DNA from: Minisyncoccota bacterium
GTDB lineage: Bacteria > Patescibacteriota > Minisyncoccia > Phycocordibacterales > UBA9973
Reading direction: 5' to 3'
Assembly (NCBI GenBank): GCA_017991915.1
Contig: JAGOPQ010000001.1
Location: 1 to 62,414 of the forward strand
Length of the DNA: 62,414 nt
Below are positions 1-62,414 of the stretch, piece by piece. The notes below the pieces were generated by a model. It made no database searches. It saw only the letters and a program-made list of their open reading frames with translations, and had not been told where the DNA came from. Numbering within the stretch: the stretch's first letter is position 1; every line of letters begins with the position of its first letter. The translations under genes and the position numbers were made by a program.

Positions 1-60
1 CGCGGTGAGAATACTGAGGGTGAGGGCGGAACCCAACACCCAAAACGCAAAGCGGGGCAT
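1..60 (-). CDS. 5' end of a GC-rich hypothetical ORF running off the left edge (MPRFAFWVLGSALTLSILTA..., signal-peptide/TM-like)
   Basis: ATG at 60-58 on the minus strand with AGGAGG (73-68) 7 nt upstream. The segment is much more GC-rich than the adjacent nusA. Only 20 codons are visible. Confidence 0.3.
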   Translation of the reverse strand, partial: MPRFAFWVLGSALTLSILTA

Positions 61-166
61 GGTGTGCCCTCCTGGCAAGGGGTGATTTGGTGTGTCCGAA
101 ATCGAATTGTCCCAGTGTTATCTACTGTCAAGGGACATGTTCTTCGACGTTATTATACCTCGGTTT

Positions 167-1351
167 TTATTCTTTAGCAACCTCAGCGATATCCACAGTG
201 TCGCCATCAGTAGAAGCTACAGTTGTATCTTCCTTTGGTGCTCCATGAGCTTTTATGTCTATTCTCCATCCAGTCAGCTTGGCAGCTAGGCGAACATTTT
301 GTCCACCCTTACCGATAGCTAGTGATAGCTGATCTTCAGCAACTTCTACGATAGCTTTGTGTTCTTTTTCGTCTATTTCTATAGATAAAACTTTTGCTGG
401 TGACAGAGAGTTGGAAACAAATTGTTTTGGATCTTCCAACCATGGGATGATGTCTATCTTTTCTCCAGAGAGTTCTTGGGTGACTGTGTTAACCCGAGTA
501 CCTTTTTGTCCGACGCATGAACCCACTGGATCTATGTGGTCGTCGTTTGAGTAGACGGCAATTTTAGAACGTGAGCCAGCTTCTCTGGCGATGGATTTTA
601 TTTCTACAGTTCCACTCGCAATTTCTGGAGCTTCTACTGCAAAAAGTTTTTCAATAAATTTAGGATGGGTGCGAGAAAGACGCAGATCAATTCCACGTTG
701 AGTGTCTTCTACGGAATAAAGATAAGCGCGAATTCTCTGCCCACGTTGAAAATATTCTCCAGGAATTTGTTCTTCCGCTGGTAATATTCCAGTAGCGCGG
801 TTGAATTCTACATAGACGTTTCCTCGTTCTACCTTTTGGACAGAGCCTGTAACGACTTCTCCCTCTTTGGTGCCGTATTCATCCATGATGGATGTTCTCT
901 CGGCTTCACGGATTTTTTGGATGATGACTTGTTTGGCAGTTTGAGCAGCGATGCGTCCGTAATCATCCTTTTGTTCCAATGGAAATACCACTTCATCATT
1001 CAGCTCTACACCCTTTTTCATCTTTCGAGCGTCTTCTATCATGATGTGGTGCTCAGGGTTGAACAAAACACGCTCATCATCTTTATCTTTTACAGAATAG
1101 TCCTCTTCTTCATCTGCATTGTCATCAATGCGAGCGATAGATTCATCTACTACGATTTTTACTTTAAAGAAATCGGTATGACCAGTCTCTAGGTCAAACT
1201 TTGCTCTAATTATCTGCCCTTTTTTACCGTAATCTTTCTTGTAAGCAGCAGCCATGGCTTGCTCGATGGCGTCTAGGATTTTTTCTTTTGGAATTTTTCG
1301 TTCTTCTTCTAATTGCTCCAGCGCACTCTTGAATGTTTTTAGATCTAACAT
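167..1351 (-). CDS. nusA: Transcription termination/antitermination factor NusA
   Basis: 394-aa translation has the NusA N-terminal domain, an S1 domain and two KH domains (GPKGTRV/GKGGQNVRLA-type motifs). Confidence 0.95.
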   Translation of the reverse strand: MLDLKTFKSALEQLEEERKIPKEKILDAIEQAMAAAYKKDYGKKGQIIRAKFDLETGHTDFFKVKIVVDESIARIDDNADEEEDYSVKDKDDERVLFNPEHHIMIEDARKMKKGVELNDEVVFPLEQKDDYGRIAAQTAKQVIIQKIREAERTSIMDEYGTKEGEVVTGSVQKVERGNVYVEFNRATGILPAEEQIPGEYFQRGQRIRAYLYSVEDTQRGIDLRLSRTHPKFIEKLFAVEAPEIASGTVEIKSIAREAGSRSKIAVYSNDDHIDPVGSCVGQKGTRVNTVTQELSGEKIDIIPWLEDPKQFVSNSLSPAKVLSIEIDEKEHKAIVEVAEDQLSLAIGKGGQNVRLAAKLTGWRIDIKAHGAPKEDTTVASTDGDTVDIAEVAKE

Positions 1352-1354
1352 AAT

Positions 1355-1422
1355 AGGCTTTAGGCATTTAGGCTTTAGGCTCTAGCAATTTAAAATCGCT
1401 AATGCCTAGGGCCTAGTGGCCT
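1355..1422 (-). repeat. Heptad-periodic hairpin repeat, copy A, immediately 5' of nusA
   Basis: The reverse complement is about 85% identical to 29604-29665. It consists of GGCCCTA-type units, a short loop, then GCCTAAA-type units, and ends 3-4 nt before the nusA start codon. Confidence 0.8.
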
Positions 1423-1563
1423 GTATTTTTAATAAAAAAGCCCTGTTGCGACAGGACTCATACAGTTAAAAGATATCACAATAAAGCCAAAAAGGCAAGG
1501 GTTGAAATCAAGTTGAAAGTTTTCCACAGGGTACTTTTGGGCTTGGGTGGGTGGGGATATCTC

Positions 1564-1574
1564 TGTGGTATAAT
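1564..1574 (+). promoter_or_regulatory. Extended -10 promoter (TGTGGTATAAT) for the large surface-protein gene
   Basis: TGnTATAAT match about 40 nt upstream of ATG 1614. Confidence 0.45.
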
Positions 1575-1613
1575 TTACTCAATTATTATTAATTCTTAAA
1601 TTTGAATATTATT

Positions 1614-4600
1614 ATGATCAAGCGCTTTTTAATTGCAATAACTCTCTTTGTCCTCGTCGGACTATCTTTTACAAATCAAGCTTCGGCCCTGGGTGCGGGT
1701 TCAGGTAACACCACTACAAATGGTTGTACCTTAAATACTGCCTATCTTGGTCAAAATAATTTATATATTAGATTCAGTGCCAACTCTTACTGCGGAAGTA
1801 TTGAGGTTTTTGATTCTGAAGGTGCCACTCATGTAGCACATAGTGCTAGAAACATGTTTAATTCATACTCCGCTTCTTCCGAAGAAAATGGAGTAATATT
1901 TAATCCTTATTGGGATTCGGTGACTGTAGATATGGTAACCTTCACAATTCGCGCACATGATCCGCAGGACTGGTCTAGCTACTCAGAATCTAATGTTACC
2001 TGGGGAGGTGGACTTAACGCGAGTTGTGTTTTGACCAGCTTTGGATATAGTGTTTCAAGTCCTGGAGTCCCTAACAGTGTGACTTATAATTCTACGAACT
2101 ATACTCAAGGTGGTTTCGTATGTATACCAGTGTTTAATGGGACGCAATACCCTTCTCCTATTGCAAGTTACATAGTGGGTGGTGTAAATAGTTTAGTTGT
2201 TTGGGCAGTGCCGCCAGGTGGGTGGGTTAATGGTCCTGGATCTTTCGTTTCTGACTACGTATCTTTCAATTATCCGGGTGGAGGAAATGTGGGTGGTAGT
2301 GCTCCCGTTGTGACTCTCACCGCAAACCCTGTATCTGGTAGTGCTGGTTCAGTAAACCCAACTCTGACGTGGACAGTGGCCAACGGGGCTACGTCATGCG
2401 CAGCTTCTGGTGGCTGGTCTGGAAATAAAAGTACAGGGGGTGGAAGTGAGTCTACAGGAATTATTTATATTCAAGGAATAAAAACCTTTACTCTTGAGTG
2501 TGTAAATGCTTATGGGCAAGGATCCGATAATGCGACGGTGGATGTTGGGCCAGGTGGAGCATACAAGGATTTGATTGCAGATGTGCCAACTACAAGTGGA
2601 GCTGTCATAGTAAATGTGGCCAAAACTTTTACTTCAACCATTACCAACCAAGGTAATACATCTACCGTTTCAGGATTTACGAATTTATTTCAAGTATCAC
2701 AATCTTCTGATGGCTCAAATCCTATTGATTATCCAACGACAGTAATGTCGGGTTTAGCAGGAGGTGCTTCTGCTAATGCTTCTAAATCCATAACCTTTAC
2801 ATCCTTGGGAGCATGGTATATCCGTGCCTGTGCGGACAAGAGCGGTGCCTCAGATGCTAATGGTGTAATTGCCGAAATTGATGAAAATAATAACTGCAGT
2901 ATGAGTACACCTTGGACATTGGTGACTGTAACCACTCCAAATTCTCCTGATCTAGTAGCTTCCACTCCTACTCCAAACGGAGCTACAGTGGGTGTGGCGC
3001 AAACTTTTTCCTCAACAATCACAAATGCTGGAGCACTGACCACGGGCGGAGGGTTTACAAACTTGTTCCAAATTTCTCAATCCTCAACTGGAGCGAGTGG
3101 AGTTACAGATTACGCAGTTCCGGGAATGTCTACACTGGCTTCTGGGGGATTTGCTACTACTTCTAAATCCATAACTTTCCCATCTGCTGGAACTTGGTAT
3201 ATACGTGCCTGTGCTGACAAGAGTAACGCTTCTGACACCAATGGAGTTATCTCAGAATATTTAGAGGGCAACAACTGCAGCATGAGTACACCTTGGACTG
3301 CCGTTACTGTGACTGACCAACCTACACCAGTAGTCACCATCACTGCCAATCCACCATCTGGCGTAGTGAATGTAGTAAACCCAACATTGACTTGGAGTGC
3401 TACAAACAATCCTATTTCATGTACAGCATCTGAAGACTGGTCTGGTCCCAAGGGTGTTTCTGGAACCAATGTTTCTCAAGGGGTATCAACTATGATTAAA
3501 ACTTATAGATATACACTTTATTGTACAAATGCTAATGGAGATGGTGCACCGCAAACTGCAAATGTCACAGTAACTGGCGCAGGTGGTATTGATTTGACGG
3601 CCGGTGTGATTACTCCAACCACTGCGCTCGTGGGTGTTTCTACAACTTTTAACACAACCATTCAAAATATTGGATCAACAGCGACCGGTGCTGGATTTAC
3701 AAATTTATTTCAACGAGCCACTGCCGCAGACGGCACTGGATCATCTGATGTGGGTGTTACTTCTATTGGTAGCTCTTTGGCGGGAGGGGGAAGTGTTCAG
3801 ATTTCCAAAGCAAATGCCTTTGCTACGGCCGGTACTCATTACATGAGAGCTTGTGCGGATAAAGATAAAAATAATGGTGTTGGTACTATAAACGAAGGGG
3901 CGAATGAGGGTAACAACTGTGGTCCATGGACCGCCATTACTGTAGTTGCTCCCGGACCAGACCTTGTAGCAGCCGTTCCTACACTATTGGTGCAACCACA
4001 AGTTGGGGTATATTCTGGATTTAATTCTATTACAATAAACCAGGGAAATCAGAGCACTGTAAATAGTTTTCAAGTGAAGTTTGAAGTTGATAATAATGCA
4101 GACCATTCTGTATACGTACAAAATCTTGCCGGATATTCAGCAGCACTTGCAGGTAATAACGCCACAAGTTCTGTAAATTCTGGTAATTACGGTTTCCCGA
4201 CGGCTGGTACTTACTATGCACGTGCATGTGCAGATCAAAACGGTTTTGGTACTGGAGTAATATCTGAAACCGATGAAGGTAATAATTGTAGTACCTGGAT
4301 GTCTTTCCAAGTGGGTCCGACTGGTACCATAACTGCACCTCCTTGCGTCATCGCCGAAAATGCTTCTACTTGTAATTCTTCTGTGACCTGGAGCACCACA
4401 AATCCTATAACAACTTCAGTGGTAAAAAATTCTGCCAACACAACCACAGCGACTGCAAACTCTGGAACTCAGAGTATGGTGGTGAAATATCCTTCAGAAA
4501 CTTTTACCCTATACAATAACAGCGTATCTCTGGTCTCAGATGTAGCGCAGTCTAGTTGTGCGTCGGGAACTTCTTGGAATACTTCTAGTGGTATGTGTAA

Positions 4601-4865
4601 AAAGAATGGTGGACCTAATAATCCAGGAAATGAATGTGAAAACGGTGCCGCGAATTATCCTCTATGTACTTGTACAACTCCTTCTTGTACGGTTTGTGTA
4701 AATGGCGCAGCCAATCCTCCTGTCTGTACGGTTGATAACAATAATGTATGTCTAAACGGTGCAGATAATCCAACTCTATGCACCCTGGTAAATGGTGCTT
4801 GCCTAAACGGTGCAACCAATCCTCCTACTTGTGCGGCCAAGAAGCCAACCTTCATAGAAAACTAG
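1614..4865 (+). CDS. Large secreted repeat protein: Ig-like modules alternating with four CARDB-like domains, plus a Cys-rich C-terminal repeat
   Basis: N-terminal signal peptide (MIKRFLIAITLFVLVGLSFTNQASA). The module ...YIRACADK...NNCS... is repeated 4x and the VVT(L/I)TANP...LTW...C module 3x. The C-terminus has C-x-NGA-x-N-P-x-x-C repeated 4x. ATG 1614 is preferred over TTG 1602. Confidence 0.8.
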   Translation: MIKRFLIAITLFVLVGLSFTNQASALGAGSGNTTTNGCTLNTAYLGQNNLYIRFSANSYCGSIEVFDSEGATHVAHSARNMFNSYSASSEENGVIFNPYWDSVTVDMVTFTIRAHDPQDWSSYSESNVTWGGGLNASCVLTSFGYSVSSPGVPNSVTYNSTNYTQGGFVCIPVFNGTQYPSPIASYIVGGVNSLVVWAVPPGGWVNGPGSFVSDYVSFNYPGGGNVGGSAPVVTLTANPVSGSAGSVNPTLTWTVANGATSCAASGGWSGNKSTGGGSESTGIIYIQGIKTFTLECVNAYGQGSDNATVDVGPGGAYKDLIADVPTTSGAVIVNVAKTFTSTITNQGNTSTVSGFTNLFQVSQSSDGSNPIDYPTTVMSGLAGGASANASKSITFTSLGAWYIRACADKSGASDANGVIAEIDENNNCSMSTPWTLVTVTTPNSPDLVASTPTPNGATVGVAQTFSSTITNAGALTTGGGFTNLFQISQSSTGASGVTDYAVPGMSTLASGGFATTSKSITFPSAGTWYIRACADKSNASDTNGVISEYLEGNNCSMSTPWTAVTVTDQPTPVVTITANPPSGVVNVVNPTLTWSATNNPISCTASEDWSGPKGVSGTNVSQGVSTMIKTYRYTLYCTNANGDGAPQTANVTVTGAGGIDLTAGVITPTTALVGVSTTFNTTIQNIGSTATGAGFTNLFQRATAADGTGSSDVGVTSIGSSLAGGGSVQISKANAFATAGTHYMRACADKDKNNGVGTINEGANEGNNCGPWTAITVVAPGPDLVAAVPTLLVQPQVGVYSGFNSITINQGNQSTVNSFQVKFEVDNNADHSVYVQNLAGYSAALAGNNATSSVNSGNYGFPTAGTYYARACADQNGFGTGVISETDEGNNCSTWMSFQVGPTGTITAPPCVIAENASTCNSSVTWSTTNPITTSVVKNSANTTTATANSGTQSMVVKYPSETFTLYNNSVSLVSDVAQSSCASGTSWNTSSGMCKKNGGPNNPGNECENGAANYPLCTCTTPSCTVCVNGAANPPVCTVDNNNVCLNGADNPTLCTLVNGACLNGATNPPTCAAKKPTFIEN

Positions 4866-4896
4866 TAAAAATTCTGGAGAGTGCTATAAATAACCA

Positions 4897-5556
4897 ATGA
4901 GGATCAAAGTCTTATATGAAGATACCAACATTCTGGCCATAGATAAGCCAGCTGGTATCTCTGTACAGAACGACGAAAAAAGCACGGATAAAACCGTGCT
5001 TGATTTCGTTGTAAAAAAATACAAGAAGGCAGAGCTCGTGCATCGCCTAGATAAAGATACTTCTGGGGTTTTGTTGATTGCTAAAAATGCAAAGACCCAT
5101 GAATTTTTGAAGCAACAATTTCAAACTAGGACTGTAAAGAAAATTTACCACACTGTTGTTTCTGGATTTATGAAAGAAGACCGTGGAGTTATCAATAAAC
5201 CTATCGGTAGAAGCCCTTCTGATTTTCGTCGTCGCCTCGCAGGCCGTGGTGCACGAGGGGAGCTACGAGAAGCGATTACTGAGTATAAAGTGTTAAAGAG
5301 ATTTGAAGAAAAGAAAAACAAATTTACTTATCTAGAAGTAATGCCGAAAACTGGACGTACACACCAGATTCGAGTGCACATGAAATATGCTAGTCATCCT
5401 GTGGTTTGCGATTCTCTCTACAACCCAACAGGGCCTTGTCCGAAAAGCTTTTCCAGAATGGCCCTCCATGCTAAGTCTATAGAATTTAAAGATTTAAAAG
5501 GTAAGATCGTAAAAGTTGAATCTCCGTTACCGAAAGAATTCAAGGGAATAGTGTAA
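4897..5556 (+). CDS. RluA-family pseudouridine synthase
   Basis: HRLDKDTSGVLL catalytic motif and GRTHQIRVH motif; 219 aa. Confidence 0.9.
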   Translation: MRIKVLYEDTNILAIDKPAGISVQNDEKSTDKTVLDFVVKKYKKAELVHRLDKDTSGVLLIAKNAKTHEFLKQQFQTRTVKKIYHTVVSGFMKEDRGVINKPIGRSPSDFRRRLAGRGARGELREAITEYKVLKRFEEKKNKFTYLEVMPKTGRTHQIRVHMKYASHPVVCDSLYNPTGPCPKSFSRMALHAKSIEFKDLKGKIVKVESPLPKEFKGIV

Positions 5557-5560
5557 AAAC

Positions 5561-7264
5561 ATGAAAGCAGAAACTAAAAATTGCCAGAATTGTCAAAAAG
5601 AATTCTTGATCGAAGAAAGTGATTTTAATTTCTATGAAAAAATAAAAGTTCCACCACCGACATGGTGTGGAGAGTGCAGGTTTGTGCGCAGAATTTCTTC
5701 TACAAACGTTTGGACTCTCTTTTGGCGCAATTGTGATAAGTGCGAAAAACGCATGATATCTGTCTATCCCGAATCACAAAAAATCACCGTGTATTGTCCA
5801 ACTTGTTGGTGGGGAGATAGTTGGGATGGCACAGAATACGCCATGGACTATGATCCCAGCCGACCATTTTTAGCACAGGTGAAAGAGTTGTCTATGAAAA
5901 CTCCATACCCGGCAGTGGAGACCGAGCACCTAACTCTGAAAAATTCTGAATATACAAACGCCATCGCGTATTCCAAGAATTGTTTTATGGTTGTGTCCGC
6001 GGATTATTGTGAGTCAGTTTACTATTCTTCAATTTTAAATGGCATGAAGTGGAGTGCGGATTGTCTGCGGGGCTGGGAGTCAGAGCTGTGCTATGAGTCT
6101 ACTGGTTTTGCCAAAGGTTACAATGTTTTCTTTTCTGAAGAATTTGATAATTGTGTAGACGTTTGGTTTTCTAGGAATTGCCACAGCTCTTCCAATTGCA
6201 TTGGTTGTGTGAATTTAAGAGGTGCCAGCTATCAAATATTTAATGTGCAATATTCCAAGGAAGAATATAACCAAAAATTAAAAGAGTTTGGTTTTGATTC
6301 ATGGAGCAATTTACAAAAGTTTGAAAAAGTTACTAGAGAGTTTTGGCTGACCAAGCCTTATCGTGACTATCATGCCAATTCTTTTAATTTAAATGTTAGC
6401 GGAGAATTTGTGTATTATTCTAAAAATTCCAAAGAAGGGTATATCTTAAACTATGCTGAGAATTCTAATTGGTGCCAATTTATAACCGTAAACGGCATAA
6501 AAGACTGCGCGGATTATTCTGGCTGGGGCAACAACGCGGAGCTGGTGTATGAGTCTGCCAGTGTGGGGAATAATGTCAGTGATGTGAAATTTTCATGCTT
6601 TTGTTTTCCTGACGTAGTGGGAGTTGAATATTGTTTGTGGTGTATAGCGGGGAAGAATAATTTTGGTTGTGTTGGCTTGAAACGCAAGAGTTATAGTATT
6701 TTAAATAAACAATATTCCAAAGAAGAATATGAAAAATTAAAAAGTCAGATTATTTTAGATATGAAAAATAATCCATACATAGATGAAAAGGGGAAGGTTT
6801 GGGGGTATGGAGAATTTTTCAGACCTGGTTTTAGCAAGCATGACTACAATCATTCCACCGCGATGAAGTTTTTCCCCAAAACTAAAGAGCAGGCCATCAA
6901 GGAAGGTTATTCATGGAATGATGATGTAGCACCAACGGTGACATGTACGATAAAATCGGAATCATTGCCAGATATAATTGCAGATACGGATGATTCTATC
7001 TTGCAAGAAATCATAGAATGCATGTCTTGTACACGTGGATACAAGATAGTGTCTGGAGAATTGGAATTACTTCGCAAAATGAACCTACCTGTGCCCCATG
7101 AATGCCCAAAATGTAGAGAAAGCCGGAGATTCAGCAGGATGAATAGACCTGGTATGTACCACAGAAATTGTGCAAAATGCGAAGCCCCTATATATACACC
7201 ATATGCTCCGGAGCGTCCGGAGATAGTGTATTGCGCTAAGTGTTATCTGGCAGAGTTTGCCTAG
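5561..7264 (+). CDS. Cys-rich hypothetical protein with zinc-ribbon modules at both termini
   Basis: 567 aa with many CxxC pairs. The N- and C-terminal modules of about 80 aa are paralogous (CxxC...VP.P..CxxCR...RNCxKCE...VYCxxC). The centre has an internal duplication (C(I/F)GCV.L...Y.I.N.QYSKEEY). Confidence 0.6.
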   Translation: MKAETKNCQNCQKEFLIEESDFNFYEKIKVPPPTWCGECRFVRRISSTNVWTLFWRNCDKCEKRMISVYPESQKITVYCPTCWWGDSWDGTEYAMDYDPSRPFLAQVKELSMKTPYPAVETEHLTLKNSEYTNAIAYSKNCFMVVSADYCESVYYSSILNGMKWSADCLRGWESELCYESTGFAKGYNVFFSEEFDNCVDVWFSRNCHSSSNCIGCVNLRGASYQIFNVQYSKEEYNQKLKEFGFDSWSNLQKFEKVTREFWLTKPYRDYHANSFNLNVSGEFVYYSKNSKEGYILNYAENSNWCQFITVNGIKDCADYSGWGNNAELVYESASVGNNVSDVKFSCFCFPDVVGVEYCLWCIAGKNNFGCVGLKRKSYSILNKQYSKEEYEKLKSQIILDMKNNPYIDEKGKVWGYGEFFRPGFSKHDYNHSTAMKFFPKTKEQAIKEGYSWNDDVAPTVTCTIKSESLPDIIADTDDSILQEIIECMSCTRGYKIVSGELELLRKMNLPVPHECPKCRESRRFSRMNRPGMYHRNCAKCEAPIYTPYAPERPEIVYCAKCYLAEFA

Positions 7265-7294
7265 TTATTTCTTTTATGCTAAAGTATTCCCACT

Positions 7295-7732
7295 ATGGCA
7301 GTAAGCAACAGAACCGCAATAAATAAAATAAAATTCAGCCCTGTAGACATTGAGGCTCGCAAAAAGCTTGATTTCAAGGCTGGTGACACCATTCGTGTCT
7401 GGTCAAAAATTCAAGAAGAAAAAGCTTCTAAAAAGGGCGATGGAACCAAGTTCCGATTGCAGGCATTTGAAGGAATGGTTATCGGACGAAAGCACGGATC
7501 TGAGAACGGAGCTACTTTCACTGTTCGCCGAGTGGCTTCTGGTGTGGGCGTAGAAAGAATTTTCCCTATATATTCTCCAATGGTAGATAAAATTGAAGTA
7601 ATCAAAAAAGCTAAAGCTCGACGCTCCAAGCTTTACTATGTTCGCGTGAAGGCGGTAAAAGATGTTCGCCGAAAGATGCGTTCTGTGACTGCAGAACCAG
7701 AAGCTGAAGTAGAAACTCCAGCAGCAGAATAA
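7295..7732 (+). CDS. rplS: 50S ribosomal protein L19
   Basis: [11 protein letters not shown]...FTVRR...[11 protein letters not shown] is typical of L19. Confidence 0.95.
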
Positions 7733-7760
7733 TCTGATATAATCTCTCTGTGCAATACAA

Positions 7761-7847
7761 GCCCAGGTGGCGAAACTGGTAGACGTACTACCTTGAGGTG
7801 GTAGCGCCCGCAAGGGCTTGGGAGTTCGAGTCTCCCCCTGGGCACCA
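7761..7847 (+). tRNA. tRNA-Leu (anticodon GAG), class II with long variable arm, CCA encoded
   Basis: Acceptor GCCCAGG/CCTGGGC, anticodon loop TTGAGGT, T arm GGGAG-TTCGAGT-CTCCC, 3' ACCA. Confidence 0.9.
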
Positions 7848-7858
7848 GCAAAAACAAT

Positions 7859-7879
7859 CCGGCTACTGCCGGTTTTTTT
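7859..7879 (+). terminator. Intrinsic terminator after tRNA-Leu
   Basis: CCGGC-TACT-GCCGG hairpin followed by T7. Confidence 0.75.
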
Positions 7880-7904
7880 GTGGGTGGGGAGACGAGAAAG
7901 GCGG

Positions 7905-7963
7905 AGGCGCGACGGCGCCGAGCCGGGGTCGAGCAAATTTTCAGCAGAAAATTATGCGTGACC
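7905..7963 (+). repeat. tRNA-downstream GC-rich structured element, copy 1
   Basis: About 85% identical to 53287-53350. It has two hairpins (GGCGC-GACG-GCGCC and AATTTTC-AGCA-GAAAATT), and both show compensatory changes in the other copy. Confidence 0.75.
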
Positions 7964-7994
7964 GAGTCTCTCCTTTATGTGTTAAAATTCACCA

Positions 7995-8549
7995 ATGAAA
8001 CAGAAACTAAAGATAAACAAGAAGAAGTTGCGAAAGATTTCTCCTTCCAAAAACTTTTTCTTATCACTAGCTAGCTCCATCATATACCAACAAATTTCCA
8101 CTAAAGCTGGAAATGCTATTTACGCTAAATTTATAGCACTATATGGTAAGAAAAAACCCAACCCTCAAGATTTTCTCAATTTTTCAATTGCTGATTTGAA
8201 GTCTGCTGGAATTTCTCCACAAAAATCAGGGTATTTGAATGACTTATCTCTGAAGTTTTTAGATAAAACCATAAACCAAAAAGGTTTTCATAAAATGTCT
8301 GATGAAGAAGTCAAAGAACATTTGCTCCAAGTCAAAGGTATCGGTCCGTGGACTGCAGATATGTTTTTAATCTTTGCCCTAAACAGAAAAGATATTTTGC
8401 CGGTAGGGGATCTGGGCACCAAGAAAGGATTTCAGAAAGCTTTTAAGTTGAAAAATCTTCCAGACGAAAAACAAATGTTGAAACTAGCCGAGCCTCACAA
8501 CGGCGAGCGCACTATTTTAACCTTATATCTTTGGGATATTTTAGACTAA
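7995..8549 (+). CDS. HhH-GPD DNA glycosylase (3-methyladenine DNA glycosylase II / AlkA-like)
   Basis: Helix-hairpin-helix motif LLQVKGIGPWTADMFLIF followed by PVGDLG (catalytic Asp). Confidence 0.8.
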   Translation: MKQKLKINKKKLRKISPSKNFFLSLASSIIYQQISTKAGNAIYAKFIALYGKKKPNPQDFLNFSIADLKSAGISPQKSGYLNDLSLKFLDKTINQKGFHKMSDEEVKEHLLQVKGIGPWTADMFLIFALNRKDILPVGDLGTKKGFQKAFKLKNLPDEKQMLKLAEPHNGERTILTLYLWDILD

Positions 8550-8551
8550 AT

Positions 8552-8824
8552 CTATTTTATCGCCCCTTCTTTACGCAGTAGAGCCATTTTCTTTTTTACT
8601 CCACCGCGATTGTAGTGTCCCAGGGTTCCGTCGGATTTAATGACTCTGTGACAAGGTACATCTTTTCGAAAGTTATTGGCCATGATCGTGCCAACCGCAC
8701 GCGCTGCGCCAGCACTACCAGCCAAGATGGCTACTTGTTTGTAGGTCATAGTCTTGCCACGCGGTATATCTTTTACTATTCTTAGCACCATTTCTTTAAA
8801 ACTAGTCATGTTTGTATTATACAA
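8552..8824 (-). CDS. MGMT-family methylated-DNA--protein-cysteine methyltransferase domain protein
   Basis: PCHRV active-site motif; 90 aa single-domain form. Confidence 0.85.
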   Translation of the reverse strand: MYNTNMTSFKEMVLRIVKDIPRGKTMTYKQVAILAGSAGAARAVGTIMANNFRKDVPCHRVIKSDGTLGHYNRGGVKKKMALLRKEGAIK

Positions 8825-8846
8825 TATGTATTGCTATAATTTTTGC

Positions 8847-9308
8847 ATGGTATTTTCTGATGACGTGTTGATACGAGTGGCGATTTTAATTTTGGGTTTG
8901 TGTGGTTTTGTCGTAGCTAGGCATATTCACAAACATAAAAATAATGAAGCTGCTCCACTAGTTTGCCCAATAAAGTTTGATTGTCATGGAGTAGTGCACA
9001 GTGATTATTCTACTTTTCTTGGAATTCATTTGGAGGTTTTAGGTATGTTTTATTACGGTCTCCTTTCTCTGGCTTATGCATTTTTTATTTTTTTGCCTAG
9101 TTCTATGCCGAGTCTGGTTGTAAATTTCATGATTGGTTTGTCCTTGGTGGCATTCCTCTTCTCTTTTTATTTGATGTCTTTATTGATTTTTGTACTCAAG
9201 AAAGCTTGTTCCTGGTGTATTGTGTCTGCTTTAATCTCTGCCACAATTTTTGTTTTAACTATCGCTACTTATCACTTTAGTTATATTGTCCAACTTTTCA
9301 TTCGCTAG
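8847..9308 (+). CDS. Vitamin K epoxide reductase (VKOR) family membrane protein
   Basis: Loop Cys pair (CPIKFDC) and CSWC redox motif in a multi-TM protein. ATG 8847 was chosen because the upstream part of the ORF overlaps the MGMT gene. Confidence 0.75.
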   Translation: MVFSDDVLIRVAILILGLCGFVVARHIHKHKNNEAAPLVCPIKFDCHGVVHSDYSTFLGIHLEVLGMFYYGLLSLAYAFFIFLPSSMPSLVVNFMIGLSLVAFLFSFYLMSLLIFVLKKACSWCIVSALISATIFVLTIATYHFSYIVQLFIR

Positions 9309-9362
9309 AAAAGTAAAAAAAGTAGCATTTATCTAATATTTTTGCTATAAATGATGACACAT

Positions 9363-9434
9363 GGTGGCTATGGTGTAGCGGTAGCACACGGGCTTGTGGA
9401 GCCCTTAGTCTGGGTTCAACTCCCAGTAGCCACC
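9363..9434 (+). tRNA. tRNA-His (anticodon GTG) with encoded G-1
   Basis: G-1:C73 extra pair, anticodon loop TTGTGGA, T arm CTGGG-TTCAACT-CCCAG. Confidence 0.85.
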
Positions 9435-9440
9435 CACGAA

Positions 9441-9836
9441 TTATTGTTTTTTGTGCGCATCTTCTTCAAGATGGGCAACTTGTTTTTCAACTCTACCTAG
9501 AGTTTCTTTTAGGTTTCGGAGTTGTGCCTCCTCGGTTTCTATTTCTTCTTCAGCTTTCTCGGTAAGTTTCTTTTCACCAATCAGCCCAGAAATGATTAAT
9601 CGATTTCCAACAAAGTCTGATACGAAAACACCAATCAAAAGAAGAATAATAGTTCCACCAACTAGTGATAGCCAAGAGCTTAGGCCAAAGTCGTCTGCGG
9701 TGTGCCAAACTCCGCGCCAGAATAGAACTATTCCAACACCACCAACCATCGCGTAGATGATGGGGTAGTGGCTCAATTTGCCTCTAATTTTGTCTTCTAG
9801 CTTGTCGAAAAATAATACAATCTTTTTTAATCTCAT
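9441..9836 (-). CDS. Hypothetical membrane protein with C-terminal coiled coil
   Basis: Two predicted TM helices followed by a charged EE/KK-rich tail. No family recognised. Confidence 0.55.
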   Translation of the reverse strand: MRLKKIVLFFDKLEDKIRGKLSHYPIIYAMVGGVGIVLFWRGVWHTADDFGLSSWLSLVGGTIILLLIGVFVSDFVGNRLIISGLIGEKKLTEKAEEEIETEEAQLRNLKETLGRVEKQVAHLEEDAHKKQ

Positions 9837-9873
9837 ATATAATAATCATAGCATATGTTATATTGAAGTTTTA

Positions 9874-10830
9874 ATGGACACGGAAATTGTAAAAATTACA
9901 GAAGAAAACTCACAAGAAAACTTAGATAGGGCTGGGGCGGTCATTCGTGCTGGGGGATTGGTAGTTTTTCCGACGGAGACTGTGTATGGGCTTGGAGCCA
10001 ATGCCCTAGATCCGGAAGTGCTATCAAAAATATTTCTAGCCAAAGGTAGGCCGAGTGACAACCCACTCATAATTCACGTTTGTGATTTACAGCAGTTGGC
10101 TAAATTGACTGACAATGTCTCCGAAATTGCTCAAAAATTGATAAATAAGTTTTGGCCAGGACCGCTGACTATTATTTTCCCCAAAAAGCCAGAAATTTCT
10201 GAAATTGTATCTGGGGGGCTAGATACCATCGCTGTGCGTATGCCCAAATTTGCAATTGCGCAACAATTGATAGAAAAAGCTGGCGTACCGATAGCTGCAC
10301 CATCGGCCAATATTTCTGGTCGTCCGAGTTCCACCAATGGAGCTACCGCATATGAAGATTTGATTGGCAAAGTAGATATGATTTTAGACGCGGGCGAGTC
10401 ACCGATTGGTGTTGAGTCAACTGTTGTAAAAATTTCAGCTGATAATGTTTCCATTTTACGCCCTGGGGCTGTCACCTTGGAGATGTTGGAAGAAGCTGTG
10501 AGCCCATTACCTGTTATTTTGGCAGTAGATAAAAAAGATTTAAACTCTTCACCAGGTACAAAGTACAAACACTATGCCCCAAACGCACCAATGCAGATAG
10601 TTCCGCGCGAAGAGATAGAAAGCTACGCCAATAAGCTCCGAGCAGAAGGGAAAAAAGTTGGCATTGCTCTTCAAAATGAAAGAACTTTAGAAGAAGTTTC
10701 GCAAAATTTATATAGTGCACTCCGATATTTTGATAATCACCCAGTTGATATAATTTTAGTACCAAGATTTACTGAAGAAGGATTGGGCTTGGCTATTATG
10801 GACCGTCTCAAGAGGGCTTCCACGGAATAA
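9874..10830 (+). CDS. L-threonylcarbamoyladenylate synthase (Sua5/YwlC/TsaC family, long form)
   Basis: VVFPTETVYGLGANA...GRPSDNPLIIHV motifs plus a C-terminal Sua5 domain. ATG 9874 is preferred over TTG 9778. Confidence 0.9.
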   Translation: MDTEIVKITEENSQENLDRAGAVIRAGGLVVFPTETVYGLGANALDPEVLSKIFLAKGRPSDNPLIIHVCDLQQLAKLTDNVSEIAQKLINKFWPGPLTIIFPKKPEISEIVSGGLDTIAVRMPKFAIAQQLIEKAGVPIAAPSANISGRPSSTNGATAYEDLIGKVDMILDAGESPIGVESTVVKISADNVSILRPGAVTLEMLEEAVSPLPVILAVDKKDLNSSPGTKYKHYAPNAPMQIVPREEIESYANKLRAEGKKVGIALQNERTLEEVSQNLYSALRYFDNHPVDIILVPRFTEEGLGLAIMDRLKRASTE

Positions 10831-10868
10831 ATTTAGAAGTCTAAGCATAATGTGTCATAATTGAAACC

Positions 10869-12143
10869 ATGGACGAACTTGAGAAGGACGCAAAAGAGTA
10901 TTGGAAAATTTTAGGTCCTGGACTAACTACTGGTGCTGCTGATGATGATCCGTCAGGTATTGCTACCTATTCTCAGATGGGTGCCCAAAGGGGTTTTGGC
11001 TTGATATGGCTCTCATTTTTTACTTATCCACTCATGGGTACAGTGCAAGAGATGTGCGCCCGTATTGGCTTGGCCACCGGAGCAGGGCTCGCCTCCAACA
11101 TAAAAAGACATTATTCTAAAAAGGTACTCTATGCTTGTACGTTGCTTTTGCTTTTTGCAAATGTGTTTAACATTGGGGCAGACTTGGGGGCAATGGCTCA
11201 AGGAGTTCAGCTTGTTTTTCCGGCTTTCAATTTTGCTTTTCTGGTTATTTTTTTCGCTTTGTTGTCTTTGGGTCTTCAGATTTTTATTTCTTACAAAGGT
11301 TACTCTAAATATTTAAAGTACTTAGCTTTGATACTCTTCGCATATGTTTTTTCTGCACTCTCCGTCAAAATGAATTGGGGGGAAGTTTTGCAAAGCGCAA
11401 TTATGCCAACAATTCAGTTTTCTAAAGATGAGGTCATATTGATCTGCGCGGCTCTCGGTACTACCATTAGCCCGTATCTTTTTTTCTGGCAGACTTCACA
11501 GGAAGTTGAAGAGCAGATTTTAAATGGAGAATCCACTGAAGAACAACGCAGATCTATGACAACATCAAAAGATATACGCCACATGCGGATTGATGTTTGG
11601 TCTGGGATGTTTGTGTCTAATTTAGTAATGTTCTTTATCATTGCCGCTTGTGCCGCCACACTGCATCAAGCGGGTATTACCAACATTCAAACAGCTGGTG
11701 ATGCGGCTATTGCCCTGCGTCCTTTTGCGGGTAATTTTGCATTTATATTGTTTGCCTTGGGTATTCTAGGAACTGGATTGTTGGCTATTCCGGTATTGGC
11801 AGGTTCGGCTTCATATGCGGTCTCTGAATCATTTGGTTGGAAGCTGGGGCTCAACAGGAAGCTTAAAGAAGCTAGAGCATTTTATGGAGTTATAGTTGTG
11901 GCAATGATTTTGGGAATAATTTTAAATTTTATTGGACTTGATCCAATCAAAACCCTTATATATTCAGCAGTTTTGAATGGAATTATTTCCCCTATAATTT
12001 TATTCTTAATCGTTCGCATAAGTGGAAACGGTGATATTATGGGTCAGTTTAAAAACAATAAGCTCAGTAGTATTTTTGGCTGGCTCACAGTGATAATCAT
12101 GTTTGTGGTTAGTCTCACAGCCATCGTCTTTCTTTTAATTTAG
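10869..12143 (+). CDS. NRAMP-family divalent metal cation transporter
   Basis: GPGLTTGAADDDPSGIATYSQ motif; about 11 TM segments. Confidence 0.85.
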   Translation: MDELEKDAKEYWKILGPGLTTGAADDDPSGIATYSQMGAQRGFGLIWLSFFTYPLMGTVQEMCARIGLATGAGLASNIKRHYSKKVLYACTLLLLFANVFNIGADLGAMAQGVQLVFPAFNFAFLVIFFALLSLGLQIFISYKGYSKYLKYLALILFAYVFSALSVKMNWGEVLQSAIMPTIQFSKDEVILICAALGTTISPYLFFWQTSQEVEEQILNGESTEEQRRSMTTSKDIRHMRIDVWSGMFVSNLVMFFIIAACAATLHQAGITNIQTAGDAAIALRPFAGNFAFILFALGILGTGLLAIPVLAGSASYAVSESFGWKLGLNRKLKEARAFYGVIVVAMILGIILNFIGLDPIKTLIYSAVLNGIISPIILFLIVRISGNGDIMGQFKNNKLSSIFGWLTVIIMFVVSLTAIVFLLI

Positions 12144-12165
12144 TATTCATATACTATTCATTTAT

Positions 12166-13179
12166 ATGAATATAATTCCTGACTATGATCTCACATCATT
12201 AAACACACTTGGTGTCCATGCCAAGGCGGATTTCTTTGTCGAGATTTCAAACGAGCAGGATTTAAAAGAACTTTTTTCTTCCTCAGAATTCAGGAATCAG
12301 CCAAAGCTTTTTCTTGGCGGTGGGAGCAATCTACTTTTTACCAAAGATTTTGCAGGCATGGTGGTTTTAAATAAATTGAAAGGAATTGAAATCCTAAACG
12401 AAGAAGGGGACACTGTTTTGGTTAAAAGTATGGGTGGAGAGGGATGGCAGGATTTAGTTATTTTTACGGTTTTGCGCGGATACTGGGGCTTGGAAAACCT
12501 GTCTTTGATTCCAGGCACAGTAGGCGCAGCCCCAATGCAGAACATAGGGGCATATGGAGTCGAGTTAAAGAATGTTTTAGAAAATGTCGAAGCTTTTGAT
12601 GTGGAGACTGGAGCCAAAAGAATCTTTTCTAAAGGAGAATGCGAGCTCGGATACAGAGAAAGCATTTTCAAGAACAGCTTAAAGGGAAAATATTTTATAT
12701 CTGCGATCACTATCAAGTTGAGCAAAGTAGAAAAAAAGAATATAGGATATAAGGTTCTAAAAGAATATTTAGAAAAAAATAATATTGAAGTAAAAAATCC
12801 GAAGGATATCAGTGATGCTGTTTCTGAAATTCGCCGAAGTAAATTGCCCGACCCAAAGGTGTTGGGAAACGCTGGTTCTTTTTTTAAAAATGTATTTGTA
12901 TCTGAGCACAAGCTAAATGAAATATTGAAGCAATACCCAAATGTTCCATATTTCGGAGAAGATGGAGTAGTCAAAATACCGGCTGGTTGGCTGATTGAAC
13001 AATCCGGATGGAATGGTAAAAGAGTAGGCAACGTCGGAGTACACGACAAACAAGCACTAGTGATAGTAAACCACGGAGGCGCCACTGGGCCAGAGATACA
13101 AAGTCTAGCAATGGAAATAATTGGCGATGTCTTTTCAAAATTTGGATTGAAGCTAACCCCAGAAGTGAATTTTATTTAA
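12166..13179 (+). CDS. murB: UDP-N-acetylenolpyruvoylglucosamine reductase
   Basis: FAD-binding GGGSNLLF motif and a C-terminal MurB domain (AGWLIEQSG). Confidence 0.9.
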   Translation: MNIIPDYDLTSLNTLGVHAKADFFVEISNEQDLKELFSSSEFRNQPKLFLGGGSNLLFTKDFAGMVVLNKLKGIEILNEEGDTVLVKSMGGEGWQDLVIFTVLRGYWGLENLSLIPGTVGAAPMQNIGAYGVELKNVLENVEAFDVETGAKRIFSKGECELGYRESIFKNSLKGKYFISAITIKLSKVEKKNIGYKVLKEYLEKNNIEVKNPKDISDAVSEIRRSKLPDPKVLGNAGSFFKNVFVSEHKLNEILKQYPNVPYFGEDGVVKIPAGWLIEQSGWNGKRVGNVGVHDKQALVIVNHGGATGPEIQSLAMEIIGDVFSKFGLKLTPEVNFI

Positions 13180-13207
13180 ATTTTTTTAGTCGTGGTACAA
13201 TATTAGT

Positions 13208-14182
13208 ATGAAAAAATCCATTCTAGTTGGTGGAACAATAATTTCTCTACTTGTTTTAATTTTTCTGGTATATTTTTTTGTTCGAGGAAACAAACCCGAC
13301 GATTTAAACTCTACTAGAAATAAACTTCAAAGTGATTTGGCTATTGCTCAAAGTAAATTAGCTAATGAAAAGAATAAATTGGATTCTATGTTGGATAGTT
13401 TAAAGCAATCCTTTTCCTTGGCAGTGAGTGTGCAAGATCAAATGCGACAAGCCACCGATGTGGTAAACAGAACAAACTTTATGTTCCATGACCCAAATGG
13501 AGCAAGCCCTGAATTGATAGTAAAGAATCCGCTCCAAAATATACCCATAAATGATCAAAGAAAAAATATAAACTCTTTACTGACTGATTGGCGTACAAAA
13601 CTCAGTCTTTCTTCTTTAAAACTCATAGACGTGGCGGAAAGTGAAAGAATAAAGAAGAATACTGAAACGATACAGCAATATCTGGAATCCCTGCACCAAA
13701 TTGCGGATAAACTTACCCCTGAGAATTCAGATCTTTCCCAGTATCAAATAGATATATATAAACAAAATTTGCCGGCTGTTGAGGAAGTAAAACAAATCAT
13801 CAGCAACATAGATGCAGCGATTCAAAATGCCCAGAATGGTAATTCTCAATCTAGTGGTTCTACTGGTAATTCTGGAAACTCAACGTCATCTGGATCTCAA
13901 AATCCTCCAGTAACCCCAGAAGATGTGATTGACCAACAAAACACCGTAGATGATGGTCAAGACCAAGTAGATACCATTCAAAACCAAATTGACCAAATAG
14001 ATCAACAGACCGAGACTCCGCCACCGACTGTTCCACCAGTAGAGACCCCACCCGAAACTCCTGTGGCTGAAACAGAGAATAATACTGTAAATTATGGGGT
14101 TCGTCGTACTATTGATAAAAACCAAGGAATCATAGTTCAGCCCGGCCCTGCCCAGCTCATACCCGGTACTGACCCATACTAG
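13208..14182 (+). CDS. Hypothetical membrane-anchored protein with low-complexity S/G/N/Q/P-rich C-terminus
   Basis: N-terminal TM helix, a coiled-coil region, then SGSTGNSGNSTSSGS and PPPTVPPVETPPETP tracts. Confidence 0.55.
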   Translation: MKKSILVGGTIISLLVLIFLVYFFVRGNKPDDLNSTRNKLQSDLAIAQSKLANEKNKLDSMLDSLKQSFSLAVSVQDQMRQATDVVNRTNFMFHDPNGASPELIVKNPLQNIPINDQRKNINSLLTDWRTKLSLSSLKLIDVAESERIKKNTETIQQYLESLHQIADKLTPENSDLSQYQIDIYKQNLPAVEEVKQIISNIDAAIQNAQNGNSQSSGSTGNSGNSTSSGSQNPPVTPEDVIDQQNTVDDGQDQVDTIQNQIDQIDQQTETPPPTVPPVETPPETPVAETENNTVNYGVRRTIDKNQGIIVQPGPAQLIPGTDPY

Positions 14183-14249
14183 AGTGCAATTTTACTTTAA
14201 TACTCGTCGCATGTTAATATAAAAATATTAACAGTAATAGAATTTTAAA

Positions 14250-15083
14250 ATGGAAAATATGAACAATATACCAAGTGAATATGTGAAGAATTTATATCGA
14301 GCGGTTTTAGCTTTTCTAGTTGTTTTAGCTTTGTTTTTTGCAGTTAGAGTTGTAGGAGAATTTAGAAATTTCAGCACTGTTGGAAACAAAGATGCAAATA
14401 CTATAACCATAACTGGTCATGGTGAGGTTCAGGCTGTTCCTGATATTGCCAATGTTTACTTCACTATCCGTAAGGATGGTAAGACAGTAAAAGAGGCCCA
14501 AGATGCTGTAGTGGTGGTTGAAAAAAGCGCCCTGGCTTTCTTGAAAGATAATAAAGTTGATGAGAAAGATATCAAGACTACGAATGCTTCCTTTAATCCA
14601 AAGTATGAAACCAAGAGAACTTTATGCCCGCAGACAGCGGTGATGGGTGGATTGGTTGCTCCATCTTACTACTGTGGAGATGGTAAACAAGTTATAACTG
14701 GTTACGAAGCCTATGAGAGTATTACGGTAAAACTTCGCAACCCTGACGATGCAGGTAAGGTTATGCAAGGTTTAGGTACTCTCGGAGTTACTGACTTGAG
14801 TGGTCCAAATTTCGCGATTGACAAGGAAGACGACCTAAAGGCTCAAGCTCGCAAGGAAGCTATCGAAGACGCTAATACCAAAGCTAAGGCTCTAGCTAAA
14901 GACTTGGGAGTTAGACTTGGACACGTGGCAAGCTTTAGTGAATCTGGTAATTATCCAATGATGTATGCCGTGAAAACTGAAGCTATGGATGCTTTTGGAG
15001 GATCAGTTTCCAATCCAGCCCAACTACCAAAGGGTGAAAACACAATCAGTTCTGATGTGACCATAACCTATCAAATAAACTAA
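14250..15083 (+). CDS. SIMPL-domain (DUF541) secreted/periplasmic protein
   Basis: ITITGHGEVQAVPDIA... start of the SIMPL fold, preceded by an N-terminal TM/signal anchor. Confidence 0.75.
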   Translation: MENMNNIPSEYVKNLYRAVLAFLVVLALFFAVRVVGEFRNFSTVGNKDANTITITGHGEVQAVPDIANVYFTIRKDGKTVKEAQDAVVVVEKSALAFLKDNKVDEKDIKTTNASFNPKYETKRTLCPQTAVMGGLVAPSYYCGDGKQVITGYEAYESITVKLRNPDDAGKVMQGLGTLGVTDLSGPNFAIDKEDDLKAQARKEAIEDANTKAKALAKDLGVRLGHVASFSESGNYPMMYAVKTEAMDAFGGSVSNPAQLPKGENTISSDVTITYQIN

Positions 15084-15130
15084 AGAAAGGTCTATTTGAC
15101 TAATTAGCTAAAAAAGAGTAAGATTAAAAG

Positions 15131-15151
15131 AGCCCTGAGAGGGGCTTTTTT
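15131..15151 (+). terminator. Intrinsic terminator downstream of the SIMPL gene
   Basis: AGCCC(T)-GAGA-GGGGCT hairpin followed by T6. Confidence 0.65.
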
Positions 15152-15177
15152 AAGAGGGTTTAAAAATTTTTTAATTT

Positions 15178-15363
15178 ATGTCAAAAATAACTGAGTACTT
15201 AAAGGAGACAAAAACAGAATCAAGGCATGTGATTTGGCCATCCCGAGCCCAAACTATTTTCTATACCTTGATAGTTGTGGTTTTATCTATAGTCATCGCT
15301 TACTTATTGGGTTTGTTTGATTTTATTTTCTCAAAAGGTTTAGAAAAAATAATTTCTCTATAA
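15178..15363 (+). CDS. secE: Preprotein translocase subunit SecE
   Basis: 61 aa with a single TM helix, positioned directly upstream of nusG. Confidence 0.85.
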   Translation: MSKITEYLKETKTESRHVIWPSRAQTIFYTLIVVVLSIVIAYLLGLFDFIFSKGLEKIISL

Positions 15364-15388
15364 TCTTTTGGATTTTTTAAATTAATTT

Positions 15389-15934
15389 ATGTCAAAACAA
15401 GAAACACAAGGAGCTAGAAACTGGTACGCGATTCATACCTATGCAGGATATGAGAACGTGGTGCTTCGTAACTTGAAACAGCGTATTGATTCTCTTGGAA
15501 TGCACGACAAGATCTTTAACGTTATCGTTCCTATTGAAAAGAAGGTTAAAATCAAAGGCGGAAAGCGCGTGGAAGTAGAAGAAAAGATTTACCCTGGATA
15601 CGTGCTCGTGGATATGATAGTGACTGACGATTCTTGGTACGTAGTTCGCAATACTCCTAGAGTGACTGGATTCGTTGGTGCTGGTGTGAATCCTGTTCCA
15701 CTTCGACAAGATGAAGTAGATTACTTGTTCAAGAAAATGGATGCGGGTACTGTAAAACACAACATTGATATGACTATCGGTGAGACTGTGCTCATAGTAG
15801 ATGGACCATTTAAGGAGTTGGAAGGTAAGGTTAACTCGGTAGATTCTGAACGTGGTAAGGTAAAAGTATTGGTTTCAATGTTTGGTCGCGAAACCCCAGT
15901 AGAATTGGACTTCTTGCAAATCAAGAAGATTTAA
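15389..15934 (+). CDS. nusG: Transcription termination/antitermination factor NusG
   Basis: WYAIHTYAGYE NGN domain and a C-terminal KOW domain. Confidence 0.95.
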   Translation: MSKQETQGARNWYAIHTYAGYENVVLRNLKQRIDSLGMHDKIFNVIVPIEKKVKIKGGKRVEVEEKIYPGYVLVDMIVTDDSWYVVRNTPRVTGFVGAGVNPVPLRQDEVDYLFKKMDAGTVKHNIDMTIGETVLIVDGPFKELEGKVNSVDSERGKVKVLVSMFGRETPVELDFLQIKKI

Positions 15935-15963
15935 GTTAATCTGTAAACTCAAAGACAAATTAT

Positions 15964-16386
15964 ATGGCAAAGAAAATAACAAAGAAAATAAAGCTACAAA
16001 TTCAGGCCGCAAAGGCTACTCCAGCTCCACCACTAGGTCCAGCGCTTGGACAGGCAGGTATCAACATCGGTGACTTCGTTACCAAGTTCAATGCTGCTAC
16101 CAAGGACATGGCGGGGGACAAGGTTGGTGTATCTATCACTGTATACGAAGACCGAACCTATGATTTCGTCGTGAAGACTCCTCCAGTTACTGGACTTATC
16201 TTGAAAGCTGCAGGTGTGGAGAAAGGTTCTGGTACAAATGCTTCTACCAAGGTTGGTAAAATCACCCGAGCTCAAGCCCTAGAAATTGCTAAGAAGAAAA
16301 TGAAGGACTTGAATGCAAAGGATGATGAGGGAGCAATCAATATCGTAGCCGGCTCTGCTCGAAGTATGGGTATTGAAGTTAAATAA
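15964..16386 (+). CDS. rplK: 50S ribosomal protein L11
   Basis: [11 protein letters not shown](A)GINI motif. Confidence 0.97.
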
Positions 16387-16411
16387 ATAATTTAAATTTT
16401 AAACAAGAAAG

Positions 16412-16438
16412 GCCAATACGAAAGTGTTGGCTTTTTTT
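16412..16438 (+). terminator. Intrinsic terminator after rplK
   Basis: GCCAATA-CGAAAG-TGTTGGC hairpin followed by T7. No rplA follows. Confidence 0.7.
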
Positions 16439-16462
16439 GTTTTTCGGTAGTATATTTAAGGA

Positions 16463-16969
16463 ATGAAAAAGGCTGGGGTTAAGGTAAATAAAACCAAAAG
16501 ACCTTCTTGGGATGAGTATTTTTTACAGCTTGCAGTGCTTGTCGGCACACGTGGTACTTGCGATAGAGGGCACGCTGGCACAGTTATTACAAAAGATAAA
16601 AGAATTCTTACTACTGGATATGTAGGCTCACCAGCTGGTTTGCCTCATTGTGATGAGGTGGGTCATGAAATGCACAGTGTTACAAATACAGACGGCACTG
16701 TTAGTCAGCATTGTATTCGTACTGCTCATGCAGAACAAAACGCGATTAATAATGCAGCTCGTTCTGGTGTAGCGTTGATGGGTGCAACAATGTACACCAA
16801 GATGACTCCTTGTTACAAGTGCGCACAGAGCATTGTGAATGTTGGTATTGTGCGTGTAGTATGTCAAAATGATTATCACGCAGGTAAAAATGCTAAAGAT
16901 ATGTTTAAAAAAGCAAAAATAAAATTTGAAATTATAAATAAGGAAATAGAAAAATATAAAAACCAGTAA
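16463..16969 (+). CDS. dCMP deaminase (ComEB-like)
   Basis: HAEQNAI zinc motif and PCYKCA motif. Confidence 0.9.
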   Translation: MKKAGVKVNKTKRPSWDEYFLQLAVLVGTRGTCDRGHAGTVITKDKRILTTGYVGSPAGLPHCDEVGHEMHSVTNTDGTVSQHCIRTAHAEQNAINNAARSGVALMGATMYTKMTPCYKCAQSIVNVGIVRVVCQNDYHAGKNAKDMFKKAKIKFEIINKEIEKYKNQ

Positions 16970-16973
16970 TTTT

Positions 16974-17300
16974 ATGGTTGATCTAAAAGAAATACAAAAA
17001 GCAGTAATGGAAAATAGAAAAGAGAAGGGTTTTCATAGTGATGTGACTCATGATTTTTGCCGTGCTTATGAAGAACTCTCTGAAGCTTTTGCAAAATACA
17101 ATCGAGGTCAACCAGGGATGGCTGAAGAGTTTGCAGACGTAGTGATATTCCTTTTAGGTATGTGTGATCAGCTTGGATTTGACCTAGAAAAAGAAATTGT
17201 AAATAAAGTAGAAAAAAATAAAAAGCGTCAATATACAAAATCCAAGTCTCCAGACGGAAAAGACATTTTCATTCGTATAAAAACTGACGAGGATCCTTAG
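16974..17300 (+). CDS. MazG-like nucleoside triphosphate pyrophosphohydrolase
   Basis: EELSEA...EEFADVVIFLL EExxE/D motifs; 108 aa. Confidence 0.8.
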   Translation: MVDLKEIQKAVMENRKEKGFHSDVTHDFCRAYEELSEAFAKYNRGQPGMAEEFADVVIFLLGMCDQLGFDLEKEIVNKVEKNKKRQYTKSKSPDGKDIFIRIKTDEDP

Positions 17301-17806
17301 AAGAATCTTTCGTAAACAGAAAAGGTGTAAGCAAAGGGATTTTTTTCATCCGCTTTGTGCTCTTCGTGTGAGGTTTCATTCCAAACGATTGGTACTATTT
17401 CTGGGAAATATGTATCCGCATCTTTGTCTTCCATGTCTACATGAGTTATGTAGAGTCTGCCTGCTTCTTCCATGCTTTGTTTGTATATTTGGCCACCGCC
17501 CATGACGAATACCTCCTCTTCACTATCTTTAAAGGAGTCCAGAGTATCTTCTAGAGAATAAGAAATTTCTATGCCGTCAGCGTTGAAAGCCTTGTCTTGG
17601 GTCAGGACTATATTTCGGCGGTTTGGTAATGGCTTACTGTCCATAGATTCAAAGGTTTTCTGGCCCATTATCACTGTATGTCCTCGAGTAGTATCTCGAA
17701 AATGCTTCATGTCTTCAGGCATATTCCAGAGAAGAGTGTTCTTTTTTCCGAGTTCGTTATTTTTACCTATGGCCGCAATGATTGAAATCATAAATTTATA
17801 TAGCAA
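17297..17806 (-). CDS. folA: Dihydrofolate reductase
   Basis: IAAIGKNNELGKKNTLLWNMPEDMKHF and VIMGQKTFES motifs. Confidence 0.93.
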   Translation of the reverse strand: MLYKFMISIIAAIGKNNELGKKNTLLWNMPEDMKHFRDTTRGHTVIMGQKTFESMDSKPLPNRRNIVLTQDKAFNADGIEISYSLEDTLDSFKDSEEEVFVMGGGQIYKQSMEEAGRLYITHVDMEDKDADTYFPEIVPIVWNETSHEEHKADEKNPFAYTFSVYERFF

Positions 17807-18668
17807 TAGGAAGGGGGATTCTTTCGTAACTTTGGTAATCTAAAATTTTCGTATCTTCTGCCTTCCAATCAAAAATTGATTTCCAATTTTCCGTTTCTAT
17901 TTTTGGGAGTGGGTATTTATTTGGATCACGTGAAAGTTGTTCTCTTGCTCCTTCCACGTGTTTATCAAATAGATGCACATCTGCCAAAAATCCCACCAAT
18001 CGTCCTTCCTGGAGTCCTGCTTCTTTGGCCAGCAAGTGAAGTAGTAGTGCGTAGCTTGCTATATTAAAAGGTAGCCCGAGCATTGTATCAACAGAACGTT
18101 GATTCCATAGTAAGTTTAATTTTCCATCAATAACAGTTACTTGGAAGGAGTAGTGACATGGCGGTAGACCCATTTCTTCAAGCTGAAGTGGGTTCCACGC
18201 ACTTACTATCATTCTTCTGTTTCTTGGTTCTTTCTTTAGAATTTCGATAAGTCTTTTTAGTTGGTCAAATCCCTTGCCAGTATAGTCTGTATCATAACTT
18301 TCATATTGCGCATTGAAGTGTCGCCATTGGAATCCATAGATTGGACCCAAGTCTCTTTCTTCAAGCATCCTCTTTTTGGATGCTTCGTCGTGGCCGTACG
18401 GTGCCTTCTTTGGTGCAGCCCACTCATCCCAAATATGGTTATTTCTTTCTATGAGCCATTGCTTATCAGTAATCCCATTTATGAAAAATTCTAGTTCAGT
18501 AGCAATTAATCGGAAAGGCATTTTCTTGGTAGTTAAAAGGGGGAATCCCTTGGACATATCATGTTCAAAAAAAGCACCAGCTGTGGTGTATGCATCCCAA
18601 CCTTGGCGAGTAGGAACCTTAGTTCCGTTTTCTAAAGTATTTTTTATTATGTCTAGATAGGCTTTCAT
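17796..18668 (-). CDS. thyA: Thymidylate synthase (ThyA)
   Basis: MKAYLDII start and PPCHYSFQV active-site region. ATG 18668 is preferred; an upstream TTG at 18692 is an alternative. Confidence 0.93.
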   Translation of the reverse strand: MKAYLDIIKNTLENGTKVPTRQGWDAYTTAGAFFEHDMSKGFPLLTTKKMPFRLIATELEFFINGITDKQWLIERNNHIWDEWAAPKKAPYGHDEASKKRMLEERDLGPIYGFQWRHFNAQYESYDTDYTGKGFDQLKRLIEILKKEPRNRRMIVSAWNPLQLEEMGLPPCHYSFQVTVIDGKLNLLWNQRSVDTMLGLPFNIASYALLLHLLAKEAGLQEGRLVGFLADVHLFDKHVEGAREQLSRDPNKYPLPKIETENWKSIFDWKAEDTKILDYQSYERIPLPIAI

Positions 18669-18784
18669 GTTTCCATTATAACCTTTATTCAATGCTTCAC
18701 AAATTTGACAAAATAAGCATAGAATGCTATTCTAGAAACATCATTCTCATCTATTACATAACGTATTGGGAGTGACCCAATATT

Positions 18785-20110
18785 ATGCACAAGACCAATT
18801 CGGCTGCTCCGAAGAAATTCGGGAGTCATACTGCTTCTAGCTCACGAGCTCCTGCCCGTTCTTTCGGTGCAAAGCCTCGTTTTGCAGGAAGTTCAAAACC
18901 CGCTAGACCATCTTATGGTGGCGGTAAATTTAATAACTCTCGACCCAAGTTTGGGGGCAATAGAAAGCGCTCTGGTGGTGGAAAATCACGCGGGGACCGC
19001 ATAGACGTTTCTCGTTTCGTAAAGCACGCAGTGCATGTAGAAGAGAAGCCGTATGTTTCTAAACACACTTTTATAGACTTTCCATTCAACGAACAACTAC
19101 ACAAGAATATCGCTCGTGCGGGGTATATTTCTCCTCGTCCGATTCAAGACCAATCTATACCATCAGTCATGGCCGGCAAGGACGTTTTCGGTATGGCCAA
19201 TACCGGTACTGGTAAGACTGCTGCCTTCCTACTTCCTTTAATTGAAAAGATTGCCAAGACCAAGGGTATGAAGAAGGGGGAGATGGTGCTGATCATGGCT
19301 CCAACTCGCGAACTAGCATTACAAATTGACGAAGAATTCAAGAAACTCGCTTTTGGTTTCGGCATGTTCTCTGCGCCATGTGTGGGTGGACTACCAATCA
19401 TGAAACAAATTCGAGAAATAAAAATGGGAGTGTCTTTCGTCATCGGTACTCCGGGTAGACTGCGCGACCTTATTGAAAAGAAAGTTTTAGATCTAGCTAC
19501 TTGCCACAGTGTGGTGCTAGATGAAGCAGACCGAATGCTCGACATGGGATTCCAAGACGATATGGTTTATATCCTAGGCAAGTGTGCAGCTGAACGACAA
19601 ACTCTTTTCTTCTCTGCAACTCTTTCACCTGAAATTAAAAAGCTTACTACTCAATATTTGAAGGATCCTGTATTTATTTCCGTTATCAACGGCGAGACTG
19701 CCAAGAATATTGACCAAGACGTGATTCGATTCCGAGGTAAAGAAGAACAGTTAACCAAACTCCATGAAGTTTTGAAAGCTGACGGATCTGATAAGGTTTT
19801 GATTTTCCGTGAGCGAAAGCACCATGTAGATGAACTAGAAAAAGATTTGCGACGCGCTGGCCTAAAAGCTGGAGCTATTCATGGCGACAAGCGAAGCCGA
19901 GAACGCATCAAGATCCTAGATATGTTCAAGAAAGATCAGATAAATATCCTCATCGCTACTGACGTGGCTGCTCGTGGACTAGATATTCCAGATGTTACTC
20001 ATGTTATCAACTTTGACGTTCCACAAACCTACGATACTTACGTGCACCGCATCGGCCGAACCGGCCGTGCTGGCAAAAAGGGAACAGCACTGACTTTTGT
20101 TCCTGCATAG
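18785..20110 (+). CDS. DEAD-box ATP-dependent RNA helicase with R/G/K-rich N-terminal extension
   Basis: Q motif, AxTGTGKT, DEAD (LDEADRM), SAT and HRIGRTGR motifs. Confidence 0.93.
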   Translation: MHKTNSAAPKKFGSHTASSSRAPARSFGAKPRFAGSSKPARPSYGGGKFNNSRPKFGGNRKRSGGGKSRGDRIDVSRFVKHAVHVEEKPYVSKHTFIDFPFNEQLHKNIARAGYISPRPIQDQSIPSVMAGKDVFGMANTGTGKTAAFLLPLIEKIAKTKGMKKGEMVLIMAPTRELALQIDEEFKKLAFGFGMFSAPCVGGLPIMKQIREIKMGVSFVIGTPGRLRDLIEKKVLDLATCHSVVLDEADRMLDMGFQDDMVYILGKCAAERQTLFFSATLSPEIKKLTTQYLKDPVFISVINGETAKNIDQDVIRFRGKEEQLTKLHEVLKADGSDKVLIFRERKHHVDELEKDLRRAGLKAGAIHGDKRSRERIKILDMFKKDQINILIATDVAARGLDIPDVTHVINFDVPQTYDTYVHRIGRTGRAGKKGTALTFVPA

Positions 20111-20131
20111 TTTTTTTGGTACAATGTGTTA

Positions 20132-20518
20132 ATGACAATATTAATATTTTTCGTGCTACTTTTTTCGGTGCTTGCTTTGGAGTTTATTTTTTCCAAAATT
20201 AAGATTAAAGGAAAATCGCATAAATCATATCATTTTACTTTTTCTAGGTATGTATTATATATGATGTTTTTGATTGTTTCAGTTGCTTTTATTACCTTTA
20301 AAGAGGGTACTCCACTTTTTATAACTATTTTAGTATTCTCTGTAATCGGACCATTTTTTGAATGGCTGGTAGGAATAAGTTACTCTAAAATTGTTGGGCG
20401 GAGATTGTGGACGTATCATCGTGGAACAATCCATGGTTATACTAGCTACCTAGCAATGCCACTTTGGGCATTTTGTGGTGCGATTTCTTGGATAATAATT
20501 AAATATTTAGTTGCATAA
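20132..20518 (+). CDS. Hypothetical small integral membrane protein
   Basis: Four hydrophobic helices. ATG 20132 lies 6 nt downstream of a TGGTACAAT extended -10. Confidence 0.55.
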   Translation: MTILIFFVLLFSVLALEFIFSKIKIKGKSHKSYHFTFSRYVLYMMFLIVSVAFITFKEGTPLFITILVFSVIGPFFEWLVGISYSKIVGRRLWTYHRGTIHGYTSYLAMPLWAFCGAISWIIIKYLVA

Positions 20519-20520
20519 CC

Positions 20521-20545
20521 AAAAATCCCCACGAAGGGGATTTTT
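20521..20545. terminator. Bidirectional intrinsic terminator between convergent genes
   Basis: AAAAATCCCC-ACGAA-GGGGATTTTT, flanked by an A-run and a T-run. Confidence 0.75.
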
Positions 20546-20567
20546 GGTTCTCTAATTCTTTTTAAAT

Positions 20568-20816
20568 TTATTTGGCTTTAATTAGTCCAGCTTTTAGGAG
20601 GGTAGCGTATACTCCGTTCTTCTTCATTGTACGCATACCAGAGGTTGAAACTTCAATGATTACAGTCTTACCAAGTTCAGGCACAAAAACACGCTTCTTT
20701 TGAAGATTTATGTTTTTTCGGACCTTTCCGGTTGGGTTGAATTTGGTCGCACGAGTTCTATTTGAATAGCCTCCGCCGACAATTGAACCTCCTTTTGTGA
20801 TTGCACATGTTTTCAT
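20568..20816 (-). CDS. rpmB: 50S ribosomal protein L28
   Basis: MKTCAITKG...NRTRATKFNP...NLQKKRV pattern of L28. The ATG at 20816 was chosen. Confidence 0.88.
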   Translation of the reverse strand: MKTCAITKGGSIVGGGYSNRTRATKFNPTGKVRKNINLQKKRVFVPELGKTVIIEVSTSGMRTMKKNGVYATLLKAGLIKAK

Positions 20817-20866
20817 TGGAGTTATGCTAACATAATATATAGACAAAGGCAAGAATTTGTATGAGT

Positions 20867-21140
20867 CCCGTACGAAATCCCATATGTTTTATACTTACAT
20901 ATTAAAAAGTAAAAAAGATGGTAAACTGTATACAGGATATACGAATAATTTACGGAAACGCTTTTCTGAACACAATTCTGGCAAGTCTACGTATACAAAA
21001 GGTAGGGGTCCATATGAGTTAATTTATTATGAAGCGTGTCTTGAGGAACAAGATGCGCGGTCGAGAGAAGTTTATTTTAAATCGGGGCGAGGTAAGCGTT
21101 TTATTAAATCACGCTTAAAGCGTTTCCTATTTCGTACGGG
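20867..21140 (+). mobile_element. Miniature cassette carrying a GIY-YIG nuclease gene, with 12-bp perfect terminal inverted repeats and a flanking 6-bp direct repeat
   Basis: CCCGTACGAAAT at 20867-20878 and ATTTCGTACGGG at 21129-21140. ATGAGT occurs at 20861-20866 and at 21141-21146. Confidence 0.6.
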
Positions 21141-21144
21141 ATGA
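20884..21144 (+). CDS. GIY-YIG nuclease family protein (UPF0213/YhbQ-like)
   Basis: FYTYIL...LYTGYTNNL..R..EHN motif. The stop TGA overlaps the ATG of the next gene. Confidence 0.88.
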   Translation: MFYTYILKSKKDGKLYTGYTNNLRKRFSEHNSGKSTYTKGRGPYELIYYEACLEEQDARSREVYFKSGRGKRFIKSRLKRFLFRTG

Positions 21145-21773
21145 GTGCAATAGATACAATTTTTTACCTGCTAATACTTTTGATGTCGGTGGTTATCCAC
21201 GAAGTGGCACACGGCTTTATGGCTGAGCAGTTTGGAGACGATACCGCTCGTGATGCTGGGCGTCTGACTTTGAATCCCATCAAGCACATTGACCCATTTG
21301 GTTCAATTATTTTGCCGGCGTTGCTATTTTTCTCTACCGCAGCCACTGGCCACCCATTTGTTTTTGGTTGGGCCAAGCCAGTGCCATACAATCCAAATAA
21401 TTTGAGTAATCGCAAGTGGGGGACTATCGCTGTAGCTGCGGCTGGAGTGTTGGCGAATATTTTTATTGCAGTTATCTTTGGCATATTGATTCGTTTGTCT
21501 GTGGGCTACCCGGTTTCAGATAGTTTTTATTTCGTAACTTCCACTATCGTGTTGGTGAACTTAGCTTTGGCTATATTCAACCTCGTGCCCATACCACCAC
21601 TTGATGGATCCAAGATTCTTTTCTCACTCTTGCCAGCTTCTTGGTACGAAGTCATGGATTTCATTGAGCGCTATGGTTTTGTTTTGTTGCTTGTATTTAT
21701 CTTTTATTTTTCTGACATTTTGTACCCAATTCTGGCTTATTCTTTTAGCCTGGTCACAGGACTTGCGTTTTAA
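21141..21773 (+). CDS. Site-2 protease family (peptidase M50) membrane metalloprotease
   Basis: HEVAHG zinc motif and NLVPIPPLDGSK motif. Confidence 0.88.
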   Translation: MSAIDTIFYLLILLMSVVIHEVAHGFMAEQFGDDTARDAGRLTLNPIKHIDPFGSIILPALLFFSTAATGHPFVFGWAKPVPYNPNNLSNRKWGTIAVAAAGVLANIFIAVIFGILIRLSVGYPVSDSFYFVTSTIVLVNLALAIFNLVPIPPLDGSKILFSLLPASWYEVMDFIERYGFVLLLVFIFYFSDILYPILAYSFSLVTGLAF

Positions 21774-21827
21774 CTTCATAAATAGTATATTATCGCCATA
21801 GCTCGATGGGGCTATTTTAGTTATTAG

Positions 21828-21854
21828 CGTCGCGCCGAACGGACTTACGCGACG
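21828..21854 (+). promoter_or_regulatory. GC-rich hairpin in the rpsL 5' leader
   Basis: CGTCGCG-13 nt loop-CGCGACG, 15 nt upstream of the rpsL ATG. Confidence 0.35.
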
Positions 21855-21869
21855 TGATTTGCAAAATCA

Positions 21870-22298
21870 ATGCCTACAATCAATCAATTAATAAAGAAAA
21901 ACCGAACCAAAGTCAGCCGAAAATCAAAGACGGTGGCTTTAGCGCGTGGATTCAATGTCCTAAAGAACCGACCAGTATTTTTCCCAGCTCCATTCAAGAG
22001 AGGAGTTTGCACAAAAGTTACAACCACTACCCCAAAGAAGCCTAACTCTGCGCTTCGAAAAATTGCCCGCGTAAGATTAACCAACGGAATGGAAGTAACT
22101 GCATATATCCCAGGAGAAGGACACAATCTACAAGAACACTCAGTGGTTATGCTACGAGGAGGACGCGTGAAGGACTTGATCGGAGTTCGATATCACATAG
22201 TTCGTGGAGTGCTCGATACTCAAGGAGTAGAGAAGCGCCGACAAGGACGATCATTATACGGTAACAAGAAGCCAAGAACAGATGCGAAGAAAAGTTAA
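21870..22298 (+). CDS. rpsL: 30S ribosomal protein S12
   Basis: PTINQLI...KKPNSALRK motif. Confidence 0.98.
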
Positions 22299-22752
22299 AA
22301 ACAGAAATATAGTAAAGCCAGATTTCGTCTACAACTCTGAAAAGTTGGAGAAGTTTATCAATTACATCATGTGGTCTGGAAAGAAGGAGACTGCTCGCAA
22401 GGTCATGTATAAGGCTTTTGACGTTGTAAAAGAAAAGACTGGCAACCCAAATCCTCTAGAAATTTTTGACCTAGCTATGAAAAACGCTGGTCCTTTGACC
22501 GAAGTTCGCTCCAAGCGTATCGGAGGTGCAAACTATCAGGTTCCTCGTGAAGTTCGCCCTGAACGCAGACTAGCATTAGCTATGCGCTGGATCCGTGATG
22601 CGGCACGTGCCAAGAAGGGACAAGAAATGCATTTGAAACTCGCTGATGAATTAATAGCTGCTTCCAAGAATGAAGGAAGTGCTATCAAGAAGAAAGACGA
22701 TACTCACAAAATGGCAGAGGCAAACAAAGCCTTCGCTCACTTTGCTTGGTAA
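22282..22752 (+). CDS. rpsG: 30S ribosomal protein S7
   Basis: Typical S7 sequence; overlaps the rpsL end by 17 nt. Confidence 0.97.
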
Positions 22753-22815
22753 TATTTCTCTCTTTGTAGTCGCGAGGCTTTAATGGGTTTTTAATTTATA
22801 AAATAATAAATATTT

Positions 22816-24963
22816 ATGGAAAGAGACTATCCTTTAGAAAAAGTTCGAAACATTGGAATTATTGCGCACATCGATGCTGGTAAAACTACCACCACTGAAC
22901 GTGTGCTTTTTTATACTGGAGTATCCCACAAGATCGGTGAAGTGCACGATGGAGAAACCACTACCGACTGGATGGAGCAAGAACGAGAACGCGGAATCAC
23001 TATTACTTCTGCGGCAGTTACTTGTTTCTGGACTCCGACTTACGACCTTAAAAACAAAGCTTTAAAACACCGCTTTAACATCATCGATACCCCTGGACAC
23101 ATCGACTTTACCGTAGAGGTGAAGCGTTCTCTTCGCGTACTCGACGGTGCAGTGGTGGTATTTGACGGTGTGGCTGGAGTAGAACCACAATCCGAAACAA
23201 ACTGGAGATACGCCGACGAAGCAAAGGTGCCTCGCGTATGTTTCATCAACAAGCTAGACCGAACTGGTGCATCTTTTGAGCACTCCTTCGCAACAATCCT
23301 AGACAGACTAAACAAGAGTGCAGTGAGAATGCAAATTCCTATTGGCCTTGAAGAAAACTTTGAAGGAGTAGTAGATGTTTTGAAAATGAAGGCTTACTAC
23401 TTTGAAGGTGAGATGGGTAACACTGTTTTAGAAAAAGAAATTCCTGAAAATATGTTGGCTGATGCGCAAAAATATCACGGCATGCTTATCGAAAAGATTG
23501 TCGAGACTGATGATGTCATGATGACTGAATACTTGGATGGAGTAATTCCAAACGTTGATTCACTAAAGAAAGCTCTACGTAAAGCAGTTATTGCAAACCA
23601 AATCTTTCCAGTCTTTGCTGGTTCAGCATTGAAAAACAAAGGTGTACAGCTAGTACTCGACGCGGTGGTTGATTATCTTCCATCTCCATTAGACATCCCA
23701 CCTATCCCTGGAGTAAATCCTGATACAGATGAAGTTATGGTTCGTCATGCTGACGACAAGGAGCCTTTCTCTGCACTTGCTTTCAAGGTGGCTACTGACC
23801 CATTCGTAGGACAGATTATTTTCTTCCGTGTTTATTCTGGAAGTTTGACTGCTGGAAGTTATATTTACAATCCTCGAACTCGAAACAAAGAAAGAATCGG
23901 ACGTATCTTGCGTATGCATGCGAACGACCGAGAAGAAGTGAAGCAAGTTTATGCTGGAGAAATTGCTGCAGCGGTGGGACTAAAAGACACCATCACTTCA
24001 GATACTATCTGCGATGAAAATAGTCCAATAGAATTAAACCGAATCGTTTTCCCTGAACCTGTTATCAACCTTCGAATAGAACCAAAGACCAAAGCTGACC
24101 AAGAAAAAATGGGTATGGCTTTGAACAGACTTGCTCAAGAAGACCCTACTTTCAAAGTTACTACTGACCAAGAAACTGGCGAGACTATCATCGCTGGAAT
24201 GGGAGAGCTACACCTTGAAATCATCGTGGATCGTATGAAGCGAGAGTTCGCAGTGGAAGCTAACGTTGGTAAACCACAAGTGGCTTACCGAGAAACTATC
24301 AATGGTAACTCTGATGCAGAAGGTAAGTACATCAAGCAGTCTGGAGGACGCGGAAACTACGGTCACGTGAAGATCAAGGTCAAGCCGATGGCAATGTTGA
24401 CCAAAGAAGAAGTGGAAGACCTACCAAGGAATACCAAGCGCTCTGAAGGATTTGAATTCATCAACAGCATCAAAGGAGGTGTCATTCCTCAAGAATACAT
24501 CGCTCCTTGTGAAAAAGGATTCAAGGAAGGTTTGGATCGCGGAATTTTGGCTGGATTCAAGATGGTGAATGTTTCTGTAGAACTCTGGGACGGAAGTTAC
24601 CACGAAGTGGACTCAAACGAAATGGCTTTCAAGATCGCAGCTTCTATGGCTATCCAAGATGCATGTAAGCGTGCAAACCCTGTCATCCTAGAACCGATGA
24701 TGAAGGTGGAAGTAGTTACTCCTGAGAAATTCATGGGAGACGTTACTGGAAACTTGTCATCCAAGCGTGGACTTATCGAAGGCATGGAAGATGTGGGTAT
24801 GAACAAAGTTTTGAAAGCTATCGTGCCTCTATCTGAAATGTTCGGATACATGACCGGTCTACGTTCTATGACTGAAGGCCGTGCGTCATTCACAATGGAA
24901 TTCCTAAGATACGATATAGTGCCAAACAACGTAGCGGAAACTATCATCGCGGCAAGAAAATAA
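22816..24963 (+). CDS. fusA: Elongation factor G
   Basis: [18 protein letters not shown]1 motif, DTPGH; 715 aa. Confidence 0.98.
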
Positions 24964-24985
24964 AACCAATACATAAGACACAAAA

Positions 24986-25007
24986 AGCCCTAGAAATAGG
25001 GTTTTTT
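24986..25007 (+). terminator. Intrinsic terminator after fusA
   Basis: CCCTA-GAAA-TAGGG hairpin followed by T6. Confidence 0.7.
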
Positions 25008-25024
25008 GCTGTGTATGGAAGCTA

Positions 25025-25053
25025 TTGACTTTTGTCCTTAAAAGTGCTATTAT
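25025..25053 (+). promoter_or_regulatory. Sigma-70-type promoter driving islet 1 (TTGACT-17-TATTAT with TGC extension)
   Basis: TTGACT 25025-25030 and TATTAT 25048-25053. Confidence 0.6.
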
Positions 25054-25104
25054 ATATAGATATAGTCCGATGGCAATTCCGCCATCCATACAAGGAGATT
25101 TGCC

Positions 25105-25374
25105 GTGTTTTATACGATGATGAAGGCCGAAGTACACGTTCACCAATTCCGCGGGGTGACTGATCTCGGGTTCATGCACAAAGTCCTTCAGGCGGTCGCG
25201 GACTGCCAGAAGGTGAGCCAAAGGAGTGTTCGGATCGTTGAGGTCCCGGCCCTCCCCAATCAGTCGAACTTCGATGTTGAAGTCGACGTGTATGCGGCTG
25301 ATATTTACGGAGAAATGCCGCAATTCAAGGCACTCGAAGTCTTGTTTGCCAAGACTGCCGACGAAATTATCTAG
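25105..25374 (+). CDS. Hypothetical protein, islet 1 (89 aa)
   Basis: GTG start with AAGGAG (25092-25097) 7 nt upstream; G/C-ending codons. No family recognised. Confidence 0.55.
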   Translation: MFYTMMKAEVHVHQFRGVTDLGFMHKVLQAVADCQKVSQRSVRIVEVPALPNQSNFDVEVDVYAADIYGEMPQFKALEVLFAKTADEII

Positions 25375-25568
25375 CGTCGGAGCATATCGGGCTGATGGCA
25401 ATTCCGCCGTCAGCCCATCGAAACCTTAACAAGGAGGATGAAAATCTTACTAGTTAGGGTTTTTATCGTTTTAGGCCAAACTAAAAAACACCAACGGCGA
25501 TGTTGCTGTTGATGCTTTGGTTCTTGCCCGACCCGCGTGTGCGGCAATCGGGGCTTGCGATGTGGCCA

Positions 25569-25832
25569 CTACCAGTAGCGGCGGCTAGCTCTTGAGGAGG
25601 CGAAGAGTTCCTCCGAACGAGCCTCGGACGCCCTGATGGCATCCAGAGCTTTCTGGCGGAGTACTTCAGACTCCTTCGAGCGACGAGCTAGAAGTTCATG
25701 CACTGTGATGCCGAGAGCTTCGGCTGCGCGTGCGTTTTCTTCTCGGCGAGTAAGCTTGTGATCACGCTTCTTCTTGCTTGCCCGTACTTGGTTGGGCGTG
25801 GACATGTGAGCTTTGTTCTGAGCATGCCTCAT
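25569..25832 (-). CDS. Hypothetical basic protein, islet 1 (87 aa; possible HTH ...AAEALGITVHELLARR...)
   Basis: ATG 25832 with GGAG 10 nt upstream; a GTG at 25862 is an alternative. GC3-skewed. Confidence 0.5.
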   Translation of the reverse strand: MRHAQNKAHMSTPNQVRASKKKRDHKLTRREENARAAEALGITVHELLARRSKESEVLRQKALDAIRASEARSEELFASSRASRRYW

Positions 25833-25846
25833 GAGCAGTACTCCGG

Positions 25847-26155
25847 TTAGAGAGGGTGCCACGGGAACGGAACATCACCAAGTGCATCTTCCACGTCGCG
25901 AGTGAGGCGTTCCTGCCGTTCTTCCTCGAGGCGTTCGAGGCGACGTTCCTCACGATCGATGTCGGCCTTGCGCTTTTCGGCAAAGGCGAGACGTTCTCCT
26001 CGACTGCGCTTGTTGATCTTGATGACCTTCTCGCAGGGCACTCCCAGCCCGTCGGCCTTGGTGGCGATAGTGATCCTCTTGACCATATCGGCCTTTTGGC
26101 GTTGGAGGGCAATCATCTGGTGATTCTTCACGGTGACCTCGTTGTTGGGGTACAC
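25847..26155 (-). CDS. Hypothetical charged/coiled-coil protein, islet 1 (102 aa)
   Basis: GTG 26155. Strong G/C bias at codon position 3 in this frame only; the other overlapping frames look like antisense artefacts. Confidence 0.55.
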   Translation of the reverse strand: MYPNNEVTVKNHQMIALQRQKADMVKRITIATKADGLGVPCEKVIKINKRSRGERLAFAEKRKADIDREERRLERLEEERQERLTRDVEDALGDVPFPWHPL

Positions 26156-26191
26156 TACTTTCGTAGATTAGACTATCACTAGTTTGTATAT

Positions 26192-26219
26192 TTGACAATG
26201 TTTTAAAATCTGCTAACAT
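26192..26219 (+). promoter_or_regulatory. Promoter restarting tuf (TTGACA-16-TAACAT, TGC extension)
   Basis: TTGACA 26192-26197 and TAACAT 26214-26219. A hairpin plus T-run at 26226-26246 starts at the predicted +1. Confidence 0.55.
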
Positions 26220-26371
26220 AGTAGCAACTGCACTTTTGCGGTTTTTCTATTGCTAATTTTTCAAAAAAGCTAGTAAATAGACCTTTATTAAGTTATTAAT
26301 ATCGTTAGTAATTAAGCCTTAGCGACTGGTTCTCGTACGTTAAGTTTTAACTATTAGCACAATATAATTAT

Positions 26372-27565
26372 ATGGCAGAAGAATTTAAGAGAGATAAGCC
26401 GCACGTTAACGTCGGCACCATCGGTCACGTTGACCATGGAAAAACTACATTAACAGCAGCTATCCTCCATGTGTTAAACATGGCTGGAAAGACAGTTCGT
26501 CTAAAGGATGTTAGTCAAATCGACAACGCTCCTGAAGAAAAGGCTCGTGGTATTACTATCAACATCTCCCACAACGAGTACGCTACTGACGCTCGTCACT
26601 ACGCACACATCGACGCTCCAGGACACGCTGACTACATCAAGAACATGATTACTGGTGCCGCTCAAATGGACGGTGCTATTCTGGTGGTTGCCGCTACTGA
26701 CGGTGCGATGCCACAAACTCGTGAGCACGTTTTGCTTGCGAAGCAAGTTGGTGTTCCAAAGATCATCGTTTTCCTAAACAAATGCGACATGGTTGATGAT
26801 AAAGACATGATCGACCTAGTTGAAGAAGAAATCCGTGAATTGCTTACAAAACAAGGCTTTGATGGCGCTGGCGCTCCGGTTATCCGTGGTTCAGCTCTTA
26901 AAGCTCTTGAATCAGCTTCAGCCGACGACGAGTGGGCAAAGAAGGTTCTTGAACTTACCAACGCGCTTGATACCTATATTCCTGTCCCAGAACGAGATAT
27001 TACAAAACCTTTCCTTATGCCTGTTGAAGACATATTCTCTATCGAAGGCCGTGGAACAGTTGTAACAGGAAAGATTGAAAGAGGAGTAGTAAAGGTAGGA
27101 GAAGAAATTGAAATCGTTGGAATCAAGGCTACTCAAAAGTCTACAGTTACTGGTATTGAAATGTTCAACAAGAACCTTCAAGAAGGTATGGCTGGAGACA
27201 ACGCTGGAATTCTTCTACGAGGTCTTAAGAAAGAAGACATCACTCGTGGTCAAGTTCTATGTAAGCCAGGAACAACTACTCCACACGACAATTTCACAGC
27301 TGAAATCTATGTTTTGAAGAAGGAAGAAGGTGGACGTCACACTCCATTCTTCAAGGGTTACAAGCCTCAATTCTACATCCGAACTACGGACGTGACTGGA
27401 GATGTTACTCTTGCTGAAGGTACTGAGATGGTTATGCCAGGAGACACAACCAAGATTACTGTTAAACTGGTCACCCCAGTAGCGCTTGAGGAGTCTCAGA
27501 AGTTCGCTATTCGTGAAGGAGGCAAGACTGTCGGCGCCGGAGTTGTTACTAAGATCCTAGGCTAA
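26372..27565 (+). CDS. tuf: Elongation factor Tu
   Basis: [18 protein letters not shown] and NKCD motifs; 397 aa. Confidence 0.99.
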
Positions 27566-27619
27566 AACAAAAAAGTATCAGTTAATTTGCTCATTTTCAA
27601 CTAGTTATATCGTAATCCC

Positions 27620-28006
27620 ATGGTAACCAAAGAAACCAAAGAAATAAAGACGAAGAAAGCGACATCAGCAAAGAAGGTTGCTAAAGAGAAGCAGGATGGA
27701 AAAGTAGTCCTACGTATTCGAGTTCGCGCTTACGAGAGCAAGATTTTGGATGCGTCTGTCAAACAAATCATCGATACTGCAATACGATATGATGCTGAAG
27801 TTGTTGGGCCAGTTCCACTACCAACAGAGATAAAGAAATACACGGTAAACCGCGCTTCTTTCATCTACAAAAATACACGAGAACAATTTGAAATCAGAGT
27901 GCACAAGAGATTGATAGATATTATCAATCCAAATGCTAAAACGGTTGAATCGCTTACTAACTTATCCCTTCCTTCTGGCGTCGATATTGACGTGAAGATG
28001 CTGTAA
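27620..28006 (+). CDS. rpsJ: 30S ribosomal protein S10 (with Lys-rich N-terminal extension)
   Basis: RIRVRAYESKILD...GPVPLPT core. Confidence 0.95.
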   Translation: MVTKETKEIKTKKATSAKKVAKEKQDGKVVLRIRVRAYESKILDASVKQIIDTAIRYDAEVVGPVPLPTEIKKYTVNRASFIYKNTREQFEIRVHKRLIDIINPNAKTVESLTNLSLPSGVDIDVKML

Positions 28007-28016
28007 TTAAAACGCC

Positions 28017-28634
28017 ATGACTAAATTCATTCTCGCAACAAAAGAGAATATGATGGAGTATTTCTCTCCCGAAGGAGTGGTATTTCCTGTAACGATTTTA
28101 TCCGCTGGACCTGTCACTGTGACTCGCGTATTTGAGAAATCAAAGGACGGTTACAATGCAGTTCAAGTTGGTTTCGGTACTCAAAAGAAAGAAAGAATCA
28201 GCAAAGCTAAACTCGGCCAAATGAAAGGTGCTCAATATCGAGTTCTAAAAGAATTCCGATTGAAGCCTACAGATGAGAGTTCTGCTAAAGAAGGAGATGT
28301 CATTGATGTTTCAGTTTTTGCTCCAGGGGACAAGCTCCAAGTTTCTGGTACTTCAAAAGGTAAAGGTTTCCAAGGTGTTGTAAAGCGCCATGGTTTTGCC
28401 GGAGGTCCAAGAACACACGGACAGAAGCACTCTGAGCGTGAACCAGGATCTATCGGTGGAGGTCTACGTACACACGTGCCAAAGGGAATGAGAATGGCCG
28501 GCCGAATGGGATCAGACCGAATAACTCAAAAGAATTTGAAAGTTGTTGCAGTAGATGTAGAGAACAATCTACTATTAGTCGAAGGCGCAATTCCCGGAGT
28601 TCGCGGAAGTTTAGTTGAAATCTTCAGTAGATAA
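28017..28634 (+). CDS. rplC: 50S ribosomal protein L3
   Basis: GTSKGKGFQGVVKRHGF motif. Confidence 0.97.
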   Translation: MTKFILATKENMMEYFSPEGVVFPVTILSAGPVTVTRVFEKSKDGYNAVQVGFGTQKKERISKAKLGQMKGAQYRVLKEFRLKPTDESSAKEGDVIDVSVFAPGDKLQVSGTSKGKGFQGVVKRHGFAGGPRTHGQKHSEREPGSIGGGLRTHVPKGMRMAGRMGSDRITQKNLKVVAVDVENNLLLVEGAIPGVRGSLVEIFSR

Positions 28635-28642
28635 TAAATAAT

Positions 28643-29302
28643 ATGGAAGCAAAAGTATACAACCAAAAAGGAAAGGAGTCTGGAACAATAAATCTTCCGG
28701 CAAAAGTTTTTGCTGCGAAGTGGCGTGCAGACCTAGTTCACCAAGTAGTAGAAGGAATGCGCTCAAACAAGCGTTCTGGAACAGCTGATACCAAAGATCG
28801 CGGAGAAGTTCGCGGTGGAGGTAAGAAGCCTTGGAAACAAAAGGGAACAGGACGAGCTCGTCACGGTTCTTCTCGTTCTCCTATCTGGGTTGGTGGAGGT
28901 GTTACTCACGGTCCACTTGCAGAAAAGAACTACAAGCGCAAAATTTCTAAATCAATGCGTGCTCAAGCTTTATTCTCAGTACTTTCCAAGAAGATGAAAG
29001 ACGGTGAAATCCTTTTTGTGGATTCTCTGGATATGCCTGCAATCAAAACCAAAGATGCAGCTGAAGTCATGAAGAGCTTGTCCAAAGCTACAGGTTGGAA
29101 GCCACTAGCCGGATCCAAGAAGCCTCGTGTTTTGACTGCGCTTTATGGACGAAGTGAAAAGGCAGAAAAGAGTTTCCGAAACTTACCACAACTAGAGATG
29201 GTGTTCCTAAAGAACTTGAATCCACTAGATGTGCTATCTTACCAATACCTTTTGATCGAAAACGGAGAGGAGAGTGTGAAGTTCTTAGCATCTAGAGGTT
29301 AA
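28643..29302 (+). CDS. rplD: 50S ribosomal protein L4
   Basis: KPWKQKGTGRARHGS motif. Confidence 0.97.
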   Translation: MEAKVYNQKGKESGTINLPAKVFAAKWRADLVHQVVEGMRSNKRSGTADTKDRGEVRGGGKKPWKQKGTGRARHGSSRSPIWVGGGVTHGPLAEKNYKRKISKSMRAQALFSVLSKKMKDGEILFVDSLDMPAIKTKDAAEVMKSLSKATGWKPLAGSKKPRVLTALYGRSEKAEKSFRNLPQLEMVFLKNLNPLDVLSYQYLLIENGEESVKFLASRG

Positions 29303-29321
29303 TTGCAAATAATTTTTTGAT

Positions 29322-29594
29322 ATGAAAACAGACATCATAAAAAATGGAAGAATAACAGAGAAAGCAGCGACTGCTATGGAGAACAATACCTACGTTTTCA
29401 ACGTGGCTCCAAATGCAAACAAGACTGAAATCAAAAAGGCCATTTTTGCTCTGTACAAAGTAAAGCCAACCAAGGTAAACGTACTACGCGTACCAAAGAA
29501 AAATACATCCCTACGTGGCAAGCCAGGCACCAAGGGTGGTGGTAGAAAGGCAGTAGTATATTTGAAAAAGGGAGACAAGATTGAACTTATTTAA
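29322..29594 (+). CDS. rplW: 50S ribosomal protein L23
   Basis: ITEKA...YVF.V...ANKTEIKKA pattern; position matches the S10 operon order. Confidence 0.95.
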   Translation: MKTDIIKNGRITEKAATAMENNTYVFNVAPNANKTEIKKAIFALYKVKPTKVNVLRVPKKNTSLRGKPGTKGGGRKAVVYLKKGDKIELI

Positions 29595-29603
29595 TAGTAA
29601 ATT

Positions 29604-29665
29604 AGGCCCTAGGCCCTAGGCACTAGCAAAAAATGCTAAAGCCTAAAGCCTAAAGCCTAAAGCCT
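29604..29665 (+). repeat. Heptad-periodic hairpin repeat, copy B, immediately 5' of rplB
   Basis: AGGCCCTAGGCCCTAGGCACTAGC-A6-TGCTAAAGCCTAAAGCCTAAAGCCTAAAGCCT. It matches the reverse complement of 1355-1422. Confidence 0.8.
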
Positions 29666-29671
29666 AACACA

Positions 29672-30520
29672 ATGAAATCATACAAACCTACAAGTAAATC
29701 CCGAAGACAAATGACCAACGTGACTTATCACGGGGTTTTGACCAAGACTGAACCTACCAAGTCTCTGACTCGTGGATTCCGTCGTGCCGTCGGAAGAAAC
29801 AGCCAAGGACGCATCACTACTCGCCACAAAGGAGGAGGACACAAGAGACTTCTTCGCGACGTAGATTTTCTATACGACAAAAAAGATATCCCAGCTACTA
29901 TCAAAAGTATCGAGTACGATCCAAACCGTTCTGCATTCATCGGTCTTGCTGTATATAAAGATGGAGAGAAGCGATATGTAGTTCTACCAGGAGCAGTAAA
30001 GCCAGGAGCTACTTTTATAGTTTCTGAAAAAGCTCCACTTACAGCTGGAAACAGACTACCACTAAGAAATATTCCAGTTGGAACATTTGTTTACAATATT
30101 GAAATCAAGCCAAGAGGTGGTGCCAAGATCGGACGCTCTGCCGGAATCTTTGCTCAAGTTGTGGCAAATGCAGATGGCTACACAAATTTGAAAATGCCTT
30201 CAACAGAAATCCGAAAAATTTCTGAAGAGTGTTACGCATGTATCGGAGTTGTTTCTAATGACGAACATCACCTAGAGAACTACGGAAAGGCAGGACGAAG
30301 TCGCTGGAAGGGTATACGTCCTACAGTTCGTGGTACTGCCATGAACCCAGTAGACCACCCATACGGAGGAGGTGAAGGCCGACAAGGACGAGGAACCAAG
30401 CGCCCAAAGACTATGTGGGGTAAGGTTACCGGAGGACGAAAGACACGAACTCCAAAGAAGTACTCAAACGTATTTATCGTGTCCAGACGCCGAACTGGCA
30501 AGAACCGCAAGTCTTCATAA
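29672..30520 (+). CDS. rplB: 50S ribosomal protein L2
   Basis: GRNSQGRITTRHKGGGHKR and GTAMNPVDHPYGGGEG motifs. Confidence 0.98.
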   Translation: MKSYKPTSKSRRQMTNVTYHGVLTKTEPTKSLTRGFRRAVGRNSQGRITTRHKGGGHKRLLRDVDFLYDKKDIPATIKSIEYDPNRSAFIGLAVYKDGEKRYVVLPGAVKPGATFIVSEKAPLTAGNRLPLRNIPVGTFVYNIEIKPRGGAKIGRSAGIFAQVVANADGYTNLKMPSTEIRKISEECYACIGVVSNDEHHLENYGKAGRSRWKGIRPTVRGTAMNPVDHPYGGGEGRQGRGTKRPKTMWGKVTGGRKTRTPKKYSNVFIVSRRRTGKNRKSS

Positions 30521-30550
30521 TCTCCTTATTTTATATAGGTTTTCAGCACA

Positions 30551-30575
30551 AAAAGGTCAATTTATTGACTTTTTT
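30551..30575 (+). terminator. Hairpin/T-run after rplB, overlapping the islet-2 promoter -35
   Basis: AAAAGGTCAA-TTTA-TTGACTTTTT. Confidence 0.5.
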
Positions 30576-30593
30576 GTCTTTTTATGCTAGTAT
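30565..30593 (+). promoter_or_regulatory. Promoter driving islet 2 (TTGACT-17-TAGTAT, TGC extension)
   Basis: TTGACT 30565-30570 and TAGTAT 30588-30593. Closely resembles the islet-1 entry promoter. Confidence 0.55.
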
Positions 30594-30644
30594 ATATATT
30601 AGTAAGCAGTACATCGTCATTTACCCAAGCCTTCGGGAGAGGCT

Positions 30645-30878
30645 ATGTCTCGCATTACTGACAAGTATTGTGGCAATTGCAAGAAAACCAAGCCCCACTT
30701 TGACAATCGGTGCGTCGAATGCCGTCCACCAAGGTGGAATGCAGGCGAAGACAAAGATGTGAATTGTTCCCCCGTAGTTCGCACAGGGCGATGTGGTGAA
30801 CATGGCCGACGTGTTGTCGAGCCAGTCGAATTCATCGACGGGAAGAGTCGCGGTGCTGGTGAACATCTGCAGTACTAA
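30645..30878 (+). CDS. Hypothetical zinc-ribbon protein, islet 2 (77 aa)
   Basis: CGNC...CVEC plus further Cys/His; GGGAGAGG SD 2 nt upstream of the ATG. Confidence 0.5.
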   Translation: MSRITDKYCGNCKKTKPHFDNRCVECRPPRWNAGEDKDVNCSPVVRTGRCGEHGRRVVEPVEFIDGKSRGAGEHLQY

Positions 30879-30923
30879 GCATTCTCAGCAGGACCACCTT
30901 TCCACGCAGGGAGAAAAAAAGAG

Positions 30924-31223
30924 ATGAAGCTTAAGATGGCGCCACCGACTTCGCCAACCCGTGAGGCCACTCGCGAAGAGGTGCTATCTCTCACTGAGCG
31001 CGCTCTCAAGCGCCTTGGTGTCCCAAGTCCACGCTGGAAGGCACGTCAGGCCATCGGCAAAGTGGTGTTCCCGCAGAAGTATGGAATGGCAACATTCCAT
31101 GCAGTCTGCCGGGAGTTCCTTGATCGGGGGTACGAAGTTCCCGATTATGAGTCACCCACAATGCTGGAGAGGGTTGTGGAACACATCGCCGAGAACGCAC
31201 CCGAGACAGTGTCCTGGGTGTGA
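30924..31223 (+). CDS. Hypothetical protein, islet 2 (99 aa)
   Basis: GGGAG upstream; an alternative ATG at 30936. GC3-skewed. No family recognised. Confidence 0.5.
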   Translation: MKLKMAPPTSPTREATREEVLSLTERALKRLGVPSPRWKARQAIGKVVFPQKYGMATFHAVCREFLDRGYEVPDYESPTMLERVVEHIAENAPETVSWV

Positions 31224-31282
31224 GGTCTCAATGGCTGACCGATAGGTTCGCCACGTGACGAAAGTCACAAACATCAAAGACG

Positions 31283-31318
31283 GGGGTAGCCAATATCGGT
31301 TACCCCTTTCATCGTTTT
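31283..31318 (+). terminator. Intrinsic terminator closing islet 2
   Basis: GGGGTAGCC-AATATC-GGTTACCCC hairpin followed by TTTCATCGTTTT. Confidence 0.65.
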
Positions 31319-31320
31319 AT

Positions 31321-31348
31321 TTGACATTCGCCCTGAATTTGCTAGTAT
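31321..31348 (+). promoter_or_regulatory. Promoter restarting rpsS (TTGACA-16-TAGTAT, TGC extension)
   Basis: TTGACA 31321-31326 and TAGTAT 31343-31348. A hairpin plus T-run at 31355-31380 starts at the predicted +1. Confidence 0.55.
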
Positions 31349-31389
31349 GTTGTGAGGCTCAATCGAGAGCCTTTTGTTTACTTTATTTT

Positions 31390-31737
31390 ATGACAAGATC
31401 AATCAAAAAAGGCCTAAACGTTGACGAGCGTCTACTCAAAAAGATTGCCGGCAAAAACCCGCTTCAAACTCCAATGATAAAGACTTGGAAGAGAGCGTGT
31501 CAGATTTCACCTGAAATGTTGGGCTTTACTTTTGGCGTTTACAACGGAAAAGTTCACGTTGAAGTTTTGGTTACTGAAGACATGGTAGGTCACCGACTTG
31601 GAGAATTTTCACCAACCAAGAAATTCATGAAACACGGAGGAAAGATGCAGAAGGAGCTTGAACAAAAGAAGAAAGAAGCTGAAATAACACAGGCCAAGTC
31701 TGCGACAGCTGCAGCAGGAGACGCCAAGAAGAAATAA
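31390..31737 (+). CDS. rpsS: 30S ribosomal protein S19 (with K/E/A-rich C-terminal extension)
   Basis: MTRSIKKG...IKTWKR...GKVHV...MVGHRLGEFSPTKKF. ATG 31390 was chosen; the upstream part of the ORF is spurious. Confidence 0.95.
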   Translation: MTRSIKKGLNVDERLLKKIAGKNPLQTPMIKTWKRACQISPEMLGFTFGVYNGKVHVEVLVTEDMVGHRLGEFSPTKKFMKHGGKMQKELEQKKKEAEITQAKSATAAAGDAKKK

Positions 31738-31758
31738 GAGAAATAATTTAAATAAATC

Positions 31759-32160
31759 ATGAAAGCTTTTTTAAAAAATTACAGACAATCACCACGAAAA
31801 GTTCGCTTAGTTGCGGGGCTGATAAAAGGCAAGGATGTTTCTCTTGCTATCGCTGAGTTAGACTTTCTAGCCAAGCGCGCAGGCCTCCCAATCAAGAAGC
31901 TTTTGATGTCAGCGGTAGCCAATGCCAAGCAAATGGGAATTGAGAAAGAAAATTTGATAATCAAAGAATTGCGAGTAGATAAAGGCATAGTGATGAAGAG
32001 AATGATGCCAGCAGCCATGGGTACTGGACACAGAATCAACAAGCGCACCAGTCACATCACCTTAGCTCTTGCCGAAAAGGTAGCCGAAGCAAAGAAAACC
32101 AAGAAAGAAAAAGCTGAGAAGAAAGTAAAAGTAACCAAAGAAGCAAAAGCGAAAAAATAA
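31759..32160 (+). CDS. rplV: 50S ribosomal protein L22
   Basis: SPRKVRLVAGLIKGK motif. Confidence 0.96.
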   Translation: MKAFLKNYRQSPRKVRLVAGLIKGKDVSLAIAELDFLAKRAGLPIKKLLMSAVANAKQMGIEKENLIIKELRVDKGIVMKRMMPAAMGTGHRINKRTSHITLALAEKVAEAKKTKKEKAEKKVKVTKEAKAKK

Positions 32161-32164
32161 TTAT

Positions 32165-32860
32165 ATGTCAAAAATAGTTCACCCATACGTACATAGATTG
32201 ATCATGCTCCGAGACTGGAAGTCTCGCTGGTTTGCTGATCCTAAAAAATATGTAGATTACCTAAAGGGTGATGTGCTTATTCGCGAATACTTGGAAAAGA
32301 AATTGCGCGGTATGTATATTTCTACAATCGAAATTGAACGAAGTAGAAAAGCTACTCGATTTATAATCAAAACTTCTCGCCCTGGTATATTAATCGGCCG
32401 AAATGGAGAAGGTGCAACAAAACTAAAAGAAGATATCTTGAAGAAAATGGACAAGCTAGGTCTAGGTCGTCCAGAAGATTTCAAGTTGGAAGTAGTAGAA
32501 GTCACTAACCCTGAAGCTGATGCAGCTATCGTGGCTTACATGATCGCCGAAGGACTAGAAAAGAGAATGCCATACCGCCGAGTTATCAAACAAGTACTTG
32601 AAAAAGTCATGACTGCTCGTGGAGTAGAAGGAGCGAGAGTTGTATTGGGTGGCCGTCTCGGTGGCGCTGAAATTGCTCGTACGGAAGAGTTGAAAAAGGG
32701 TTCTATCCCACTTCAGACTTTCCGCGCGGACATTGATTTCAAGCGTGAAAGAGCAAACATGCCTTACGGTGTTATAGGTATTAAGGTTTGGATTTACCGA
32801 GGAAAGATCTTTGCGCAAAAGGCAAAGAAAGAAGAGACTACTAATAACGATAGAAGTTAA
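32165..32860 (+). CDS. rpsC: 30S ribosomal protein S3
   Basis: KH domain, GGRLGGAEIAR motif. Confidence 0.97.
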   Translation: MSKIVHPYVHRLIMLRDWKSRWFADPKKYVDYLKGDVLIREYLEKKLRGMYISTIEIERSRKATRFIIKTSRPGILIGRNGEGATKLKEDILKKMDKLGLGRPEDFKLEVVEVTNPEADAAIVAYMIAEGLEKRMPYRRVIKQVLEKVMTARGVEGARVVLGGRLGGAEIARTEELKKGSIPLQTFRADIDFKRERANMPYGVIGIKVWIYRGKIFAQKAKKEETTNNDRS

Positions 32861-32864
32861 TTTT

Positions 32865-33293
32865 ATGTTGATACCGAAAAAAGTAAAATTTAGAAAGTGG
32901 CAGACAATGCGAACCAATCCGAAGTCTATAACTCCGGATACTAGAGGCATCAAGCTTGCCTTTGGATCTTTTGGTTTGAAATCAGAATCTCAAGCTCGCA
33001 TAAAATCTGTTCAACTTGAATCTGCTCGAAAAGTTATTTCTCGTACTCTTACCAAGTCTGGAAAATATTGGATTAGAGTTTTCCCAGATCGTCCATATAC
33101 AGCTAAGGCCGCAGAAGTGGGCATGGGAAAGGGAAAGGGAGATCCACAAGGATATTGCTTTGATGTTCTGCCAGGCAGAATACTCTTTGAAGTAGATGGC
33201 GTAGAAGAAGCAGTAGCCCGTGAAGCACTCCGAAAAGCCGGAACCAAGCTTCCAGTAAAGGTCAGAATTATTTCCCGAGTTCACAGACAATAA
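32865..33293 (+). CDS. rplP: 50S ribosomal protein L16
   Basis: MLIPKKVKFRK start; ATG 32865. Confidence 0.96.
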   Translation: MLIPKKVKFRKWQTMRTNPKSITPDTRGIKLAFGSFGLKSESQARIKSVQLESARKVISRTLTKSGKYWIRVFPDRPYTAKAAEVGMGKGKGDPQGYCFDVLPGRILFEVDGVEEAVAREALRKAGTKLPVKVRIISRVHRQ

Positions 33294-33297
33294 TCAT

Positions 33298-33489
33298 ATG
33301 AAGAAAAGAATGGAAAAATTTAAGGGAATGAAAGCAACTGAGCTCGCAAAGAAGCTTGTAGATTTGAAAGAAGAAATCCGAGCCCTACACTTCAAGAGCG
33401 AAGGAGCTAAGTCCAAGAATGTCAAAGAAGTTGGCGCTCTAAAGAAAGAAGTAGCTAGAGTTCTAACACTTATTAATCAAGCACAATAA
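33298..33489 (+). CDS. rpmC: 50S ribosomal protein L29
   Basis: 63 aa; position and helical K/E-rich sequence fit L29. Confidence 0.9.
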
Positions 33490-33493
33490 TTTT

Positions 33494-33748
33494 ATGAAGA
33501 AAGAAGCAGAAAAAACAACTGAAGAGAAAGGAAATATGCTCAGCGGAGTAGTTATTTCAGACAAGATGGATAAGACCGTAGTTGTTTCTGTTTCTAGATT
33601 TATCAAGCACCCAAAGTATGGAAAGTTTTATAAAATAAACAAGAAGTACAAGGCGCACGATGAAGAAAATAAATACAAGACAGGGGATAAGGTAGAAATA
33701 GTTGAAACCCGTCCAATTTCAAAGCTTAAGAAATTTAAAGTAGTTTAA
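33494..33748 (+). CDS. rpsQ: 30S ribosomal protein S17
   Basis: [14 protein letters not shown]...KHPKYGK...AHDE motif. Confidence 0.95.
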
Positions 33749-33778
33749 TAAATAATTTCCCCGCGTAGCGGGACAAGT

Positions 33779-34150
33779 ATGATTCAACCAGAAACATTAG
33801 TAAAAATAACAGATAACGCCGGAGGTACCGTAGGAAAGGTATTCAAGGTTCTAGGCGCTTCTAAAAAGCGATATGCTACTTTGGGTGAGCTTGTGATTAT
33901 TTCTGTGAAGGTGGCAAGTCCTCGAAAGGGTGTAAAGAAGAAAGATGTTCACCAAGCTGTAGTAGTGCGAACTCGCAATGCTTACCGCCGAAAGGATGGT
34001 TCTTATATCCGATTTGATGATAACGCAGTGGTAATCCTTGAAAAGGGAAAGAAGGATCCAAAGGCTGGACGCGTATTCGGACCAATTCCAAGAGAGCTTG
34101 CTGAAAAGGGTTTCCAAAAGATCATTTCCTTAGCGCAAGAAGTTATTTAA
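33779..34150 (+). CDS. rplN: 50S ribosomal protein L14
   Basis: MIQPETLVKITDN start; 123 aa. Confidence 0.97.
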   Translation: MIQPETLVKITDNAGGTVGKVFKVLGASKKRYATLGELVIISVKVASPRKGVKKKDVHQAVVVRTRNAYRRKDGSYIRFDDNAVVILEKGKKDPKAGRVFGPIPRELAEKGFQKIISLAQEVI

Positions 34151-34167
34151 GTAGATATATTGAACAT

Positions 34168-34386
34168 ATGAAATTAAAAAAAGGAGACAATATAATAGTT
34201 ATCACAGGTAAAGACAAAGGCAAGAAAGGAAAAATTGTCCGCTCTTTGGTGAAGGATAATAAGGTAGTGGTAGAAGGTATCAATATGATGAAGAAGCACC
34301 AACGCCCACGAAAGTCTGGAGAAACTGGACAGATATTGAGTATCGCTATGCCGATCCACGCTTCAAACGTCAAAAAAGCTGAGTAG
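34168..34386 (+). CDS. rplX: 50S ribosomal protein L24 (short form)
   Basis: KLKKGDNIIVITGKDKGKKGKI KOW motif. Confidence 0.93.
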   Translation: MKLKKGDNIIVITGKDKGKKGKIVRSLVKDNKVVVEGINMMKKHQRPRKSGETGQILSIAMPIHASNVKKAE

Positions 34387-34406
34387 TATAAGAATTATAT
34401 AAACAT

Positions 34407-34985
34407 ATGAAACATTTAACTGTAAAAGAAAAAGAAAAGGAGGCTTTCTCAAAAATGAAAGAAGCTTTTCACTATAAGAACGGAATGGCTGCCCCAAAGA
34501 TGTTGAAGGTGGTTATGAACATTGGTACAGGCACCATGATGAAGAAGGACAAGAACAAGAATGATGCTATCGCATTACGCTTGGCAAAAATCACAGGACA
34601 AAAAGGAGCATTCAAGGGTGCCAAGCAATCTATCGCATCTTTCAAGGTTCGCCAAGGTGACCCAATCGGTGTCATGGTTACTCTTCGTGGAGCACGCATG
34701 TATGGATTTTTGGAAAAGCTAATCAATGTGGCACTTCCTAGAACCAAGGACTTCCGTGGAATCAATCGATCTGGAGTAGATAACATCGGAAACCTAACTA
34801 TCGGTATCAAAGAACACACTATTTTCCCTGAAACAGCTGACGAAGACATCCGTGATGTTTTCGGTATGGCTATCACCCTCGTATCTTCTGCCAAGGATCG
34901 AAAAGAAGGCCTAGCTTTCTTTGAACTTCTTGGTCTTCCATTTAAAAAGGAGGAAGAAGGTAAGGCAGGTAAGAGAAAGAAGTAG
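34407..34985 (+). CDS. rplE: 50S ribosomal protein L5
   Basis: GVMVTLRGARMYGFLEKLINVALPR motif. Confidence 0.96.
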   Translation: MKHLTVKEKEKEAFSKMKEAFHYKNGMAAPKMLKVVMNIGTGTMMKKDKNKNDAIALRLAKITGQKGAFKGAKQSIASFKVRQGDPIGVMVTLRGARMYGFLEKLINVALPRTKDFRGINRSGVDNIGNLTIGIKEHTIFPETADEDIRDVFGMAITLVSSAKDRKEGLAFFELLGLPFKKEEEGKAGKRKK

Positions 34986-34997
34986 GATAAGAGTCGT

Positions 34998-35026
34998 TTG
35001 ACTATTATGGGTAAATTTGTTAGTAT
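34998..35026 (+). promoter_or_regulatory. Possible internal promoter upstream of rpsN (TTGACT-17-TAGTAT)
   Basis: Lies in an unusually long (155-nt) rplE-rpsN spacer. Confidence 0.4.
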
Positions 35027-35141
35027 TTGGTTAAGGGAAACAGACCTCAGCTAATCCACTTTTCTCCTTTAGGTCCTTGTTTAAAAGGGTTTAAAGAAAA
35101 AAAGTGAGACATTACGAGGCACTCCCAAAGAATTTTTATAT

Positions 35142-35327
35142 ATGGCAAAAACATCAGTTATAGCAAGAAACAATAAGAAGCATAAGTTTAGTACTCGACA
35201 GAAAAATCGATGCTTTCGCTGTGGCCGAGGAAATGGCTTTATGCGAGATTTCGGTCTATGCCGTATATGTTTTAGAGAATTAGCAAACGAGGGAATGCTT
35301 CCGGGCGTTAGAAAGTCTTCTTGGTAA
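35142..35327 (+). CDS. rpsN: 30S ribosomal protein S14, type Z (zinc-binding)
   Basis: 61 aa with CFRCGR...CRICFRE. Confidence 0.95.
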
Positions 35328-35337
35328 TAAAAAATAT

Positions 35338-35724
35338 ATGGATCAAATTTCAAACATGATGATAATGATGAAGAACGCAGGACTTGCAGGCAAGGAGTCT
35401 GTTATTTTTCCATCTTCAAAATTAAAGGAGGCTATTTGTAACTGCCTAAAGAAGGAAGGCTATATAGCCAAGGTTTCCAAGAAAGTTAGAAAAGATTTTC
35501 CAGTACTTGAAGTTGAGTTGGTTTATGCTGATAAAAAGCCAAAGATTTCTGATATACAACGTATCTCTAAACAATCCCGCCGAGTATATTTCCAAATGAA
35601 AGATATTCATTCAGTAAAGAGTGGTACAGGATTGCTTGTACTTTCTACCCCAAAAGGAATTTTGTCAGGCAAGGAAGCTCGCAAAGAGCAAGTCGGAGGA
35701 GAAGCTTTATTTAGAGTTTGGTAA
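35338..35724 (+). CDS. rpsH: 30S ribosomal protein S8
   Basis: Position plus the C-terminal GGE(A)LF.VW motif. Confidence 0.95.
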   Translation: MDQISNMMIMMKNAGLAGKESVIFPSSKLKEAICNCLKKEGYIAKVSKKVRKDFPVLEVELVYADKKPKISDIQRISKQSRRVYFQMKDIHSVKSGTGLLVLSTPKGILSGKEARKEQVGGEALFRVW

Positions 35725-35733
35725 TTAAATTTT

Positions 35734-36267
35734 ATGTCAAAAATAGGAAAACAAGAATTAGAAATACCAGCAGGAGTTGAAGTCACACAAAACGGCTCTA
35801 TTTTGACAGTGAAAGGTCCAAAAGGAACTTTGACCAAAACTCTACGTGATGAAGTGGAAGTAAAGATCAACGGTAAATTGGTGACTTTTGCTATCAAGCG
35901 AAATGACAAGTTTTCAAAATCACTTTGGGGTACTTATGCATCTCAAATCAAGAATATGATTGCCGGAGTAGTTACTCCATATCAAAAGAAGTTAATCCTG
36001 GAAGGAGTTGGATTCAAGTCAGACGTAAAGGGTAAGGAATTACACTTAGCACTTGGATTTTCTCACGGCGTTGTTGTGCCAATCCCAGAAGGTTTGACCA
36101 CCACAGCAGAAAAGAACTTGATTACCGTTACTGGAATAGACAAGGAAGCAGTAGGAAGCTTTGCCGCAGCAGTTCGCGCATTGAAGAAGCCAGAACCTTA
36201 CAAGGGTAAGGGTATGAGATATGATGATGAAGTTATCAGACGCAAGCAAGGTAAGAAAACTGCGTAA
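35734..36267 (+). CDS. rplF: 50S ribosomal protein L6
   Basis: SKIGKQELEIPAGVEV start; KGKGMRYDDEV motif. Confidence 0.96.
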   Translation: MSKIGKQELEIPAGVEVTQNGSILTVKGPKGTLTKTLRDEVEVKINGKLVTFAIKRNDKFSKSLWGTYASQIKNMIAGVVTPYQKKLILEGVGFKSDVKGKELHLALGFSHGVVVPIPEGLTTTAEKNLITVTGIDKEAVGSFAAAVRALKKPEPYKGKGMRYDDEVIRRKQGKKTA

Positions 36268-36291
36268 TCCAAAGTTATTTAGTTAAATTAT

Positions 36292-36633
36292 ATGCAAAAC
36301 AAACAGGAAAAAAGAATAAGACTAAAGTCAAAAATTCGAGCAAGAATTTCAGGCACCAAAGAACGTCCACGACTTTCAGTTTTTCGCTCTAACAAATTTA
36401 TCTACGCTCAAGTAATTGATGATACGACAGGTAAGACCATAGTCCAAGCAAGCGACGTGAAAATCACCAAAGGCACCAAGAGTGAACGAGCCAAACAAGT
36501 TGGTAAGCTTATTGCCGAGGCTTGTGGAGGAGCAAAGATCAGCAAAGTAGTTTTTGACCGAAATGGTTTTAAATACACTGGCCGAATCAAATTAGTAGCT
36601 GACGAAGCTAGAGCTTCCGGACTTAATTTTTAA
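36292..36633 (+). CDS. rplR: 50S ribosomal protein L18
   Basis: RPRLSVFRSNKFIYAQVIDD motif. Confidence 0.96.
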   Translation: MQNKQEKRIRLKSKIRARISGTKERPRLSVFRSNKFIYAQVIDDTTGKTIVQASDVKITKGTKSERAKQVGKLIAEACGGAKISKVVFDRNGFKYTGRIKLVADEARASGLNF

Positions 36634-36636
36634 TAT

Positions 36637-37215
36637 ATGGAAAAACCAAAAGAAAACAACGATAAAAGAGGTGGAGGACGCAGAGGCGGATCTTCTTTCG
36701 GACGACCAAAGCCTGAATTTGATCAGAAGATTTTAAATATCCGACGCGTGACCAGAGTGGTTGCCGGTGGACGCCGGTTCTCTTTCTCTGTAGCTATTGT
36801 GATTGGAGATCGCAAGGGTGGTGTTGGTCTTGGACTTGGTAAAGCAGGGGACACATCTCTAGCTATTAACAAAGCTCTTCGTAACGCAAAGAAAAACATG
36901 GTTAAGTTAAAACTAACCAAGACTATGTCTCTTCCATTTCAAACTAAAGCCAAGTTCGGTAGTGCACTCGTAGAACTTATGCCAAACAAAGGACGCGGAC
37001 TCGTAGCGGGTTCTGTAGTTCGTGACATCATCAAGCTTGCTGGACTTAGAGACATCACAGGCAAGATCTTGTCCAAGAGTAAGAACAAATTAAACAACGC
37101 CAAGGCAGTCATGGCCGCACTTGAACCAGTATCTTCAAAATACTCAAAGCCAATTCCTGAAACAGTTGTAATCGCTGGAAAAGAAGTAGAAAAGGTTGAA
37201 GAAGTAAAAAAATAA
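36637..37215 (+). CDS. rpsE: 30S ribosomal protein S5
   Basis: RVTRVVAGGRRFSF...GDRKGGVGLGLGKA motif. Confidence 0.96.
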   Translation: MEKPKENNDKRGGGRRGGSSFGRPKPEFDQKILNIRRVTRVVAGGRRFSFSVAIVIGDRKGGVGLGLGKAGDTSLAINKALRNAKKNMVKLKLTKTMSLPFQTKAKFGSALVELMPNKGRGLVAGSVVRDIIKLAGLRDITGKILSKSKNKLNNAKAVMAALEPVSSKYSKPIPETVVIAGKEVEKVEEVKK

Positions 37216-37229
37216 TCTAAAAGAATTTT

Positions 37230-37688
37230 ATGCAAATACACAACCTTAAAAGAGAACATAAGAATAAAAAAGATCGACTAGTAGGTCGCGGTGGTAAACA
37301 CGCGAAGACTTCTGGTCGTGGTGGTAAGGGTCAGACAGCTCGTGCCGGTAATAAACGTCGTCCTGAACTTCGTGATATCATTAAGAAGTTGCCGAAGAAT
37401 CGTGGATACGCTTTCAAATCTTTTGAAATCAAGCCTGTCGGAGTATCTCTTGATAAGATTGTAAAGTTTTATCCAGAAGGTGGTGTAGTCACTCCAGCTA
37501 GTCTTTATGAGTTAAAAGCCATAAAGAAAAGAAAGGGATGGATTCCACAAGTAAAAATACTAGGAGGAAAGGAAAAATTCTCAATTAAAATCGAAGTATC
37601 TGGATGTCTGGTGTCTAATTCCGCTAAAGAAGCGATAACCAAAGCTGGTGGAAAGGTTGAAGAGAAAAAGGCGGAAAAGAAGAGCTAG
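37230..37688 (+). CDS. rplO: 50S ribosomal protein L15
   Basis: GRGGKHAKTSGRGGKGQTARAG motif. It follows rpsE directly, with no rpmD in between. Confidence 0.95.
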   Translation: MQIHNLKREHKNKKDRLVGRGGKHAKTSGRGGKGQTARAGNKRRPELRDIIKKLPKNRGYAFKSFEIKPVGVSLDKIVKFYPEGGVVTPASLYELKAIKKRKGWIPQVKILGGKEKFSIKIEVSGCLVSNSAKEAITKAGGKVEEKKAEKKS

Positions 37689-37706
37689 TTCTAATCAAAA
37701 CAACAT

Positions 37707-38978
37707 ATGCAAAATTTTTTTAGTAAAATGAAATTGGTTTGGACAGATATCACACTACGAAAGAGAATTTTGTTTGTGCTATGTTCTCTGGTTATTTTTA
37801 GACTACTATCGGTTATTCCAATTCCGGGCATAGACAACGTAGCTCTAAATCAATTTCTAAACAATAATCAATTTTTCGGTATCTTAAATATTTTCTCAGG
37901 AGGTGGACTTTCCAACCTTTCTATTATCATGCTTGGTGTTGGACCATACATTACTGCCTCCATCATAATGCAACTTCTAACCATAATGGTTCCTTCTTTG
38001 AAGAGACTTTATAACGAAGAAGGGGAGATAGGACGCAAGAAATTTACTCAATATTCTAGACTACTTACTATTCCTTTAGCTGCCATCCAAGGATTTAGTC
38101 TTTTGGCTGTACTTGAGAGTCAAAATATTCTAGTAAACCTAACTGTCTTTGATCGCATCACGAACCTCATCATCGTTATAGCTGGGGCAATATTGTTGAT
38201 GTGGATTGGTGAGTTGATGACAGAATTCGGTATTGGAAACGGAGTGTCACTCATAATCTTTGCTGGTATCGTGTCTAGAATTCCACAAGAAGTAAGTCAG
38301 CTTATCTTTACTTTTGATGCTTCTCAAATCCCTTACTTGTTATTGTTCGTAGCTATTGGAGCATTGGTTATCGCTGCTGTGGTGACTATCACCGAAGCAG
38401 AGCGCCCAATTCCAGTGACTTATGCAAAACAAGTTCGTGGAGCAAAAATGTATGGTGGAGGATCAACTTACTTACCATTACGTGTAAACCAAGCTGGCGT
38501 TATTCCGATAATCTTTGCACTTTCTATTTTGCTTTTCCCTCAAATGATCGGAACATTTATGACTAGATTTGATGGAGCTCTCGCTACGAAGATTTCTGGT
38601 ATCTTGCTCTCATTCTCAGACACTTCAGTACTATATGGTGTTCTATATTTCGTATTGGTATTCTTGTTCACTTACTTCTACACGGCAGTTACTTTTGATC
38701 CAGATGCACTTTCTACAAACTTGCAAAAGAACGGAGCATTCATTCCTGGTATTCGCCCAGGAGTTTCTACGGCTGAATACATAGGTAAAGTTTTAACTCG
38801 AATCACCATGTTGGGCGCCATCTTCCTTGGTTTTATTGCGGTCCTGCCTTTGATCATCCGCTCTATTACAGATATTACGGCTATCGCCTTAGGCGGTACA
38901 GCGTTACTCATTGTGGTGTCTGTGGTTCTTGATCTAATCAAGAAAGTAGACGCTCAAGTCTCAATGCGAGAATACTAA
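37707..38978 (+). CDS. secY: Preprotein translocase subunit SecY
   Basis: 10-TM protein with IPGI..., GIGNGVSLIIF motif. Confidence 0.97.
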   Translation: MQNFFSKMKLVWTDITLRKRILFVLCSLVIFRLLSVIPIPGIDNVALNQFLNNNQFFGILNIFSGGGLSNLSIIMLGVGPYITASIIMQLLTIMVPSLKRLYNEEGEIGRKKFTQYSRLLTIPLAAIQGFSLLAVLESQNILVNLTVFDRITNLIIVIAGAILLMWIGELMTEFGIGNGVSLIIFAGIVSRIPQEVSQLIFTFDASQIPYLLLFVAIGALVIAAVVTITEAERPIPVTYAKQVRGAKMYGGGSTYLPLRVNQAGVIPIIFALSILLFPQMIGTFMTRFDGALATKISGILLSFSDTSVLYGVLYFVLVFLFTYFYTAVTFDPDALSTNLQKNGAFIPGIRPGVSTAEYIGKVLTRITMLGAIFLGFIAVLPLIIRSITDITAIALGGTALLIVVSVVLDLIKKVDAQVSMREY

Positions 38979-39553
38979 TTCTCAATCCATTTCTTATATT
39001 CAGCGACGATAACATCAACAACCTCATCTAGGTTGTTTTTGTTTGTATCTACAACTAGGTCAAAATTGCTTTTATTGGTGTGGTCCACTTTATATAGTTC
39101 CCAATATCTTTTCTTTTCACTTTCTAGTCTTTCGGTTATTTGTTTGTAGACTTCATCTACGTTGGAAGCGTTTTCGCTTTCTTGTCTTAGTTTGTTTACC
39201 TTTAAATTACTCAAAATTCTTTCTTTGGCAATCTCTGCTGGCAGGTCTAGATAAACCTTGAAAGAATTTGGTATCCAGTGGAATGCCAAACGAGAGTCAA
39301 TAACGACTTTGTTCATATCTCCAGCTTTTTTTACTTCATCATCAATGCTCGCATCAATACTAGTGTCTAGTTCGGCTTGTAGAGAGAGTTCGTTGAGCGA
39401 GATTCCCCGAGCAAGGGCAATTTTCCGCATAAAATCCCCAGAAGAAAAGCGTTGGAAACCAAGTTTTTGGGCCACCCTGTCTGAGGTGCTAGATTTTCCT
39501 GCACCCGGTGCTCCCATCAAGGTTATGATTTCTTTTTTTTGCATTACCTCCAT
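38975..39553 (-). CDS. Cytidylate kinase-like P-loop NMP kinase (archaeal-type Cmk-like)
   Basis: MGAPGAGKSS P-loop; about 190 aa. Lies on the opposite strand between secY and adk. ATG 39553 was chosen. Confidence 0.7.
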   Translation of the reverse strand: MEVMQKKEIITLMGAPGAGKSSTSDRVAQKLGFQRFSSGDFMRKIALARGISLNELSLQAELDTSIDASIDDEVKKAGDMNKVVIDSRLAFHWIPNSFKVYLDLPAEIAKERILSNLKVNKLRQESENASNVDEVYKQITERLESEKKRYWELYKVDHTNKSNFDLVVDTNKNNLDEVVDVIVAEYKKWIEN

Positions 39554-39603
39554 GATATGCCATTCACATTGATTTTTCAAGCTAAATTTTGTATTGTTAG
39601 TAA

Positions 39604-40200
39604 ATGACAAGCGAAAAAAGTGAAACATTTGTATTCTTTGGCATAGTTGGCTCTGGAAAGGGCACCCAGGTCAAGCTCCTTCAGGACTTTTTAAAGAAAA
39701 AGGATGGGCGTGATATCGTGTATGCTTACCCAGGTAATGAATACAGAAAGATAATCGAGTCTAGTACAGAGACCGCAGCACTGGTCCGAGCGACCATAGA
39801 TGCGGGGCACTTGCAGCCTGACTTTTTGACCAACTCAATTTTCACTCATTTTTTGATTAACGATATTTCTCACGAAAAGCATTTGATCGCTGACGGCTAC
39901 CCTAGAACATTGAATCAATCTGAATGTCTGGAGCAGACTTTGAAATTTTACAACCGAGGTGATGTAAAGATTATTTATATTGAAATCAGCCACGACGAAG
40001 CCATGAAGCGCAACTTGGCCCGAGGTAGAAGCGACGATACCAAAGAGGGAATTGAAAAAAGATTTGATGAGTATATGACTAAGGTGGTTCCCTCAATGAA
40101 TTATTTCAAAGGCAAGACTGGTTATACAATTTACGAAATAAACGGCGAGCAATCAGTCGAAGACGTGCACAAGGATATTATCAAAGCTTTGGGATATTAG
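39604..40200 (+). CDS. adk: Adenylate kinase
   Basis: GIVGSGKGTQ P-loop, DGYPRT motif. Confidence 0.9.
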   Translation: MTSEKSETFVFFGIVGSGKGTQVKLLQDFLKKKDGRDIVYAYPGNEYRKIIESSTETAALVRATIDAGHLQPDFLTNSIFTHFLINDISHEKHLIADGYPRTLNQSECLEQTLKFYNRGDVKIIYIEISHDEAMKRNLARGRSDDTKEGIEKRFDEYMTKVVPSMNYFKGKTGYTIYEINGEQSVEDVHKDIIKALGY

Positions 40201-40211
40201 TTGAATTTAAT

Positions 40212-40838
40212 ATGGAAGAAACAATCATAATTTCACTTGGTGGGTCTCTTATCATACCTGAAGAAATAGATATCAATTTTTTAAAAGATTTTAAATCTTT
40301 GATCTCTGCTCAAGTGAACAAGAGATTTTTTATAATTACTGGTGGAGGTAAGGTGTGTAGAAAATACCAAAATGCAGCCAAGGAAATTTCAAATCCAACG
40401 AACGATGAATTAGATATTATAGGTATTAAGGCATTAAATCTAAATGCTGAGTTGGTGCGAGTTTTGTTTAAAAATGATTCCCACGTGAATATCTATGGAG
40501 CCGAGAAACCAGGAAGTAGCACAGACTTGGGTGCGGTGATTTTAGCTAAGGAGCATGGTGCCAAAAAGGTTATTAATCTTTCCAACATAGATTTTGCTTA
40601 TGACAAAGATCCAAACAAATTTCCGGACGCAAAAAAGATTGAGAAAATTTCATGGCCAGAATATCGTTCGCTTATTCCAGCCGAGTGGAACCCAGGCCTA
40701 AGCACACCATTTGACCCAATTGCTTCAAAGATGGCAGAAGAGGGAGGTATGGAGGTGGTTATATTAAACGGTAAGAATATTTCTAATTTAGAAAAATGTT
40801 TGAATGGCGAAGTATTTATAGGTACTCACATAAAATAA
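40212..40838 (+). CDS. Amino-acid-kinase-fold UMP kinase (archaeal-type PyrH-like)
   Basis: ISLGGSL...ITGGG motifs; 208 aa. Confidence 0.7.
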   Translation: MEETIIISLGGSLIIPEEIDINFLKDFKSLISAQVNKRFFIITGGGKVCRKYQNAAKEISNPTNDELDIIGIKALNLNAELVRVLFKNDSHVNIYGAEKPGSSTDLGAVILAKEHGAKKVINLSNIDFAYDKDPNKFPDAKKIEKISWPEYRSLIPAEWNPGLSTPFDPIASKMAEEGGMEVVILNGKNISNLEKCLNGEVFIGTHIK

Positions 40839-40842
40839 ATTT

Positions 40843-41610
40843 ATGATTATTATTAAAACCCCACAAGAAATAGAAATACTTCGCGAAGGCGGCAAGCGAT
40901 TGGCGACAATACTCCACAAGGTAAAGACCAAGGTGGCGCCTGGAGTTTCTACTTGGGATTTGGACAAATATGCAGAGGAATTAATTACTGAAGGGGGAGA
41001 TACTCCAGCTTTTTTGAACTACAAGCCAGAGGGTGCCGAAGTTCCATTTCCAGCGAGTTTGTGTGTCTCTGTAAATAGTGAAGTGGTGCATGGAATTCCT
41101 AGTAAAGATAGAATTTTACAAGAAGGAGACATTGTATCTATTGATTTGGGCTTAAAACACAAAGGACTCTTTACTGACATGGCGCTGACTGTGCCTGTGG
41201 GCGAGGTTAGTTCCGCATCCATGAAGCTTATGAAAACCACAGAGAAGGCGCTTGAGATAGGTATATCCGCAGCCCAGGGTGGAAGCACTACTGGTGACAT
41301 TGGTTATGCCATAGAGAGCTACGTGCGACCACATCGCTATGGAATTGTGGAAGTTTTGTCTGGACATGGCGTTGGCCGAGCTATCCACGAAGATCCGTAC
41401 ATTCCCAACTTTGGAAAAAAAGGTAAGGGCGAGAAGTTGGTCCCAGGCATGGTGGTGGCAATTGAGCCAATGCTCAACAATGGAACCAAAAATGTAGACC
41501 TAGATGAAGATGGATATACTTTCCACACCGCAGATGGAAAAAAGAGCGCTCATTTTGAACATACTATTTTGATTACCGATGGTGAGCCAGAAATACTAAC
41601 CAAAATATAA
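40843..41610 (+). CDS. map: Type I methionine aminopeptidase
   Basis: Metal ligands appear in the expected order (D..D..H..E..E; HGIP, GHGVG motifs). Confidence 0.95.
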   Translation: MIIIKTPQEIEILREGGKRLATILHKVKTKVAPGVSTWDLDKYAEELITEGGDTPAFLNYKPEGAEVPFPASLCVSVNSEVVHGIPSKDRILQEGDIVSIDLGLKHKGLFTDMALTVPVGEVSSASMKLMKTTEKALEIGISAAQGGSTTGDIGYAIESYVRPHRYGIVEVLSGHGVGRAIHEDPYIPNFGKKGKGEKLVPGMVVAIEPMLNNGTKNVDLDEDGYTFHTADGKKSAHFEHTILITDGEPEILTKI

Positions 41611-41632
41611 GTTTTGTTATATAATTGAATTA

Positions 41633-44392
41633 ATGGAAGGGTCATTTTTAAGAGAAATGCCAAAGTTTCGAACTCCCGAAGAGGAGTTGGATTATTTGCG
41701 TGCGCATGTTGCAAAACGTGAGGCTGAATTGACTACTGGTGGGCATGAAAATCCTCACGAGGGTGCAGTCAAAGAAATGCTGGGTGCCTACAAAAATGTA
41801 CCAGTTGAGAAAGTCATTCACCCTGAACATATTTTTAAAGAAGGCGATAGTGATAACATAGTTTTACAACTCAAACCCGAATCTCATGATTCTATCATGG
41901 AAGAACTGCTTGGCATTGTTATAACCAAAGGGGTACGCAATGCCTTAGTGGTGGTGGAAAAAATGAATAACCCTCACATCGATGATGATTTTCATCGACT
42001 GTTAATTCAATTTTTTAAAACTGGCAAGATGCTGGACCTGAAAGAGGGAACACCTTTGTATAAATCTCTAAATATGACTCTTTTTGAAATAACCCTACCT
42101 CCGCCACAGGATGATGCTGACAAGTCTAAAGGATTCAAAGAATTCATCGGGGCGATGGAGCAATTTTACGCTGGTATGGTTTCTATCTCCGAAGGCAAGG
42201 CCAACGCTAAAGAAAATTATTTTACCTTAGAAGTGGCGCTCGGCAATCAGAGTGATCAGGTTGTGATATATGCTGGCATACCGAATAAACATATCTCACT
42301 TTTTGAAAAACAAATCTTGGCTTTTTATCATGATGCGAAAGTTCATGAAGTATCAGATGACTATAATATTTTTAATGAGCATGGTGGTTCGGCTGGGGCC
42401 TACGCCACCTTATCCGAGCGGGGAGTGATGCCGATAAAGACTTATGACAATATTGATCATGATCCAATGAATACTATTTTGAACGTGTTTTCAAAGTTGA
42501 AAACCACGGGTGAGGGAGCAGCTATTCAAATGCTGGTAGAACCAGTCGGAGATAAGTTTACAAATGAATTTCACATCATTTTAGATGACGTAAAAGCAGG
42601 TATGTCGGTTAAACATGCCGATGATAATCTCTACAAGTTCAACAAAGCAGTGATGAAGGTTGGTAAGGAAATTCTGTTTGGCGTAGAGAAAAAGCCAGAA
42701 GAAAAGAATGATCAAAATATGAAGGGTCGTCGAGCAGTGGATGAAGGTGCGGCGGAGAAGATAGGCACCAAGATAAAAAGCACCATCATGAAAACCAATA
42801 TCAGGGTTATTGCTTCAGGTGAAACCAAGGATCGAGCCGAAGCTATTTTAAATGAGATAGAGTCTTCCTTCAATCAATTTACTGAACCAGCCAGCAATTC
42901 TTTTATATTTGAAAAAATTAAAGATGGTAATTTGAAAACATTCTTTCATGATTTTTCATACCGGGCTTTTGCCGATAGTAAAAGTATTCCCTTAAATTTA
43001 AAAGAACTCTCTTCAGTATTTCATTTCCCTGTGGGTGTGGGCGGTCAACCCCAGCTCAAAGAGGCCAAGTCAGGTATCGCTCCAGCCCCACTTGAATTGA
43101 GCAGTGAGGGTATATTGTTGGGTATAAATAGTTATAGAGGTAAGGACACACCAATACACATGACTCGTGAAGACAGAATGCGTCATTTTTACGTCATAGG
43201 ACAGACGGGTACCGGTAAGACCAACATCATGCTGAATATGATTACCCAAGACATCAAGAATGGAGATGGCTGTTGTTATATCGATCCACACGGCACTGAC
43301 ATTCAGACCATACTTTCTCGTATTCCCAAAGAGCGCATAGACGATGTCATATATTTTGATCCAGCTTATACTCCGAGACCAATGGGGCTCAACATGCTTG
43401 AGTATGATCCAAAATATCCAGAGCAAAAGACATTTGTGGTAAACGAAATGATGGGTATTTTCAATAAACTTTTTGACATGAAGGTGGGCGGGGGAGCAAT
43501 GTTTGAGCAGTATTTTAGAAATAGTGCGTTTTTGGTCATGGAAGATCCGGAATCTGGTTCTACCTTGCTTGAGATTACCAGAGTTTTGGCAGATAAAGAA
43601 TTTCGAGATATGAAACTAGCTAAATGCAAGAATCCAATCATCAAACAGTTCTGGGTTTCTGCTGAACAAACCACCGGGGATCAATCTTTGGCAAACTTCG
43701 TGCCATATATTTCTTCCAAGTTTGATAATTTCATCAGCAACGACATCATGCGTCCCGTAGTACTTCAACAACACTCCGTATTTAACTTCCGTCAGATCAT
43801 GGATGAAAAGAAAATTCTACTTGTGAATCTTTCCAAGGGTAGACTTGGTGATATAAATGCTAATTTGATTGGTTTGGTGCTAGTAGGGAAGATACAGATG
43901 GCTGCGTTGTCTCGTGTAGATATGTTTGGTAAGCCGATGAATGATTTTTATTTGTATATAGATGAATTCCAAAACGTAACTACCGATTCTATCTCTTCAA
44001 TTTTATCTGAAGCTAGAAAATATCGCTTGTCTCTAAATATTGCCCATCAGTATATTAGTCAGTTGGAAGAAAGTATCAAAAATGCAGTGTTTGGAAACGT
44101 TGGTTCTATGGCTGTGTTTCGAGTTTCCAACGAAGACGCTCTAATTTTAGAGCCAAGGTTGAAGCCAACATTTTCATCTCAAGATATAACCAAGTTGGAC
44201 AACTACAATGCCTACATGAGTATGTTGGTAAATGGTCAACCAGTAAAACCATTCAACATGAAGACCGTAGCTCCAGAGGTTGGTAATCCAAATATCGTAG
44301 ATAGTTTAAAAGAATTGTCTTATGTTAGATTTGGCCGTGACCGCGCCGAAGTGGAAGCTGAGATTATGTCTAGATATAGTACTATGCAATAG
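41633..44392 (+). CDS. TraD/VirD4/TraG-like (type IV coupling-protein-type) P-loop ATPase with a large uncharacterised N-terminal domain
   Basis: Walker A GQTGTGKT (around residue 525), Walker B YIDEFQN, LSEARKYRLSL...AHQ. The N-terminal ~480 aa are soluble and unrecognised. Confidence 0.7.
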   Translation: MEGSFLREMPKFRTPEEELDYLRAHVAKREAELTTGGHENPHEGAVKEMLGAYKNVPVEKVIHPEHIFKEGDSDNIVLQLKPESHDSIMEELLGIVITKGVRNALVVVEKMNNPHIDDDFHRLLIQFFKTGKMLDLKEGTPLYKSLNMTLFEITLPPPQDDADKSKGFKEFIGAMEQFYAGMVSISEGKANAKENYFTLEVALGNQSDQVVIYAGIPNKHISLFEKQILAFYHDAKVHEVSDDYNIFNEHGGSAGAYATLSERGVMPIKTYDNIDHDPMNTILNVFSKLKTTGEGAAIQMLVEPVGDKFTNEFHIILDDVKAGMSVKHADDNLYKFNKAVMKVGKEILFGVEKKPEEKNDQNMKGRRAVDEGAAEKIGTKIKSTIMKTNIRVIASGETKDRAEAILNEIESSFNQFTEPASNSFIFEKIKDGNLKTFFHDFSYRAFADSKSIPLNLKELSSVFHFPVGVGGQPQLKEAKSGIAPAPLELSSEGILLGINSYRGKDTPIHMTREDRMRHFYVIGQTGTGKTNIMLNMITQDIKNGDGCCYIDPHGTDIQTILSRIPKERIDDVIYFDPAYTPRPMGLNMLEYDPKYPEQKTFVVNEMMGIFNKLFDMKVGGGAMFEQYFRNSAFLVMEDPESGSTLLEITRVLADKEFRDMKLAKCKNPIIKQFWVSAEQTTGDQSLANFVPYISSKFDNFISNDIMRPVVLQQHSVFNFRQIMDEKKILLVNLSKGRLGDINANLIGLVLVGKIQMAALSRVDMFGKPMNDFYLYIDEFQNVTTDSISSILSEARKYRLSLNIAHQYISQLEESIKNAVFGNVGSMAVFRVSNEDALILEPRLKPTFSSQDITKLDNYNAYMSMLVNGQPVKPFNMKTVAPEVGNPNIVDSLKELSYVRFGRDRAEVEAEIMSRYSTMQ

Positions 44393-44394
44393 TT

Positions 44395-44422
44395 TTGCAA
44401 AATCACATTTTTCTGCTAAGAT
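44395..44422 (+). promoter_or_regulatory. Promoter of ndk (TTGCAA-16-TAAGAT), 6 nt from the ATG, implying a leaderless mRNA
   Basis: TTGCAA 44395-44400, TGC-TAAGAT 44414-44422, ATG at 44429. Confidence 0.5.
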
Positions 44423-44428
44423 AACTTC

Positions 44429-44956
44429 ATGAATAACTTAGAAAGAACGCTTATTATATTTAAGCCTGACGCTGTACAGCGAGGCATAGTGGGGGAGATA
44501 TTGGCTCGCTTTGAAAAGGTTGGTCTTAAGATTGTGGCAGCAAAAATGCTAAAACCGGATTATGACCATTTTTATCATCATTACGAAAACATAGGCAAGA
44601 TGGTTTCTCGTAGAGGACAAAAAGCTTTTGATATAACTCTAGAGATGATGAACGCTGGTCCTGTTATCGCCTTTGTATTAGAAGGGGTAGAATCTGTGTC
44701 ACTTGCTCGAAAGATGGTTGGCGCTACTGAGCCAAAGAGCGCCCTACCTGGAACAGTTCGGGGCGATTACTCTCATATGAGCTTTGCTCACGCTGATGCA
44801 GAAGATGCGGGAATACCAAATCTTATGCATGCCTCAGGAGATCCTGAAGAAGCAAAATCTGAAATTGCACACTGGTTTTCTGAAAATGAAATGTACGAAT
44901 ACGAAACTGCTCACGAAAAATTCACTCAAACTCGAAAACATCACAAGAAGGCATAA
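44429..44956 (+). CDS. ndk: Nucleoside diphosphate kinase
   Basis: ERTLIIFKPDAVQRG start; NLMHASD-type active site (NLMHASG). Confidence 0.93.
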   Translation: MNNLERTLIIFKPDAVQRGIVGEILARFEKVGLKIVAAKMLKPDYDHFYHHYENIGKMVSRRGQKAFDITLEMMNAGPVIAFVLEGVESVSLARKMVGATEPKSALPGTVRGDYSHMSFAHADAEDAGIPNLMHASGDPEEAKSEIAHWFSENEMYEYETAHEKFTQTRKHHKKA

Positions 44957-45038
44957 AGTCAAACTTGTTTTTATCTCAAATTTGTGGCTTTTTGAAAAAA
45001 TTTCTTGCAGAAATTATATAAGAGAGTAGAATTTAAGT

Positions 45039-45195
45039 AGGGTTATTTCCAATTATTACCTAGAACACCAATTTATGGGAGTCTCGATCGGCTCGGACCT
45101 TGGTCCAAGACGTCTGGCACCCACTTAGCGAAAGTCGCTATGGTAATACATTGTCGATAGCCCTAAGAAGGATCTCCCGTACGCGGGGGTTTTTT
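45039..45195 (+). ncRNA. Candidate ~155-nt structured small RNA of unknown class, with its own promoter and terminator
   Basis: TTGCAG-16-TAGAAT (45005-45032) upstream. A 10-bp helix pairs 45054-45063 with 45138-45148. Local GC enrichment. Terminator CTCCCG-TA-CGCGGGGG plus T6 at 45174-45195. The downstream gene has its own promoter. Confidence 0.4.
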
Positions 45196-45229
45196 CTTTT
45201 AAGGGGTGTTTTGTGCTACAATTTCGGGA

Positions 45230-45634
45230 ATGGACAAGCAAAGTTTATTCAAAAGATTGACCGCATTGGTGGTTTTTATATTTTTATTAAACACCATAGC
45301 TTCCAAGTTCTATTGGTATTCTTCTATTTGGTGGTTTGATATGCCCATGCACTTTATGGGGGGACTTTTCTTGGGTTTGCTGTTTATATATCTATTTTCT
45401 TCTAAAGATGTTGCCAAAACTGAAGTACTAAAAATACTTTTCTGGGTACTTTTGTTTGGAATTTTTTGGGAATTTTTTGAATTATATTTTGTAAATCATA
45501 TTGCTGACAATCCTTTCAATCTTTTAGATACTTCCTCTGATATTTTTTTTGATTTAGCTGGAGGATGCGTTGCTCTAGTATATTTGAGTAATAAGATTAT
45601 GAACCCTGCACAAAATAATGTACAATTAAAGTAA
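45230..45634 (+). CDS. Hypothetical integral membrane protein
   Basis: Four hydrophobic helices. The ATG lies 7 nt from a TGCTACAAT extended -10. Confidence 0.55.
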   Translation: MDKQSLFKRLTALVVFIFLLNTIASKFYWYSSIWWFDMPMHFMGGLFLGLLFIYLFSSKDVAKTEVLKILFWVLLFGIFWEFFELYFVNHIADNPFNLLDTSSDIFFDLAGGCVALVYLSNKIMNPAQNNVQLK

Positions 45635-46998
45635 TGCAGAGTATCGCTAAGATAACATTTTGTGGAGGAACGGGCTCAGTGACTGGAGCCAATTTTCTTT
45701 TAGAAGTGGATGATAAAAAAATTCTTATTGATTGCGGACTTACTCAAGGTTTAAAAATAGCTGACTATATAAACTGGGAACCATTTACTTATGATCCCAA
45801 AGAGATAGATATGTTATTTATAACTCACGCTCACATTGACCACATCGGCAGAATTCCCAAAATAATTAACGATGGTTTTCGCGGTAAAATTTACTCTACT
45901 TTTCCCACCAAGGCTATGGCGCTACTCATGTTGGAGGACACTATGGGCATACTCGCAAAGAGTGATAAATTTGATTTAGATAAAATATACACCGAAGAGA
46001 ATATCAAGATGGCCCTGGGTCTGTGGAGTGGATTTGAATATCACGCGCCGTTTAAAATCACCGACAAACTAGAAGTTTCTTTCAAGAATGCTGGACATAT
46101 TTTGGGTTCAGCTATGGTTGAGTTTATTTTTAATGGCAAGAAGATTGTTTTTACCGGAGACTTGGGTAATTCTCCTTCACCACTATTGCCAGACACAGAG
46201 CAAATAACTGATGCGGACTATTTGATAATGGAATCCGTGTATGGGGACCGAGATCACGAGTCTCGCGATGATCGCAGAAAGTTTTTGGCTAAAGCCATTA
46301 TGGATAACTATAAGCGAAAGGGGACACTAGTCATACCGACCTTCTCCTTGGAGCGTTCACAAGAGCTATTGTTTGAATTAAATTCTCTCGTAGAGAGCAA
46401 GGCTATACCGATAATGCCAATCTTTTTTGATTCACCACTGGCCATACGCCTGACTGAAGTCTTTAAGCAATTCAAGGTCTATTTCAACGAAACTGCCCAG
46501 CAGGCCATGCATCATGATAAATACCTGTTTGATTTTCCTGGACTCCACTCTACTTTGAAATCCGAAGAGTCCCGAATGATCACCACTGTACCCAATCCTA
46601 AAATAATTATTGCCGGTTCTGGCATGTCTTCAGGTGGGCGCGTGGTGCACCATGAGAAAGAATATTTACCGAACCCAAACAATACTCTACTTTTGACCGG
46701 CTACCAGTCTGTGGGCACCATGGGACGTTTGATTCAAGAAGGAGTGAAGACTGTTCATATCTCTGGTCAGGACGTAGTCGTAAGGGCTCACATCACCACT
46801 ATTTCTGGGTACTCAGGACACAAGGACTCTGACGGACTCCTTCATTTTGTTGAGGGAATGCAAGATAAAGTACAAAAAGTTTTTGTAGTTATGGGGGAAC
46901 CAAAAAGCGCCATGTTCTTGGCGCAAAAAATCAAAGACAATCTAGGTATTGAAACCCATGTGCCCGAGCGGGGAGACAGCGTTATACTTCTTTGCTAA
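45634..46998 (+). CDS. Metallo-beta-lactamase / beta-CASP family ribonuclease (CPSF/RNase J-like)
   Basis: HAHIDHIG motif; beta-CASP and C-terminal RMMBL-like region. Confidence 0.85.
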   Translation: MQSIAKITFCGGTGSVTGANFLLEVDDKKILIDCGLTQGLKIADYINWEPFTYDPKEIDMLFITHAHIDHIGRIPKIINDGFRGKIYSTFPTKAMALLMLEDTMGILAKSDKFDLDKIYTEENIKMALGLWSGFEYHAPFKITDKLEVSFKNAGHILGSAMVEFIFNGKKIVFTGDLGNSPSPLLPDTEQITDADYLIMESVYGDRDHESRDDRRKFLAKAIMDNYKRKGTLVIPTFSLERSQELLFELNSLVESKAIPIMPIFFDSPLAIRLTEVFKQFKVYFNETAQQAMHHDKYLFDFPGLHSTLKSEESRMITTVPNPKIIIAGSGMSSGGRVVHHEKEYLPNPNNTLLLTGYQSVGTMGRLIQEGVKTVHISGQDVVVRAHITTISGYSGHKDSDGLLHFVEGMQDKVQKVFVVMGEPKSAMFLAQKIKDNLGIETHVPERGDSVILLC

Positions 46999-47001
46999 AT
47001 A

Positions 47002-47346
47002 TTATTTAGCGATTTCTAGAACTTTAGCGAAAGTTTTTGGGTGGTGCTCAGCAAATTCTGCTAGCATTTTTCTATTCAAAAGGATTCCTTTTTTATTTAG
47101 AGCTCCCATTAGCTTGGAGTAAGACATACCTAGTTCGTGTGCTCCAGCATTGATCTTGATATTCCAAAGTTTACGATTGTGTGACTTCTTGTCTCGGCGG
47201 TGAGCAAAAGAGTAACTACCAGCATGTAGGAGTGCTTCCTTTGCTTGTCGTTCCTTTGTACTGCGACCATGGCGCATACCCTTGGTCTGCTTCAATACAC
47301 TTCTTCGTCTCTTTAATGCATGTACTCCTTTTTTAACTCTTGTCAT
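47002..47346 (-). CDS. rplT: 50S ribosomal protein L20
   Basis: MTRVKKGV...RRR start; typical L20. Confidence 0.96.
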   Translation of the reverse strand: MTRVKKGVHALKRRRSVLKQTKGMRHGRSTKERQAKEALLHAGSYSFAHRRDKKSHNRKLWNIKINAGAHELGMSYSKLMGALNKKGILLNRKMLAEFAEHHPKTFAKVLEIAK

Positions 47347-47375
47347 GTGATTTTAAAATTATTATTAACGGCTAA

Positions 47376-47570
47376 TTAACTGAAGGGCAACAAATGGCTC
47401 TTTGGTTTGTTCTTGATAGTGAAACTCTGACCCTTGCGACCGGCTAGTTGGGTTGTTCTGGATTGCTTCGCATTGAAATGGTTAAAGCCTGGCTTTCGAG
47501 AAAGAATCTTGCCTTTCTTGGTAAGTTTCAATCTCTTGCTGTATGACTTGTTTGTTTTCATTCCTTTCAT
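47376..47570 (-). CDS. rpmI: 50S ribosomal protein L35
   Basis: MKTNKS..KR.K.T..GK pattern; 64 aa. Confidence 0.93.
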   Translation of the reverse strand: MKGMKTNKSYSKRLKLTKKGKILSRKPGFNHFNAKQSRTTQLAGRKGQSFTIKNKPKSHLLPFS

Positions 47571-47583
47571 AAAATTTTTATTA

Positions 47584-48090
47584 TTATTTAGCTTTTTCTA
47601 TTGTTACTGTTAAACCCTTTGGGCCTCTTTTGTATGAATCTGACACTTTGTAATTTTCAGTAATTAAGTGTAGTACTCTATCCAAACGCTCTCGTAAAAA
47701 CTTTTCATCCATATATTTCGCACGGCCAGAAAGGAAAAGTTCAACTTTGATTCTATGTCCTTCTTTGAGCCACTTGGAAGCAGTTTTGGCTTTAAGCTCT
47801 AGATCATGGTCACCTGTACCTATCTTTACTTGAATTGATTTGGTTTCAGTAAGCTTGGCACCGGCACGATTTTTCTTTAGCTTTTTACTTGCCTCATATT
47901 GATACTTTCCAAAATCCATTATCTTCCCGACTGGGGGATTCGCATTTGGTGAAATTTCAATTAAGTCCAAGCCCTTGGCTTGAGCGAGTTCTAACGCATC
48001 TTTTATGCTTAAAACACCGATGTTTTGGTTTTCGCTATCGATAATCCGAAGCTCTTTCGCCCTTATTTGATTGTTTATTCTTTCACGCAA
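47584..48090 (-). CDS. infC: Translation initiation factor IF-3
   Basis: INNQIRAKELRIID start. The start is non-AUG (TTG 48090, or in-frame ATT at 48096), as is usual for infC. Confidence 0.93.
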   Translation of the reverse strand: MRERINNQIRAKELRIIDSENQNIGVLSIKDALELAQAKGLDLIEISPNANPPVGKIMDFGKYQYEASKKLKKNRAGAKLTETKSIQVKIGTGDHDLELKAKTASKWLKEGHRIKVELFLSGRAKYMDEKFLRERLDRVLHLITENYKVSDSYKRGPKGLTVTIEKAK

Positions 48091-48139
48091 TTGAATCTAA
48101 ATGGGTGGATTTCTCCTCCTAAGACTAGTAGATAATAGC

Positions 48140-49457
48140 TTATTTGTCGTTTAAAGTCAACTTGGCTTCATCAAATAAGGATTCTATCTGGTTTATGGTT
48201 TTGGCCTCCCCAAATATGCGTATTATGGGCTCAGTATTAGAGGGCCTTAAGTGAAGCCATGATGAGTCAGGGAAGTCTAGGCGTAATCCATCTTGTTCGT
48301 CTAGGGTTGCGTCCATAAAGTGGTTTTTAAGCTTTAAATACATTTCATTTAAATCTGCTCCCGCTGGCCACTTATCTTTTTTAATAAAATATTTTGGCAG
48401 TGTGGAAACTATTTCACTTATGGTTTTTTGTCTCTCTGCCAAGAGTTCTAGAATTAGTGCTAGGCCGACAAAGCTATCTCGAGCTGTATTGATAGTAGGG
48501 TATATGACACCGCCGTTACCTTCACCGCCAATAATGGCATTGTGGGCGAGTATACCATCCACGACATTTCCTTCACCTATCTTTGTACGAAAAATATTAC
48601 ATCCGTATTTTTTTGCTATATCTACACACATTTGTGATGTTGATAAATTTATCACCACATTTCGTCCGGGATTTTTAGGAAGTATGTTTTCCAACACAAG
48701 CGCCAGAGAATATTCTTCGGAGATGACTTCTCCCAATTCATTTATGACTACCAGCCTGTCCGCATCTGGATCATGAGCAAAACCCAAGTTAGCACCGGAG
48801 GTTCTAACTATCTCGGCGATCTCGGTGAGATTTTCTTTTAAGGGTTCTGGTTTGTGGGTGAATTTTCCATTCGGAATATTATTGATTGGGATTATTTCTA
48901 CGCCAAGTTTTTCAAAAAGATATGGATCCATGACGCAGGCTGAAGCGTTGACCATTTCTACGGCAACTTTAAATTTAGTACCGCGGATAGCTTCTACGTT
49001 TACGTTCGCCAATATGTGGTCGGCATGTTCTTGGGTAAAGTTAGGCTTGTTCATAAAATTTATTTATTTTATCTACTTCATCTAAGATGGTAAAAAGAGC
49101 TTGGCTGTTTACAAATTTTAGTCCGTTATACTCTATGGGGTTGTGAGAAGCAGTGATGATGATTGCGCCGTCGTAATTATTTTTTCGCACTGAAAACAAA
49201 ACTGTTGGGGTGGGTAGTATGTCTCCATCCACCACCACCACTCCCATACTTTCTAGGGCTTTGATGACAAATTGTTTTATTGTCGGCCCACTTTCTCTAC
49301 CATCACGGCCGATTAAAATCACCGGATTAGGTTTACCAGTTTCTTCAATTGTAAATTTAGCAAAAGCTTGAGTGTAATTCGTAACTATTTTTTCCGTTAG
49401 AGTATCTCCCCAGACACCTCTATATCCAGAGACATTAAGTTTTGGTGCGTCTGACAT
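48140..49457 (-). pseudogene. Phosphoglucosamine/phosphomanno-mutase family gene split by a frameshift into 138-aa and 304-aa ORFs
   Basis: The N-terminal ORF (49457-49041) carries TASHNP. The C-terminal ORF (49054-48140) carries DPDADR. The two overlap by 14 nt inside an A/T-rich run. Confidence 0.7.
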
Positions 49458-49496
49458 GAGAGTATTTTAACACAATAGATGTGATAATATGTAGGC

Positions 49497-49940
49497 ATGG
49501 CGAATTACGCGGAAAATAGAAAAGCCCGCTTTGATTATGAAGTTTTAGAGAAATATGAAGCGGGGTTGGAACTATTGGGTACAGAAGTAAAGTCTGTACG
49601 GGGTGGACGCATGTCCTTAGATGGTGCTTTCGTCATTGTCCGTGGTGGTGAAGCATTCTTGATCAATGCAAATATTCCACCATATCAAGCTAAAAACACG
49701 CCCTCCGATTATGATCCACTTCGCAATAGAAAAATTCTCCTTACCAAGAAAGAAATAGGGGAGTTGGCTCAAAGTGGCAAGAACAAGAGTTTGACAATAG
49801 TGCCACTTGCAGTGTATAATAAAGGCAGGAAAATAAAGATATCTCTATCTTTAGTGAAAGGAAAGAAGAAGCACGACAAGCGTGAGACTATCAAAAAACG
49901 CGAAACTGATATTGAAATCAGACGCGAGTACAAGAGGTAG
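49497..49940 (+). CDS. smpB: SsrA-binding protein SmpB
   Basis: NRKARFDYEVLE...EAGLEL.GTEVKS motif. Confidence 0.95.
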   Translation: MANYAENRKARFDYEVLEKYEAGLELLGTEVKSVRGGRMSLDGAFVIVRGGEAFLINANIPPYQAKNTPSDYDPLRNRKILLTKKEIGELAQSGKNKSLTIVPLAVYNKGRKIKISLSLVKGKKKHDKRETIKKRETDIEIRREYKR

Positions 49941-49965
49941 TCGCGAACTTTGAAAGACCAATAAT

Positions 49966-50349
49966 GGGGATGCAAGGCATAGACAGTTGGCCTACTTGTA
50001 TCTGATGCATACCGAGTATGGGCGTAATCTCGTAAAAATTCGCCCAACAGCTTAATTGCAAAATTAGCTTCCAAAGTTACTTCTCCATACTTCGGTATGA
50101 AGGATCTAACTCCAGCTTTCGCTTTAGCTTAAGCCGGTGTCTGCCTCATAGACTTCCGATATATGAGGTTAGGCATAATATTATCGGGATAAGGAATTGC
50201 CCGCTCGAGCATTTCACGAAAACTTAGAGCTCGATTAAAAAATATTTGGCTCGCTTAATAATTTTTTAATTTAAACCACCAAGCGTGCTAAGTATGTAGA
50301 CTTCGATGCAATAACCTTCTGCACACGAGTTCAATTCTCGTCATCTCCA
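49966..50349 (+). ncRNA. ssrA: tmRNA (SsrA)
   Basis: 5' GGGGATG pairs with 3' CATCTCC, including a G3:U pair. T arm ACGAG-TTCAATT-CTCGT. Candidate tag ORF at 50058-50132, ending ...FALA-stop. Located directly after smpB. Confidence 0.88.
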
Positions 50350-50409
50350 CACAAATTTTTATTTTCTAAAATATTTTAAATTTTAGGTTTTTTGTGGTAT
50401 CATTGCACT

Positions 50410-52338
50410 ATGGATTTAAATTTTCTTAATCAAAAAAGCGAACAAACAAAGGGGAAGAAGGGGAAACCAGTCTCGAAATTTGGAGGTAGTATAGCTGGAG
50501 CGGTGCTTATCTTTATGGTTATTACGGCTTTGTATTTGGTGGTGACTGACACCTCCAAGCAACCTGTCGAAGTTTCAATATCTGACCTAGCCAAGAGTGT
50601 TTCTGTGGGTGAAGTGAAACAAATCCTGATTGAGGGTGATTCACTTACCGTAACTTATACAAACGATGAAGTGAAGCAGTCTAAAAAAGAAGTTGGCTCT
50701 GCGCTTTCTCAAACTCTATACAACTATGGCGTAAAGCCAGAAGCACTGGCTTTAACTGAAATCAAAGTTAAAAATCAAGGTGGTTTTGGTTTTTGGTTAG
50801 TAAATATTTTGCCATTTCTGTTACCAATTATTTTTATTGTTATTTTCTTTTGGTATTTATCACGACAAGTAAAAGGTGCCGGGGTTCAAGCTATGACCTT
50901 CGGTCAATCCAAGGCTAGAATCACTGACCCAAATGACAAGAGCAATCGTGTGACATTCAAAGATGTCGCTGGATGCAAAGAAGCCAAAGAAGAATTGAAA
51001 GAGATCGTGGATTTCTTGAAGAGCCCAAAGAAATTTCTAGACATTGGGGCTAGAATTCCTAAGGGTGTCATACTTACTGGTTCACCAGGAACAGGAAAGA
51101 CCTTACTAGCTCGTGCAGTGGCGGGGGAGGCAGGAGTACCATTCTTCCATCTTTCTGGTTCTGAATTCGTAGAAATGTTTGTGGGTGTTGGTGCATCAAG
51201 AGTTCGCGACCTTTTCAAAATGGCCAAGCGAGCAGCTCCAGCCATAATCTTCGTAGATGAAATAGACGCTATAGGTAGAACCCGTGGTGGAGGATTTGGT
51301 GGTGGTAATGATGAACGAGAACAAACTTTAAACCAAATTTTGGTGGAGATGGATGGTTTTGAACCAAACGACAAAGTGATTGTGATGGCGGCGACAAACC
51401 GACCAGATGTACTAGACCCAGCTCTAGTGCGACCAGGACGTTTTGATAGAAAAGTCATACTTGATTTACCTGATAGAAATGATCGTGAAGAAATATTAAA
51501 GATTCATGCTCTTAAAAAACCACTTGCTGAAGACATAAATTTGAAACTTATTGCAGAACGTACTCCTGGGTTCTCTGGAGCAGATTTGTACTCACTTATG
51601 AATGAAGGCGCCATTTTAGCTGCACGAGAAAATCGTAAAAAAGTTTTCCAATTTGATCTAATTCGAGCGATTGAGAAGGTTATGCTTGGCCCGGAGAGAA
51701 AAAGCCACCTACTTTCTAAAAAAGAAAAAGAAATAACTGCTTACCATGAAGCTGGTCATGCCATTGTGGCCTCTGTTTTGCCATATGCGGATCCAGTGCA
51801 TAAAGTTTCTATCATTGCTCGTGGTAGTGCCGGTGGTTATACACTCAAACTTCCACTTGAAGAACGCAAACTTCAATCCAAGAAAGAATTCATAGATGAT
51901 ATCGCTATGTCTATGGGTGGATATGTGGCCGAGAAAATGGTTTTCGGAGACATTACTACTGGTCCATCTAGTGACTTACAAGTAGCGAGTAATCTAGCTC
52001 GGGCTATGGTGACTCGTTGGGGTATGTCTGACGCTATCGGTCCAGTAGCACTTACTGGGAATGGTGGCCGAACAGTTTTTGGGGAAGAAGTAAACAACAA
52101 AGAATATTCTGAGACAGTGGCTACAAAGATTGATGCTGAGGTTTCAAAAATAATTGAAGATGGAATCAAATCTGCTGAGAAAGTTTTGACTGAACACAAG
52201 AAAGCTTTTGATGCTATCGCTCACAAACTCATAGAAGTGGAGACATTGGAACAAGAAGAATACGAGAAGCTGTTAACCGCTCATGGAATAGTACTTAAAA
52301 AGAAAGAGGAGCCAGCAACCCTCGAAGTTGCTAGTTAA
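50410..52338 (+). CDS. ftsH: ATP-dependent zinc metalloprotease FtsH
   Basis: Walker A GSPGTGKT, second region of homology, HEAGHA zinc motif. ATG 50410 lies 6 nt from a TGTGGTATCAT extended -10. Confidence 0.97.
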
Positions 52339-52365
52339 TTATAATTAATAAATAATATATTTATT

Positions 52366-53121
52366 ATGGATACACAAAATGTTTTGTTAGATGCAGGTGA
52401 AATGTTGAAGCGAGCTTGGACACTTTATAAGCAAAAATGGAGTTTGTTTGCGCAAGTCATGATTGTTCCGCTTATTCTGGCGGTGATTCTTTCCTTTTCT
52501 TCTGGAGGCAAAACATCATTTGATGTTCACCCAATTGCAATGTCTAACTGGGGTATGTATGTCTTGTTAACTATTGTTTATGTGATAATTTATAGTGTTG
52601 GTCAGTTGGCTCTGATGTACAGCGTAAAGGGTTCTGTGGAGAATCAAGCAGATATGAGTGTAGAGTCTTATTATAAAACTGCGTGGAGCAACATCCGTTC
52701 TTATTGGTGGGTTCTATTTTTGTCTGGAATAATATGTCTGGGTGGATTCATATTGCTGATTGTTCCTGGAATTATATTCGCTATTTGGTATTGCTTGGCA
52801 TCTTTTATTCTTATCAGTGAAAACTTGAAGGGAATGAATGCTCTCAATAAAAGTAAAGAGTATGTGAAGGGAAGATGGGGTAAGGTATTTTGGAGAATTC
52901 TAGTTGTTGCTTTCGCTAGTATGATTGCTTCTATCGTGATTGGAATTATCTCAAGAATATTCGGTTCTGCTGGCATGGCCTTGGGCCAGATTGCGAGCGG
53001 TCTAGTGATCACACCTGTCGTGGTCATTTATACTTTCATGATGTACATAAACCTAAAAGAAACCGTATCTACGAATACAGCTCCAGTTATTCCAGTTGCT
53101 ACAACTCCGACACAAGAATAA
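52366..53121 (+). CDS. Hypothetical integral membrane protein
   Basis: Six hydrophobic helices. No family recognised with confidence. Confidence 0.55.
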   Translation: MDTQNVLLDAGEMLKRAWTLYKQKWSLFAQVMIVPLILAVILSFSSGGKTSFDVHPIAMSNWGMYVLLTIVYVIIYSVGQLALMYSVKGSVENQADMSVESYYKTAWSNIRSYWWVLFLSGIICLGGFILLIVPGIIFAIWYCLASFILISENLKGMNALNKSKEYVKGRWGKVFWRILVVAFASMIASIVIGIISRIFGSAGMALGQIASGLVITPVVVIYTFMMYINLKETVSTNTAPVIPVATTPTQE

Positions 53122-53188
53122 TTCTAACCTTTGCGTAAATGACCTTAATTTTGTAGTATTAATCTTAAGGTTTTTTCGGCCAACAAAT

Positions 53189-53263
53189 CCCGTCCTTAGC
53201 TCAGTTGGTTAGAGCACAGAGCTTATACCTCTGGGGTCCTTGGTTCGAATCCAAGAGGACGGA
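53189..53263 (+). tRNA. tRNA-Ile with anticodon TAT (UAU)
   Basis: Acceptor CCGTCCT/AGGACGG, D arm GCTC-AGTTGGTTA-GAGC, anticodon stem CAGAG/CTCTG with loop CTTATAC, T arm CTTGG-TTCGAAT-CCAAG. No encoded CCA. Confidence 0.85.
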
Positions 53264-53284
53264 CAAGTAGTGACCTACTTGTCC
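53261..53284 (+). terminator. Perfect 10-bp hairpin overlapping the tRNA-Ile 3' end
   Basis: GGACAAGTAG-TGAC-CTACTTGTCC, with no T-run. It could be a processing or termination signal. Confidence 0.4.
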
Positions 53285-53286
53285 GT

Positions 53287-53350
53287 AGGCGCAGGCACGA
53301 CGGTGCCGAGCCGGGGTCGCGCAAAATTTCAGCAGAAATTTATGTGTGAC
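53287..53350 (+). repeat. tRNA-downstream GC-rich structured element, copy 2
   Basis: Matches 7905-7963. Its hairpins are GGCAC-GACG-GTGCC and AAATTTC-AGCA-GAAATTT. Confidence 0.75.
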
Positions 53351-53360
53351 GGACAAAAAG

Positions 53361-53388
53361 AAAAAATACGCCCTGTGGCGTATTTTTC
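53361..53388. terminator. Bidirectional intrinsic terminator (serves the minus-strand DoxX gene)
   Basis: A6-ATACGCC-CTGT-GGCGTAT-T5. Confidence 0.7.
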
Positions 53389-53416
53389 TATTTCAAGCGA
53401 CGGAGAGAAATTACAC

Positions 53417-53911
53417 TTATCTAAACATGGGATGCCTCTGTACGAATGCACAGTTTGCCCATTTATTACCGAATCCTATAGATTTACCTGAATCAGCTAA
53501 CACAAGGGTTAAAATCACCAAAGCATTGATAAAATGATCATCAATAAAAGGATGATTCTCTGGTTGTATGCCTGCAGCGGTATACATCAACACCATCATG
53601 GCTATTCCAGCCGTACCACCTAGCTTCATATAGATTCCAAAAGTTAAAGATGTTCCGATAAACAACAATCCAAGCATAAACAACCAGTCTACAGCGGCTA
53701 CGCCAGCCAATCCGTGATAAAAATCTGCAAAAGGTCCGTGTACCCCAAAGCTCAAAAATCCATACGTAGGTGAGCCCCCAGCCAGCCAGGCTTTTTCGGG
53801 TGTGGTAGCGAAGCTAAGTCCTAATAATTTATCAAAAAACGCCCACAAAAAAATCAAACCCATACTTATCCTTAAAATTCCCAGCACTTTTATTAATTTA
53901 GTTGACTGCAT
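53417..53911 (-). CDS. DoxX-family membrane protein
   Basis: LRISMGLIFLWAFFDKL... four-TM DoxX-like pattern. Confidence 0.7.
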   Translation of the reverse strand: MQSTKLIKVLGILRISMGLIFLWAFFDKLLGLSFATTPEKAWLAGGSPTYGFLSFGVHGPFADFYHGLAGVAAVDWLFMLGLLFIGTSLTFGIYMKLGGTAGIAMMVLMYTAAGIQPENHPFIDDHFINALVILTLVLADSGKSIGFGNKWANCAFVQRHPMFR

Positions 53912-54039
53912 AAATAATTCATCACTTATTACTAATAATTTAGGTTATCCACTATACACAAGGGGACTAACCTCGTGTATACTGATTTAGTAGTTGCATG
54001 ACTTTTAACGCTCATTAATTATACCCACAAAATAAATTT

Positions 54040-54621
54040 ATGGGAAGGGCAAGTGTCCACAAAATTTTAAAAAATATGCAAAATTTTAACAAAAATTGGT
54101 TTAAATTCTCCGCAGCTTTTATTGCTTGCTTGGCAATTAGACTTATTCCAATACGGCCACCCAATATCGAACCTATCATGGCCACTCAAATGCCGATGAG
54201 TAAGGTTTACGGTCCATATTTTGGATTTATTTTTTCATTTTTAAGTATTGTGGCTTACGATTTACTGACTGGGACACTCGGAATGTGGTCATTGTTCACA
54301 GCTACCACATACGGAGTGTTGGGACTAGCAGCTACGTTCTATTTTAGAAACAAAAAAGGTACTGGACTGGACTATGTACGTTTCGCAATCTTCGGAACTT
54401 TATTTTTTGATGCTGTGACCGGGCTTTCTGTCGGACCACTCTTCTTCCATCAATCTTTTTATAATGCCTTGATCGGACAAATTCCATTCACGATGCTTCA
54501 TCTGGTGGGAAATGTTTTATTTGCCTATATGTTGAGTCCCGCCATATACAGTTTATTTATTAAAAAGAAGAAGTTTGAACGAAAATCTATTATCAACATT
54601 TTTAATCCAAAAACAATTTAA
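54040..54621 (+). CDS. Integral membrane protein, possibly a solitary ECF S-component-like vitamin (cobalamin?) transporter
   Basis: About 6 TM helices. It ends 5 nt before nrdJ, so co-transcription is likely. The family assignment is uncertain. Confidence 0.35.
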   Translation: MGRASVHKILKNMQNFNKNWFKFSAAFIACLAIRLIPIRPPNIEPIMATQMPMSKVYGPYFGFIFSFLSIVAYDLLTGTLGMWSLFTATTYGVLGLAATFYFRNKKGTGLDYVRFAIFGTLFFDAVTGLSVGPLFFHQSFYNALIGQIPFTMLHLVGNVLFAYMLSPAIYSLFIKKKKFERKSIINIFNPKTI

Positions 54622-54626
54622 ATAAC

Positions 54627-56900
54627 ATGAAAAATAAAAACAAGTACAAAGCATTACAAAAAATACAAAAAAGAGATGGACAGATAGTTCCATTTGATGA
54701 GAAACATATTTTTCGTGCTATTTGGAAAGCGATGGATATAAGCAAAGAAGGTGGAGAAGCAGAAGCAGATTTAGTCATGTATAAAGTCCTAGATGCTCTT
54801 CTTGTTTTGAAGAAAGAAAAAAATGAAAAAGTTTTTGTTCCGACGGTTGAGAAGATTCAAGATGTTGTGGAAAATGAACTAATTGCTTCAAATTTTATTC
54901 AAACTGGGAAGGCTTACATTCTTTATCGCAAGAATCGCGCTCAAGTTCGCGAACAAGTTGGTTTTATTCCAGAAAAAGTCAAAGAACTTGTAACTGAAAG
55001 TAAAAAATATTTCCGAAATCCTTTAGCTGAACTTGTTTACTATCGTACTTACGCAAAATGGATTCCAGAAGAGGGTAGAAGAGAGACATGGATTGAGACC
55101 ATTGACCGTTATGTGGATTTTATGAGAGAAAATCTTGGTTCGAAGCTTACAGCTACTGAGTATAATGAAATTCGTGAGGCTATTTTAAACCAAGAAGTCA
55201 TGCCATCCATGCGCTTACTTCAGTTTGCAGGAAAGGCAGCTCGTAAGACGAATATTTGTGCCTACAACTGTTCTTTTATTGCCCCAAAGTCATTCCAAGA
55301 TTTTGGAGAAATAATGTACATCTCAATGTGCGGTACTGGTGTGGGTTGGTCAGTGGAGAGTGAAAATATTCAAGCATTACCACAAATTAAAAAACAAAAT
55401 GGAAAGATTTTACCTACCCATGTAGTTGCAGACAGTAAAGAAGGTTGGGCTGATGCTTTTATATTAGGATTAAAAACTTGGTTTGAGGGTAATGACATTA
55501 GTTTTGATTACTCGTTGGTTCGCCCGGCAGGTTCAATTTTGAAAACAATGGGAGGTAAAAGTTCTGGACCGGACCCTTTGCGATCTCTTATTGATTTTTC
55601 ACGTGAAAGAATATTGCGCAGACAGGGGCGCCATCTTACAAACCTAGACGCACACGACATAATTTGTAAAATAGGTGAGTGTGTTGTAGCAGGGGGAGTA
55701 CGCCGAAGTGCCATGATATCTCTTTCTGATTTGGATGATGAAAATATTCGTGATTCCAAGAAGGGACAATTCTACAATACCGAAGCTCAGAGAATGCTCG
55801 CTAATAATTCTGCTGTTTATAATATGAAACCATCAACTTCAGAATTTCTTGAAGAATGGACCGCTTTAATGAAAAGTGGAAGTGGGGAGAGAGGAATATT
55901 CAACAGAGGTGGTTTGGCAAAAACATTACCAAAACGCAGACTAAAACAATTTTCCAATGGAGAATTTCCAGCTTGGGGTACAAATCCATGTGGAGAAATC
56001 ATACTCCAGTCAAAACAATTTTGTAATTTGAGTGAAGTTGTGGCTCGGGCAGATGATACAGAAGAAAGTTTGCTTAGAAAAATTCGTATAGCTACAATTT
56101 TAGGAACTTATCAATCTTCTCTTACTTATTTCCCTTATCTTTCCAAAGAATGGAAAAAGAATTGTGAAAAAGAAAGATTGCTTGGTGTCTCTATTACTGG
56201 ACAATGGGATTCAAAAGTTGCTCGTGATCCTGCCGTTTTAAGAAAATTACGAGATGCTTCTATTGAAGCAAACAAGAAGTATTCTAAAAGATTTTTAGTG
56301 GCAGCATCTACGTGTATTACATGTGTTAAGCCTTCAGGAAATGCTTCTCAAACAGTAGATTGCTCTTCTGGTATGCACGCAAGACATGCACCATATTACA
56401 TCCGCAGAGTGCGAATTTCAGCTTCAGACGCGCTATTCAAAATGCTTAAAGATCAAGGAGTTCCTTATTATCCTGAAGTTGGTCAAACATTAGAAGATGC
56501 CACAACCTTTGTACTAGAATTCCCAGTCAAGGCGCCAGAAGGAGCTATATTTAAAAATGACTTATCTGCACTTGATCAACTTGAGCATTGGAAGGTTGTT
56601 AAAGAAAATTATACTGAACACAATCCTTCTGTAACAATTTCTATCGGTGATGATGAGTGGTTGCATGTGGCAAATTGGATTTATGAAAATTGGGAATTGG
56701 TTGGAGGTCTTTCATTCTTGCCAAGAAGTAATCACGTGTATCAACTTGCTCCCTACGAAGAAATAAAAAAAGATAGATACGAAGAAATGTTGAAAAAAGT
56801 TAAAGATTTAGATTTCTCTAAGATTGTTACATATGAAAAAGTTGACGAAACAGAAACCAAGAAAGAATTGGCTTGCGTGGCTGGTATTTGTGAAGTCTAA
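54627..56900 (+). CDS. nrdJ: Adenosylcobalamin-dependent (class II) ribonucleotide reductase with N-terminal ATP-cone
   Basis: ATP-cone (KRDGQIVPFDEKHI), catalytic NPCGEI motif, C-terminal Cys pair; 757 aa. Confidence 0.9.
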   Translation: MKNKNKYKALQKIQKRDGQIVPFDEKHIFRAIWKAMDISKEGGEAEADLVMYKVLDALLVLKKEKNEKVFVPTVEKIQDVVENELIASNFIQTGKAYILYRKNRAQVREQVGFIPEKVKELVTESKKYFRNPLAELVYYRTYAKWIPEEGRRETWIETIDRYVDFMRENLGSKLTATEYNEIREAILNQEVMPSMRLLQFAGKAARKTNICAYNCSFIAPKSFQDFGEIMYISMCGTGVGWSVESENIQALPQIKKQNGKILPTHVVADSKEGWADAFILGLKTWFEGNDISFDYSLVRPAGSILKTMGGKSSGPDPLRSLIDFSRERILRRQGRHLTNLDAHDIICKIGECVVAGGVRRSAMISLSDLDDENIRDSKKGQFYNTEAQRMLANNSAVYNMKPSTSEFLEEWTALMKSGSGERGIFNRGGLAKTLPKRRLKQFSNGEFPAWGTNPCGEIILQSKQFCNLSEVVARADDTEESLLRKIRIATILGTYQSSLTYFPYLSKEWKKNCEKERLLGVSITGQWDSKVARDPAVLRKLRDASIEANKKYSKRFLVAASTCITCVKPSGNASQTVDCSSGMHARHAPYYIRRVRISASDALFKMLKDQGVPYYPEVGQTLEDATTFVLEFPVKAPEGAIFKNDLSALDQLEHWKVVKENYTEHNPSVTISIGDDEWLHVANWIYENWELVGGLSFLPRSNHVYQLAPYEEIKKDRYEEMLKKVKDLDFSKIVTYEKVDETETKKELACVAGICEV

Positions 56901-56911
56901 ACTTTAAAGTT

Positions 56912-57469
56912 ATGTTGTATACAAGAAAAGGGGATGGTGGCACAACTAAAACATTTGGTGGTACTGGGAGAGTATCTAAAAGCTCCAGCATAGCTGAAGC
57001 TCTGGGTTCGCTCGACGAAATAAATTCATTCTTGGGTTTGGTGAAGATTAAATCTACCAACGTTTCTTTCGAGTTACCATCCGGACCGATTTCTGCTCCG
57101 ACCACAATCGACAGAATCCAACAAGATCTTTTTATCGTACAAGCAGAAGTGGCTGGGGCTCCCAAAACTATTACGGAAGAAAAAATAAAATGGTTGGAAG
57201 AAATCATAGATGGTATTGAGAAAACCCTTCCACCCATCACTACTTTCTTTGTATCGGGTGGGGTAGAATTGGCCACACTGTCTGATATAGCTCGCACCAT
57301 AGCACGCAGGGCAGAGCGAAGGGTGGTAGCTGTAGTAGACGAGGGCAATGTGAAGGTTGGGCCTTATACTTTGTCTTACCTAAATCGCTTGTCCAGTATT
57401 CTGTATGCTTTTGCTAGAAGTTTCAACCACTTGGCAAACGTACAGGAAGAGGCGCCAAAATATAACTAG
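56912..57469 (+). CDS. PduO-type ATP:cob(I)alamin adenosyltransferase
   Basis: MLYTRKGDGGTT start, EINSFLG, RRAERR motifs. Confidence 0.88.
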   Translation: MLYTRKGDGGTTKTFGGTGRVSKSSSIAEALGSLDEINSFLGLVKIKSTNVSFELPSGPISAPTTIDRIQQDLFIVQAEVAGAPKTITEEKIKWLEEIIDGIEKTLPPITTFFVSGGVELATLSDIARTIARRAERRVVAVVDEGNVKVGPYTLSYLNRLSSILYAFARSFNHLANVQEEAPKYN

Positions 57470-57529
57470 ATGGGGTAGTTTGCAAATTTTATAAATGGGT
57501 ATATCATATAAAAGTGCTTAACAATTAAA

Positions 57530-57690
57530 TAATTCATATTTGGGGAAGCGAGGTGAAAATCCTCCACAGTGCCGCTACGGTAATCCTTTAAAAAGGAAAG
57601 TCCGATTACCAATTATGAATGAAGTCCCGAGCAGGAATAGAGTAAACGCACGTGCGCACTCCATTATCCCCTCGGAAGGGGATTTTTTAT
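57530..57690 (+). promoter_or_regulatory. Cobalamin (AdoCbl) riboswitch with terminator expression platform
   Basis: GGGGAAGCGAGGTGAAAATCCTCCACAGTGCCGCTACGGTAA core, B12-box-like GAAAGTCCGATTACC, and terminator ATCCCC-TCGGAA-GGGGAT plus T6 at 57665-57690. Confidence 0.75.
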
Positions 57691-57697
57691 TTTCACT

Positions 57698-58135
57698 ATG
57701 TCTAAAAAACAATACACAATTATTTTTAGTTTAATTTTGATTGGTCTACTAGTATTTTTCTTTTTTTCCAAAAAGCATGAACAAGCTGTGGTCATGGAAG
57801 AAGTAGTTACTGAAACCAAACAAATTGAAACCATTGTCCCAATTCCAAAAATTAAAGACTTTTTTACCCTCAAAGCAGGGGGTGTGATCCTTCAAGCAGA
57901 ATACAAGGGAGAGCAAACCCTTTATGACGCCCTAACCATGGCGATGGAAAAAGGTGATATTAAATTTTCTGGAAAAATTTACCCCAGTCTTGGTTTTTTT
58001 GTTACGGATATTGGTGAGTTGCATGCCGGTGATGGAAAAAATTTACTTTACTACGTGAATGGCAAAGAAGCAGAAGTCGGAGTTTCTGAATATATTATTA
58101 AAAATAAAGATGTAATTTTATGGAAATTAGAATAA
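57698..58135 (+). CDS. DUF4430-domain (transcobalamin beta-domain-like) membrane-anchored protein
   Basis: N-terminal TM helix; ...LGFFVTDIGE...LLYYVNGKEAEVGVSEYIIKNKDVILW typical of DUF4430. Confidence 0.75.
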   Translation: MSKKQYTIIFSLILIGLLVFFFFSKKHEQAVVMEEVVTETKQIETIVPIPKIKDFFTLKAGGVILQAEYKGEQTLYDALTMAMEKGDIKFSGKIYPSLGFFVTDIGELHAGDGKNLLYYVNGKEAEVGVSEYIIKNKDVILWKLE

Positions 58136-60036
58136 GAAATGTAATCAATAAGGCGCTTATTATTTTTATCTTCGCTGTTTTCTTATCCTCCTCCCAAGTT
58201 GTTTTTGCCGGAGATGTTAACCTAACTATCAGAGATGGTGACAATGTTGTTTTTACTGGAGTGGTGCCCCTGCCTGAGGCTGGTACTTTAGACATAGAAG
58301 ACAGTAATGCCATTACTCATACCATAAATTCAAATAGTGTTTTGTCAGTTATTCATGGTGCGGATGTATTGGATGAGTCATGGAATATTTCCAACCTAGC
58401 TTTTTTTGACTCGTTCGGATCTTTTTATGTTAAGTGTCTTAATTCATCTTCTGGAGAAAAATGTGACAACTGGCAATATGTTGTTGATGATAATTCTACT
58501 TTATCTAGTGTGGATCAGTACATCCTCACTGGTGGTGAGACAGTGTATTTTTATTTTGGTAATCCCCATCAGGTTGTATTGAGCACAGACAACTTGGAAG
58601 TAAATCAAAATTTACTAGCCACTGCTCAAAAATATGATTACATTAATAATGTTTGGGTACCACTTACCGAAGTAACTATAGGAGTAACCACTCCCAATCC
58701 GGACGATGTTTTTAGTCCAATAGAGGTGGACACAGCACTAGTAAGTGATGTTGGTGAAGCTAATTTTTTAATGACCAACGCTGGTGAATATGACATAGGA
58801 ATAAAAGATGATTTTTATTTTCCTATGTATCATGTGGTAGTGTCGCCTGCTCCTGTAAGTGGCGGTGGAAGTGGTGGGGGTGGTGGGGGAAGCACCAACA
58901 ACAATTCAAATAATGCACTCGCTTTTGATGTTGGTAAAGCTTTTGCATATCTAGATAGCGTAAAAAATACAGATGGCTCATTTGGTGCTGGAGATCTCTA
59001 CACTGACTGGGCAGTGGTGGCGTACAGCGCAGGAGACTTTCCAGGCAATTCTCGTGACCAATTTATTTCTTATTTTAATTCCAACGTTAAAAATCATTCT
59101 CTGTTAACTGACAATGAAAGATACGCACTCACGTTGCTTGCTTTGGATGAAAACCCCTATTCATTTAACGGAATAAACTATATTGATTTAATTTTAAATG
59201 AGTTTGATGGTACTCAGTTTGGAGATGCGGACTTAGTGAATGATGATATTTTTGCTCTATTTCCTTTATATGGCTCTGGCCATAGAGACGAAGACGAGTT
59301 AATTAAAAAAGACATTGCGTTTATTATCTCAAAACAAAACCAGAACGGATCTTGGGAGGGTAGTGTGGATCTAACAGCGGCCGCTATACAAGCCTTAGAA
59401 CCTTTTGATTCTTTAGATGGTGTATCTCAATCTTTAAACATTGCTGGGGACTATATTGCTAGTAAACAGAACGGAGATGGAGGCTGGGGAAATATCTCCT
59501 CTACTGCTTGGGCAGTACAGGCTATGAATGTGCTCGGATTAAATTGGAAAATTGGCGACAACACTCCCGCAAAATACTTTTATACAAAACAAGAAGCTGA
59601 TGGCGGAGTTCTAGCTCAAAGCGAAACTAAACAAAATCGTATTTGGTCAACTAGTTATGTCATCCCAGCAGTACTGGGCAAATCTTGGTATGAGATAATC
59701 CACCCCGTCTCTAAACCCAAGGAATCAAAAAGTAATAAGGAAGTTAAAACAGAAGAACTACCCGTTGTAGCAGAAATACCTAAACAAGAGATAGCACCAC
59801 AAGCCATAAAAGATGTCGTGGTTAATAAAGTAGTTGAACCTAAGTCAAAAATTACTCCAAAAACTTTGGCTGTAAAGACTACACCAGTCGTGGAATCCGT
59901 CCCAAAGGAGGAAGAAGCACCTGTTTTGGTGGCAACACCCGTTCAAAGTAAGAGTCAGATACCTGTGAAATATATTGCTATATTGTTTGTGGCTTTAGCT
60001 GGATTTTTTTCTCTTAGATTTTTTAAATTTATTTAA
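58120..60036 (+). CDS. Surface protein: signal peptide, DUF4430-like domain, Gly-rich linker, prenyltransferase/terpene-cyclase-like alpha/alpha toroid repeats, C-terminal TM anchor
   Basis: FFDSFGSFYV...WQYVVDD...ETVYFYFG (DUF4430-like); repeated Q/N-x-DGSW/DGGW motifs; SGGGSGGGGGGS linker; terminal hydrophobic helix. Confidence 0.7.
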   Translation: MEIRIRNVINKALIIFIFAVFLSSSQVVFAGDVNLTIRDGDNVVFTGVVPLPEAGTLDIEDSNAITHTINSNSVLSVIHGADVLDESWNISNLAFFDSFGSFYVKCLNSSSGEKCDNWQYVVDDNSTLSSVDQYILTGGETVYFYFGNPHQVVLSTDNLEVNQNLLATAQKYDYINNVWVPLTEVTIGVTTPNPDDVFSPIEVDTALVSDVGEANFLMTNAGEYDIGIKDDFYFPMYHVVVSPAPVSGGGSGGGGGGSTNNNSNNALAFDVGKAFAYLDSVKNTDGSFGAGDLYTDWAVVAYSAGDFPGNSRDQFISYFNSNVKNHSLLTDNERYALTLLALDENPYSFNGINYIDLILNEFDGTQFGDADLVNDDIFALFPLYGSGHRDEDELIKKDIAFIISKQNQNGSWEGSVDLTAAAIQALEPFDSLDGVSQSLNIAGDYIASKQNGDGGWGNISSTAWAVQAMNVLGLNWKIGDNTPAKYFYTKQEADGGVLAQSETKQNRIWSTSYVIPAVLGKSWYEIIHPVSKPKESKSNKEVKTEELPVVAEIPKQEIAPQAIKDVVVNKVVEPKSKITPKTLAVKTTPVVESVPKEEEAPVLVATPVQSKSQIPVKYIAILFVALAGFFSLRFFKFI

Positions 60037-62238
60037 TTACTCAAAGTGAAATTCCCCAGCTTTTTCTTTGACCTTAATTTTAAGTAGGGGATACTTTATT
60101 AATTCCGGATCCATATCTATCAAGCGAGTGGCTTCTAGTCTAGCGGCTTCTACCATTTTAATATTCTTGATGGCCTCCATGCCCAAGTCGGTGATGCCCC
60201 ATTGTTTAGTGCCACCGAGTTCACCAGCACCGCGTAGAGATAAGTCTAGCTCAGCCAGTTCAAAACCATTCTTGGCGGTTTTCAGAGCCTTCAGTCTCTC
60301 GAGAGTTTTAGTGCTTTTGGCTTCCGCAAACACATAACAGTAGGCTTGGTGGGTGCTACGAATGACACGCCCCCTTAGTTGGTGGAGTTGAGCCAGTCCA
60401 AAGCGTTCTGCGCCCTCTAGGATGATGACTGTGGCGTTTGGAACATTGACTCCAACTTCCACCACCGAAGTCGCACAGAGAATTTGGATTTTACCCGCCT
60501 TGAAATCTTGCATCACTTCTTCTTTTTTATCTTTACTCATTTTGGAATGCAAAACGCCTATTTCATATTCTTTGAAAACTTCTTTCTTGAGACGTTTAGC
60601 CTCTTCCACTGCGGACTTCACATTTAAAGCTAATTCTTTTTCTGGATCAGGTTCAAAAATTCTCGGGCAAATAACGTACAGCTGTCTGCCGGCTTCCAAT
60701 TCTTTTCGGATTTGTTCATACGTAGCGTTTCTTTTATCTGGAGTAATTATTTCAGTGATTATTTGTTTGCGACCAGCAGGCATTTCATCAAGTAGTGATA
60801 AATCTAGGTCGCCGTATATTGTCAGAGCTAGGGTGCGGGGGATGGGTGTGGCCGTCATGGATAATAAGTGTGGAGCGATGTTGTCTTTACGGACAAGTTT
60901 ACGACGTTGCTCGGTACCAAAGCGGTGTTGCTCGTCTATGACCACCAGAGAAAGATTTTTAAACTTCACTGTTTTTTGAATCAAGGCATGGGTGCCGATT
61001 AGAATTGGAATCTCTCCATTAGCTACCCATTTTAAAAGTTGAGCTCGAGAAATATCTGTCCAGCCTGCCCCGTTTGCGGGGCCGATGGTTTTTCTTGGGA
61101 ATTTTCGGCAACCAGAACCAGTAATCAGCCCTATGTTTATTGGTAGATGTTTAAAATAAGTTATGAAAGATTCAAAGTGTTGAGTGGCTAGAATCTCTGT
61201 CGGCGCCATATAGGCAACTTGTAGACCCGCCCGAATGAACGAATTCATTCGTTCGGGCGGGTTGCCGATATTTTTCATTTGATTCACTACTACATAAGCA
61301 GCTGTAGCTGCTACCGCTGTCTTACCACTTCCGACATCACCCTCGAGTAGGCGCGACATCGGATAACTTTTCCCCATATCTTCTAGGATGGTGTTGATAG
61401 ATTTGGTTTGAGATTTGGTCGGCTCAAACGGGAAACGCTTTAAAAATTCAGCTACATCCTTTTCAGGAGTTAGGATTTTGAAAGATTTATTTTTCTTGTA
61501 TTCATGTTTGTCGTGTTGGCGCTCGAGCTGGATACAAAAAACTTCTTCAAAGGCGAATCGCTTTCGGGCTGACTCGGCATCTTTGGCATTTTTCGGTTTA
61601 TGAATCCAGACAAGTGAGGTTTTTAAAGTTGGCAAACTGTATTTTTTCAGAATGTCCTCGGGGATATAATCTTCCATGTGATCTAAAGTTTTCTCTCTCA
61701 ATATTTTTTCAATGGCGTGATAAAACCACTTGGAAGTGATTCCTCTGGTCTCTGCATAGACAGGGAATGAGAATCCCGAGTTTTCTATATCTTTTTCTTT
61801 GAAGAGTGTATCGTGTGAATCGATCGGCATATTGGCCATTTTTTCTACTTCGGGGTTGGCTATATATATTCCATTTTTACCTTGAGTCACTCGGCCGGTC
61901 ATTTTTACGTTTTCACCCTCGTGAATCATTTTCGCCAAGTAGGCTTGGTTGAACCAAGTTATTTTTATCACTCCAGAAAGATCTTCAATTTGACCTTCCG
62001 CCATAGGAATTTTTGAACGAAAACCTTTCTTGGTTTTTAGCTTGGAAACTTTTCCATAAATTGTGGCAGTCTCACCAGCGACTAACTCTACAATTTTTTT
62101 GACCGTGCTGATGTCGCTGTAGCGGACAGGGAAGTGGAAGAGTAAATCATGCACCGAAAAGAGCCCCAGCTTCTTGAGTGCTCGTTTTTGATTCACGTCT
62201 AGGCGGAATTTATCTTCCAATTTATCGTGTAGTTCCAC
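60037..62238 (-). CDS. recG: ATP-dependent DNA helicase RecG
   Basis: OB wedge domain, GDVGSGKT, DEQHRFG, TATPIPRT and QLHQLRGRV motifs; 733 aa. Confidence 0.95.
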   Translation of the reverse strand: MELHDKLEDKFRLDVNQKRALKKLGLFSVHDLLFHFPVRYSDISTVKKIVELVAGETATIYGKVSKLKTKKGFRSKIPMAEGQIEDLSGVIKITWFNQAYLAKMIHEGENVKMTGRVTQGKNGIYIANPEVEKMANMPIDSHDTLFKEKDIENSGFSFPVYAETRGITSKWFYHAIEKILREKTLDHMEDYIPEDILKKYSLPTLKTSLVWIHKPKNAKDAESARKRFAFEEVFCIQLERQHDKHEYKKNKSFKILTPEKDVAEFLKRFPFEPTKSQTKSINTILEDMGKSYPMSRLLEGDVGSGKTAVAATAAYVVVNQMKNIGNPPERMNSFIRAGLQVAYMAPTEILATQHFESFITYFKHLPINIGLITGSGCRKFPRKTIGPANGAGWTDISRAQLLKWVANGEIPILIGTHALIQKTVKFKNLSLVVIDEQHRFGTEQRRKLVRKDNIAPHLLSMTATPIPRTLALTIYGDLDLSLLDEMPAGRKQIITEIITPDKRNATYEQIRKELEAGRQLYVICPRIFEPDPEKELALNVKSAVEEAKRLKKEVFKEYEIGVLHSKMSKDKKEEVMQDFKAGKIQILCATSVVEVGVNVPNATVIILEGAERFGLAQLHQLRGRVIRSTHQAYCYVFAEAKSTKTLERLKALKTAKNGFELAELDLSLRGAGELGGTKQWGITDLGMEAIKNIKMVEAARLEATRLIDMDPELIKYPLLKIKVKEKAGEFHFE
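61226..61261. repeat. 36-bp GC-rich near-perfect palindrome inserted in frame in recG
   Basis: CCCGCCCGAATGAACGAATTCATTCGTTCGGGCGGG, equal to 12 codons (PPERMNSFIRAG). Confidence 0.8.
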
Positions 62239-62275
62239 GATAGGATTATATAACTAAATGTAATATAATGCAGTC

Positions 62276-62414
62276 ATGAATAATATATTAAATTCACAGG
62301 TTTTCTTCTTTATTTCTTCAATTGGCTTCATCATTCTGTGGGGATTGATGGCTGTTTTCCTTTTTTACGTTATAAAATCAGCGTATTCTTTTTCCAGAAT
62401 TATGGACAAGATAG
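62276..62414 (+). CDS. 5' part of a hypothetical membrane protein running off the right edge
   Basis: ATG 62276 lies 6 nt from TATAAT (62264-62269). The visible sequence is hydrophobic (MNNILNSQVFFFISSIGFIILWGLMAVFLFY...) and the frame is open to the window end. Confidence 0.4.
   Translation, partial: MNNILNSQVFFFISSIGFIILWGLMAVFLFYVIKSAYSFSRIMDKI

Follow-up and report, generated by a model that had tools for sequence, protein, structure and literature searches.

A small mobile element carrying a GIY-YIG nuclease gene at host start codons in Patescibacteria

How does an intact gene for an 86-aa GIY-YIG nuclease come to sit exactly at the start codon of another gene, enclosed by a perfect inverted repeat and by two copies of the hexamer ATGAGT? 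The question is raised by a locus of a Minisyncoccota bacterium within a stretch of 62,414 nucleotides (the whole stretch of DNA that was analysed, hereafter the window). A sequence-only reading had taken the arrangement as the footprint of transposition, possibly a minimal mobile unit with the nuclease as its only cargo. The comparative evidence described below supports that reading. We consider it probable, if only by a modest margin, that the segment is an autonomous mini-transposon of a large and undescribed family of Patescibacteria, moved by its own hairpin-recognising single-stranded DNA (ssDNA) nuclease, the role of the nuclease being inferred.

Anatomy of the element

The element is located between rpmB (ribosomal protein L28; 20568-20816, minus strand; Pfam PF00830, with conserved synteny at loci L003 and L081-L083) and a divergent, intact gene for a site-2/M50 metalloprotease (21141-21773, plus strand; Pfam PF02163), 86-87% identical homologues of which are found without the insert. 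The start of rpmB (CAT at 20814-20816 on the minus strand) is 44 nt from the left ATG, and it was in this 44-nt intergenic region, bounded by rpmB, that the original M50 start was situated.

Direct reading of the sequence gives a perfect 13-bp inverted repeat that brackets the intact nuclease gene, with a left arm TCCCGTACGAAAT (20866-20878, plus strand) and a right arm ATTTCGTACGGGA (21129-21141, plus strand). These are built on a 12-bp core, CCCGTACGAAAT at 20867-20878 with its exact reverse complement ATTTCGTACGGG at 21129-21140, to which the pairing of T20866 with A21141 adds one base pair, and because of this pairing each arm shares one base with the adjoining copy of the hexamer. The sequence CGTACG at the core of the repeat is itself palindromic; neither arm of this element forms a local hairpin. 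The hexamer ATGAGT flanks the element at 20861-20866 and again at 21141-21146 (both on the plus strand), and depending on the choice of boundary the duplication can be read as TGAG, ATGAG or ATGAGT. We have delimited the element as the segment 20866-21141 (276 bp). On the left, the duplicated target (ATGAG and a T shared with the repeat) is the former M50 start codon, which by translation now begins an out-of-frame mini-ORF of 14 codons (20861-20905).

The nuclease gene (20884-21144, plus strand; single-domain, UPF0213/Ssn-like) is interlocked with the right end and with the host gene. The right arm lies inside its coding sequence, of which it encodes the final five codons (LFRTG), and its stop codon (TGA, 21142-21144) comes from the host ATGA, overlapping the M50 start codon (ATG, 21141-21143). 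The right copy of ATGAGT is the functional start of the protease gene, the translation of which is likely coupled to that of the nuclease ORF through the stop/start overlap (ATGA). As for the earlier claims, the inverted repeat, the two ATGAGT copies, their coordinates, the 44-nt distance to rpmB, the nuclease stop within the duplicated hexamer and the right ATGAGT as protease start all held on reading the sequence; a perfect repeat of 12 bp held in part, being one base pair longer, and a cassette of 274 bp had to be redrawn to the limits given above.

The first objection to be considered is that repeat and hexamer came together by chance around an ordinary, vertically inherited gene. By our own estimate, about 0.6 such 13-bp repeats (loop of 40-450 nt) would be expected in a 62-kb sequence of 40% GC, and a dozen 11-mers were seen; only one perfect repeat of at least 13 bp with a loop of this size, the one described here, occurs in the window. 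The comparative statistics presented below (arms, covariation, duplications and downstream ORFs) and the empty sites speak against chance, and all but exclude it. No second copy of the nuclease gene or of the termini was found anywhere in the 62-kb window, an Rfam scan of 20300-21900 gave no relevant match, and no sigma-70-type promoter was found in a scan of the locus.

An integron gene cassette was also considered and rejected. Integron cassettes carry one imperfect-palindromic attC, at the 3' end only, and are arrayed at attI beside an integrase; here there is an arm on either side of the ORF, the insertions are scattered over start codons, and no integrase lies near the element.

Arms, duplications and target sites across the family

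We have compared 157 related copies, 43 of them with at least 70% protein identity, against 718 displaced control positions in related loci, matched in geometry. An arm score of at least 10 was reached by 59% of the 157 copies and by 37 of the 43 close ones, in which the complementary arm is found at the same position as in the window, against 1.5% of the controls (0.3% of these reached a score of at least 12, and 1.1% had an adjoining direct repeat of at least 5). Among 38 aligned elements, 94.4% of the cells were paired and 59 cells had changed on both sides; none of 500 shuffles equalled the observed level of pairing, and slid controls were 29-43% paired. Closely related proteins carry arms that differ and are yet perfect (TACGAAAT, TACAAAAT, TATGAAAT, TTAGAGAT and TTACCCCT), which fits pairing of one arm with the other.

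The autonomous copies (about 275-281 bp) conserve gene and ends as one design from 52% to 100% protein identity. They end in a pair of complementary arms (13-15 nt each), in which the outer positions, (A)TCCCG...CGGGA(T), hardly vary and the inner ones vary without loss of complementarity. Their sole gene is that of the 86-aa single-domain GIY-YIG nuclease. No other gene is consistently found near the family copies.

A site-specific duplication is present in 45 of 48 elements. Its sequence changes from site to site (ATGAC, ATGCAA, ATGGA, ATGAA, ATGTAT and others) and its length is not fixed. At most sites it consists of the start codon plus 1-3 bases, ATGNN being the commonest form (28/48), and counted in the T...A frame it measures 2 in 4 elements, 3 in 10, 4 in 28 and 5 in 3. 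Since the terminal bases overlap the target, the element boundaries are ambiguous and no single duplication length can be defined. The terminus reads A|TG in 54 of 60 TCCCG-type elements. Two loci (L090 and L092, the latter not at a gene start) have GTG at the left end and ATG at the right, a hint that the terminal A is borne by the element.

The insertion sites, (A/G)TG-A-rich, are overwhelmingly host start codons, and the orientation of the element to the gene is always the same. A downstream ORF of at least 60 codons is opened by 43 of 48 elements, against 20% of random ATGA sites, and the genes concerned are diverse (M50, SMC, TopA, MurG, MurB and glycosyltransferases). This location is a property of the whole family that was not visible to the author of the sequence-only reading. 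A few insertions lie off start codons (L092 and L284), so that part of the pattern may be due to selection and not to targeting.

Lacking a stop of its own, the nuclease ORF runs into the regenerated host ATGA and terminates there or slightly beyond; the host gene retains a start codon and is likely translated by termination-reinitiation. A gene can in this way survive an insertion at its start codon, the start being duplicated, the stop borrowed and the two overlapping. The old start codon shows no preference for the reading frame of the nuclease ATG (14/13/7), and fusion translation is found in some copies (L001, L004 and L122) without being the rule.

These observations on translation bring in a different view of the repeat, namely that it acts mainly at the RNA level. 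The arms of the mRNA would loop out the insert and juxtapose the original initiation signals with the regenerated AUG, or would form an RNase III site. On this view the repeat is an adaptation rendering the insertion harmless and not the site of a mobility enzyme, and it may coexist with the main explanation. In favour of this, the 13-bp stem encloses the element in the MFE fold of 20846-21160 as well as in the centroid fold (z-score -4.1), host translation must remain possible where miniature derivatives (see below) lie at start codons, Shine-Dalgarno motifs precede none of 45 target genes, and a -10-like box 5-8 nt upstream of the target genes is enriched (40% vs 25%, p=0.03). Against it, sense-strand G.U is not overrepresented among the arm mismatches (10 G.U vs 20 A.C), RNA is not bound by the Ssn enzymes discussed below (PMC11893778), the stop/start overlap already accounts for host translation in the nuclease-bearing copies, and duplications, miniatures and spread to new sites are left unexplained. 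We regard it as unlikely.

Mobility and miniature derivatives

The mobility of the elements is shown by empty sites, by the occupation of different sites and by horizontal arrival; the evidence is comparative, and no transposition event was observed. In the nearest relatives (L28 100% and S12 99% identical) the site between rpmB and the M50 gene is empty and reads ATGAGTGCAA, and the empty-site allele at L081 has a single ATGAGTGCAA. Copies that are 96% identical lie at two different start codons, the neighbouring DNA being 90% identical, and the closest protein relatives (91%) are located at other genes. At locus L003, an element of 35% GC is found at the same gene (M50) in a genome of 51% GC, with 84% nucleotide identity to the window element, compared with 64% for the M50 gene. 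M50 and SMC are each occupied in two lineages. Activity in the window's own genome is unproven, since most copies diverge by a dS of at least 0.2; the 62-kb window itself has one copy only.

The checks that had been suggested on other copies and genomes all came out in favour of the earlier reading. Other copies of the gene do carry the inverted repeats (see above), the duplications differ among sites, and insert-free loci of rpmB and the M50 gene exist and read exactly as the rebuilt site had been predicted to read. A fixed duplication of 6 bp was not upheld, the length varying as described above. A conserved regulatory hairpin without empty alleles, which would have refuted mobility, is excluded.

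Could the gene instead be a free-standing GIY-YIG homing endonuclease gene (T4 Seg/Mob-like), spread by double-strand-break repair, with the repeats being incidental? Its membership of the GIY-YIG superfamily, its intergenic position between conserved genes and the occupation of the same gene (M50, SMC) in two lineages each would agree with this. However, the 86-aa protein has no DNA-binding domain, near-identical copies have unrelated flanks, duplications and covarying arms are found throughout the family, ORF-less miniatures exist, and the 64% identity of the M50 flanks between the window and L003 is too low for repair-mediated homing. Homing is very unlikely and largely refuted.

The miniatures are ORF-less derivatives of 100-160 nt with the same ends and the same start-codon duplications as the full elements. 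One of them (L006, 3259-3380) retains a remnant of the N-terminus of the nuclease ORF, and one filled/empty pair was found for a miniature copy (L084/L085). Miniatures can bear arm types unlike those of the neighbouring GIY copy, as at L110 and L099.

The nuclease, its proposed role and known systems

The window protein matches Pfam PF01541 over residues 1-68 (61.5 bits against a cut-off of 22.6, E=1e-16), with Y5, Y16, R26, H30 and E62 invariant across 37 homologues, and it is under purifying selection (dN/dS about 0.10). Its profile matches the UPF0213 protein BH0048 (PDB 1ZG2, E=8.7e-12) and, in the same search, EF2693 (1YWL, E=1.3e-5) and SLX1 (E=2e-3). Being a single domain of 86 aa with no second domain, it fits the UPF0213/YhbQ-like stand-alone type. 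In phage and plasmid collections there were only distant UPF0213-type matches, and no vehicle was identified from this search.

The Ssn family (SsnA of Neisseria meningitidis; cd10448) comprises single-domain GIY-YIG nucleases associated with NTS/SRM hairpin repeats (Chenal et al., Nat Commun 2025, PMC11893778). These enzymes cut only ssDNA, a few nucleotides 5' of a TCCCGC...GCGGGA hairpin, and tolerate any loop and also a stem made of two separate strands, while the activity of SsnA is abolished by an altered stem sequence with the structure preserved (PMC11893778). As a surrogate for the SsnA reference we have used an SRM-flanked SsnA-like ORF from L200, to which the window protein has 34% identity over 68 aa (hhalign probability 96%); against the UPF0213 structures it scores better than this ORF does, and by sequence it is the nearer of the two to UPF0213 (BH0048). 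Its residues Y5, Y16 and E62 are the counterparts of the active-site Y6, Y17 and E64 of SsnA, mutation of which leads to loss of cleavage (PMC11893778).

In the mechanism that we propose, the arms would pair as a stem when the DNA is single-stranded (e.g., in replication or DNA uptake), with the whole element as the loop. The encoded nuclease, a relative of Ssn, would recognise the stem and the adjoining TCA/ATG-containing flank and would cut at the element boundaries; cutting would initiate either excision or the copying of the element to another ATG-A site, and host enzymes would join the ends. The ORF-less derivatives of 100-160 nt would be mobilised in trans. No joining of DNA or strand transfer is known for GIY-YIG nucleases, which hydrolyse DNA, so that joining by host factors must be assumed. 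While the anatomy, the mobility, the start-codon location, the miniatures and the selection on the protein are shown, the nuclease as mobilising enzyme, the single-stranded substrate and the end-joining route are inferred, no enzyme activity or transposition having been observed. The variable duplication length (3-5 bp in the T...A frame) is unlike that of classical staggered-cut transposition and counts against our explanation. Free variation of the inner arm is not simply predicted by the SsnA precedent, given the inactivity of SsnA on altered stems.

It is also possible, though less likely, that the unit is mobile and the nuclease is its cargo. An unidentified transposase, or host recombination or replication slippage, would move the TCCCG-bounded DNA, and the GIY-YIG protein would restrict incoming ssDNA in natural transformation (cf. 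Neisseria SsnA) or retain the element by addiction or defence. Modulation of transformation is the only biological role demonstrated for SsnA (PMC11893778), strand-transfer chemistry is absent from GIY-YIG enzymes, the arm types of miniatures can differ from the neighbouring GIY copy, and a varying duplication length would suit microhomology or slippage. Against this, the nuclease is the sole ORF of the autonomous-size units and no other gene is consistently nearby. The right arm is made of the C-terminal codons of the nuclease and the stop depends on the target, which makes gene and ends one integrated design, and the same TCCCG stem is known to be recognised by the enzyme family.

The preferred reading, a mini-transposon moved by its own nuclease, has a bolder version, in which these elements, about 276 bp long and encoding an 86-aa protein, would be smaller than any other autonomous transposable element known, and the GIY-YIG/Ssn-type nuclease would be a new prokaryotic transposase class that recognises its two ends only when paired as an ssDNA stem. 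Their targets would be start codons, a sister subfamily lying immediately 5' of tRNA genes, and the host start would be regenerated and its translation coupled to the nuclease. We put this forward tentatively, as its chances appear to us to fall slightly short of those against it.

If the nuclease does drive mobility, there would be a transposase class beyond the DDE, HUH, serine and tyrosine enzymes, and the lower size limit of autonomous mobile elements would have to be reset. The question left by the 2025 Ssn paper about the purpose of the widespread hairpin-specific ssDNA nucleases and their repeats would also be answered, these being active selfish elements, at least in Patescibacteria. 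The thousands of annotations as "GIY-YIG nuclease family protein" in candidate-phyla genomes are likely to be mobile elements. Several homologues (P0008, P0029 and P0032 among them) have been called with N-terminal extensions through the left repeat arm, and the start codons of host genes beside inserts may run a similar risk. The diverse pairs of arms and enzymes are candidate programmable ssDNA cutters.

In the literature searched, we found no description of a GIY-YIG transposon or transposase, of MITEs in CPR bacteria or of start-codon duplication. The family resembles insertion sequences with terminal inverted repeats and MITEs (IS630/Tc1-mariner with its TA duplication, the Correia elements of Neisseria) in its terminal repeats, short target duplication and target motif, and in having autonomous and miniature non-autonomous members and empty and filled alleles. 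Two of the criteria for such transposons are fulfilled, the conservation of the repeats across copies and the occurrence of copies at unrelated sites with empty-site alleles. Unlike them, it has no DDE, DEDD, HUH, serine or tyrosine transposase, its sole ORF being the GIY-YIG protein; its duplication varies in length, its arms covary as if pairing with each other, and its position and orientation to start codons are precise. With IS200/IS605 and REP/RAYT (HUH Y1 transposases acting on ssDNA hairpins) it shares a very small size, a proposed dependence on ssDNA secondary structure, insertion beside a short specific motif that then becomes the cleavage flank, and abundant hairpin-forming ORF-less derivatives. 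IS200/IS605 elements differ in using HUH enzymes with a covalent intermediate instead of a GIY-YIG hydrolase, in having subterminal hairpins without terminal inverted repeats or target duplication, and in their size (at least 600-700 bp vs about 276 bp).

Regarding the protein, the UPF0213/YhbQ-YazA-type proteins (1ZG2, 1YWL) and SLX1 are the best matches among solved structures, with the same size and single-domain architecture. The former have no assigned mobility or flanking repeats, and SLX1 is a structure-specific nuclease partnered with SLX4 in eukaryotic repair. The phage free-standing homing genes (T4 Seg and Mob) are similar as nuclease genes inserted selfishly between conserved genes, but they have DNA-binding domains, spread by break repair between homologous genomes and lack inverted repeats, duplications and miniatures.

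The Ssn system has in common with the window family a GIY-YIG protein made of a single domain (about 90 aa) with identical catalytic residues (Tyr/Tyr/Glu), inverted motif copies that bracket the gene (stem TCCCGC/GCGGGA, adjoining GTCAT/ATGAC), and the presence of the motif in many ORF-less copies. Ssn genes lie between hairpin repeats, an arrangement called "IS-like", for which no duplications, empty sites, mobility or start-codon association were shown (PMC11893778); this layout makes the earlier remark that such a footprint was not established for small GIY-YIG genes only partly current. Canonical SRM hairpins are present in the same Patescibacteria loci, not at start codons. The SRM consensus (HGTCWY-N0-2-YYVSBRH-N0-5-WNVSBRG-N0-2-RNCYNB) does not flank the nuclease gene, a criterion that is not met; its first-half pattern is found in full at 2 of 48 right ends, without the leading HG at 17 of 48, and at 0 of 48 left ends, and what arms and SRM have in common is only the outer stem TCCCG/CGGGA and the adjoining TCA/ATG. 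Unlike in Ssn, the flanks of the window family are half-stems that pair across the gene, neither being a hairpin alone, their inner stem is free to vary, the right arm forms part of the coding sequence, the ORF takes its stop from the target, and the elements show insertion at start codons with duplication, empty sites and horizontal arrival.

The element and its empty sites

The left arm CCCGTACGAAAT (20867-20878), its reverse complement as the right arm (21129-21140) and two copies of the hexamer ATGAGT (20861-20866 and 21141-21146) were read directly from the forward strand. On this strand, the 86-codon GIY-YIG ORF (PF01541, E=1e-16) runs from the ATG at 20884 to a TGA (21142-21144) that overlaps the ATG (21141-21143) of the downstream M50 peptidase ORF (210 aa, same strand). 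The upstream neighbour annotated as rpmB lies divergently on the reverse strand and starts 44 nt from the left ATG. The sequence-only reading had described these repeats, hexamers, ORF and stop/start overlap, all of which held with one amendment: the perfect inverted repeat is of 13 bp, T20866 being paired to A21141. One base is thus common to the repeat and each hexamer, leaving the element boundary and the duplication length (TGAG, ATGAG or ATGAGT) ambiguous by one base per side. This is the sole perfect inverted repeat of at least 13 bp with a 40-450 nt loop in the window, and no second gene- or terminus-like sequence was found anywhere in its 62 kb, where the element is single copy. Directly inside the right arm (21111-21133) there is a small hairpin, ACGCTTAAAGCGT and then TTCCTATTTC, flagged as terminator-like. 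Another hairpin (AAAAATCCCCACGAAGGGGATTTTT; 20494-20572), flanked by runs of A and T and located between rpmB and a convergent ORF (20126-20518), has the appearance of a bidirectional intrinsic terminator.

The evidence that follows is all comparative. It shows a compact unit with covarying arms that inserts at the start codons of many genes, duplicating the start codon, with exact empty sites in relatives, transfer across genomes that differ in base composition, and ORF-less derivatives. The earlier proposal of a mobile unit with the nuclease as its only cargo is supported, and it holds for a large family that comprises both autonomous and miniature elements.

The three closest M50 homologues (86-87% identity) are syntenic (DEAD helicase, rpmB, M50, rpsL, rpsG, fusA), and in none of these three loci is there a gene between rpmB and M50. 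Locus L081, with L28 and S12 100% and 99% identical to those of the window, reads ...GAATTTATATGAGTGCAACCGATACAATTTTTTAT, that is, the window minus the element and minus one copy of the duplication; the rebuilt empty site predicted beforehand was therefore found. The much more distant L003 (M50 65% identical in amino acids and 64% in nucleotides; 51% GC) also has an element at this start codon, where the duplication is ATGCAA. This element is 84% identical to that of the window at the nucleotide level and has 35% GC, which indicates a separate arrival, recent relative to the base composition of the host. Of the relatives retrieved, the three nearest at the protein level (88-91%; P0002, P0003 and P0012) precede other genes, and two copies 96% identical are found at different start codons, with the neighbouring syntenic DNA of both genomes 90% identical. 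In the loci with P0003 copies (L285-L290) the element lies beside a hicA toxin gene (a HicAB pair in L285 and L286), the other neighbour in L287 being an atpI-like gene. Their right junction has an additional ATGA (CGGGATGAATGAC), which an earlier round of insertion and excision could have left behind.

Nuclease, arms and target sites

More than 1,400 relatives of the protein were present in the clustered protein database, from Parcubacteria/Paceibacterota-type genomes, many of them 75-91% identical and nearly all of 86 aa. The nuclease is kept functional by selection, as residues Y5, Y16, R26, H30 and E62 are invariant and the median pairwise dN/dS is 0.10 (156 pairs). The best matches among solved structures were the uncharacterised UPF0213 proteins BH0048 and EF2693, followed by SLX1. 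The C-terminal RFLFRTG, almost invariant among homologues, is encoded by the right arm (TTT CGT ACG GGA), and homologues with over-called starts show the left arm in translation as 'PVRN'. The final codons vary together with the arm (LFRTG, LSLTG, LGVTG), so that selection is on complementarity and not on those residues.

In order to score the arms we have sampled 80 loci from genomes and 80 from metagenomes (157 copies scored), measuring complementarity between the sequence just upstream of the nuclease ATG and that around its stop; 718 positions with the same geometry at a distance of 0.6-1.5 kb served as controls. A score of at least 10 was reached by 59% of the copies, and by 37 of the 43 with at least 70% protein identity, versus 1.5% of controls. 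There are several arm types (TCCCGTACGAAAT, ..TACAAAAT, TCACGTATGAAAT, TCCCGTTAGAGAT, TCCCGTTACCCCT; ACCCTGTTAAATAA and CCCAGTAGTGAAATTTTGA in more distant subfamilies), and in every one the partner arm is altered to match. When 38 elements were aligned, 94.4% of cells were paired and 59 had changed on both sides, a level of pairing attained in 0 of 500 shuffles; partners slid by 1-3 columns paired in just 29-43%. Only the outer (A)TCCCG...CGGGA(T) is near-fixed.

Among distinct TCCCG-type elements, 54 of 60 terminate in A-TG (the hyphen marks the boundary). In 45 of 48 non-redundant junctions, the bases following the terminal A are found again directly ahead of the left arm, and in 39 of those 45 the preceding base is A. 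The commonest duplication is ATGNN (28/48), with shorter and longer forms also seen; examples are ATGAC (L001), ATGCAA (L003), ATGGA (L004), ATGAA (many) and ATGTAT (L010, L016). An ORF of 60 or more codons begins at the terminal ATG in 43 of the 48, versus 20% of random ATGA sites, and a tandem element or contig end accounts for three of the five exceptions. The downstream genes are mutually unrelated (M50 protease, SMC, topoisomerase I, MurG, MurB, FtsX-like proteins, glycosyltransferases and others). Within the element, the nuclease ORF lacks a stop codon: it terminates at TGA when host codon 2 starts with A and otherwise runs on, giving the C-terminal extensions of some homologues (WMKQ, CKQ, WNI). 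The old start codon was not in frame with the nuclease ATG above chance.

The 45 target sites reconstructed in L001-L163 are enriched in A (73% vs 54% at +4; 80% vs 48% at +5) and, at -2 and -3, in G. None of the 45 had a Shine-Dalgarno-like motif (9% of controls), and in 40% a TAnnnT box preceded the ATG by 5-8 nt, versus 25% of control starts (p=0.03). Together these hint that many targets might be leaderless genes, in which case insertion would fall 3-5 nt downstream of the transcription start. The few insertions away from gene starts include L092, in an apparent extended -10 box, and L284, with ATAA flanks. L090 (1974-2266) and L092 (399-693) have GTG in the left flank and ATG in the right (GTGGA/ATGGA, GTGA/ATGA); either the terminal A is element-borne, converting a GTG start to ATG, or the upstream start became redundant and mutated.

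Miniatures, tandems and other subfamilies

ORF-less segments of 100-160 nt with the same termini occur in the same loci, also at start codons, with duplications ATGA, ATGAA or ATGGA. They are found on either DNA strand, in constant orientation relative to the host gene. The miniature at L006 3259-3380 still starts with ATGTTTTACGCTTATATAATGAAAAG, a remnant of MFYTYILKS, so that at least some miniatures are deletion derivatives. The stretch GCGT(TT)CCTATTT in this region next to the right arm, on its inner side, is also retained in miniatures and may for this reason be a subterminal recognition feature. Tandems in which a miniature follows a nuclease element, with a spacer of exactly TGA or TAA, were seen in L008, L009, L095 and L096 (about 3250-3375 or 2250-2375) and L084 (1979-2379); the spacer fits a second element inserting into the regenerated ATGA. 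In three tandems the upstream junction is ATAA instead of ATGA. L084 and L085 represent one locus (97% identity across a stretch that includes the nuclease element, itself identical) that differs by a 118-nt miniature between nuclease element and host ATG, a second filled/empty pair.

A second subfamily, with arms ACCCTGTTAAATAA / TTATTTAACAGGGT around the GIY match (L034, L035, L039, L041, L133-L136, L150, L156, L157), carries a stop codon (TGA or TAA) of its own within the element, directly followed by the host start, divided as AT-G. No ATG copy was seen at its left, and the junction rule is apparently unlike that of the window's family. More distant GIY-YIG copies (50-63% identity) finish 8-14 nt upstream of tRNA genes for Ile, Val, Phe and Thr (L027 1030-1360; L036 3001-3321; L046 3001-3315; L051 3001-3319; L158 156-470; L123 1184-1514); this sister subfamily could target the tRNA 5' edge as the window's family targets start codons. 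GIY-YIG homologues between complementary arms also appeared in an Akkermansia MAG (L043, around 1903-2145; CAGATTCACCCCATGAGATA / TATCTCACGGGGTGAACCTG) and a Bacteroidales MAG (L033, around 3001-3246; ACCCTGTGTAATA / TATTACACAGGGT), and the split-stem layout is thus perhaps wider than one phylum.

Putative mechanism and the Ssn precedent

The simplest reason for an inner arm free to vary as long as it remains complementary, even between closely related proteins, is that the arms would pair with each other in single-stranded DNA. The encoded nuclease, putatively Ssn-like, would recognise the stem plus an ATG/TCA-containing flank and cut at the boundaries; a need for that flank would explain both why the element lands on (A/G)TGA sites and why, once inserted, it has the motif at either side. 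The host gene would stay alive through its regenerated ATG and the overlap of stop and start in ATGA. The start-codon pattern has probably been sharpened by selection; only there does the host gene survive and the nuclease gain a promoter. GIY-YIG enzymes are hydrolases, so end joining must invoke host ligation or replication, and the variable duplication length (3-5 bp) fits a process less rigid than DDE transposition. The main alternative, which we consider unlikely, is that the nuclease is cargo with another role (e.g., the restriction of ssDNA known from Neisseria) and that another agent moves the unit. Should the nuclease prove to be the mobilising enzyme, it would represent a new class of transposase, and no smaller autonomous element would be known.

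A purely RNA-level function of the stem, looping out the insert, has low probability; as an additional role it is not excludable, and it leaves the mobility unaccounted for. In the RNA fold of 20846-21160 the terminal stem closes the element in both MFE and centroid structures (z=-4.1), and arm mismatches lacked a sense-strand G.U preference (10 G.T, 20 A.C, 16 other). The comparative data exclude a homing endonuclease, a fixed regulatory hairpin and chance.

Neither a GIY-YIG transposon nor any element that duplicates start codons turned up in our full-text literature searches. The precedent is SsnA of Neisseria, a 94-aa single-domain GIY-YIG protein that binds the hairpin CGTCAT-TCCCGCG-MAV-GCGGGA-ATCYRG solely when the DNA is single-stranded and cleaves it a few nucleotides upstream; the loop can be dispensed with, and two separate oligonucleotides can make the stem (PMC11893778, Chenal et al. 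2025). Homologues are flanked by such motifs (SRM) in a layout 'identical to' that of insertion sequences; that study did not demonstrate mobility, duplications or empty sites (PMC11893778). A canonical unit from our scan of viral contigs (L200: SRM, 96-aa ORF, inverted SRM) encodes a homologue of the window's family (hhalign 96%, 34% identity). Canonical Ssn-related hairpins have so far been described mainly from Pseudomonadati. They occur in some Patescibacteria loci, none at start codons (GTCATTCCCGC...GCGGGAATC; L010 about 5560-5775, L017 5994-6150, L036 5081-5100; the L017 region is the same as L103 3192-3348, reversed). One of these is a 157-nt element bounded by GTCATTCCCGCGCAGG / CCTGCGCGGGAATGAC, not at a start codon.

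The published degenerate SRM pattern mostly fails on the ends of the window's family, each flank of which is only half a stem. What both systems share is the outer stem TCCCG/CGGGA and the adjoining TCA(T)/ATGA; the right end reads TTCA-TCCCG on the bottom strand, its C and A invariant. Without claiming cd10448 membership, we infer that the family is Ssn-like in mode of action, and its inferred flank requirement has an analogy in the target tetranucleotide of IS200/IS605.

Follow-up and report, generated by a model that had tools for sequence, protein, structure and literature searches.

GC-rich mini-cassettes of putative phage origin in a variable slot between fusA and tuf of a Paceibacteria genome

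Results

Three small genes lie in a GC-rich islet between fusA and tuf

The analysed stretch of DNA (62,414 nt, hereafter the window) belongs to a Paceibacteria (CPR) genome. Between fusA and tuf it contains an islet of about 1.2 kb that carries three small genes, named here orf89, orf102 and orf87. The features of the region are:

22816-24963, plus strand: fusA (EF-G), 715-aa ORF, left conserved flank
24986-25007, plus strand: intrinsic terminator after fusA, found by terminator scan (-18.3 kcal/mol, z -4.84)
25025-25053, plus strand: promoter P_A, TTGACT-17-TG-n-TATTAT, found by promoter scan, with a host-style extended -10
25069-25086, plus strand: 5'-UTR hairpin R1, GATGGC-AATTCC-GCCATC, where the GC-rich foreign DNA starts
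25105-25374, plus strand: orf89, an ORFan with a GTG start at 25105 and the Shine-Dalgarno sequence (SD) AAGGAG at 25092-25097, 7 nt upstream
25389-25416, plus strand: hairpin R2, 11-bp stem, core and loop as in R1 (-26.7 kcal/mol, z -4.87)
25457-25561, no strand: ancestral intergenic piece, 105 nt, 90% identical to the relative L088
25569-25832, minus strand: orf87, small basic protein, GGAG before the ATG at 25832
25847-26155, minus strand: orf102, an ORFan located 14 nt upstream of orf87
26170-26198, minus strand: candidate promoter of orf102 and orf87, TTGTCA-17-TG-a-TAGTCT, inferred by eye and below the scan threshold
26192-26248, plus strand: native tuf promoter, TTGACA-16-TAACAT, with a conserved terminator-like 5' hairpin; host DNA, not cassette
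26372-27565, plus strand: tuf (EF-Tu), right conserved flank

The GenBank annotation of orf89 is an 85-aa version (KBC06_00160). For orf102, a 94-aa product that starts from GTG 26131, with GAGG 5 nt upstream, appears more likely than the 102-aa ORF.

The GC content of the window averaged 0.406 (sd 0.053, 200-nt windows). Long tracts with a GC of at least 0.52 in 200-nt windows were found only at 25076-25425 and 25451-26175 (peak 0.615), and at 30626-31325. The tract at 25076-26175 was thus the longest and strongest of the window. In 300-nt windows, the GC was 0.50-0.57 across 25150-26199 and 0.36-0.48 in fusA and tuf; the maximum of the whole window, 0.58, fell at 25501-26000. The GC-rich spot at 7651-8000 held only a tRNA-Leu and a short repeat.

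The three ORFs had GC contents at codon positions 1, 2 and 3 of.62/.28/.64 (orf89),.68/.36/.69 (orf102) and.62/.49/.57 (orf87), against a host GC3 of about.35-.40, which is coding periodicity with a high GC3. Besides GC3, the GC1 and amino-acid make-up of the cargo were also shifted. An SD preceded all five ORFs of this islet and the islet at rplB–rpsS described below, whereas an SD of at least 4 nt at -18 to -3 was present in 1 of 55 host genes (background 0.15). The original prediction of a GC-rich tract with an 89-aa ORF on the plus strand, ORFs of 102 and 87 aa on the minus strand, foreign composition and foreign translation signals was therefore correct in each of these points.

GC-rich intergenic tracts in AT-rich genomes are often RNAs, and several frames are open on both strands in 25569-26219. 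A large structured non-coding RNA in place of protein genes is nevertheless highly improbable. The three-base periodicity is strong with a low GC2, the SD and start signals are in register, and the predicted proteins are protein-like, with a confident structural model for orf87. Against Rfam covariance models the region had no match at gathering thresholds, and what appeared at E up to 5 was noise.

The islet junctions recur in other assemblies

The composition changes abruptly at AT-rich, hairpin-rich edges, where de Bruijn graphs can mis-join, so an assembly chimera, or contaminating reads joined into the contig, was considered. Two contigs from other assemblies crossed both islet junctions. 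The NCBI metagenome contig L001 matched 24081-26225 at 100%, and the Logan contig L002 matched 24823-26345 at 100%. Because these two assemblies cover both junctions, a chimera is unlikely, and the junctions were confirmed as real. Relatives from JGI 3300051786 and SRR30710957 also had GC-rich cargo in the same slots, and the ancestral 105-nt piece sits within the region. The odd 5' tail of L002 would speak for a chimera. On balance, a chimeric origin of the islet is extremely improbable.

An ancestral piece lies between two modules

The closest relative, L088, has an identical EF-Tu and about 89-91% nucleotide identity in the flanks. Its homology to the window ends at 24964, comes back at 25457 and again at 26189. 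Within the piece at 25457-25561 lie a terminator of the minus strand (stem 25489-25495/25508-25514, U-run 25483-25488) and the T-tract that belonged to the old fusA terminator. The two modules on either side of this ancestral piece have separate histories. The islet had been predicted to be a single unit, which was not the case: the 105-nt piece divides module A (about 25062-25456) from module B (25562-26188).

Module A runs in the order promoter, R1 hairpin, SD, orf89 and R2 hairpin, and is missing from L088. The terminator at 24986-25007 is specific to the window and takes the place of the ancestral stem, which is CCTGCCTGCGCAGGCAGG in L088. P_A is AT-rich like the host, is absent from L088, and is predicted to drive module A. 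After R2 there is an orphan SD, AAGGAGG, at 25431-25437 without a usable ORF. R2 and this orphan SD look like the truncated end of the module. Module A may be read as part of an operon of foreign, probably phage origin that had a higher GC and used SD; it is truncated after its second hairpin and SD and would have come to sit behind a host-type promoter. The AlphaFold 2 model of orf89 was unusable (pLDDT 51).

The hairpin of module A is found in phage contigs

The hairpin ATGGC-AATTCC-GCCAT was present at 30 distinct sites in IMG/VR. Where these sites were followed by an SD, an ATG and an ORF of at least 50 aa, eight were on the same strand and one was on the other strand. Several copies directly followed a sigma-70 promoter, and two adjoined terminase genes. 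Matches to 16-18-mers of R1 in phage contigs lay between a promoter and SD plus ATG, which is the layout of module A; their number was close to the rough chance expectation, by our estimate and not by computation. Homology of the IMG/VR hairpins is argued by orientation and context only, and they may be regarded as putative relatives of R1. If so, the recurrent phage element of promoter, hairpin and SD would be a small candidate RNA motif. The pattern of hairpin plus SD had no match in JGI metagenomes, and a covariance model of the hairpin found no additional copies in the window, CPR relatives or viral loci. Literature searches on the hairpin sequence and on CPR and SD found nothing relevant.

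Other readings of the hairpins were considered, and the first three were rejected. For an IS200/IS605-like element or PATE around orf89, a Y1 transposase match was absent, the hairpins were off the indel boundaries, and the viral contigs had a single copy. A sigma-54 promoter and a tRNA-arm mimic were both ruled out by eye on spacing and loop size. An N-like antiterminator/boxB system of arginine-rich proteins and hairpins seems doubtful: no boxA-like sequence was read close to the hairpins, which are missing from L088 although the proteins are present there.

Module B encodes two small proteins on the minus strand

Module B would code for two small proteins on the strand opposite to orf89; it is flanked by a conserved terminator on one side and by the promoter region of tuf on the other. 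The -35 of its candidate promoter overlaps the tuf -35. The AlphaFold 2 model of orf87 (pLDDT 81.5) has helices at residues 13-40 and 44-85, and orf87 is predicted to be a two-helix hairpin. Searches of the PDB and BFVD with this model gave no match below E=3.8. A weak AmrZ/Arc-like fold match (E 9.7) was not counted as evidence. L088_67 and L088_79, the ORFs at the same place in L088, showed weak similarity to orf87 (composition-corrected z 4.1-4.7), and the three have in common the turn motif LGxTxxxLxA[KR][KR]. We suggest that orf87 may be a member of a fast-diverging family of small basic helical hairpins that also fills the slot in L088.

Two small tandem genes 14 nt apart, each with its own SD and one coding for a strongly basic protein, could be a new toxin-antitoxin, addiction or abortive-infection pair that is kept because its loss is costly. 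RelE/ParE plus RHH-like and HicAB-like pairs, named by eye, are located in the same slot of relatives. However, module B had no match in Pfam, NCBIfam, PHROGs or PADLOC and no structural match, and the L088 ORF pair are paralogues of one helical-hairpin family, not a toxin with an antitoxin. Such a pair is distinctly unlikely. We prefer to regard module B as a horizontally acquired mini-cassette, like module A.

The cargo proteins are ORFans

Pfam, PHROGs, NCBIfam and PADLOC gave no match for any cargo ORF of the window, L088 or L092, another relative. Searches with the three ORFs against 5.8 billion proteins, and a full phmmer search with orf102 against 1.84 billion representatives, returned self matches only. 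All three are strict ORFans, as the prediction of no recognisable family had stated. The cassette DNA had no blastn match in phage and plasmid collections, viral-contig scans with orf89, orf102 and an alignment of the basic family gave no match, and PDB sequence searches gave noise only. At E up to 1, none of the cargo ORFs matched a GIY-YIG, HNH, LAGLIDADG or similar nuclease, no integrase or recombinase domain was found in them with Pfam, and no prophage genes were recognised near the islet.

Three candidates had been proposed for the function of the islet: a homing cassette, a toxin-antitoxin-like pair and a phage-derived module. Family, PDB sequence and fold searches showed no nuclease, recombinase or toxin-antitoxin signature, so the first two remain unsupported guesses. 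The phage-derived module is the best of the three on the strength of the hairpin layout in phage contigs; a phage homologue in DNA or protein was not found.

The fusA–tuf spacer is a variable slot

The fusA product shared 62-90% amino-acid identity with fusA of 80 CPR genomes. In relatives, the gap between fusA and tuf ranged from 13 nt (L114, an empty site) to more than 3.9 kb. The slot cargo, named by eye, included pyr genes, RelE/ParE-like and HicAB-like pairs, sigma-like genes and ORFans. The original prediction had assumed a tight fusA-tuf operon junction, which this range of gaps and cargo contradicts; its proposal to look for an empty site in sister genomes was answered by L114. As the position is a variable slot with different cargo in different relatives, the islet is real but of a fairly ordinary kind.

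Host-style bracketing signals were present as predicted, namely the terminator at 24986-25007 and the promoters at 25025-25053 and 26192-26219, both of which carry TG. The latter had been described as an exit promoter of the cassette that restarts tuf. It is instead the native tuf promoter: promoter and leader are conserved in L003, L004 and L088, and the exact pattern occurs in 52 metagenome contigs.

In place of module B and in the rplB–rpsS slot, L088 has other GC-rich ORFs (0.54-0.61), those in place of module B being small and basic, and its cargo breakpoints lie exactly at the promoter and terminator edges. The flanks of the window, L088 and L092 were 89-92% identical, and their cargo had no DNA similarity. 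The slot breakpoints of the window against L088 and L092 were 24964/26189 and, at rplB–rpsS, 30616/31312.

Other islets lie at rplB–rpsS and downstream of nusA

Two more islets of this kind had been predicted, and both are real. Their features are:

30617-31311, plus strand: rplB–rpsS islet, GC-rich cargo with SD-led ORFs
30645-30878, plus strand: SD-led, Cys-rich ORF of 77 aa
30924-31223, plus strand: SD-led ORF of 99 aa
about 31283-31306, plus strand: the islet's own terminator stem
1-166, minus strand: third islet, downstream of nusA, GC 0.52, with TTGACA and AGGAGG, sequence read directly

The rplB–rpsS islet is bordered on the left by a host promoter that is conserved (30565-30593) and on the right by that of rpsS (31321-31348). 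L088 and L092 carry other GC-rich cargo there; L092 has a third GC-rich allele with an identical right breakpoint. The 99-aa ORF showed marginal similarity to L088_101 (composition-corrected z 3.8). When the window is compared with L088, the cargo's 5'-UTR hairpin and its SD covary. An HNH reading of the Cys-rich 77-aa ORF was rejected for insufficient spacing and the lack of a Pfam match. The GC-rich, SD-bearing ORF near nusA runs off the contig start.

Discussion

Origin of the islet

The reading that we favour, at somewhat better than an even chance, is that the region consists of two horizontally acquired mini-cassettes, probably phage-derived, in a variable intergenic slot of a Paceibacteria genome. 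Foreign DNA would have entered once, by illegitimate recombination, into a non-essential spacer between independently promoted genes. Later, homologous recombination would have exchanged the alleles among strains, with the highly conserved neighbouring genes as its anchors. Host promoters would supply expression, and terminators would insulate the neighbours. This architecture is repeated at rplB–rpsS and nusA, with conserved host promoter and terminator edges around interchangeable GC-rich, SD-bearing ORFan cargo. The phage donor, the mode of entry, the exchange, the expression and the function of the cassettes are what we infer from the observed foreign composition and SD, coding periodicity, ORFan status, variable slot with an empty site, conserved edges and phage-type hairpin. 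Our best guess is that the cargo codes for small phage proteins that bind nucleic acids or have a regulatory role.

A different reading is that the cargo consists of resident fast-evolving host genes, at an arms-race or GC-biased conversion hot spot, and that the islets are old, orthologous and hypervariable. It would account for the GC-rich small ORFs of L088 and L092 within conserved edges of the same slots, for the marginal family-level similarity of orf87 to L088_79 and L088_67 and of the 99-aa ORF to L088_101, and for the covarying hairpin and SD at rplB–rpsS. However, the cargo uses SD and the host genes essentially do not, and the shift in GC1 and amino-acid make-up goes beyond GC3. Module A is simply missing in L088 and ends in a truncated hairpin and SD unit, and its hairpin is common to phage contigs. 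In the allele comparison, no similarity was found for orf89, orf102, the 77-aa rplB–rpsS ORF or the L092 ORF. Resident genes thus seem unlikely.

Some points count against the favoured reading. No donor sequence was present in phage and plasmid collections or viral contigs, as DNA or protein. GC-rich cargo in the same slots of relatives about 10% diverged could mean long residence, against a recent import. Erosion of the GC and SD signals would be expected over such a time.

The third reading is a selfish site-specific element, of a free-standing homing-endonuclease type or with integron-like capture at a conserved site close to a promoter, that targets conserved-gene junctions. The islets do adjoin the very conserved genes nusA, fusA/tuf and rplB/rpsS, and this adjacency is partly a sampling effect because the window holds mostly informational genes. 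The recurrent breakpoints are sharp and fall immediately before -35 boxes and at the T-tracts of terminators; L002 has a possible co-conversion tract; and the conserved promoter at rplB–rpsS stands before ORFs that lack promoters, can be exchanged and end in a hairpin each. Against these points, domain searches of the cargo ORFs found no nuclease, integrase or recombinase, the edges as read showed neither a target-site duplication nor an inverted repeat or attC-like core, and the fusA–tuf slot across the clade holds ordinary genes of every kind. We consider a selfish element very unlikely.

A bolder form of the acquisition reading, in our view quite improbable, is that the str/S10-type cluster of this lineage provides "expression slots", each a conserved strong promoter followed by a conserved terminator T-tract or the next promoter, that time and again take up and exchange small phage-derived SD-led genes in an integron-like manner, by a new mechanism and without a recognisable integrase. 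If that were true, the cargo (for example orf89 with its flanking hairpins, and the family of basic helical hairpins) would be a hypervariable phage-interaction module, and the hairpin would be a regulatory RNA element used by diverse phages at the 5' end of operons.

Likeness to known systems

Phage morons are inserted between genes of conserved modules; they are transcribed independently, with a promoter and a terminator of their own, and often deviate in composition. The islet is similar in being small, bracketed by promoters and terminators, deviant in composition, placed between two genes of a conserved cluster without a role in it, and in having a 5'-UTR hairpin common to phage contigs. 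It differs in that the recipient is a bacterial chromosome and not a prophage, with no phage genes nearby, and in that the bracketing promoters and terminators are largely host-type or ancestral, not insert-borne.

Free-standing homing endonuclease genes of phages, such as seg and mob of T4, spread by intronless homing with co-conversion of the flanks. They too are optional small genes between conserved genes, and L002 possibly has a co-converted flank. In contrast, the islet cargo has no GIY-YIG, HNH or LAGLIDADG motif, and differs between strains instead of being present or absent.

The islets resemble integron cassettes in that a conserved promoter precedes small, mostly promoterless ORFs that are exchangeable and end in hairpins, most clearly at rplB–rpsS. 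Unlike integrons, there is no integrase recognised among the ORFs near either slot, attI/attC cores (GTTRRRY/RYYYAAC) were not seen at the boundaries when the sequence was read directly, the 3' hairpins read as ordinary GC-rich intrinsic terminators with a T-tract, and there is one allele per genome, not an array. Module B resembles type II toxin-antitoxin systems in its two small, adjacent, co-oriented genes and in the toxin-antitoxin-like pairs in the slot of relatives, but it has no family match and the L088 pair are paralogous to each other.

Passages of Lopez-Perez, Martin-Cuadrado & Rodriguez-Valera (2014, PMC4033161) describe replacement flexible genomic islands as having a fixed position, conserved flanks and differing genes, attribute their exchange to homologous recombination in the flanks, and report mostly synonymous substitution peaks at the boundaries of exchanged islands. 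The window, L088 and L092 likewise have different cargo at the same locus within conserved flanks. The islets differ from such islands in being tiny (0.6-1.2 kb, two or three ORFs of less than 105 aa), in carrying ORFans and not surface-structure genes, and in being compositionally foreign, with foreign translation signals, inside a ribosomal-protein/elongation-factor cluster.

L002 had 30 differences (23%), mostly synonymous, in the 130 nt before 24823, and 100% identity beyond. The pattern resembles the boundary substitution peaks described in those passages of PMC4033161. The best match of the divergent tail was a distant lineage (86%). The strain of the window had low coverage in the L002 run, where it occurred as 1-2 kb fragments, and the breakpoint may reflect a strain-chimeric contig.

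Significance

The islet does not overturn current understanding. The str/S10 genes, commonly regarded as a fixed operon, form several units in Paceibacteria, each with its own promoter, and foreign DNA would use the spacers between these units as landing pads. What sets the cargo apart is that it has retained SD signals and a GC about 15 points above that of a host that does not use SD. It could serve as a clean natural marker for DNA flow into ultra-small symbionts, with phages able to interact with CPR as well as non-CPR hosts as a possible source. In Patescibacteria, published screens for horizontal gene transfer list regions with ribosomal-protein genes and tuf as "horizontally acquired" (PMC12455944), and we suggest that islets of the fusA–tuf kind could contribute to such calls.

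Composition and translation signals of the fusA–tuf islet

The MAG containing the window is labelled Candidatus Pacebacteria (locus tags KBC06_). In it, 1408 nt separate the fusA stop (24963) from the tuf start (26372). The original prediction placed a GC-rich gene cassette in this gap, and such a tract was found: the GC content of 25076–26175 was 0.50–0.57 in 300-nt windows and peaked at 0.615, and the mean of the window was 0.406 (sd 0.053, 200-nt windows). A single comparable tract lies elsewhere in the 62 kb, in the rplB/rpsS gap (30626–31325). The three predicted ORFs, the fusA terminator and the two promoters were all present:

24986–25007, plus strand: fusA terminator (−18.3 kcal/mol, z −4.8)
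25025–25053 and 26192–26219, plus strand: extended −10 promoters, both found
25105–25374, plus strand: orf89, GC at codon positions 1/2/3 of.62/.28/.64
25569–25832, minus strand: orf87, GC at codon positions 1/2/3 of.62/.49/.57
25847–26155, minus strand: orf102, GC at codon positions 1/2/3 of.68/.36/.69

The GC3 of host genes is ~.25–.47, typically ~.35, and the islet ORFs are compositionally like true genes of a richer-GC source. Their low GC2 points to coding sequence rather than to structured RNA; Rfam gave no match in the islet region. All three ORFs have a Shine-Dalgarno (SD)-like motif at a workable distance upstream, whereas host genes, as predicted, nearly lack one: of 55 host genes of the window, 1 had even a 4-mer SD at −18 to −3, which is below the random background (0.15), and A/T-rich sequence stands before host start codons instead. 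Both the composition and the translation signals of the cargo are foreign.

The exact orf89 protein is also encoded by two further contigs. The NCBI contig L001 (GCA_020047435.1) is 100% identical to window 24081–26225, and the Logan contig L002 (SRR11088367) is 100% identical to 24823–26345. Both junctions are thus reproduced in other assemblies. Since each contig crosses both edges of the GC-rich tract, and GC-rich cargo occupies the same positions in relatives from separate samples, an assembly chimera is very unlikely.

Two modules in the islet

The islet was compared with L088 (JGI 3300051786), the closest relative, whose EF-Tu is identical and whose flanking genes are 89–91% identical to those of the window. 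Homology ends at the fusA stop (24964) and restarts at 26189, immediately upstream of the tuf −35 box. Within the islet, only 25457–25561 has an L088 counterpart (90%). This segment starts with the T-tract of the L088 fusA terminator; it also holds a hairpin and U-run that read as a minus-strand terminator. It divides the islet as follows:

24965–25456, plus strand: module A, with a new terminator stem, promoter, hairpin R1, orf89, hairpin R2 and an orphan SD
25562–26188, minus strand: module B, with orf87 and orf102

As only the shared segment is common to L088, module A is an insertion absent from that relative. The alignment therefore shows a composite region, not the single-unit cassette originally proposed.

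In place of module B, L088 has two different minus-strand ORFs of 79 and 67 aa (GC 0.54 and 0.61). These two ORFs are paralogous, and both resemble orf87 weakly (local-alignment z 4.0–4.7 versus shuffles); orf102 has no counterpart in L088. The AF2 model of orf87 was a confident two-helix hairpin (helices 13–40 and 44–85, pLDDT 81.5), and the motif common to orf87 and the two L088 proteins, A-x-x-L/E-G-[IVL]-T-x-x-x-L-x-A-[KR]-[KR], falls on its predicted turn. These proteins are small basic helical hairpins, and our guess is that they might bind nucleic acid. A structural search with the orf87 model gave no significant neighbour, and the orf89 model, made without an alignment, was unusable (pLDDT 51).

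The islet ORFs had no match in Pfam, PHROGs, NCBIfam or PADLOC. Word-seeded HMMER against 5.8 billion proteins returned self matches only for all three, and a full phmmer search with orf102 over 1.84 billion cluster representatives returned only orf102 itself. Neither islet DNA nor proteins were matched in phage collections, plasmid collections or IMG/VR. No nuclease, recombinase, toxin or defence activity was supported for the islet. A 95-aa ORF ~4 kb upstream (20857–21144) has host-like GC and, by eye, a GIY-YIG-like N-terminus (FYTYILKSKKDGKLYTGYTN); no link to the islets was established.

The fusA–tuf spacer across the clade

The promoter before tuf had been read as an exit promoter of the cassette. 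It is host DNA. Window 26183–26259 (promoter plus terminator-like hairpin ACTGCACTTTTGCGGTTTTT) and the leader 26304–26371 are conserved in L088, in L003 (the closest GTDB relative) and in a further relative, L004. The pattern TGnTAnnAT-N8-CTGCACTTTTGCRGTTTTT retrieved 52 metagenome contigs, almost all with tuf following. This conservation indicated that tuf has its own promoter throughout the clade. The transcription signals at the islet edges are host or ancestral ones.

The spacer is a variable slot in the clade. Among 80 genomes found through fusA, the fusA–tuf gap was 88–3364 nt, or tuf was not within 4 kb; in the 52 promoter-anchored contigs, the distance from the fusA stop to the tuf promoter ranged from ~zero to 3.9 kb. 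The empty state also occurs: in L114 (1930–2175), 13 nt separate the fusA TAG from the tuf −35 box, with no terminator. The predicted insertion into a conserved operon thus held for the position of the islet between fusA and tuf but not for a tight shared junction, given these gaps and the promoter of tuf itself.

Slot cargo in relatives, named by eye from the sequences, included pyrC/D/E/F, RelE/ParE+RHH-like and HicAB-like pairs, sigma-factor-like genes and small ORFans. None resembled the cargo of the window. Measurable gaps of relatives were not clearly GC-richer than their own genomes, the lone outlier being a partial upstream stretch in L109 (0.52 vs 0.43).

Some further variants were seen. 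L142 (4300–4600) has a near-empty site with two terminator-like hairpins only. L004 (6290–8630; also L103, L095, L108, L112 and L135) has arrays of small-gene pairs in the slot, resembling by eye RelB/DinJ+YafQ/RelE, RHH+ParE/RelE and HicA/HicB. In L090 (6914–7309; same contig as L089, with identical S12 and S7), a 131-aa ORF of host-like GC is inserted between rpsG and fusA, where the window has a 63-nt spacer.

The terminator-like hairpin and T-run lie directly after the tuf promoter (26192–26248) and are exact in the 52 contigs, L003, L004 and L088. The rpsS promoter (31321–31375) has the same layout. These hairpins may be 5' stabilisers or attenuators of Paceibacteria translation-gene operons.

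Sister islets at rplB–rpsS and nusA

Both predicted sister islets were found, and the rplB–rpsS slot is polymorphic. Both edges of the slot are 91% conserved in L088: on the left, the promoter (30565–30593) plus 16 nt of 5' UTR; on the right, the rpsS promoter (from 31312). Between them the window has 695 nt, in place of which L088 has 652 nt of another GC-rich sequence, with an 87-aa and a 101-aa ORF. In L092 (Logan SRR30710957) the slot contains a third GC-rich allele, whose right breakpoint is the same and which shares with L088 just the final 80 nt (terminator). The 5' hairpin and SD of the cargo covary between the window and L088, and the 99-aa ORF of the islet is marginally similar to the 101-aa ORF of L088 (z 3.8). 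In L003 (10990–11117), a hairpin lies after rplB, and behind it come a strong SD (AAAGGAGG) and then a basic ORF (MRNKREPKPSGKAKGG...) inside which the locus ends, so SD-led cargo at this junction extends beyond the species of the window.

The third islet (window 1–166, GC 0.52) lies downstream of nusA. Its minus strand has TTGACA, AGGAGG and an SD-led ORF beginning MPRFAFWVLGSALTLSILTA, hydrophobic and signal-peptide-like, that runs off the contig start. The assembly break there may reflect strain variation in the nusA slot.

Hairpins and a possible phage link

Two hairpin copies with the same core and loop flank orf89: GATGGC-AATTCC-GCCATC at 25069 (R1) and a version with an 11-bp stem at 25389 (R2). 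Each is followed by ACAAGGAG(G). The SD behind R2 has no usable start codon, and ancestral sequence starts 20 nt further on. Module A therefore resembles a 3'-truncated piece of an operon made up of hairpin-SD-gene units. The minimum-energy fold of 25060–25110 was not the local hairpin: AUGGCAA (25070–25076) pairs with UUGCCGU (25098–25104) across the SD and GTG start of orf89 (−11.7 kcal/mol, z −1.7), which could be a translation-occluding structure or chance.

The (G)AUGGC-AAUUCC-GCCAU(C) hairpin is not in Rfam. It recurs in the phage contigs L085, L086, L146, L148, L150, L153, L156 and L160, where it stands between a sigma-70-type promoter and the SD and start codon of unrelated genes. Its exact 16-mer ATGGCAATTCCGCCAT was found at 30 separate sites in IMG/VR contigs, a count not far above chance for the collection size by our rough estimate, so strand bias and context carry the phage argument. 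At 8 of the 30 sites, the same strand has an SD, a start codon and an ORF of 50 aa or more within the following 45 nt; 1 site has this arrangement on the opposite strand. In L148, L160, L156 and L086, the hairpin lies a few nt behind a sigma-70-type promoter. In L085 and L086, it heads an operon divergent from terminase-like genes, of which the one in L085 matches a small-terminase PHROG and the one in L086 was named from its sequence. The downstream genes are mutually unrelated except for one pair, and none is related to orf89. The phage contigs range in GC from 0.35 to 0.62, and in several the outer stem is lengthened by sequences that differ from case to case. One copy per viral locus, and no further copies in CPR loci, were found with a covariance model. 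Taken together, we regard these contexts as moderate evidence for an origin of module A in phage DNA.

Proposed mechanism and known systems

Foreign DNA would enter a spacer between independently transcribed genes. Host-type promoters would drive the cargo, namely that at 25025–25053 and a candidate minus-strand promoter (TTGTCA-17-TGaTAGTCT, 26198–26170). The terminators at 25483–25514 and 24986–25007 would prevent it from disturbing fusA and tuf. Homologous recombination, anchored in the conserved genes on either side, would then carry alleles from strain to strain.

L002 seems to fit this exchange step. From 24823 onward it matches the window exactly, but the 130 nt before differ by 23%, mostly synonymously; the best match of this divergent tail is a distant lineage. 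A boundary pattern like this is described for exchanged replacement islands in PMC4033161. L002 may instead be a chimeric low-coverage contig, as the strain of the window is itself in SRR11088367 as 1–2 kb fragments.

Among known concepts, a miniature replacement flexible genomic islet that also has moron-like features comes closest. Integron cassettes have an integrase and attC sites, homing-endonuclease genes a nuclease, and toxin-antitoxin systems recognisable domains, whereas none of these was found in the islet. Three points are notable: SD-led, GC-rich cargo contrasts with an SD-less host, such islets recur at several gene junctions within the translation-gene cluster, and a hairpin is shared with phage contigs. 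In a groundwater Patescibacteria study, ribosomal proteins and tuf were among 'horizontally acquired' regions (PMC12455944); islets of this type may contribute to that result.

A 67-nt GC-rich repeat with no Rfam match also occurs in the window (7899–7965 and 53287–53353; copies 88% identical), ~25–50 nt downstream of tRNA-Leu(gag) (7761–7847) and tRNA-Ile(tat) (53190–53264).

Follow-up and report, generated by a model that had tools for sequence, protein, structure and literature searches.

Morons, as Hendrix and colleagues are said to have described them, are independent promoter-gene-terminator units situated between adjacent genes of conserved phage operons. The insert considered here (the cassette) separates rplB from rpsS in a 62,414-nucleotide stretch of DNA (the window), and it resembles a moron in several respects. 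It has its own predicted promoter upstream, absent from empty sites, and its own predicted factor-independent terminator downstream; it lies between genes that are adjacent in relatives (gaps of 57–158 bp in nine of them); its base composition (0.54 G+C) departs from that of its neighbours (0.41–0.43); and its content is small, orphan and strain-specific. However, morons reside in phages or prophages, whereas the cassette is in the chromosome of an uncultured Paceibacteria (CPR) bacterium, within a ribosomal-protein cluster; its site already existed as an operon boundary, with a native promoter downstream, and its ends are conserved between alleles while its body is divergent. The S10/spc cluster is the textbook case of conserved gene order, and to our knowledge the adjacency of rplB and rpsS is nearly universal.

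Flexible genomic islets and integration hot spots are flanked by core genes, and their content can be swapped by homologous recombination in the flanks without a recombinase of the element's own. The cassettes share with them a fixed position between core genes and strain-to-strain differences in content, although they are very small (0.4–1.4 kb), lie within the genome's most conserved gene cluster, are GC-rich in an AT-rich genome and each constitute a complete insulated transcription unit. A further parallel is with allelic hypervariable loci encoding cognate pairs, such as the agr specificity groups of Staphylococcus aureus, colicin and CDI toxin-immunity pairs, and lambdoid immunity regions. 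As in these, flanks and control regions are conserved and coding regions unalignable, with gene number, order and sizes kept; the cassette shows no detected member of any such family, however, and the likeness is in the pattern of variation only.

Integron cassettes are promoterless and end in attC beside an intI/attI platform. The units described here are similarly small, mostly orphan, highly diverse and sometimes stacked (several in tandem in the related loci L012 and L161), but each has its own predicted promoter and an ordinary intrinsic terminator. We rejected an integron cassette as the identity of the insert, because a promoter of its own is predicted, the structures at its 3' end are limited to a GNRA hairpin and the terminator, no long imperfect palindrome was found, and neither an attC-like site nor an integrase was seen. 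Like a type II toxin-antitoxin module, the cassette carries two small co-directional genes, 45 nt apart, with one predicted promoter and one predicted terminator for both, but there is no toxin or antitoxin family or fold match to either (Pfam, NCBIfam, PADLOC, PHROGs, PDB and Foldseek).

The interval between rplB and rpsS

All features of the interval are on the + strand. To the left is rplB (L2; 29672–30520), a 282-aa ORF with its stop codon at 30518–30520, the product of which is 97% identical to the L2 of a sister contig that carries Pfam Ribosomal_L2_N/C. To the right is rpsS (S19; 31390–31737), with its ATG at 31390; its product is NCBI MBP6883647.1 ("Candidatus Pacebacteria bacterium"). 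A first-pass annotation had put 870 bp between the two genes, and the gap, 30521–31389, measures 869 bp. The same annotation had described a GC-rich core, with about 62% G+C in one line counted by hand; we find 0.542 G+C at 30617–31311 as compared with 0.406 in the whole contig (an excess of +0.13) and 0.41–0.43 in the 2-kb flanks, with 0.62 for each of two 60-nt lines, at 30960 and at 31020. A separate record, contig JAHZTN010681875.1 (1119 bp) of NCBI GCA_020047435.1, is the same as window positions 30471–31589 except for 4 SNPs, all outside the cassette. The insert between rplB and rpsS is real and unusual, and is a variant on genome islets of a known type.

The promoters and terminators described for the cassette are in silico predictions from consensus matches and folding. 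The hairpin expected after rplB is present at 30548–30577, where an AT-rich 13-bp stem followed by a T-run (−14.8 kcal/mol, z −4.7) was flagged as terminator-like in a scan and is the likely rplB terminator; it is identical in the sister-strain contig L002. In its descending arm sits the −35 element of the entry promoter (30565–30593), TTGACT-17-TAGTAT with an extended −10 (TGC), which is predicted where the annotation had put it, with a 9/12 match to the consensus plus the TG. This promoter is AT-rich and host-like. It is base-for-base the same in L002, despite the different coding content downstream. Promoter-like sites as a class are barely enriched in the region (16 found versus 10.3 ± 3.1 expected). 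The 5' UTR (30600–30644) contains a Shine-Dalgarno (SD) sequence, GGGAGAGG, and its alignment with L002 extends beyond the SD and into the opening codons (ATGTCTCG in the window versus ATGTGTCG in L002).

At the 3' end, folding supports two 3'-UTR hairpins (31232–31268), the second of which is the GNRA-capped GTGAC-GAAA-GTCAC structure already noticed at 31255–31268. The corresponding sequence in L002 and in a further relative, L003, is GTGGC-GTAA-GCCAC, with one compensatory A-T to G-C change and the GNRA loop kept. Folding also confirms the strong terminator that had been placed at 31283–31318, as a 10-bp GC-rich hairpin (31282–31307) followed by a U-rich tail, the whole spanning 31282–31319; it is missing from the simple scan list because its U-run is interrupted (UUUCAUCGUUUUAUUU). 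The 97-nt 3' region of the cassette folds at −38.3 kcal/mol (z −6.4). The terminator tail TTTCnCGTTTTATTTGAC and an upstream motif, CATCAnAG, are common to the window, L002, L003, L085 and L099. Beyond the cassette are a TTGACA-16-TAGTAT promoter (31321–31348; 10/12 consensus match plus TG) and, from scan, folding and comparison with relatives, a conserved rpsS leader hairpin followed by a U-run (31354–31373). On predicted signals and G+C content, the description of the insert as a self-contained transcription unit of atypical composition is borne out.

Two small ORFs led by SD sequences had been proposed, one Cys-rich and resembling a zinc ribbon, neither with a recognisable family, and the ORFs, SDs and motif are all found. 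ORF77 (30645–30878; 77 aa, led by the GGGAGAGG sequence) is an orphan zinc-knuckle- or ribbon-like small protein with a CxxC-x10-CxxC arrangement (C9-x2-C12 and C23-x2-C26); the two knuckles, with x10 between them, are within the spacing range of 10–20 residues of zinc-ribbon and zinc-knuckle proteins. ORF99 (30924–31223; 99 aa) is likewise an orphan, preceded by AGGGAGA and with an alternative start at 30936 (MAPP...). Neither has a family match in Pfam, PHROGs, PADLOC or NCBIfam or a PDB sequence match, Foldseek against the PDB gave no match at E<1, and Pfam found nothing in the other five reading frames of the core. A word-indexed search of 5.8 billion proteins with both ORFs returned only the query itself, and when about 15 billion proteins are clustered, ORF77 forms a cluster of one member. 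With ORF99 as the query, full HMMER against 1.84 billion representatives gave ORF99 itself and one spurious match, P0003, which we rejected as a homologue: it is a repeat protein of 1211 aa containing a LIM domain, and its E value of 1.6e-5 adds up seven short repeats. The single-sequence AF2 model of ORF99 has three helices (pLDDT 57.5), and that of ORF77 (pLDDT 41) is unusable for judging a beta-hairpin zinc-ribbon fold.

A chance origin of the two ORFs is unlikely. When the core was shuffled 3000 times with its dinucleotide composition kept, 3.8% of the shuffles had two non-overlapping sense ORFs of 77 aa or longer, and 0.07% had two such ORFs that both bore an SD-like motif; an ORF of 50 aa or more containing CxxC..CxxC arose in 0.13%. 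The G+C content by codon position is coding-like in ORF99 (0.64/0.47/0.62), with a weaker coding pattern in ORF77 (0.59/0.47/0.49).

Sister alleles and the junction across relatives

The sister strain (contigs L002 and L004) has approximately 90% nucleotide identity to the window in the flanks, and its S19 and EF-Tu proteins are identical to those of the window; the S19 protein is the same in L003 as well. At rplB|rpsS, however, L002 has different ORFs, of 87 aa and 101 aa. The promoter, the 5' UTR with its SD, the first codons, the GNRA hairpin and the terminator tail are kept between window and L002, whereas both coding regions are unalignable. The architecture is nevertheless alike, with a Cys/His-knuckle protein followed by a protein of about 100 aa ending ..APE..., and between ORF99 and the 101-aa protein there is weak collinear similarity (Smith-Waterman shuffle p 0.004; 26% identity over 87 aa). 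It is possible that the coding bodies have instead been replaced by unrelated DNA, as the homology between alleles is not significant by BLASTP (E 0.36 for ORF99 against the 101-aa protein; none for ORF77). BLASTP of ORF99 against L003_116 gave no match, and all-against-all comparison of the cassette proteins by phmmer and blastp linked the window ORFs to none. A relationship of L085_100 and L086_67 to the group of ORF99, L002_101 and L003_116 was rejected (hhalign probability 0.3%). We also set aside a recent recombination tract at the junction: in a sliding comparison of window and L002 the identity near the junction is slightly raised, to 95–98% at the 3' end of rplB and in rpsS, but these are the most conserved parts anyway.

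Comparison with relatives provides further insights into the junction itself. The TTGACA-16-TAGTAT sequence had been taken for an exit promoter, a part of the cassette that restarts rpsS. This does not hold, as it is the native rpsS promoter, conserved together with the leader hairpin in about 45 relatives with or without cargo. Because it is kept even at empty sites, the S10 operon would be naturally split at rplB|rpsS in this clade whether or not there is cargo. In five relatives the two genes are about 120 bp apart, in keeping with the adjacency that the first-pass annotation regarded as normal, and these empty sites have only the rplB terminator and the rpsS promoter and leader. Empty-site relatives have a single promoter in the gap, and filled sites all carry an additional one that is not seen at empty sites.

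Among 55 close relatives (loci with L2 identity of at least 82%), only 4 of 24 junctions in the ribosomal cluster are variable, namely rpsG|fusA, fusA|tuf, rplB|rpsS and rplE|rpsN. The length of rplB|rpsS ranges from about 0 to 7337 bp (median 491 bp) and exceeds 300 bp in 26 of 41 loci, 14 of which are GC-rich. Other relatives have dgkA-like, proCBA, VIT1, Mur-ligase and aminotransferase genes there, at native G+C content. From the loci compared, rplB|rpsS is a general synteny break, a variable site across the clade. Literature on CPR bacteria and ribosomal operon insertions or hypervariable intergenic sites yielded nothing relevant. An exact-match scan for the rpsS promoter in a metagenome contig collection, from which the species is absent, gave 0 matches.

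The window has a second variable site, islet 1, at fusA|tuf (24964–26371), with G+C content up to 0.59. The first-pass annotation had pointed to the same layout at two junctions, and the recurrence stands, both in this contig and at the same junctions in many relatives. The further claim that the architecture of the rplB|rpsS cassette mirrors that of islet 1 holds only in part, because two islet-1 genes are on the minus strand. At fusA|tuf the minus-strand genes of the sister strain (L004) are different ones, and neither the islet-1 entry promoter nor ORF89 is present.

Alternative explanations

The cassette could be recent foreign DNA from a GC-richer donor (a phage, a plasmid, a host bacterium or a GC-rich Paceibacteria relative) in a permissive intergenic site. 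The contrast between core (0.54 G+C) and genome (0.41) and the orphan status of both ORFs are consistent with this, and some clade members (L015, L048 and L052) are themselves at 0.52–0.54. We consider this origin unlikely, however, as the cassette gave nothing at the DNA or protein level in phage and plasmid collections (blastn and tblastn) or in IMG/VR scans and has no homologue among the 5.8 and 1.84 billion proteins, its promoter is host-like rather than GC-rich, and the SD, 5' UTR and 3' module common to the sister allele argue that the whole unit is not one foreign block.

Another reading is a family of self-mobilising insulated cassettes, each with its own entry promoter and terminator, inserting at junctions of translation genes. 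The resemblance between the entry promoters of the two islets was well founded: those at 25025–25053 and 30565–30593 are the only matches to TTGACTTTT-N8-14-TGCTANTAT in 62 kb (0 expected). A very similar promoter heads the cassette of L087, L012 has two tandem units with the same 40-nt promoter block, and the islet-1 promoter and ORF89, present in the window and absent from L004, come and go together. The extra promoter of filled sites and the occurrence of CATCGT solely at the two homology breaks, 30612 and 31310, could be taken in the same sense. On the other side, no recombinase, transposase, inverted repeats or att-like ends were found at the cassette; a repeat search matched the cassette only to itself in the window and in 168 related loci; none of 17 GC-rich cassettes compared is common to two loci; and no cassette was found twice in the window, these loci, IMG/VR, or the phage and plasmid collections. 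The entry promoter at rplB|rpsS behaves as part of the site, being unchanged in a strain whose coding content differs, the supposed exit promoter is native to rpsS, and other relatives have ordinary housekeeping genes at this junction. The proposal of a family of elements, in the sense of a homologous mobile element, is therefore not upheld, and we regard self-mobilisation as quite improbable.

Several known kinds of element were also considered and dropped. A diversity-generating retroelement target is rejected as nothing in the cassette occurs a second time in the 62-kb window, a REP/BIME or MITE-type repeat as the only match to the cassette in the window and the 168 loci is the cassette itself, and a prophage remnant as the flanks are str/S10/spc ribosomal genes and there is no phage similarity; a group II intron or rRNA fragment was likewise set aside.

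Structured RNA in an AT-rich genome classically shows itself as an intergenic GC-rich island that has a promoter and a terminator of its own, and the insert might be mainly a structured non-coding or dual-function RNA made from its own predicted promoter, with the ORFs secondary or spurious. The whole cassette transcript folds with a z score of −6.0, and the coding part alone at −4.8 in the sense direction versus −2.8 in the antisense. The L002 allele, a chain of near-perfect hairpins, gives −7 to −13, as compared with −1.8 to +0.5 for host ribosomal genes, and a compensatory change preserves the GNRA hairpin. However, other GC-rich cassettes range from −0.9 to −11.8 and overlap the AT-rich controls (−0.5 to −3.5), the body sequence is not conserved between alleles, and a search with the covariance models of Rfam 15 found nothing at the gathering threshold and nothing relevant at E≤1 within 24900–31500. 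The two SD-led ORFs fill 77% of the core (p ~0.0007), with a CxxC pair (p ~0.001) and a coding-like codon-position pattern. An RNA as the principal product thus seems to us rather improbable. The excess structure in the cassette mRNA is unusual, and is not predicted by the protein-pair model proposed below.

Small zinc-ribbon proteins are common among ribosomal proteins, and the location beside ribosomal genes would fit lineage-specific, ribosome-associated small proteins, as would the SD-led cassette ORFs of relatives, which mostly encode very basic proteins of 19–100 aa (net charge +7 to +15). This assignment is highly doubtful for the window, where the charges are only +4 and +2, no ribosomal protein family is matched and the sequences are not conserved even between strains at 90% nucleotide identity. 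Conserved ribosomal genes are known places of chimeric joins and the contig belongs to a metagenome-assembled genome, but it is very unlikely that the insert arose in assembly or binning, through a chimeric join or the misassembly of a GC-rich fragment: insert and both junctions are found again in the separate record, where the SNPs all lie outside the insert, the layout recurs in at least 14 independent assemblies, and host-type promoter, SD and terminator signals occur in the right order.

A proposed strain-variable unit at an operon boundary

We think it probable that the cassette is an insulated, moron-like, strain-variable accessory transcription unit whose coding content is hyperdivergent and whose site is an operon boundary permissive for recombination. 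The structural part of this proposal is, in our judgement, quite likely. In this clade rplB has a terminator of its own and rpsS a conserved promoter and leader, and the DNA between these genes need not be read through. The unit would be transcribed independently from its own sigma-70-type promoter, and terminators on both sides would insulate it such that ribosomal-protein stoichiometry is undisturbed. Turnover of content may occur by homologous recombination without a dedicated recombinase; its likely substrates would be the promoter and terminator modules, which are conserved, and the ribosomal genes on either side, which are very conserved. Simple exchange from a common pool fits poorly because 0 of the 17 GC-rich cassettes are common to loci.

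The alleles of the window, L002 and L003 may be hyperdivergent versions of one two-gene module. Their two products would then most likely be a cognate interacting pair (toxin/antidote-like or regulator and partner) under diversifying selection, which would explain coding regions that diverge while control regions remain stable. This functional assignment is a guess, and a tentative one. A broader and more speculative possibility, which we hold to be improbable, is that Paceibacteria maintain "expression slots" at rpsG|fusA, fusA|tuf, rplB|rpsS and rplE|rpsN, filled with a very large non-overlapping repertoire of GC-rich, highly structured, insulated mini-operons for orphan small proteins that are often very basic or zinc-binding. 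The combination of conserved control modules (promoter, 5' hairpin/SD, GNRA hairpin and terminator tail) with hyperdivergent bodies would in that case reflect targeted diversification or a cognate-pair arms race (for example between episymbiont and host, or with phage), the most conserved genes serving as recombination anchors.

What can be said of the clade is that, as a whole, this group of CPR bacteria has made rplB|rpsS, together with two or three other junctions, into variable sites, which in the sub-clade of the window are filled by strain-specific, GC-rich, self-contained units without a relative in a set of about 15 billion proteins. Such interruptions should be allowed for when ribosomal proteins of CPR genomes are concatenated or the genomes are binned by synteny. 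If the units are functional, they would supply new small proteins or RNAs in compact form to episymbiotic organisms with tiny genomes, and the combination of conserved ends with a hyperdivergent body would point to strong diversifying selection.

The insert between rplB and rpsS

The window is an entire MAG contig of 62,414 bp, and on its plus strand the gene order includes rpsL-rpsG-fusA-[islet 1]-tuf-rpsJ-rplC-rplD-rplW-rplB-[islet 2]-rpsS-rplV-rpsC and on to secY, where islet 1 is the variable fusA–tuf site (24964–26371) and islet 2 the insert considered here. The source MAG is labelled Candidatus Pacebacteria/Paceibacterota at NCBI (its S19 protein is MBP6883647.1), and its nearest relatives are Patescibacteria/"Nomurabacteria" MAGs. 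Between the end of rplB (30520) and the start of rpsS (31390) lie 869 bp, in agreement with the 870 bp of the first-pass annotation. The GC-rich core (30617–31311) has 54.2% G+C vs 40.6% contig-wide, and 62% is reached in two of its 60-nt lines, the approximate value reported earlier for one such line. The other elements described in that annotation are all present where it placed them: an AT-rich hairpin 3' of rplB (30548–30577), a promoter-like TTGACT-17-TAGTAT (the entry promoter, 30565–30593), two SD-led ORFs of 77 aa (ORF77, 30645–30878) and 99 aa (ORF99, 30924–31223), a hairpin GTGAC-GAAA-GTCAC (31255–31268), a GC-rich terminator hairpin of 10 bp (31282–31307) and a second promoter-like sequence, TTGACA-16-TAGTAT (31321–31348). 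A second public record, contig JAHZTN010681875.1 of GCA_020047435.1, reproduces 30471–31589 but for 4 SNPs, none inside the insert, and a chimeric join there is therefore very unlikely; a separate contig of the same assembly bears the adjoining rplD-rplW-rplB. The rplW-rplB spacer (29600–29667) holds short tandem repeats, TAGGCCC twice and AAAGCCT four times, which jointly make an imperfect inverted repeat, a block that the sister strain (locus L002) does not have.

In 3000 dinucleotide shuffles of the core, a pair of non-overlapping sense ORFs, each no shorter than 77 aa, arose in 3.8%, both also with an SD-like motif in 0.07%, and an ORF with CxxC..CxxC in 0.13%; the C-x2-C-x10-C-x2-C motif of ORF77 is a clean one. 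By its GC at the three codon positions, ORF99 is coding-like, and ORF77 less so. From this rarity and codon-position signal we take both ORFs as probable genes. Neither has a match in Pfam, PHROGs, PADLOC or NCBIfam, and each is a 1-member cluster among approximately 15 billion proteins. A full HMMER search of 1.84 billion representatives with ORF99 returned itself and one match dismissed as spurious, its score being summed over repeats. Nothing in the phage, plasmid and IMG/VR collections or among PDB sequences matches the cassette proteins. Single-sequence AlphaFold gave poor models (three helices at pLDDT 57.5 for ORF99; pLDDT 41 for ORF77), with which Foldseek found no match. The "LKRLGVPSPRWKARQ" stretch in ORF99 looks like a helix-turn-helix, which we regard only as a lead.

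Comparison with the sister strain

The sister-strain contig (JGI Ga0502775_0001893, loci L002 and L004) encodes S19 and EF-Tu proteins identical to those of the window, and its flanks have approximately 90% nucleotide identity. BLAST homology between the window and L002 breaks off at 30616 and returns at 31312; CATCGT occurs only twice in 30500–31400, exactly at these two breaks, possibly by coincidence. By direct alignment, the entry promoter, 5'UTR, SD and first codons match at the left end (ATGTCTCG vs ATGTGTCG), and the right-end elements align across the window, L002, L085, L099 and L003 (a further allele, Logan SRR30710957): the GNRA hairpin (GTGAC-GAAA-GTCAC vs GTGGC-GTAA-GCCAC, with one compensatory pair), the motif AACcATCAnAG and the tail TTTCnCGTTTTATTTGAC. 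The L002 body encodes two proteins, one of 87 aa with C-x-H..C-x2-C and one of 101 aa, and in L003 the second gene takes a third form. ORF99 and the 101-aa protein are collinear, with 26% identity over 87 aa, a BLASTP E of 0.36 (not significant) and a shuffle-test p of 0.004; ORF77 and the 87-aa protein show no similarity. The alleles thus agree in architecture and keep their control elements, and their coding bodies are either hyperdivergent or replaced. Conserved ends with divergent coding sequence are the opposite of what neutral divergence would lead one to expect. The content of the unit turns over between close strains and its ends persist.

At islet 1, a 106-bp piece (25457–25561) is retained in L004, and the remainder differs. 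The hairpin GATGGCAATTCCGCC(A/G)TC occurs there in two copies (25069–25086 and 25389–25416), each just upstream of an SD, the second preceding a 24-aa ORF (25438–25512), hydrophobic then basic (MKILLVRVFIVLGQTKKHQRRCCC), that resembles a type I toxin. The minus-strand proteins of this islet (25569–26155; L004 4253–4724), which are small and basic, are not alignable between strains and have no family match; all four share an "LG(I/V)(T/P)xxxL.A(K/R)" stretch suggestive of a helix-turn-helix.

The rplB–rpsS junction as an operon boundary

Among 80 genome and 80 metagenome loci around relatives of L2, rplB–rpsS spacing is 0–150 bp outside the clade vs approximately 0 to 9.7 kb inside it. At 55 loci whose L2 is at least 82% identical, 20 of 24 cluster junctions are tight (median at most 70 bp) and four are variable, namely rpsG–fusA (median 140 bp, maximum 3504 bp), fusA–tuf (1161 and 5298 bp), rplB–rpsS (491 and 7337 bp) and rplE–rpsN (324 and 2192 bp). 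The rplB–rpsS fill exceeds 300 bp in 26 of 41 loci and is GC-rich in 14 of these 26. Empty sites (L006, L017, L015, L091, L107) have nothing but a terminator hairpin of rplB, a promoter of the form TTGACa..TTTGCTAnTAT and, in the leader, a hairpin AGCUC-loop-GAGCU-UUUU. This promoter with its leader is what the window has as its second promoter-like sequence. The first-pass annotation had made this sequence an exit promoter of the cassette that restarts rpsS; since empty sites already bear promoter and leader, it is native and outside the insert, and the S10 operon is natively split here in the clade. The site is an operon boundary, and it is the site, not the cassette, that is conserved. More distant relatives have ordinary genes at native GC in this junction: a diacylglycerol-kinase-like gene (10 loci), proC-proB-proA plus VIT1, a Mur ligase, an aminotransferase and a 1439-aa surface protein.

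The window's rpsS leader (31349–31389), directly 3' of the promoter, has a hairpin (31354–31373) followed by a U-run; the hairpin, kept in approximately 45 relatives in the empty-site form (AGGCUC..GAGCCU in the window), might serve as an attenuator or in the autoregulation of ribosomal proteins. The rpsS ATG has no SD ahead of it. The rplE–rpsN spacer (34986–35141), also variable in the clade (up to 2.2 kb, with a GC-rich islet in L091), has its own extended -10 promoter (34998–35026) ahead of a zinc-type rpsN (61 aa, 35142–35327).

The rplB–rpsS fills that exceed 300 bp and whose GC lies 0.05 or more above that of the remaining locus are those of the window, L002, L085, L086, L087, L092, L093, L096, L099, L102, L138, L012, L013 and L016; L094, L161 and L119 are less enriched (+0.03 to +0.09). 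These fills, of 0.4–1.4 kb, comprise one to four units each, in which an AT-rich promoter and a 5' hairpin/SD precede a small ORF with a strong terminator, and their ORFs are mostly of 19–100 aa and very basic (net charge +7 to +15). L165 has a comparable unit, yet its whole fill lacks GC enrichment (0.39 vs 0.37). GC-rich islets also lie upstream of tuf (L004, L086, L096, L018, L090, L102). No cassette bodies were found in common between loci at the DNA or protein level, and among the related loci searched the duplicate record is the only match to the window cassette; the sole detectable cross-species family joins L085_100 and L086_67 (Smith-Waterman z 10.7). In this family the last 60 aa of the L085 protein of 100 aa (1000–1302) align with the L086 67-aa protein (7093–7296), with GMxA(V/I)IA(H/R)VV in common.

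GC-rich palindromic motifs just 3' of rplB (CCCCTTGTCAGGGG, CCCCTGATAAGGGG, AAAGGGGGTTGTATT) are common to three species (L012 10850–10920; L096 6900–7000; L138 6850–6940) and have the appearance of a small element, REP-like or structured. One conserved 5' module, with promoter TTGCaTTATTT..TATAA, a 5' hairpin from GGAyCT..GCTCTTT and a CAGAAAGG SD, heads otherwise unrelated cassettes in four species (L094 6880–6950; L138 6920–6980; L096 7010–7070; L102 6880–6970).

RNA folding and the nature of the unit

Compared with dinucleotide shuffles, the cassette RNAs fold much more stably. The whole window transcript has a z of -6.0 and its coding part -4.8 in sense vs -2.8 in antisense; the L002 allele gives -7 to -13, other GC-rich cassettes -0.9 to -11.8, AT-rich fills -0.5 to -3.5 and host ribosomal genes -1.8 to +0.5. 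Because of this excess folding, a structured or dual-function RNA remains a live rival to the reading of islet 2 as a pair of protein genes. Elsewhere in the window, an AdoCbl-II (cobalamin) riboswitch (57526–57619) and a tmRNA (49966–50352) score above Rfam gathering, and approximately 90 very GC-rich nt (7880–7965) 3' of the tRNA-Leu terminator have no convincing ORF.

The insert as first described is confirmed, and the proposal of one insulated-cassette layout at two translation-gene junctions survives in part: the layout is recurrent, as a property of variable operon boundaries in a CPR clade. A family of mobile elements is not demonstrated, as there are no mobility genes or repeats alongside the islet-2 unit and no cassette body common to loci. 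The unit has every predicted signal of an independent, insulated transcription unit. Among known concepts the phage moron or the flexible genomic islet comes nearest; islet 2 differs from these in its place inside a ribosomal-protein cluster, in GC-rich, structured and orphan content, and in conserved ends around a hyperdivergent body. We propose that homologous recombination, using the conserved end modules and the highly conserved flanking ribosomal genes, would bring about the turnover, that the two products may be a co-diversifying pair, and that insulation would shield ribosomal-protein expression.
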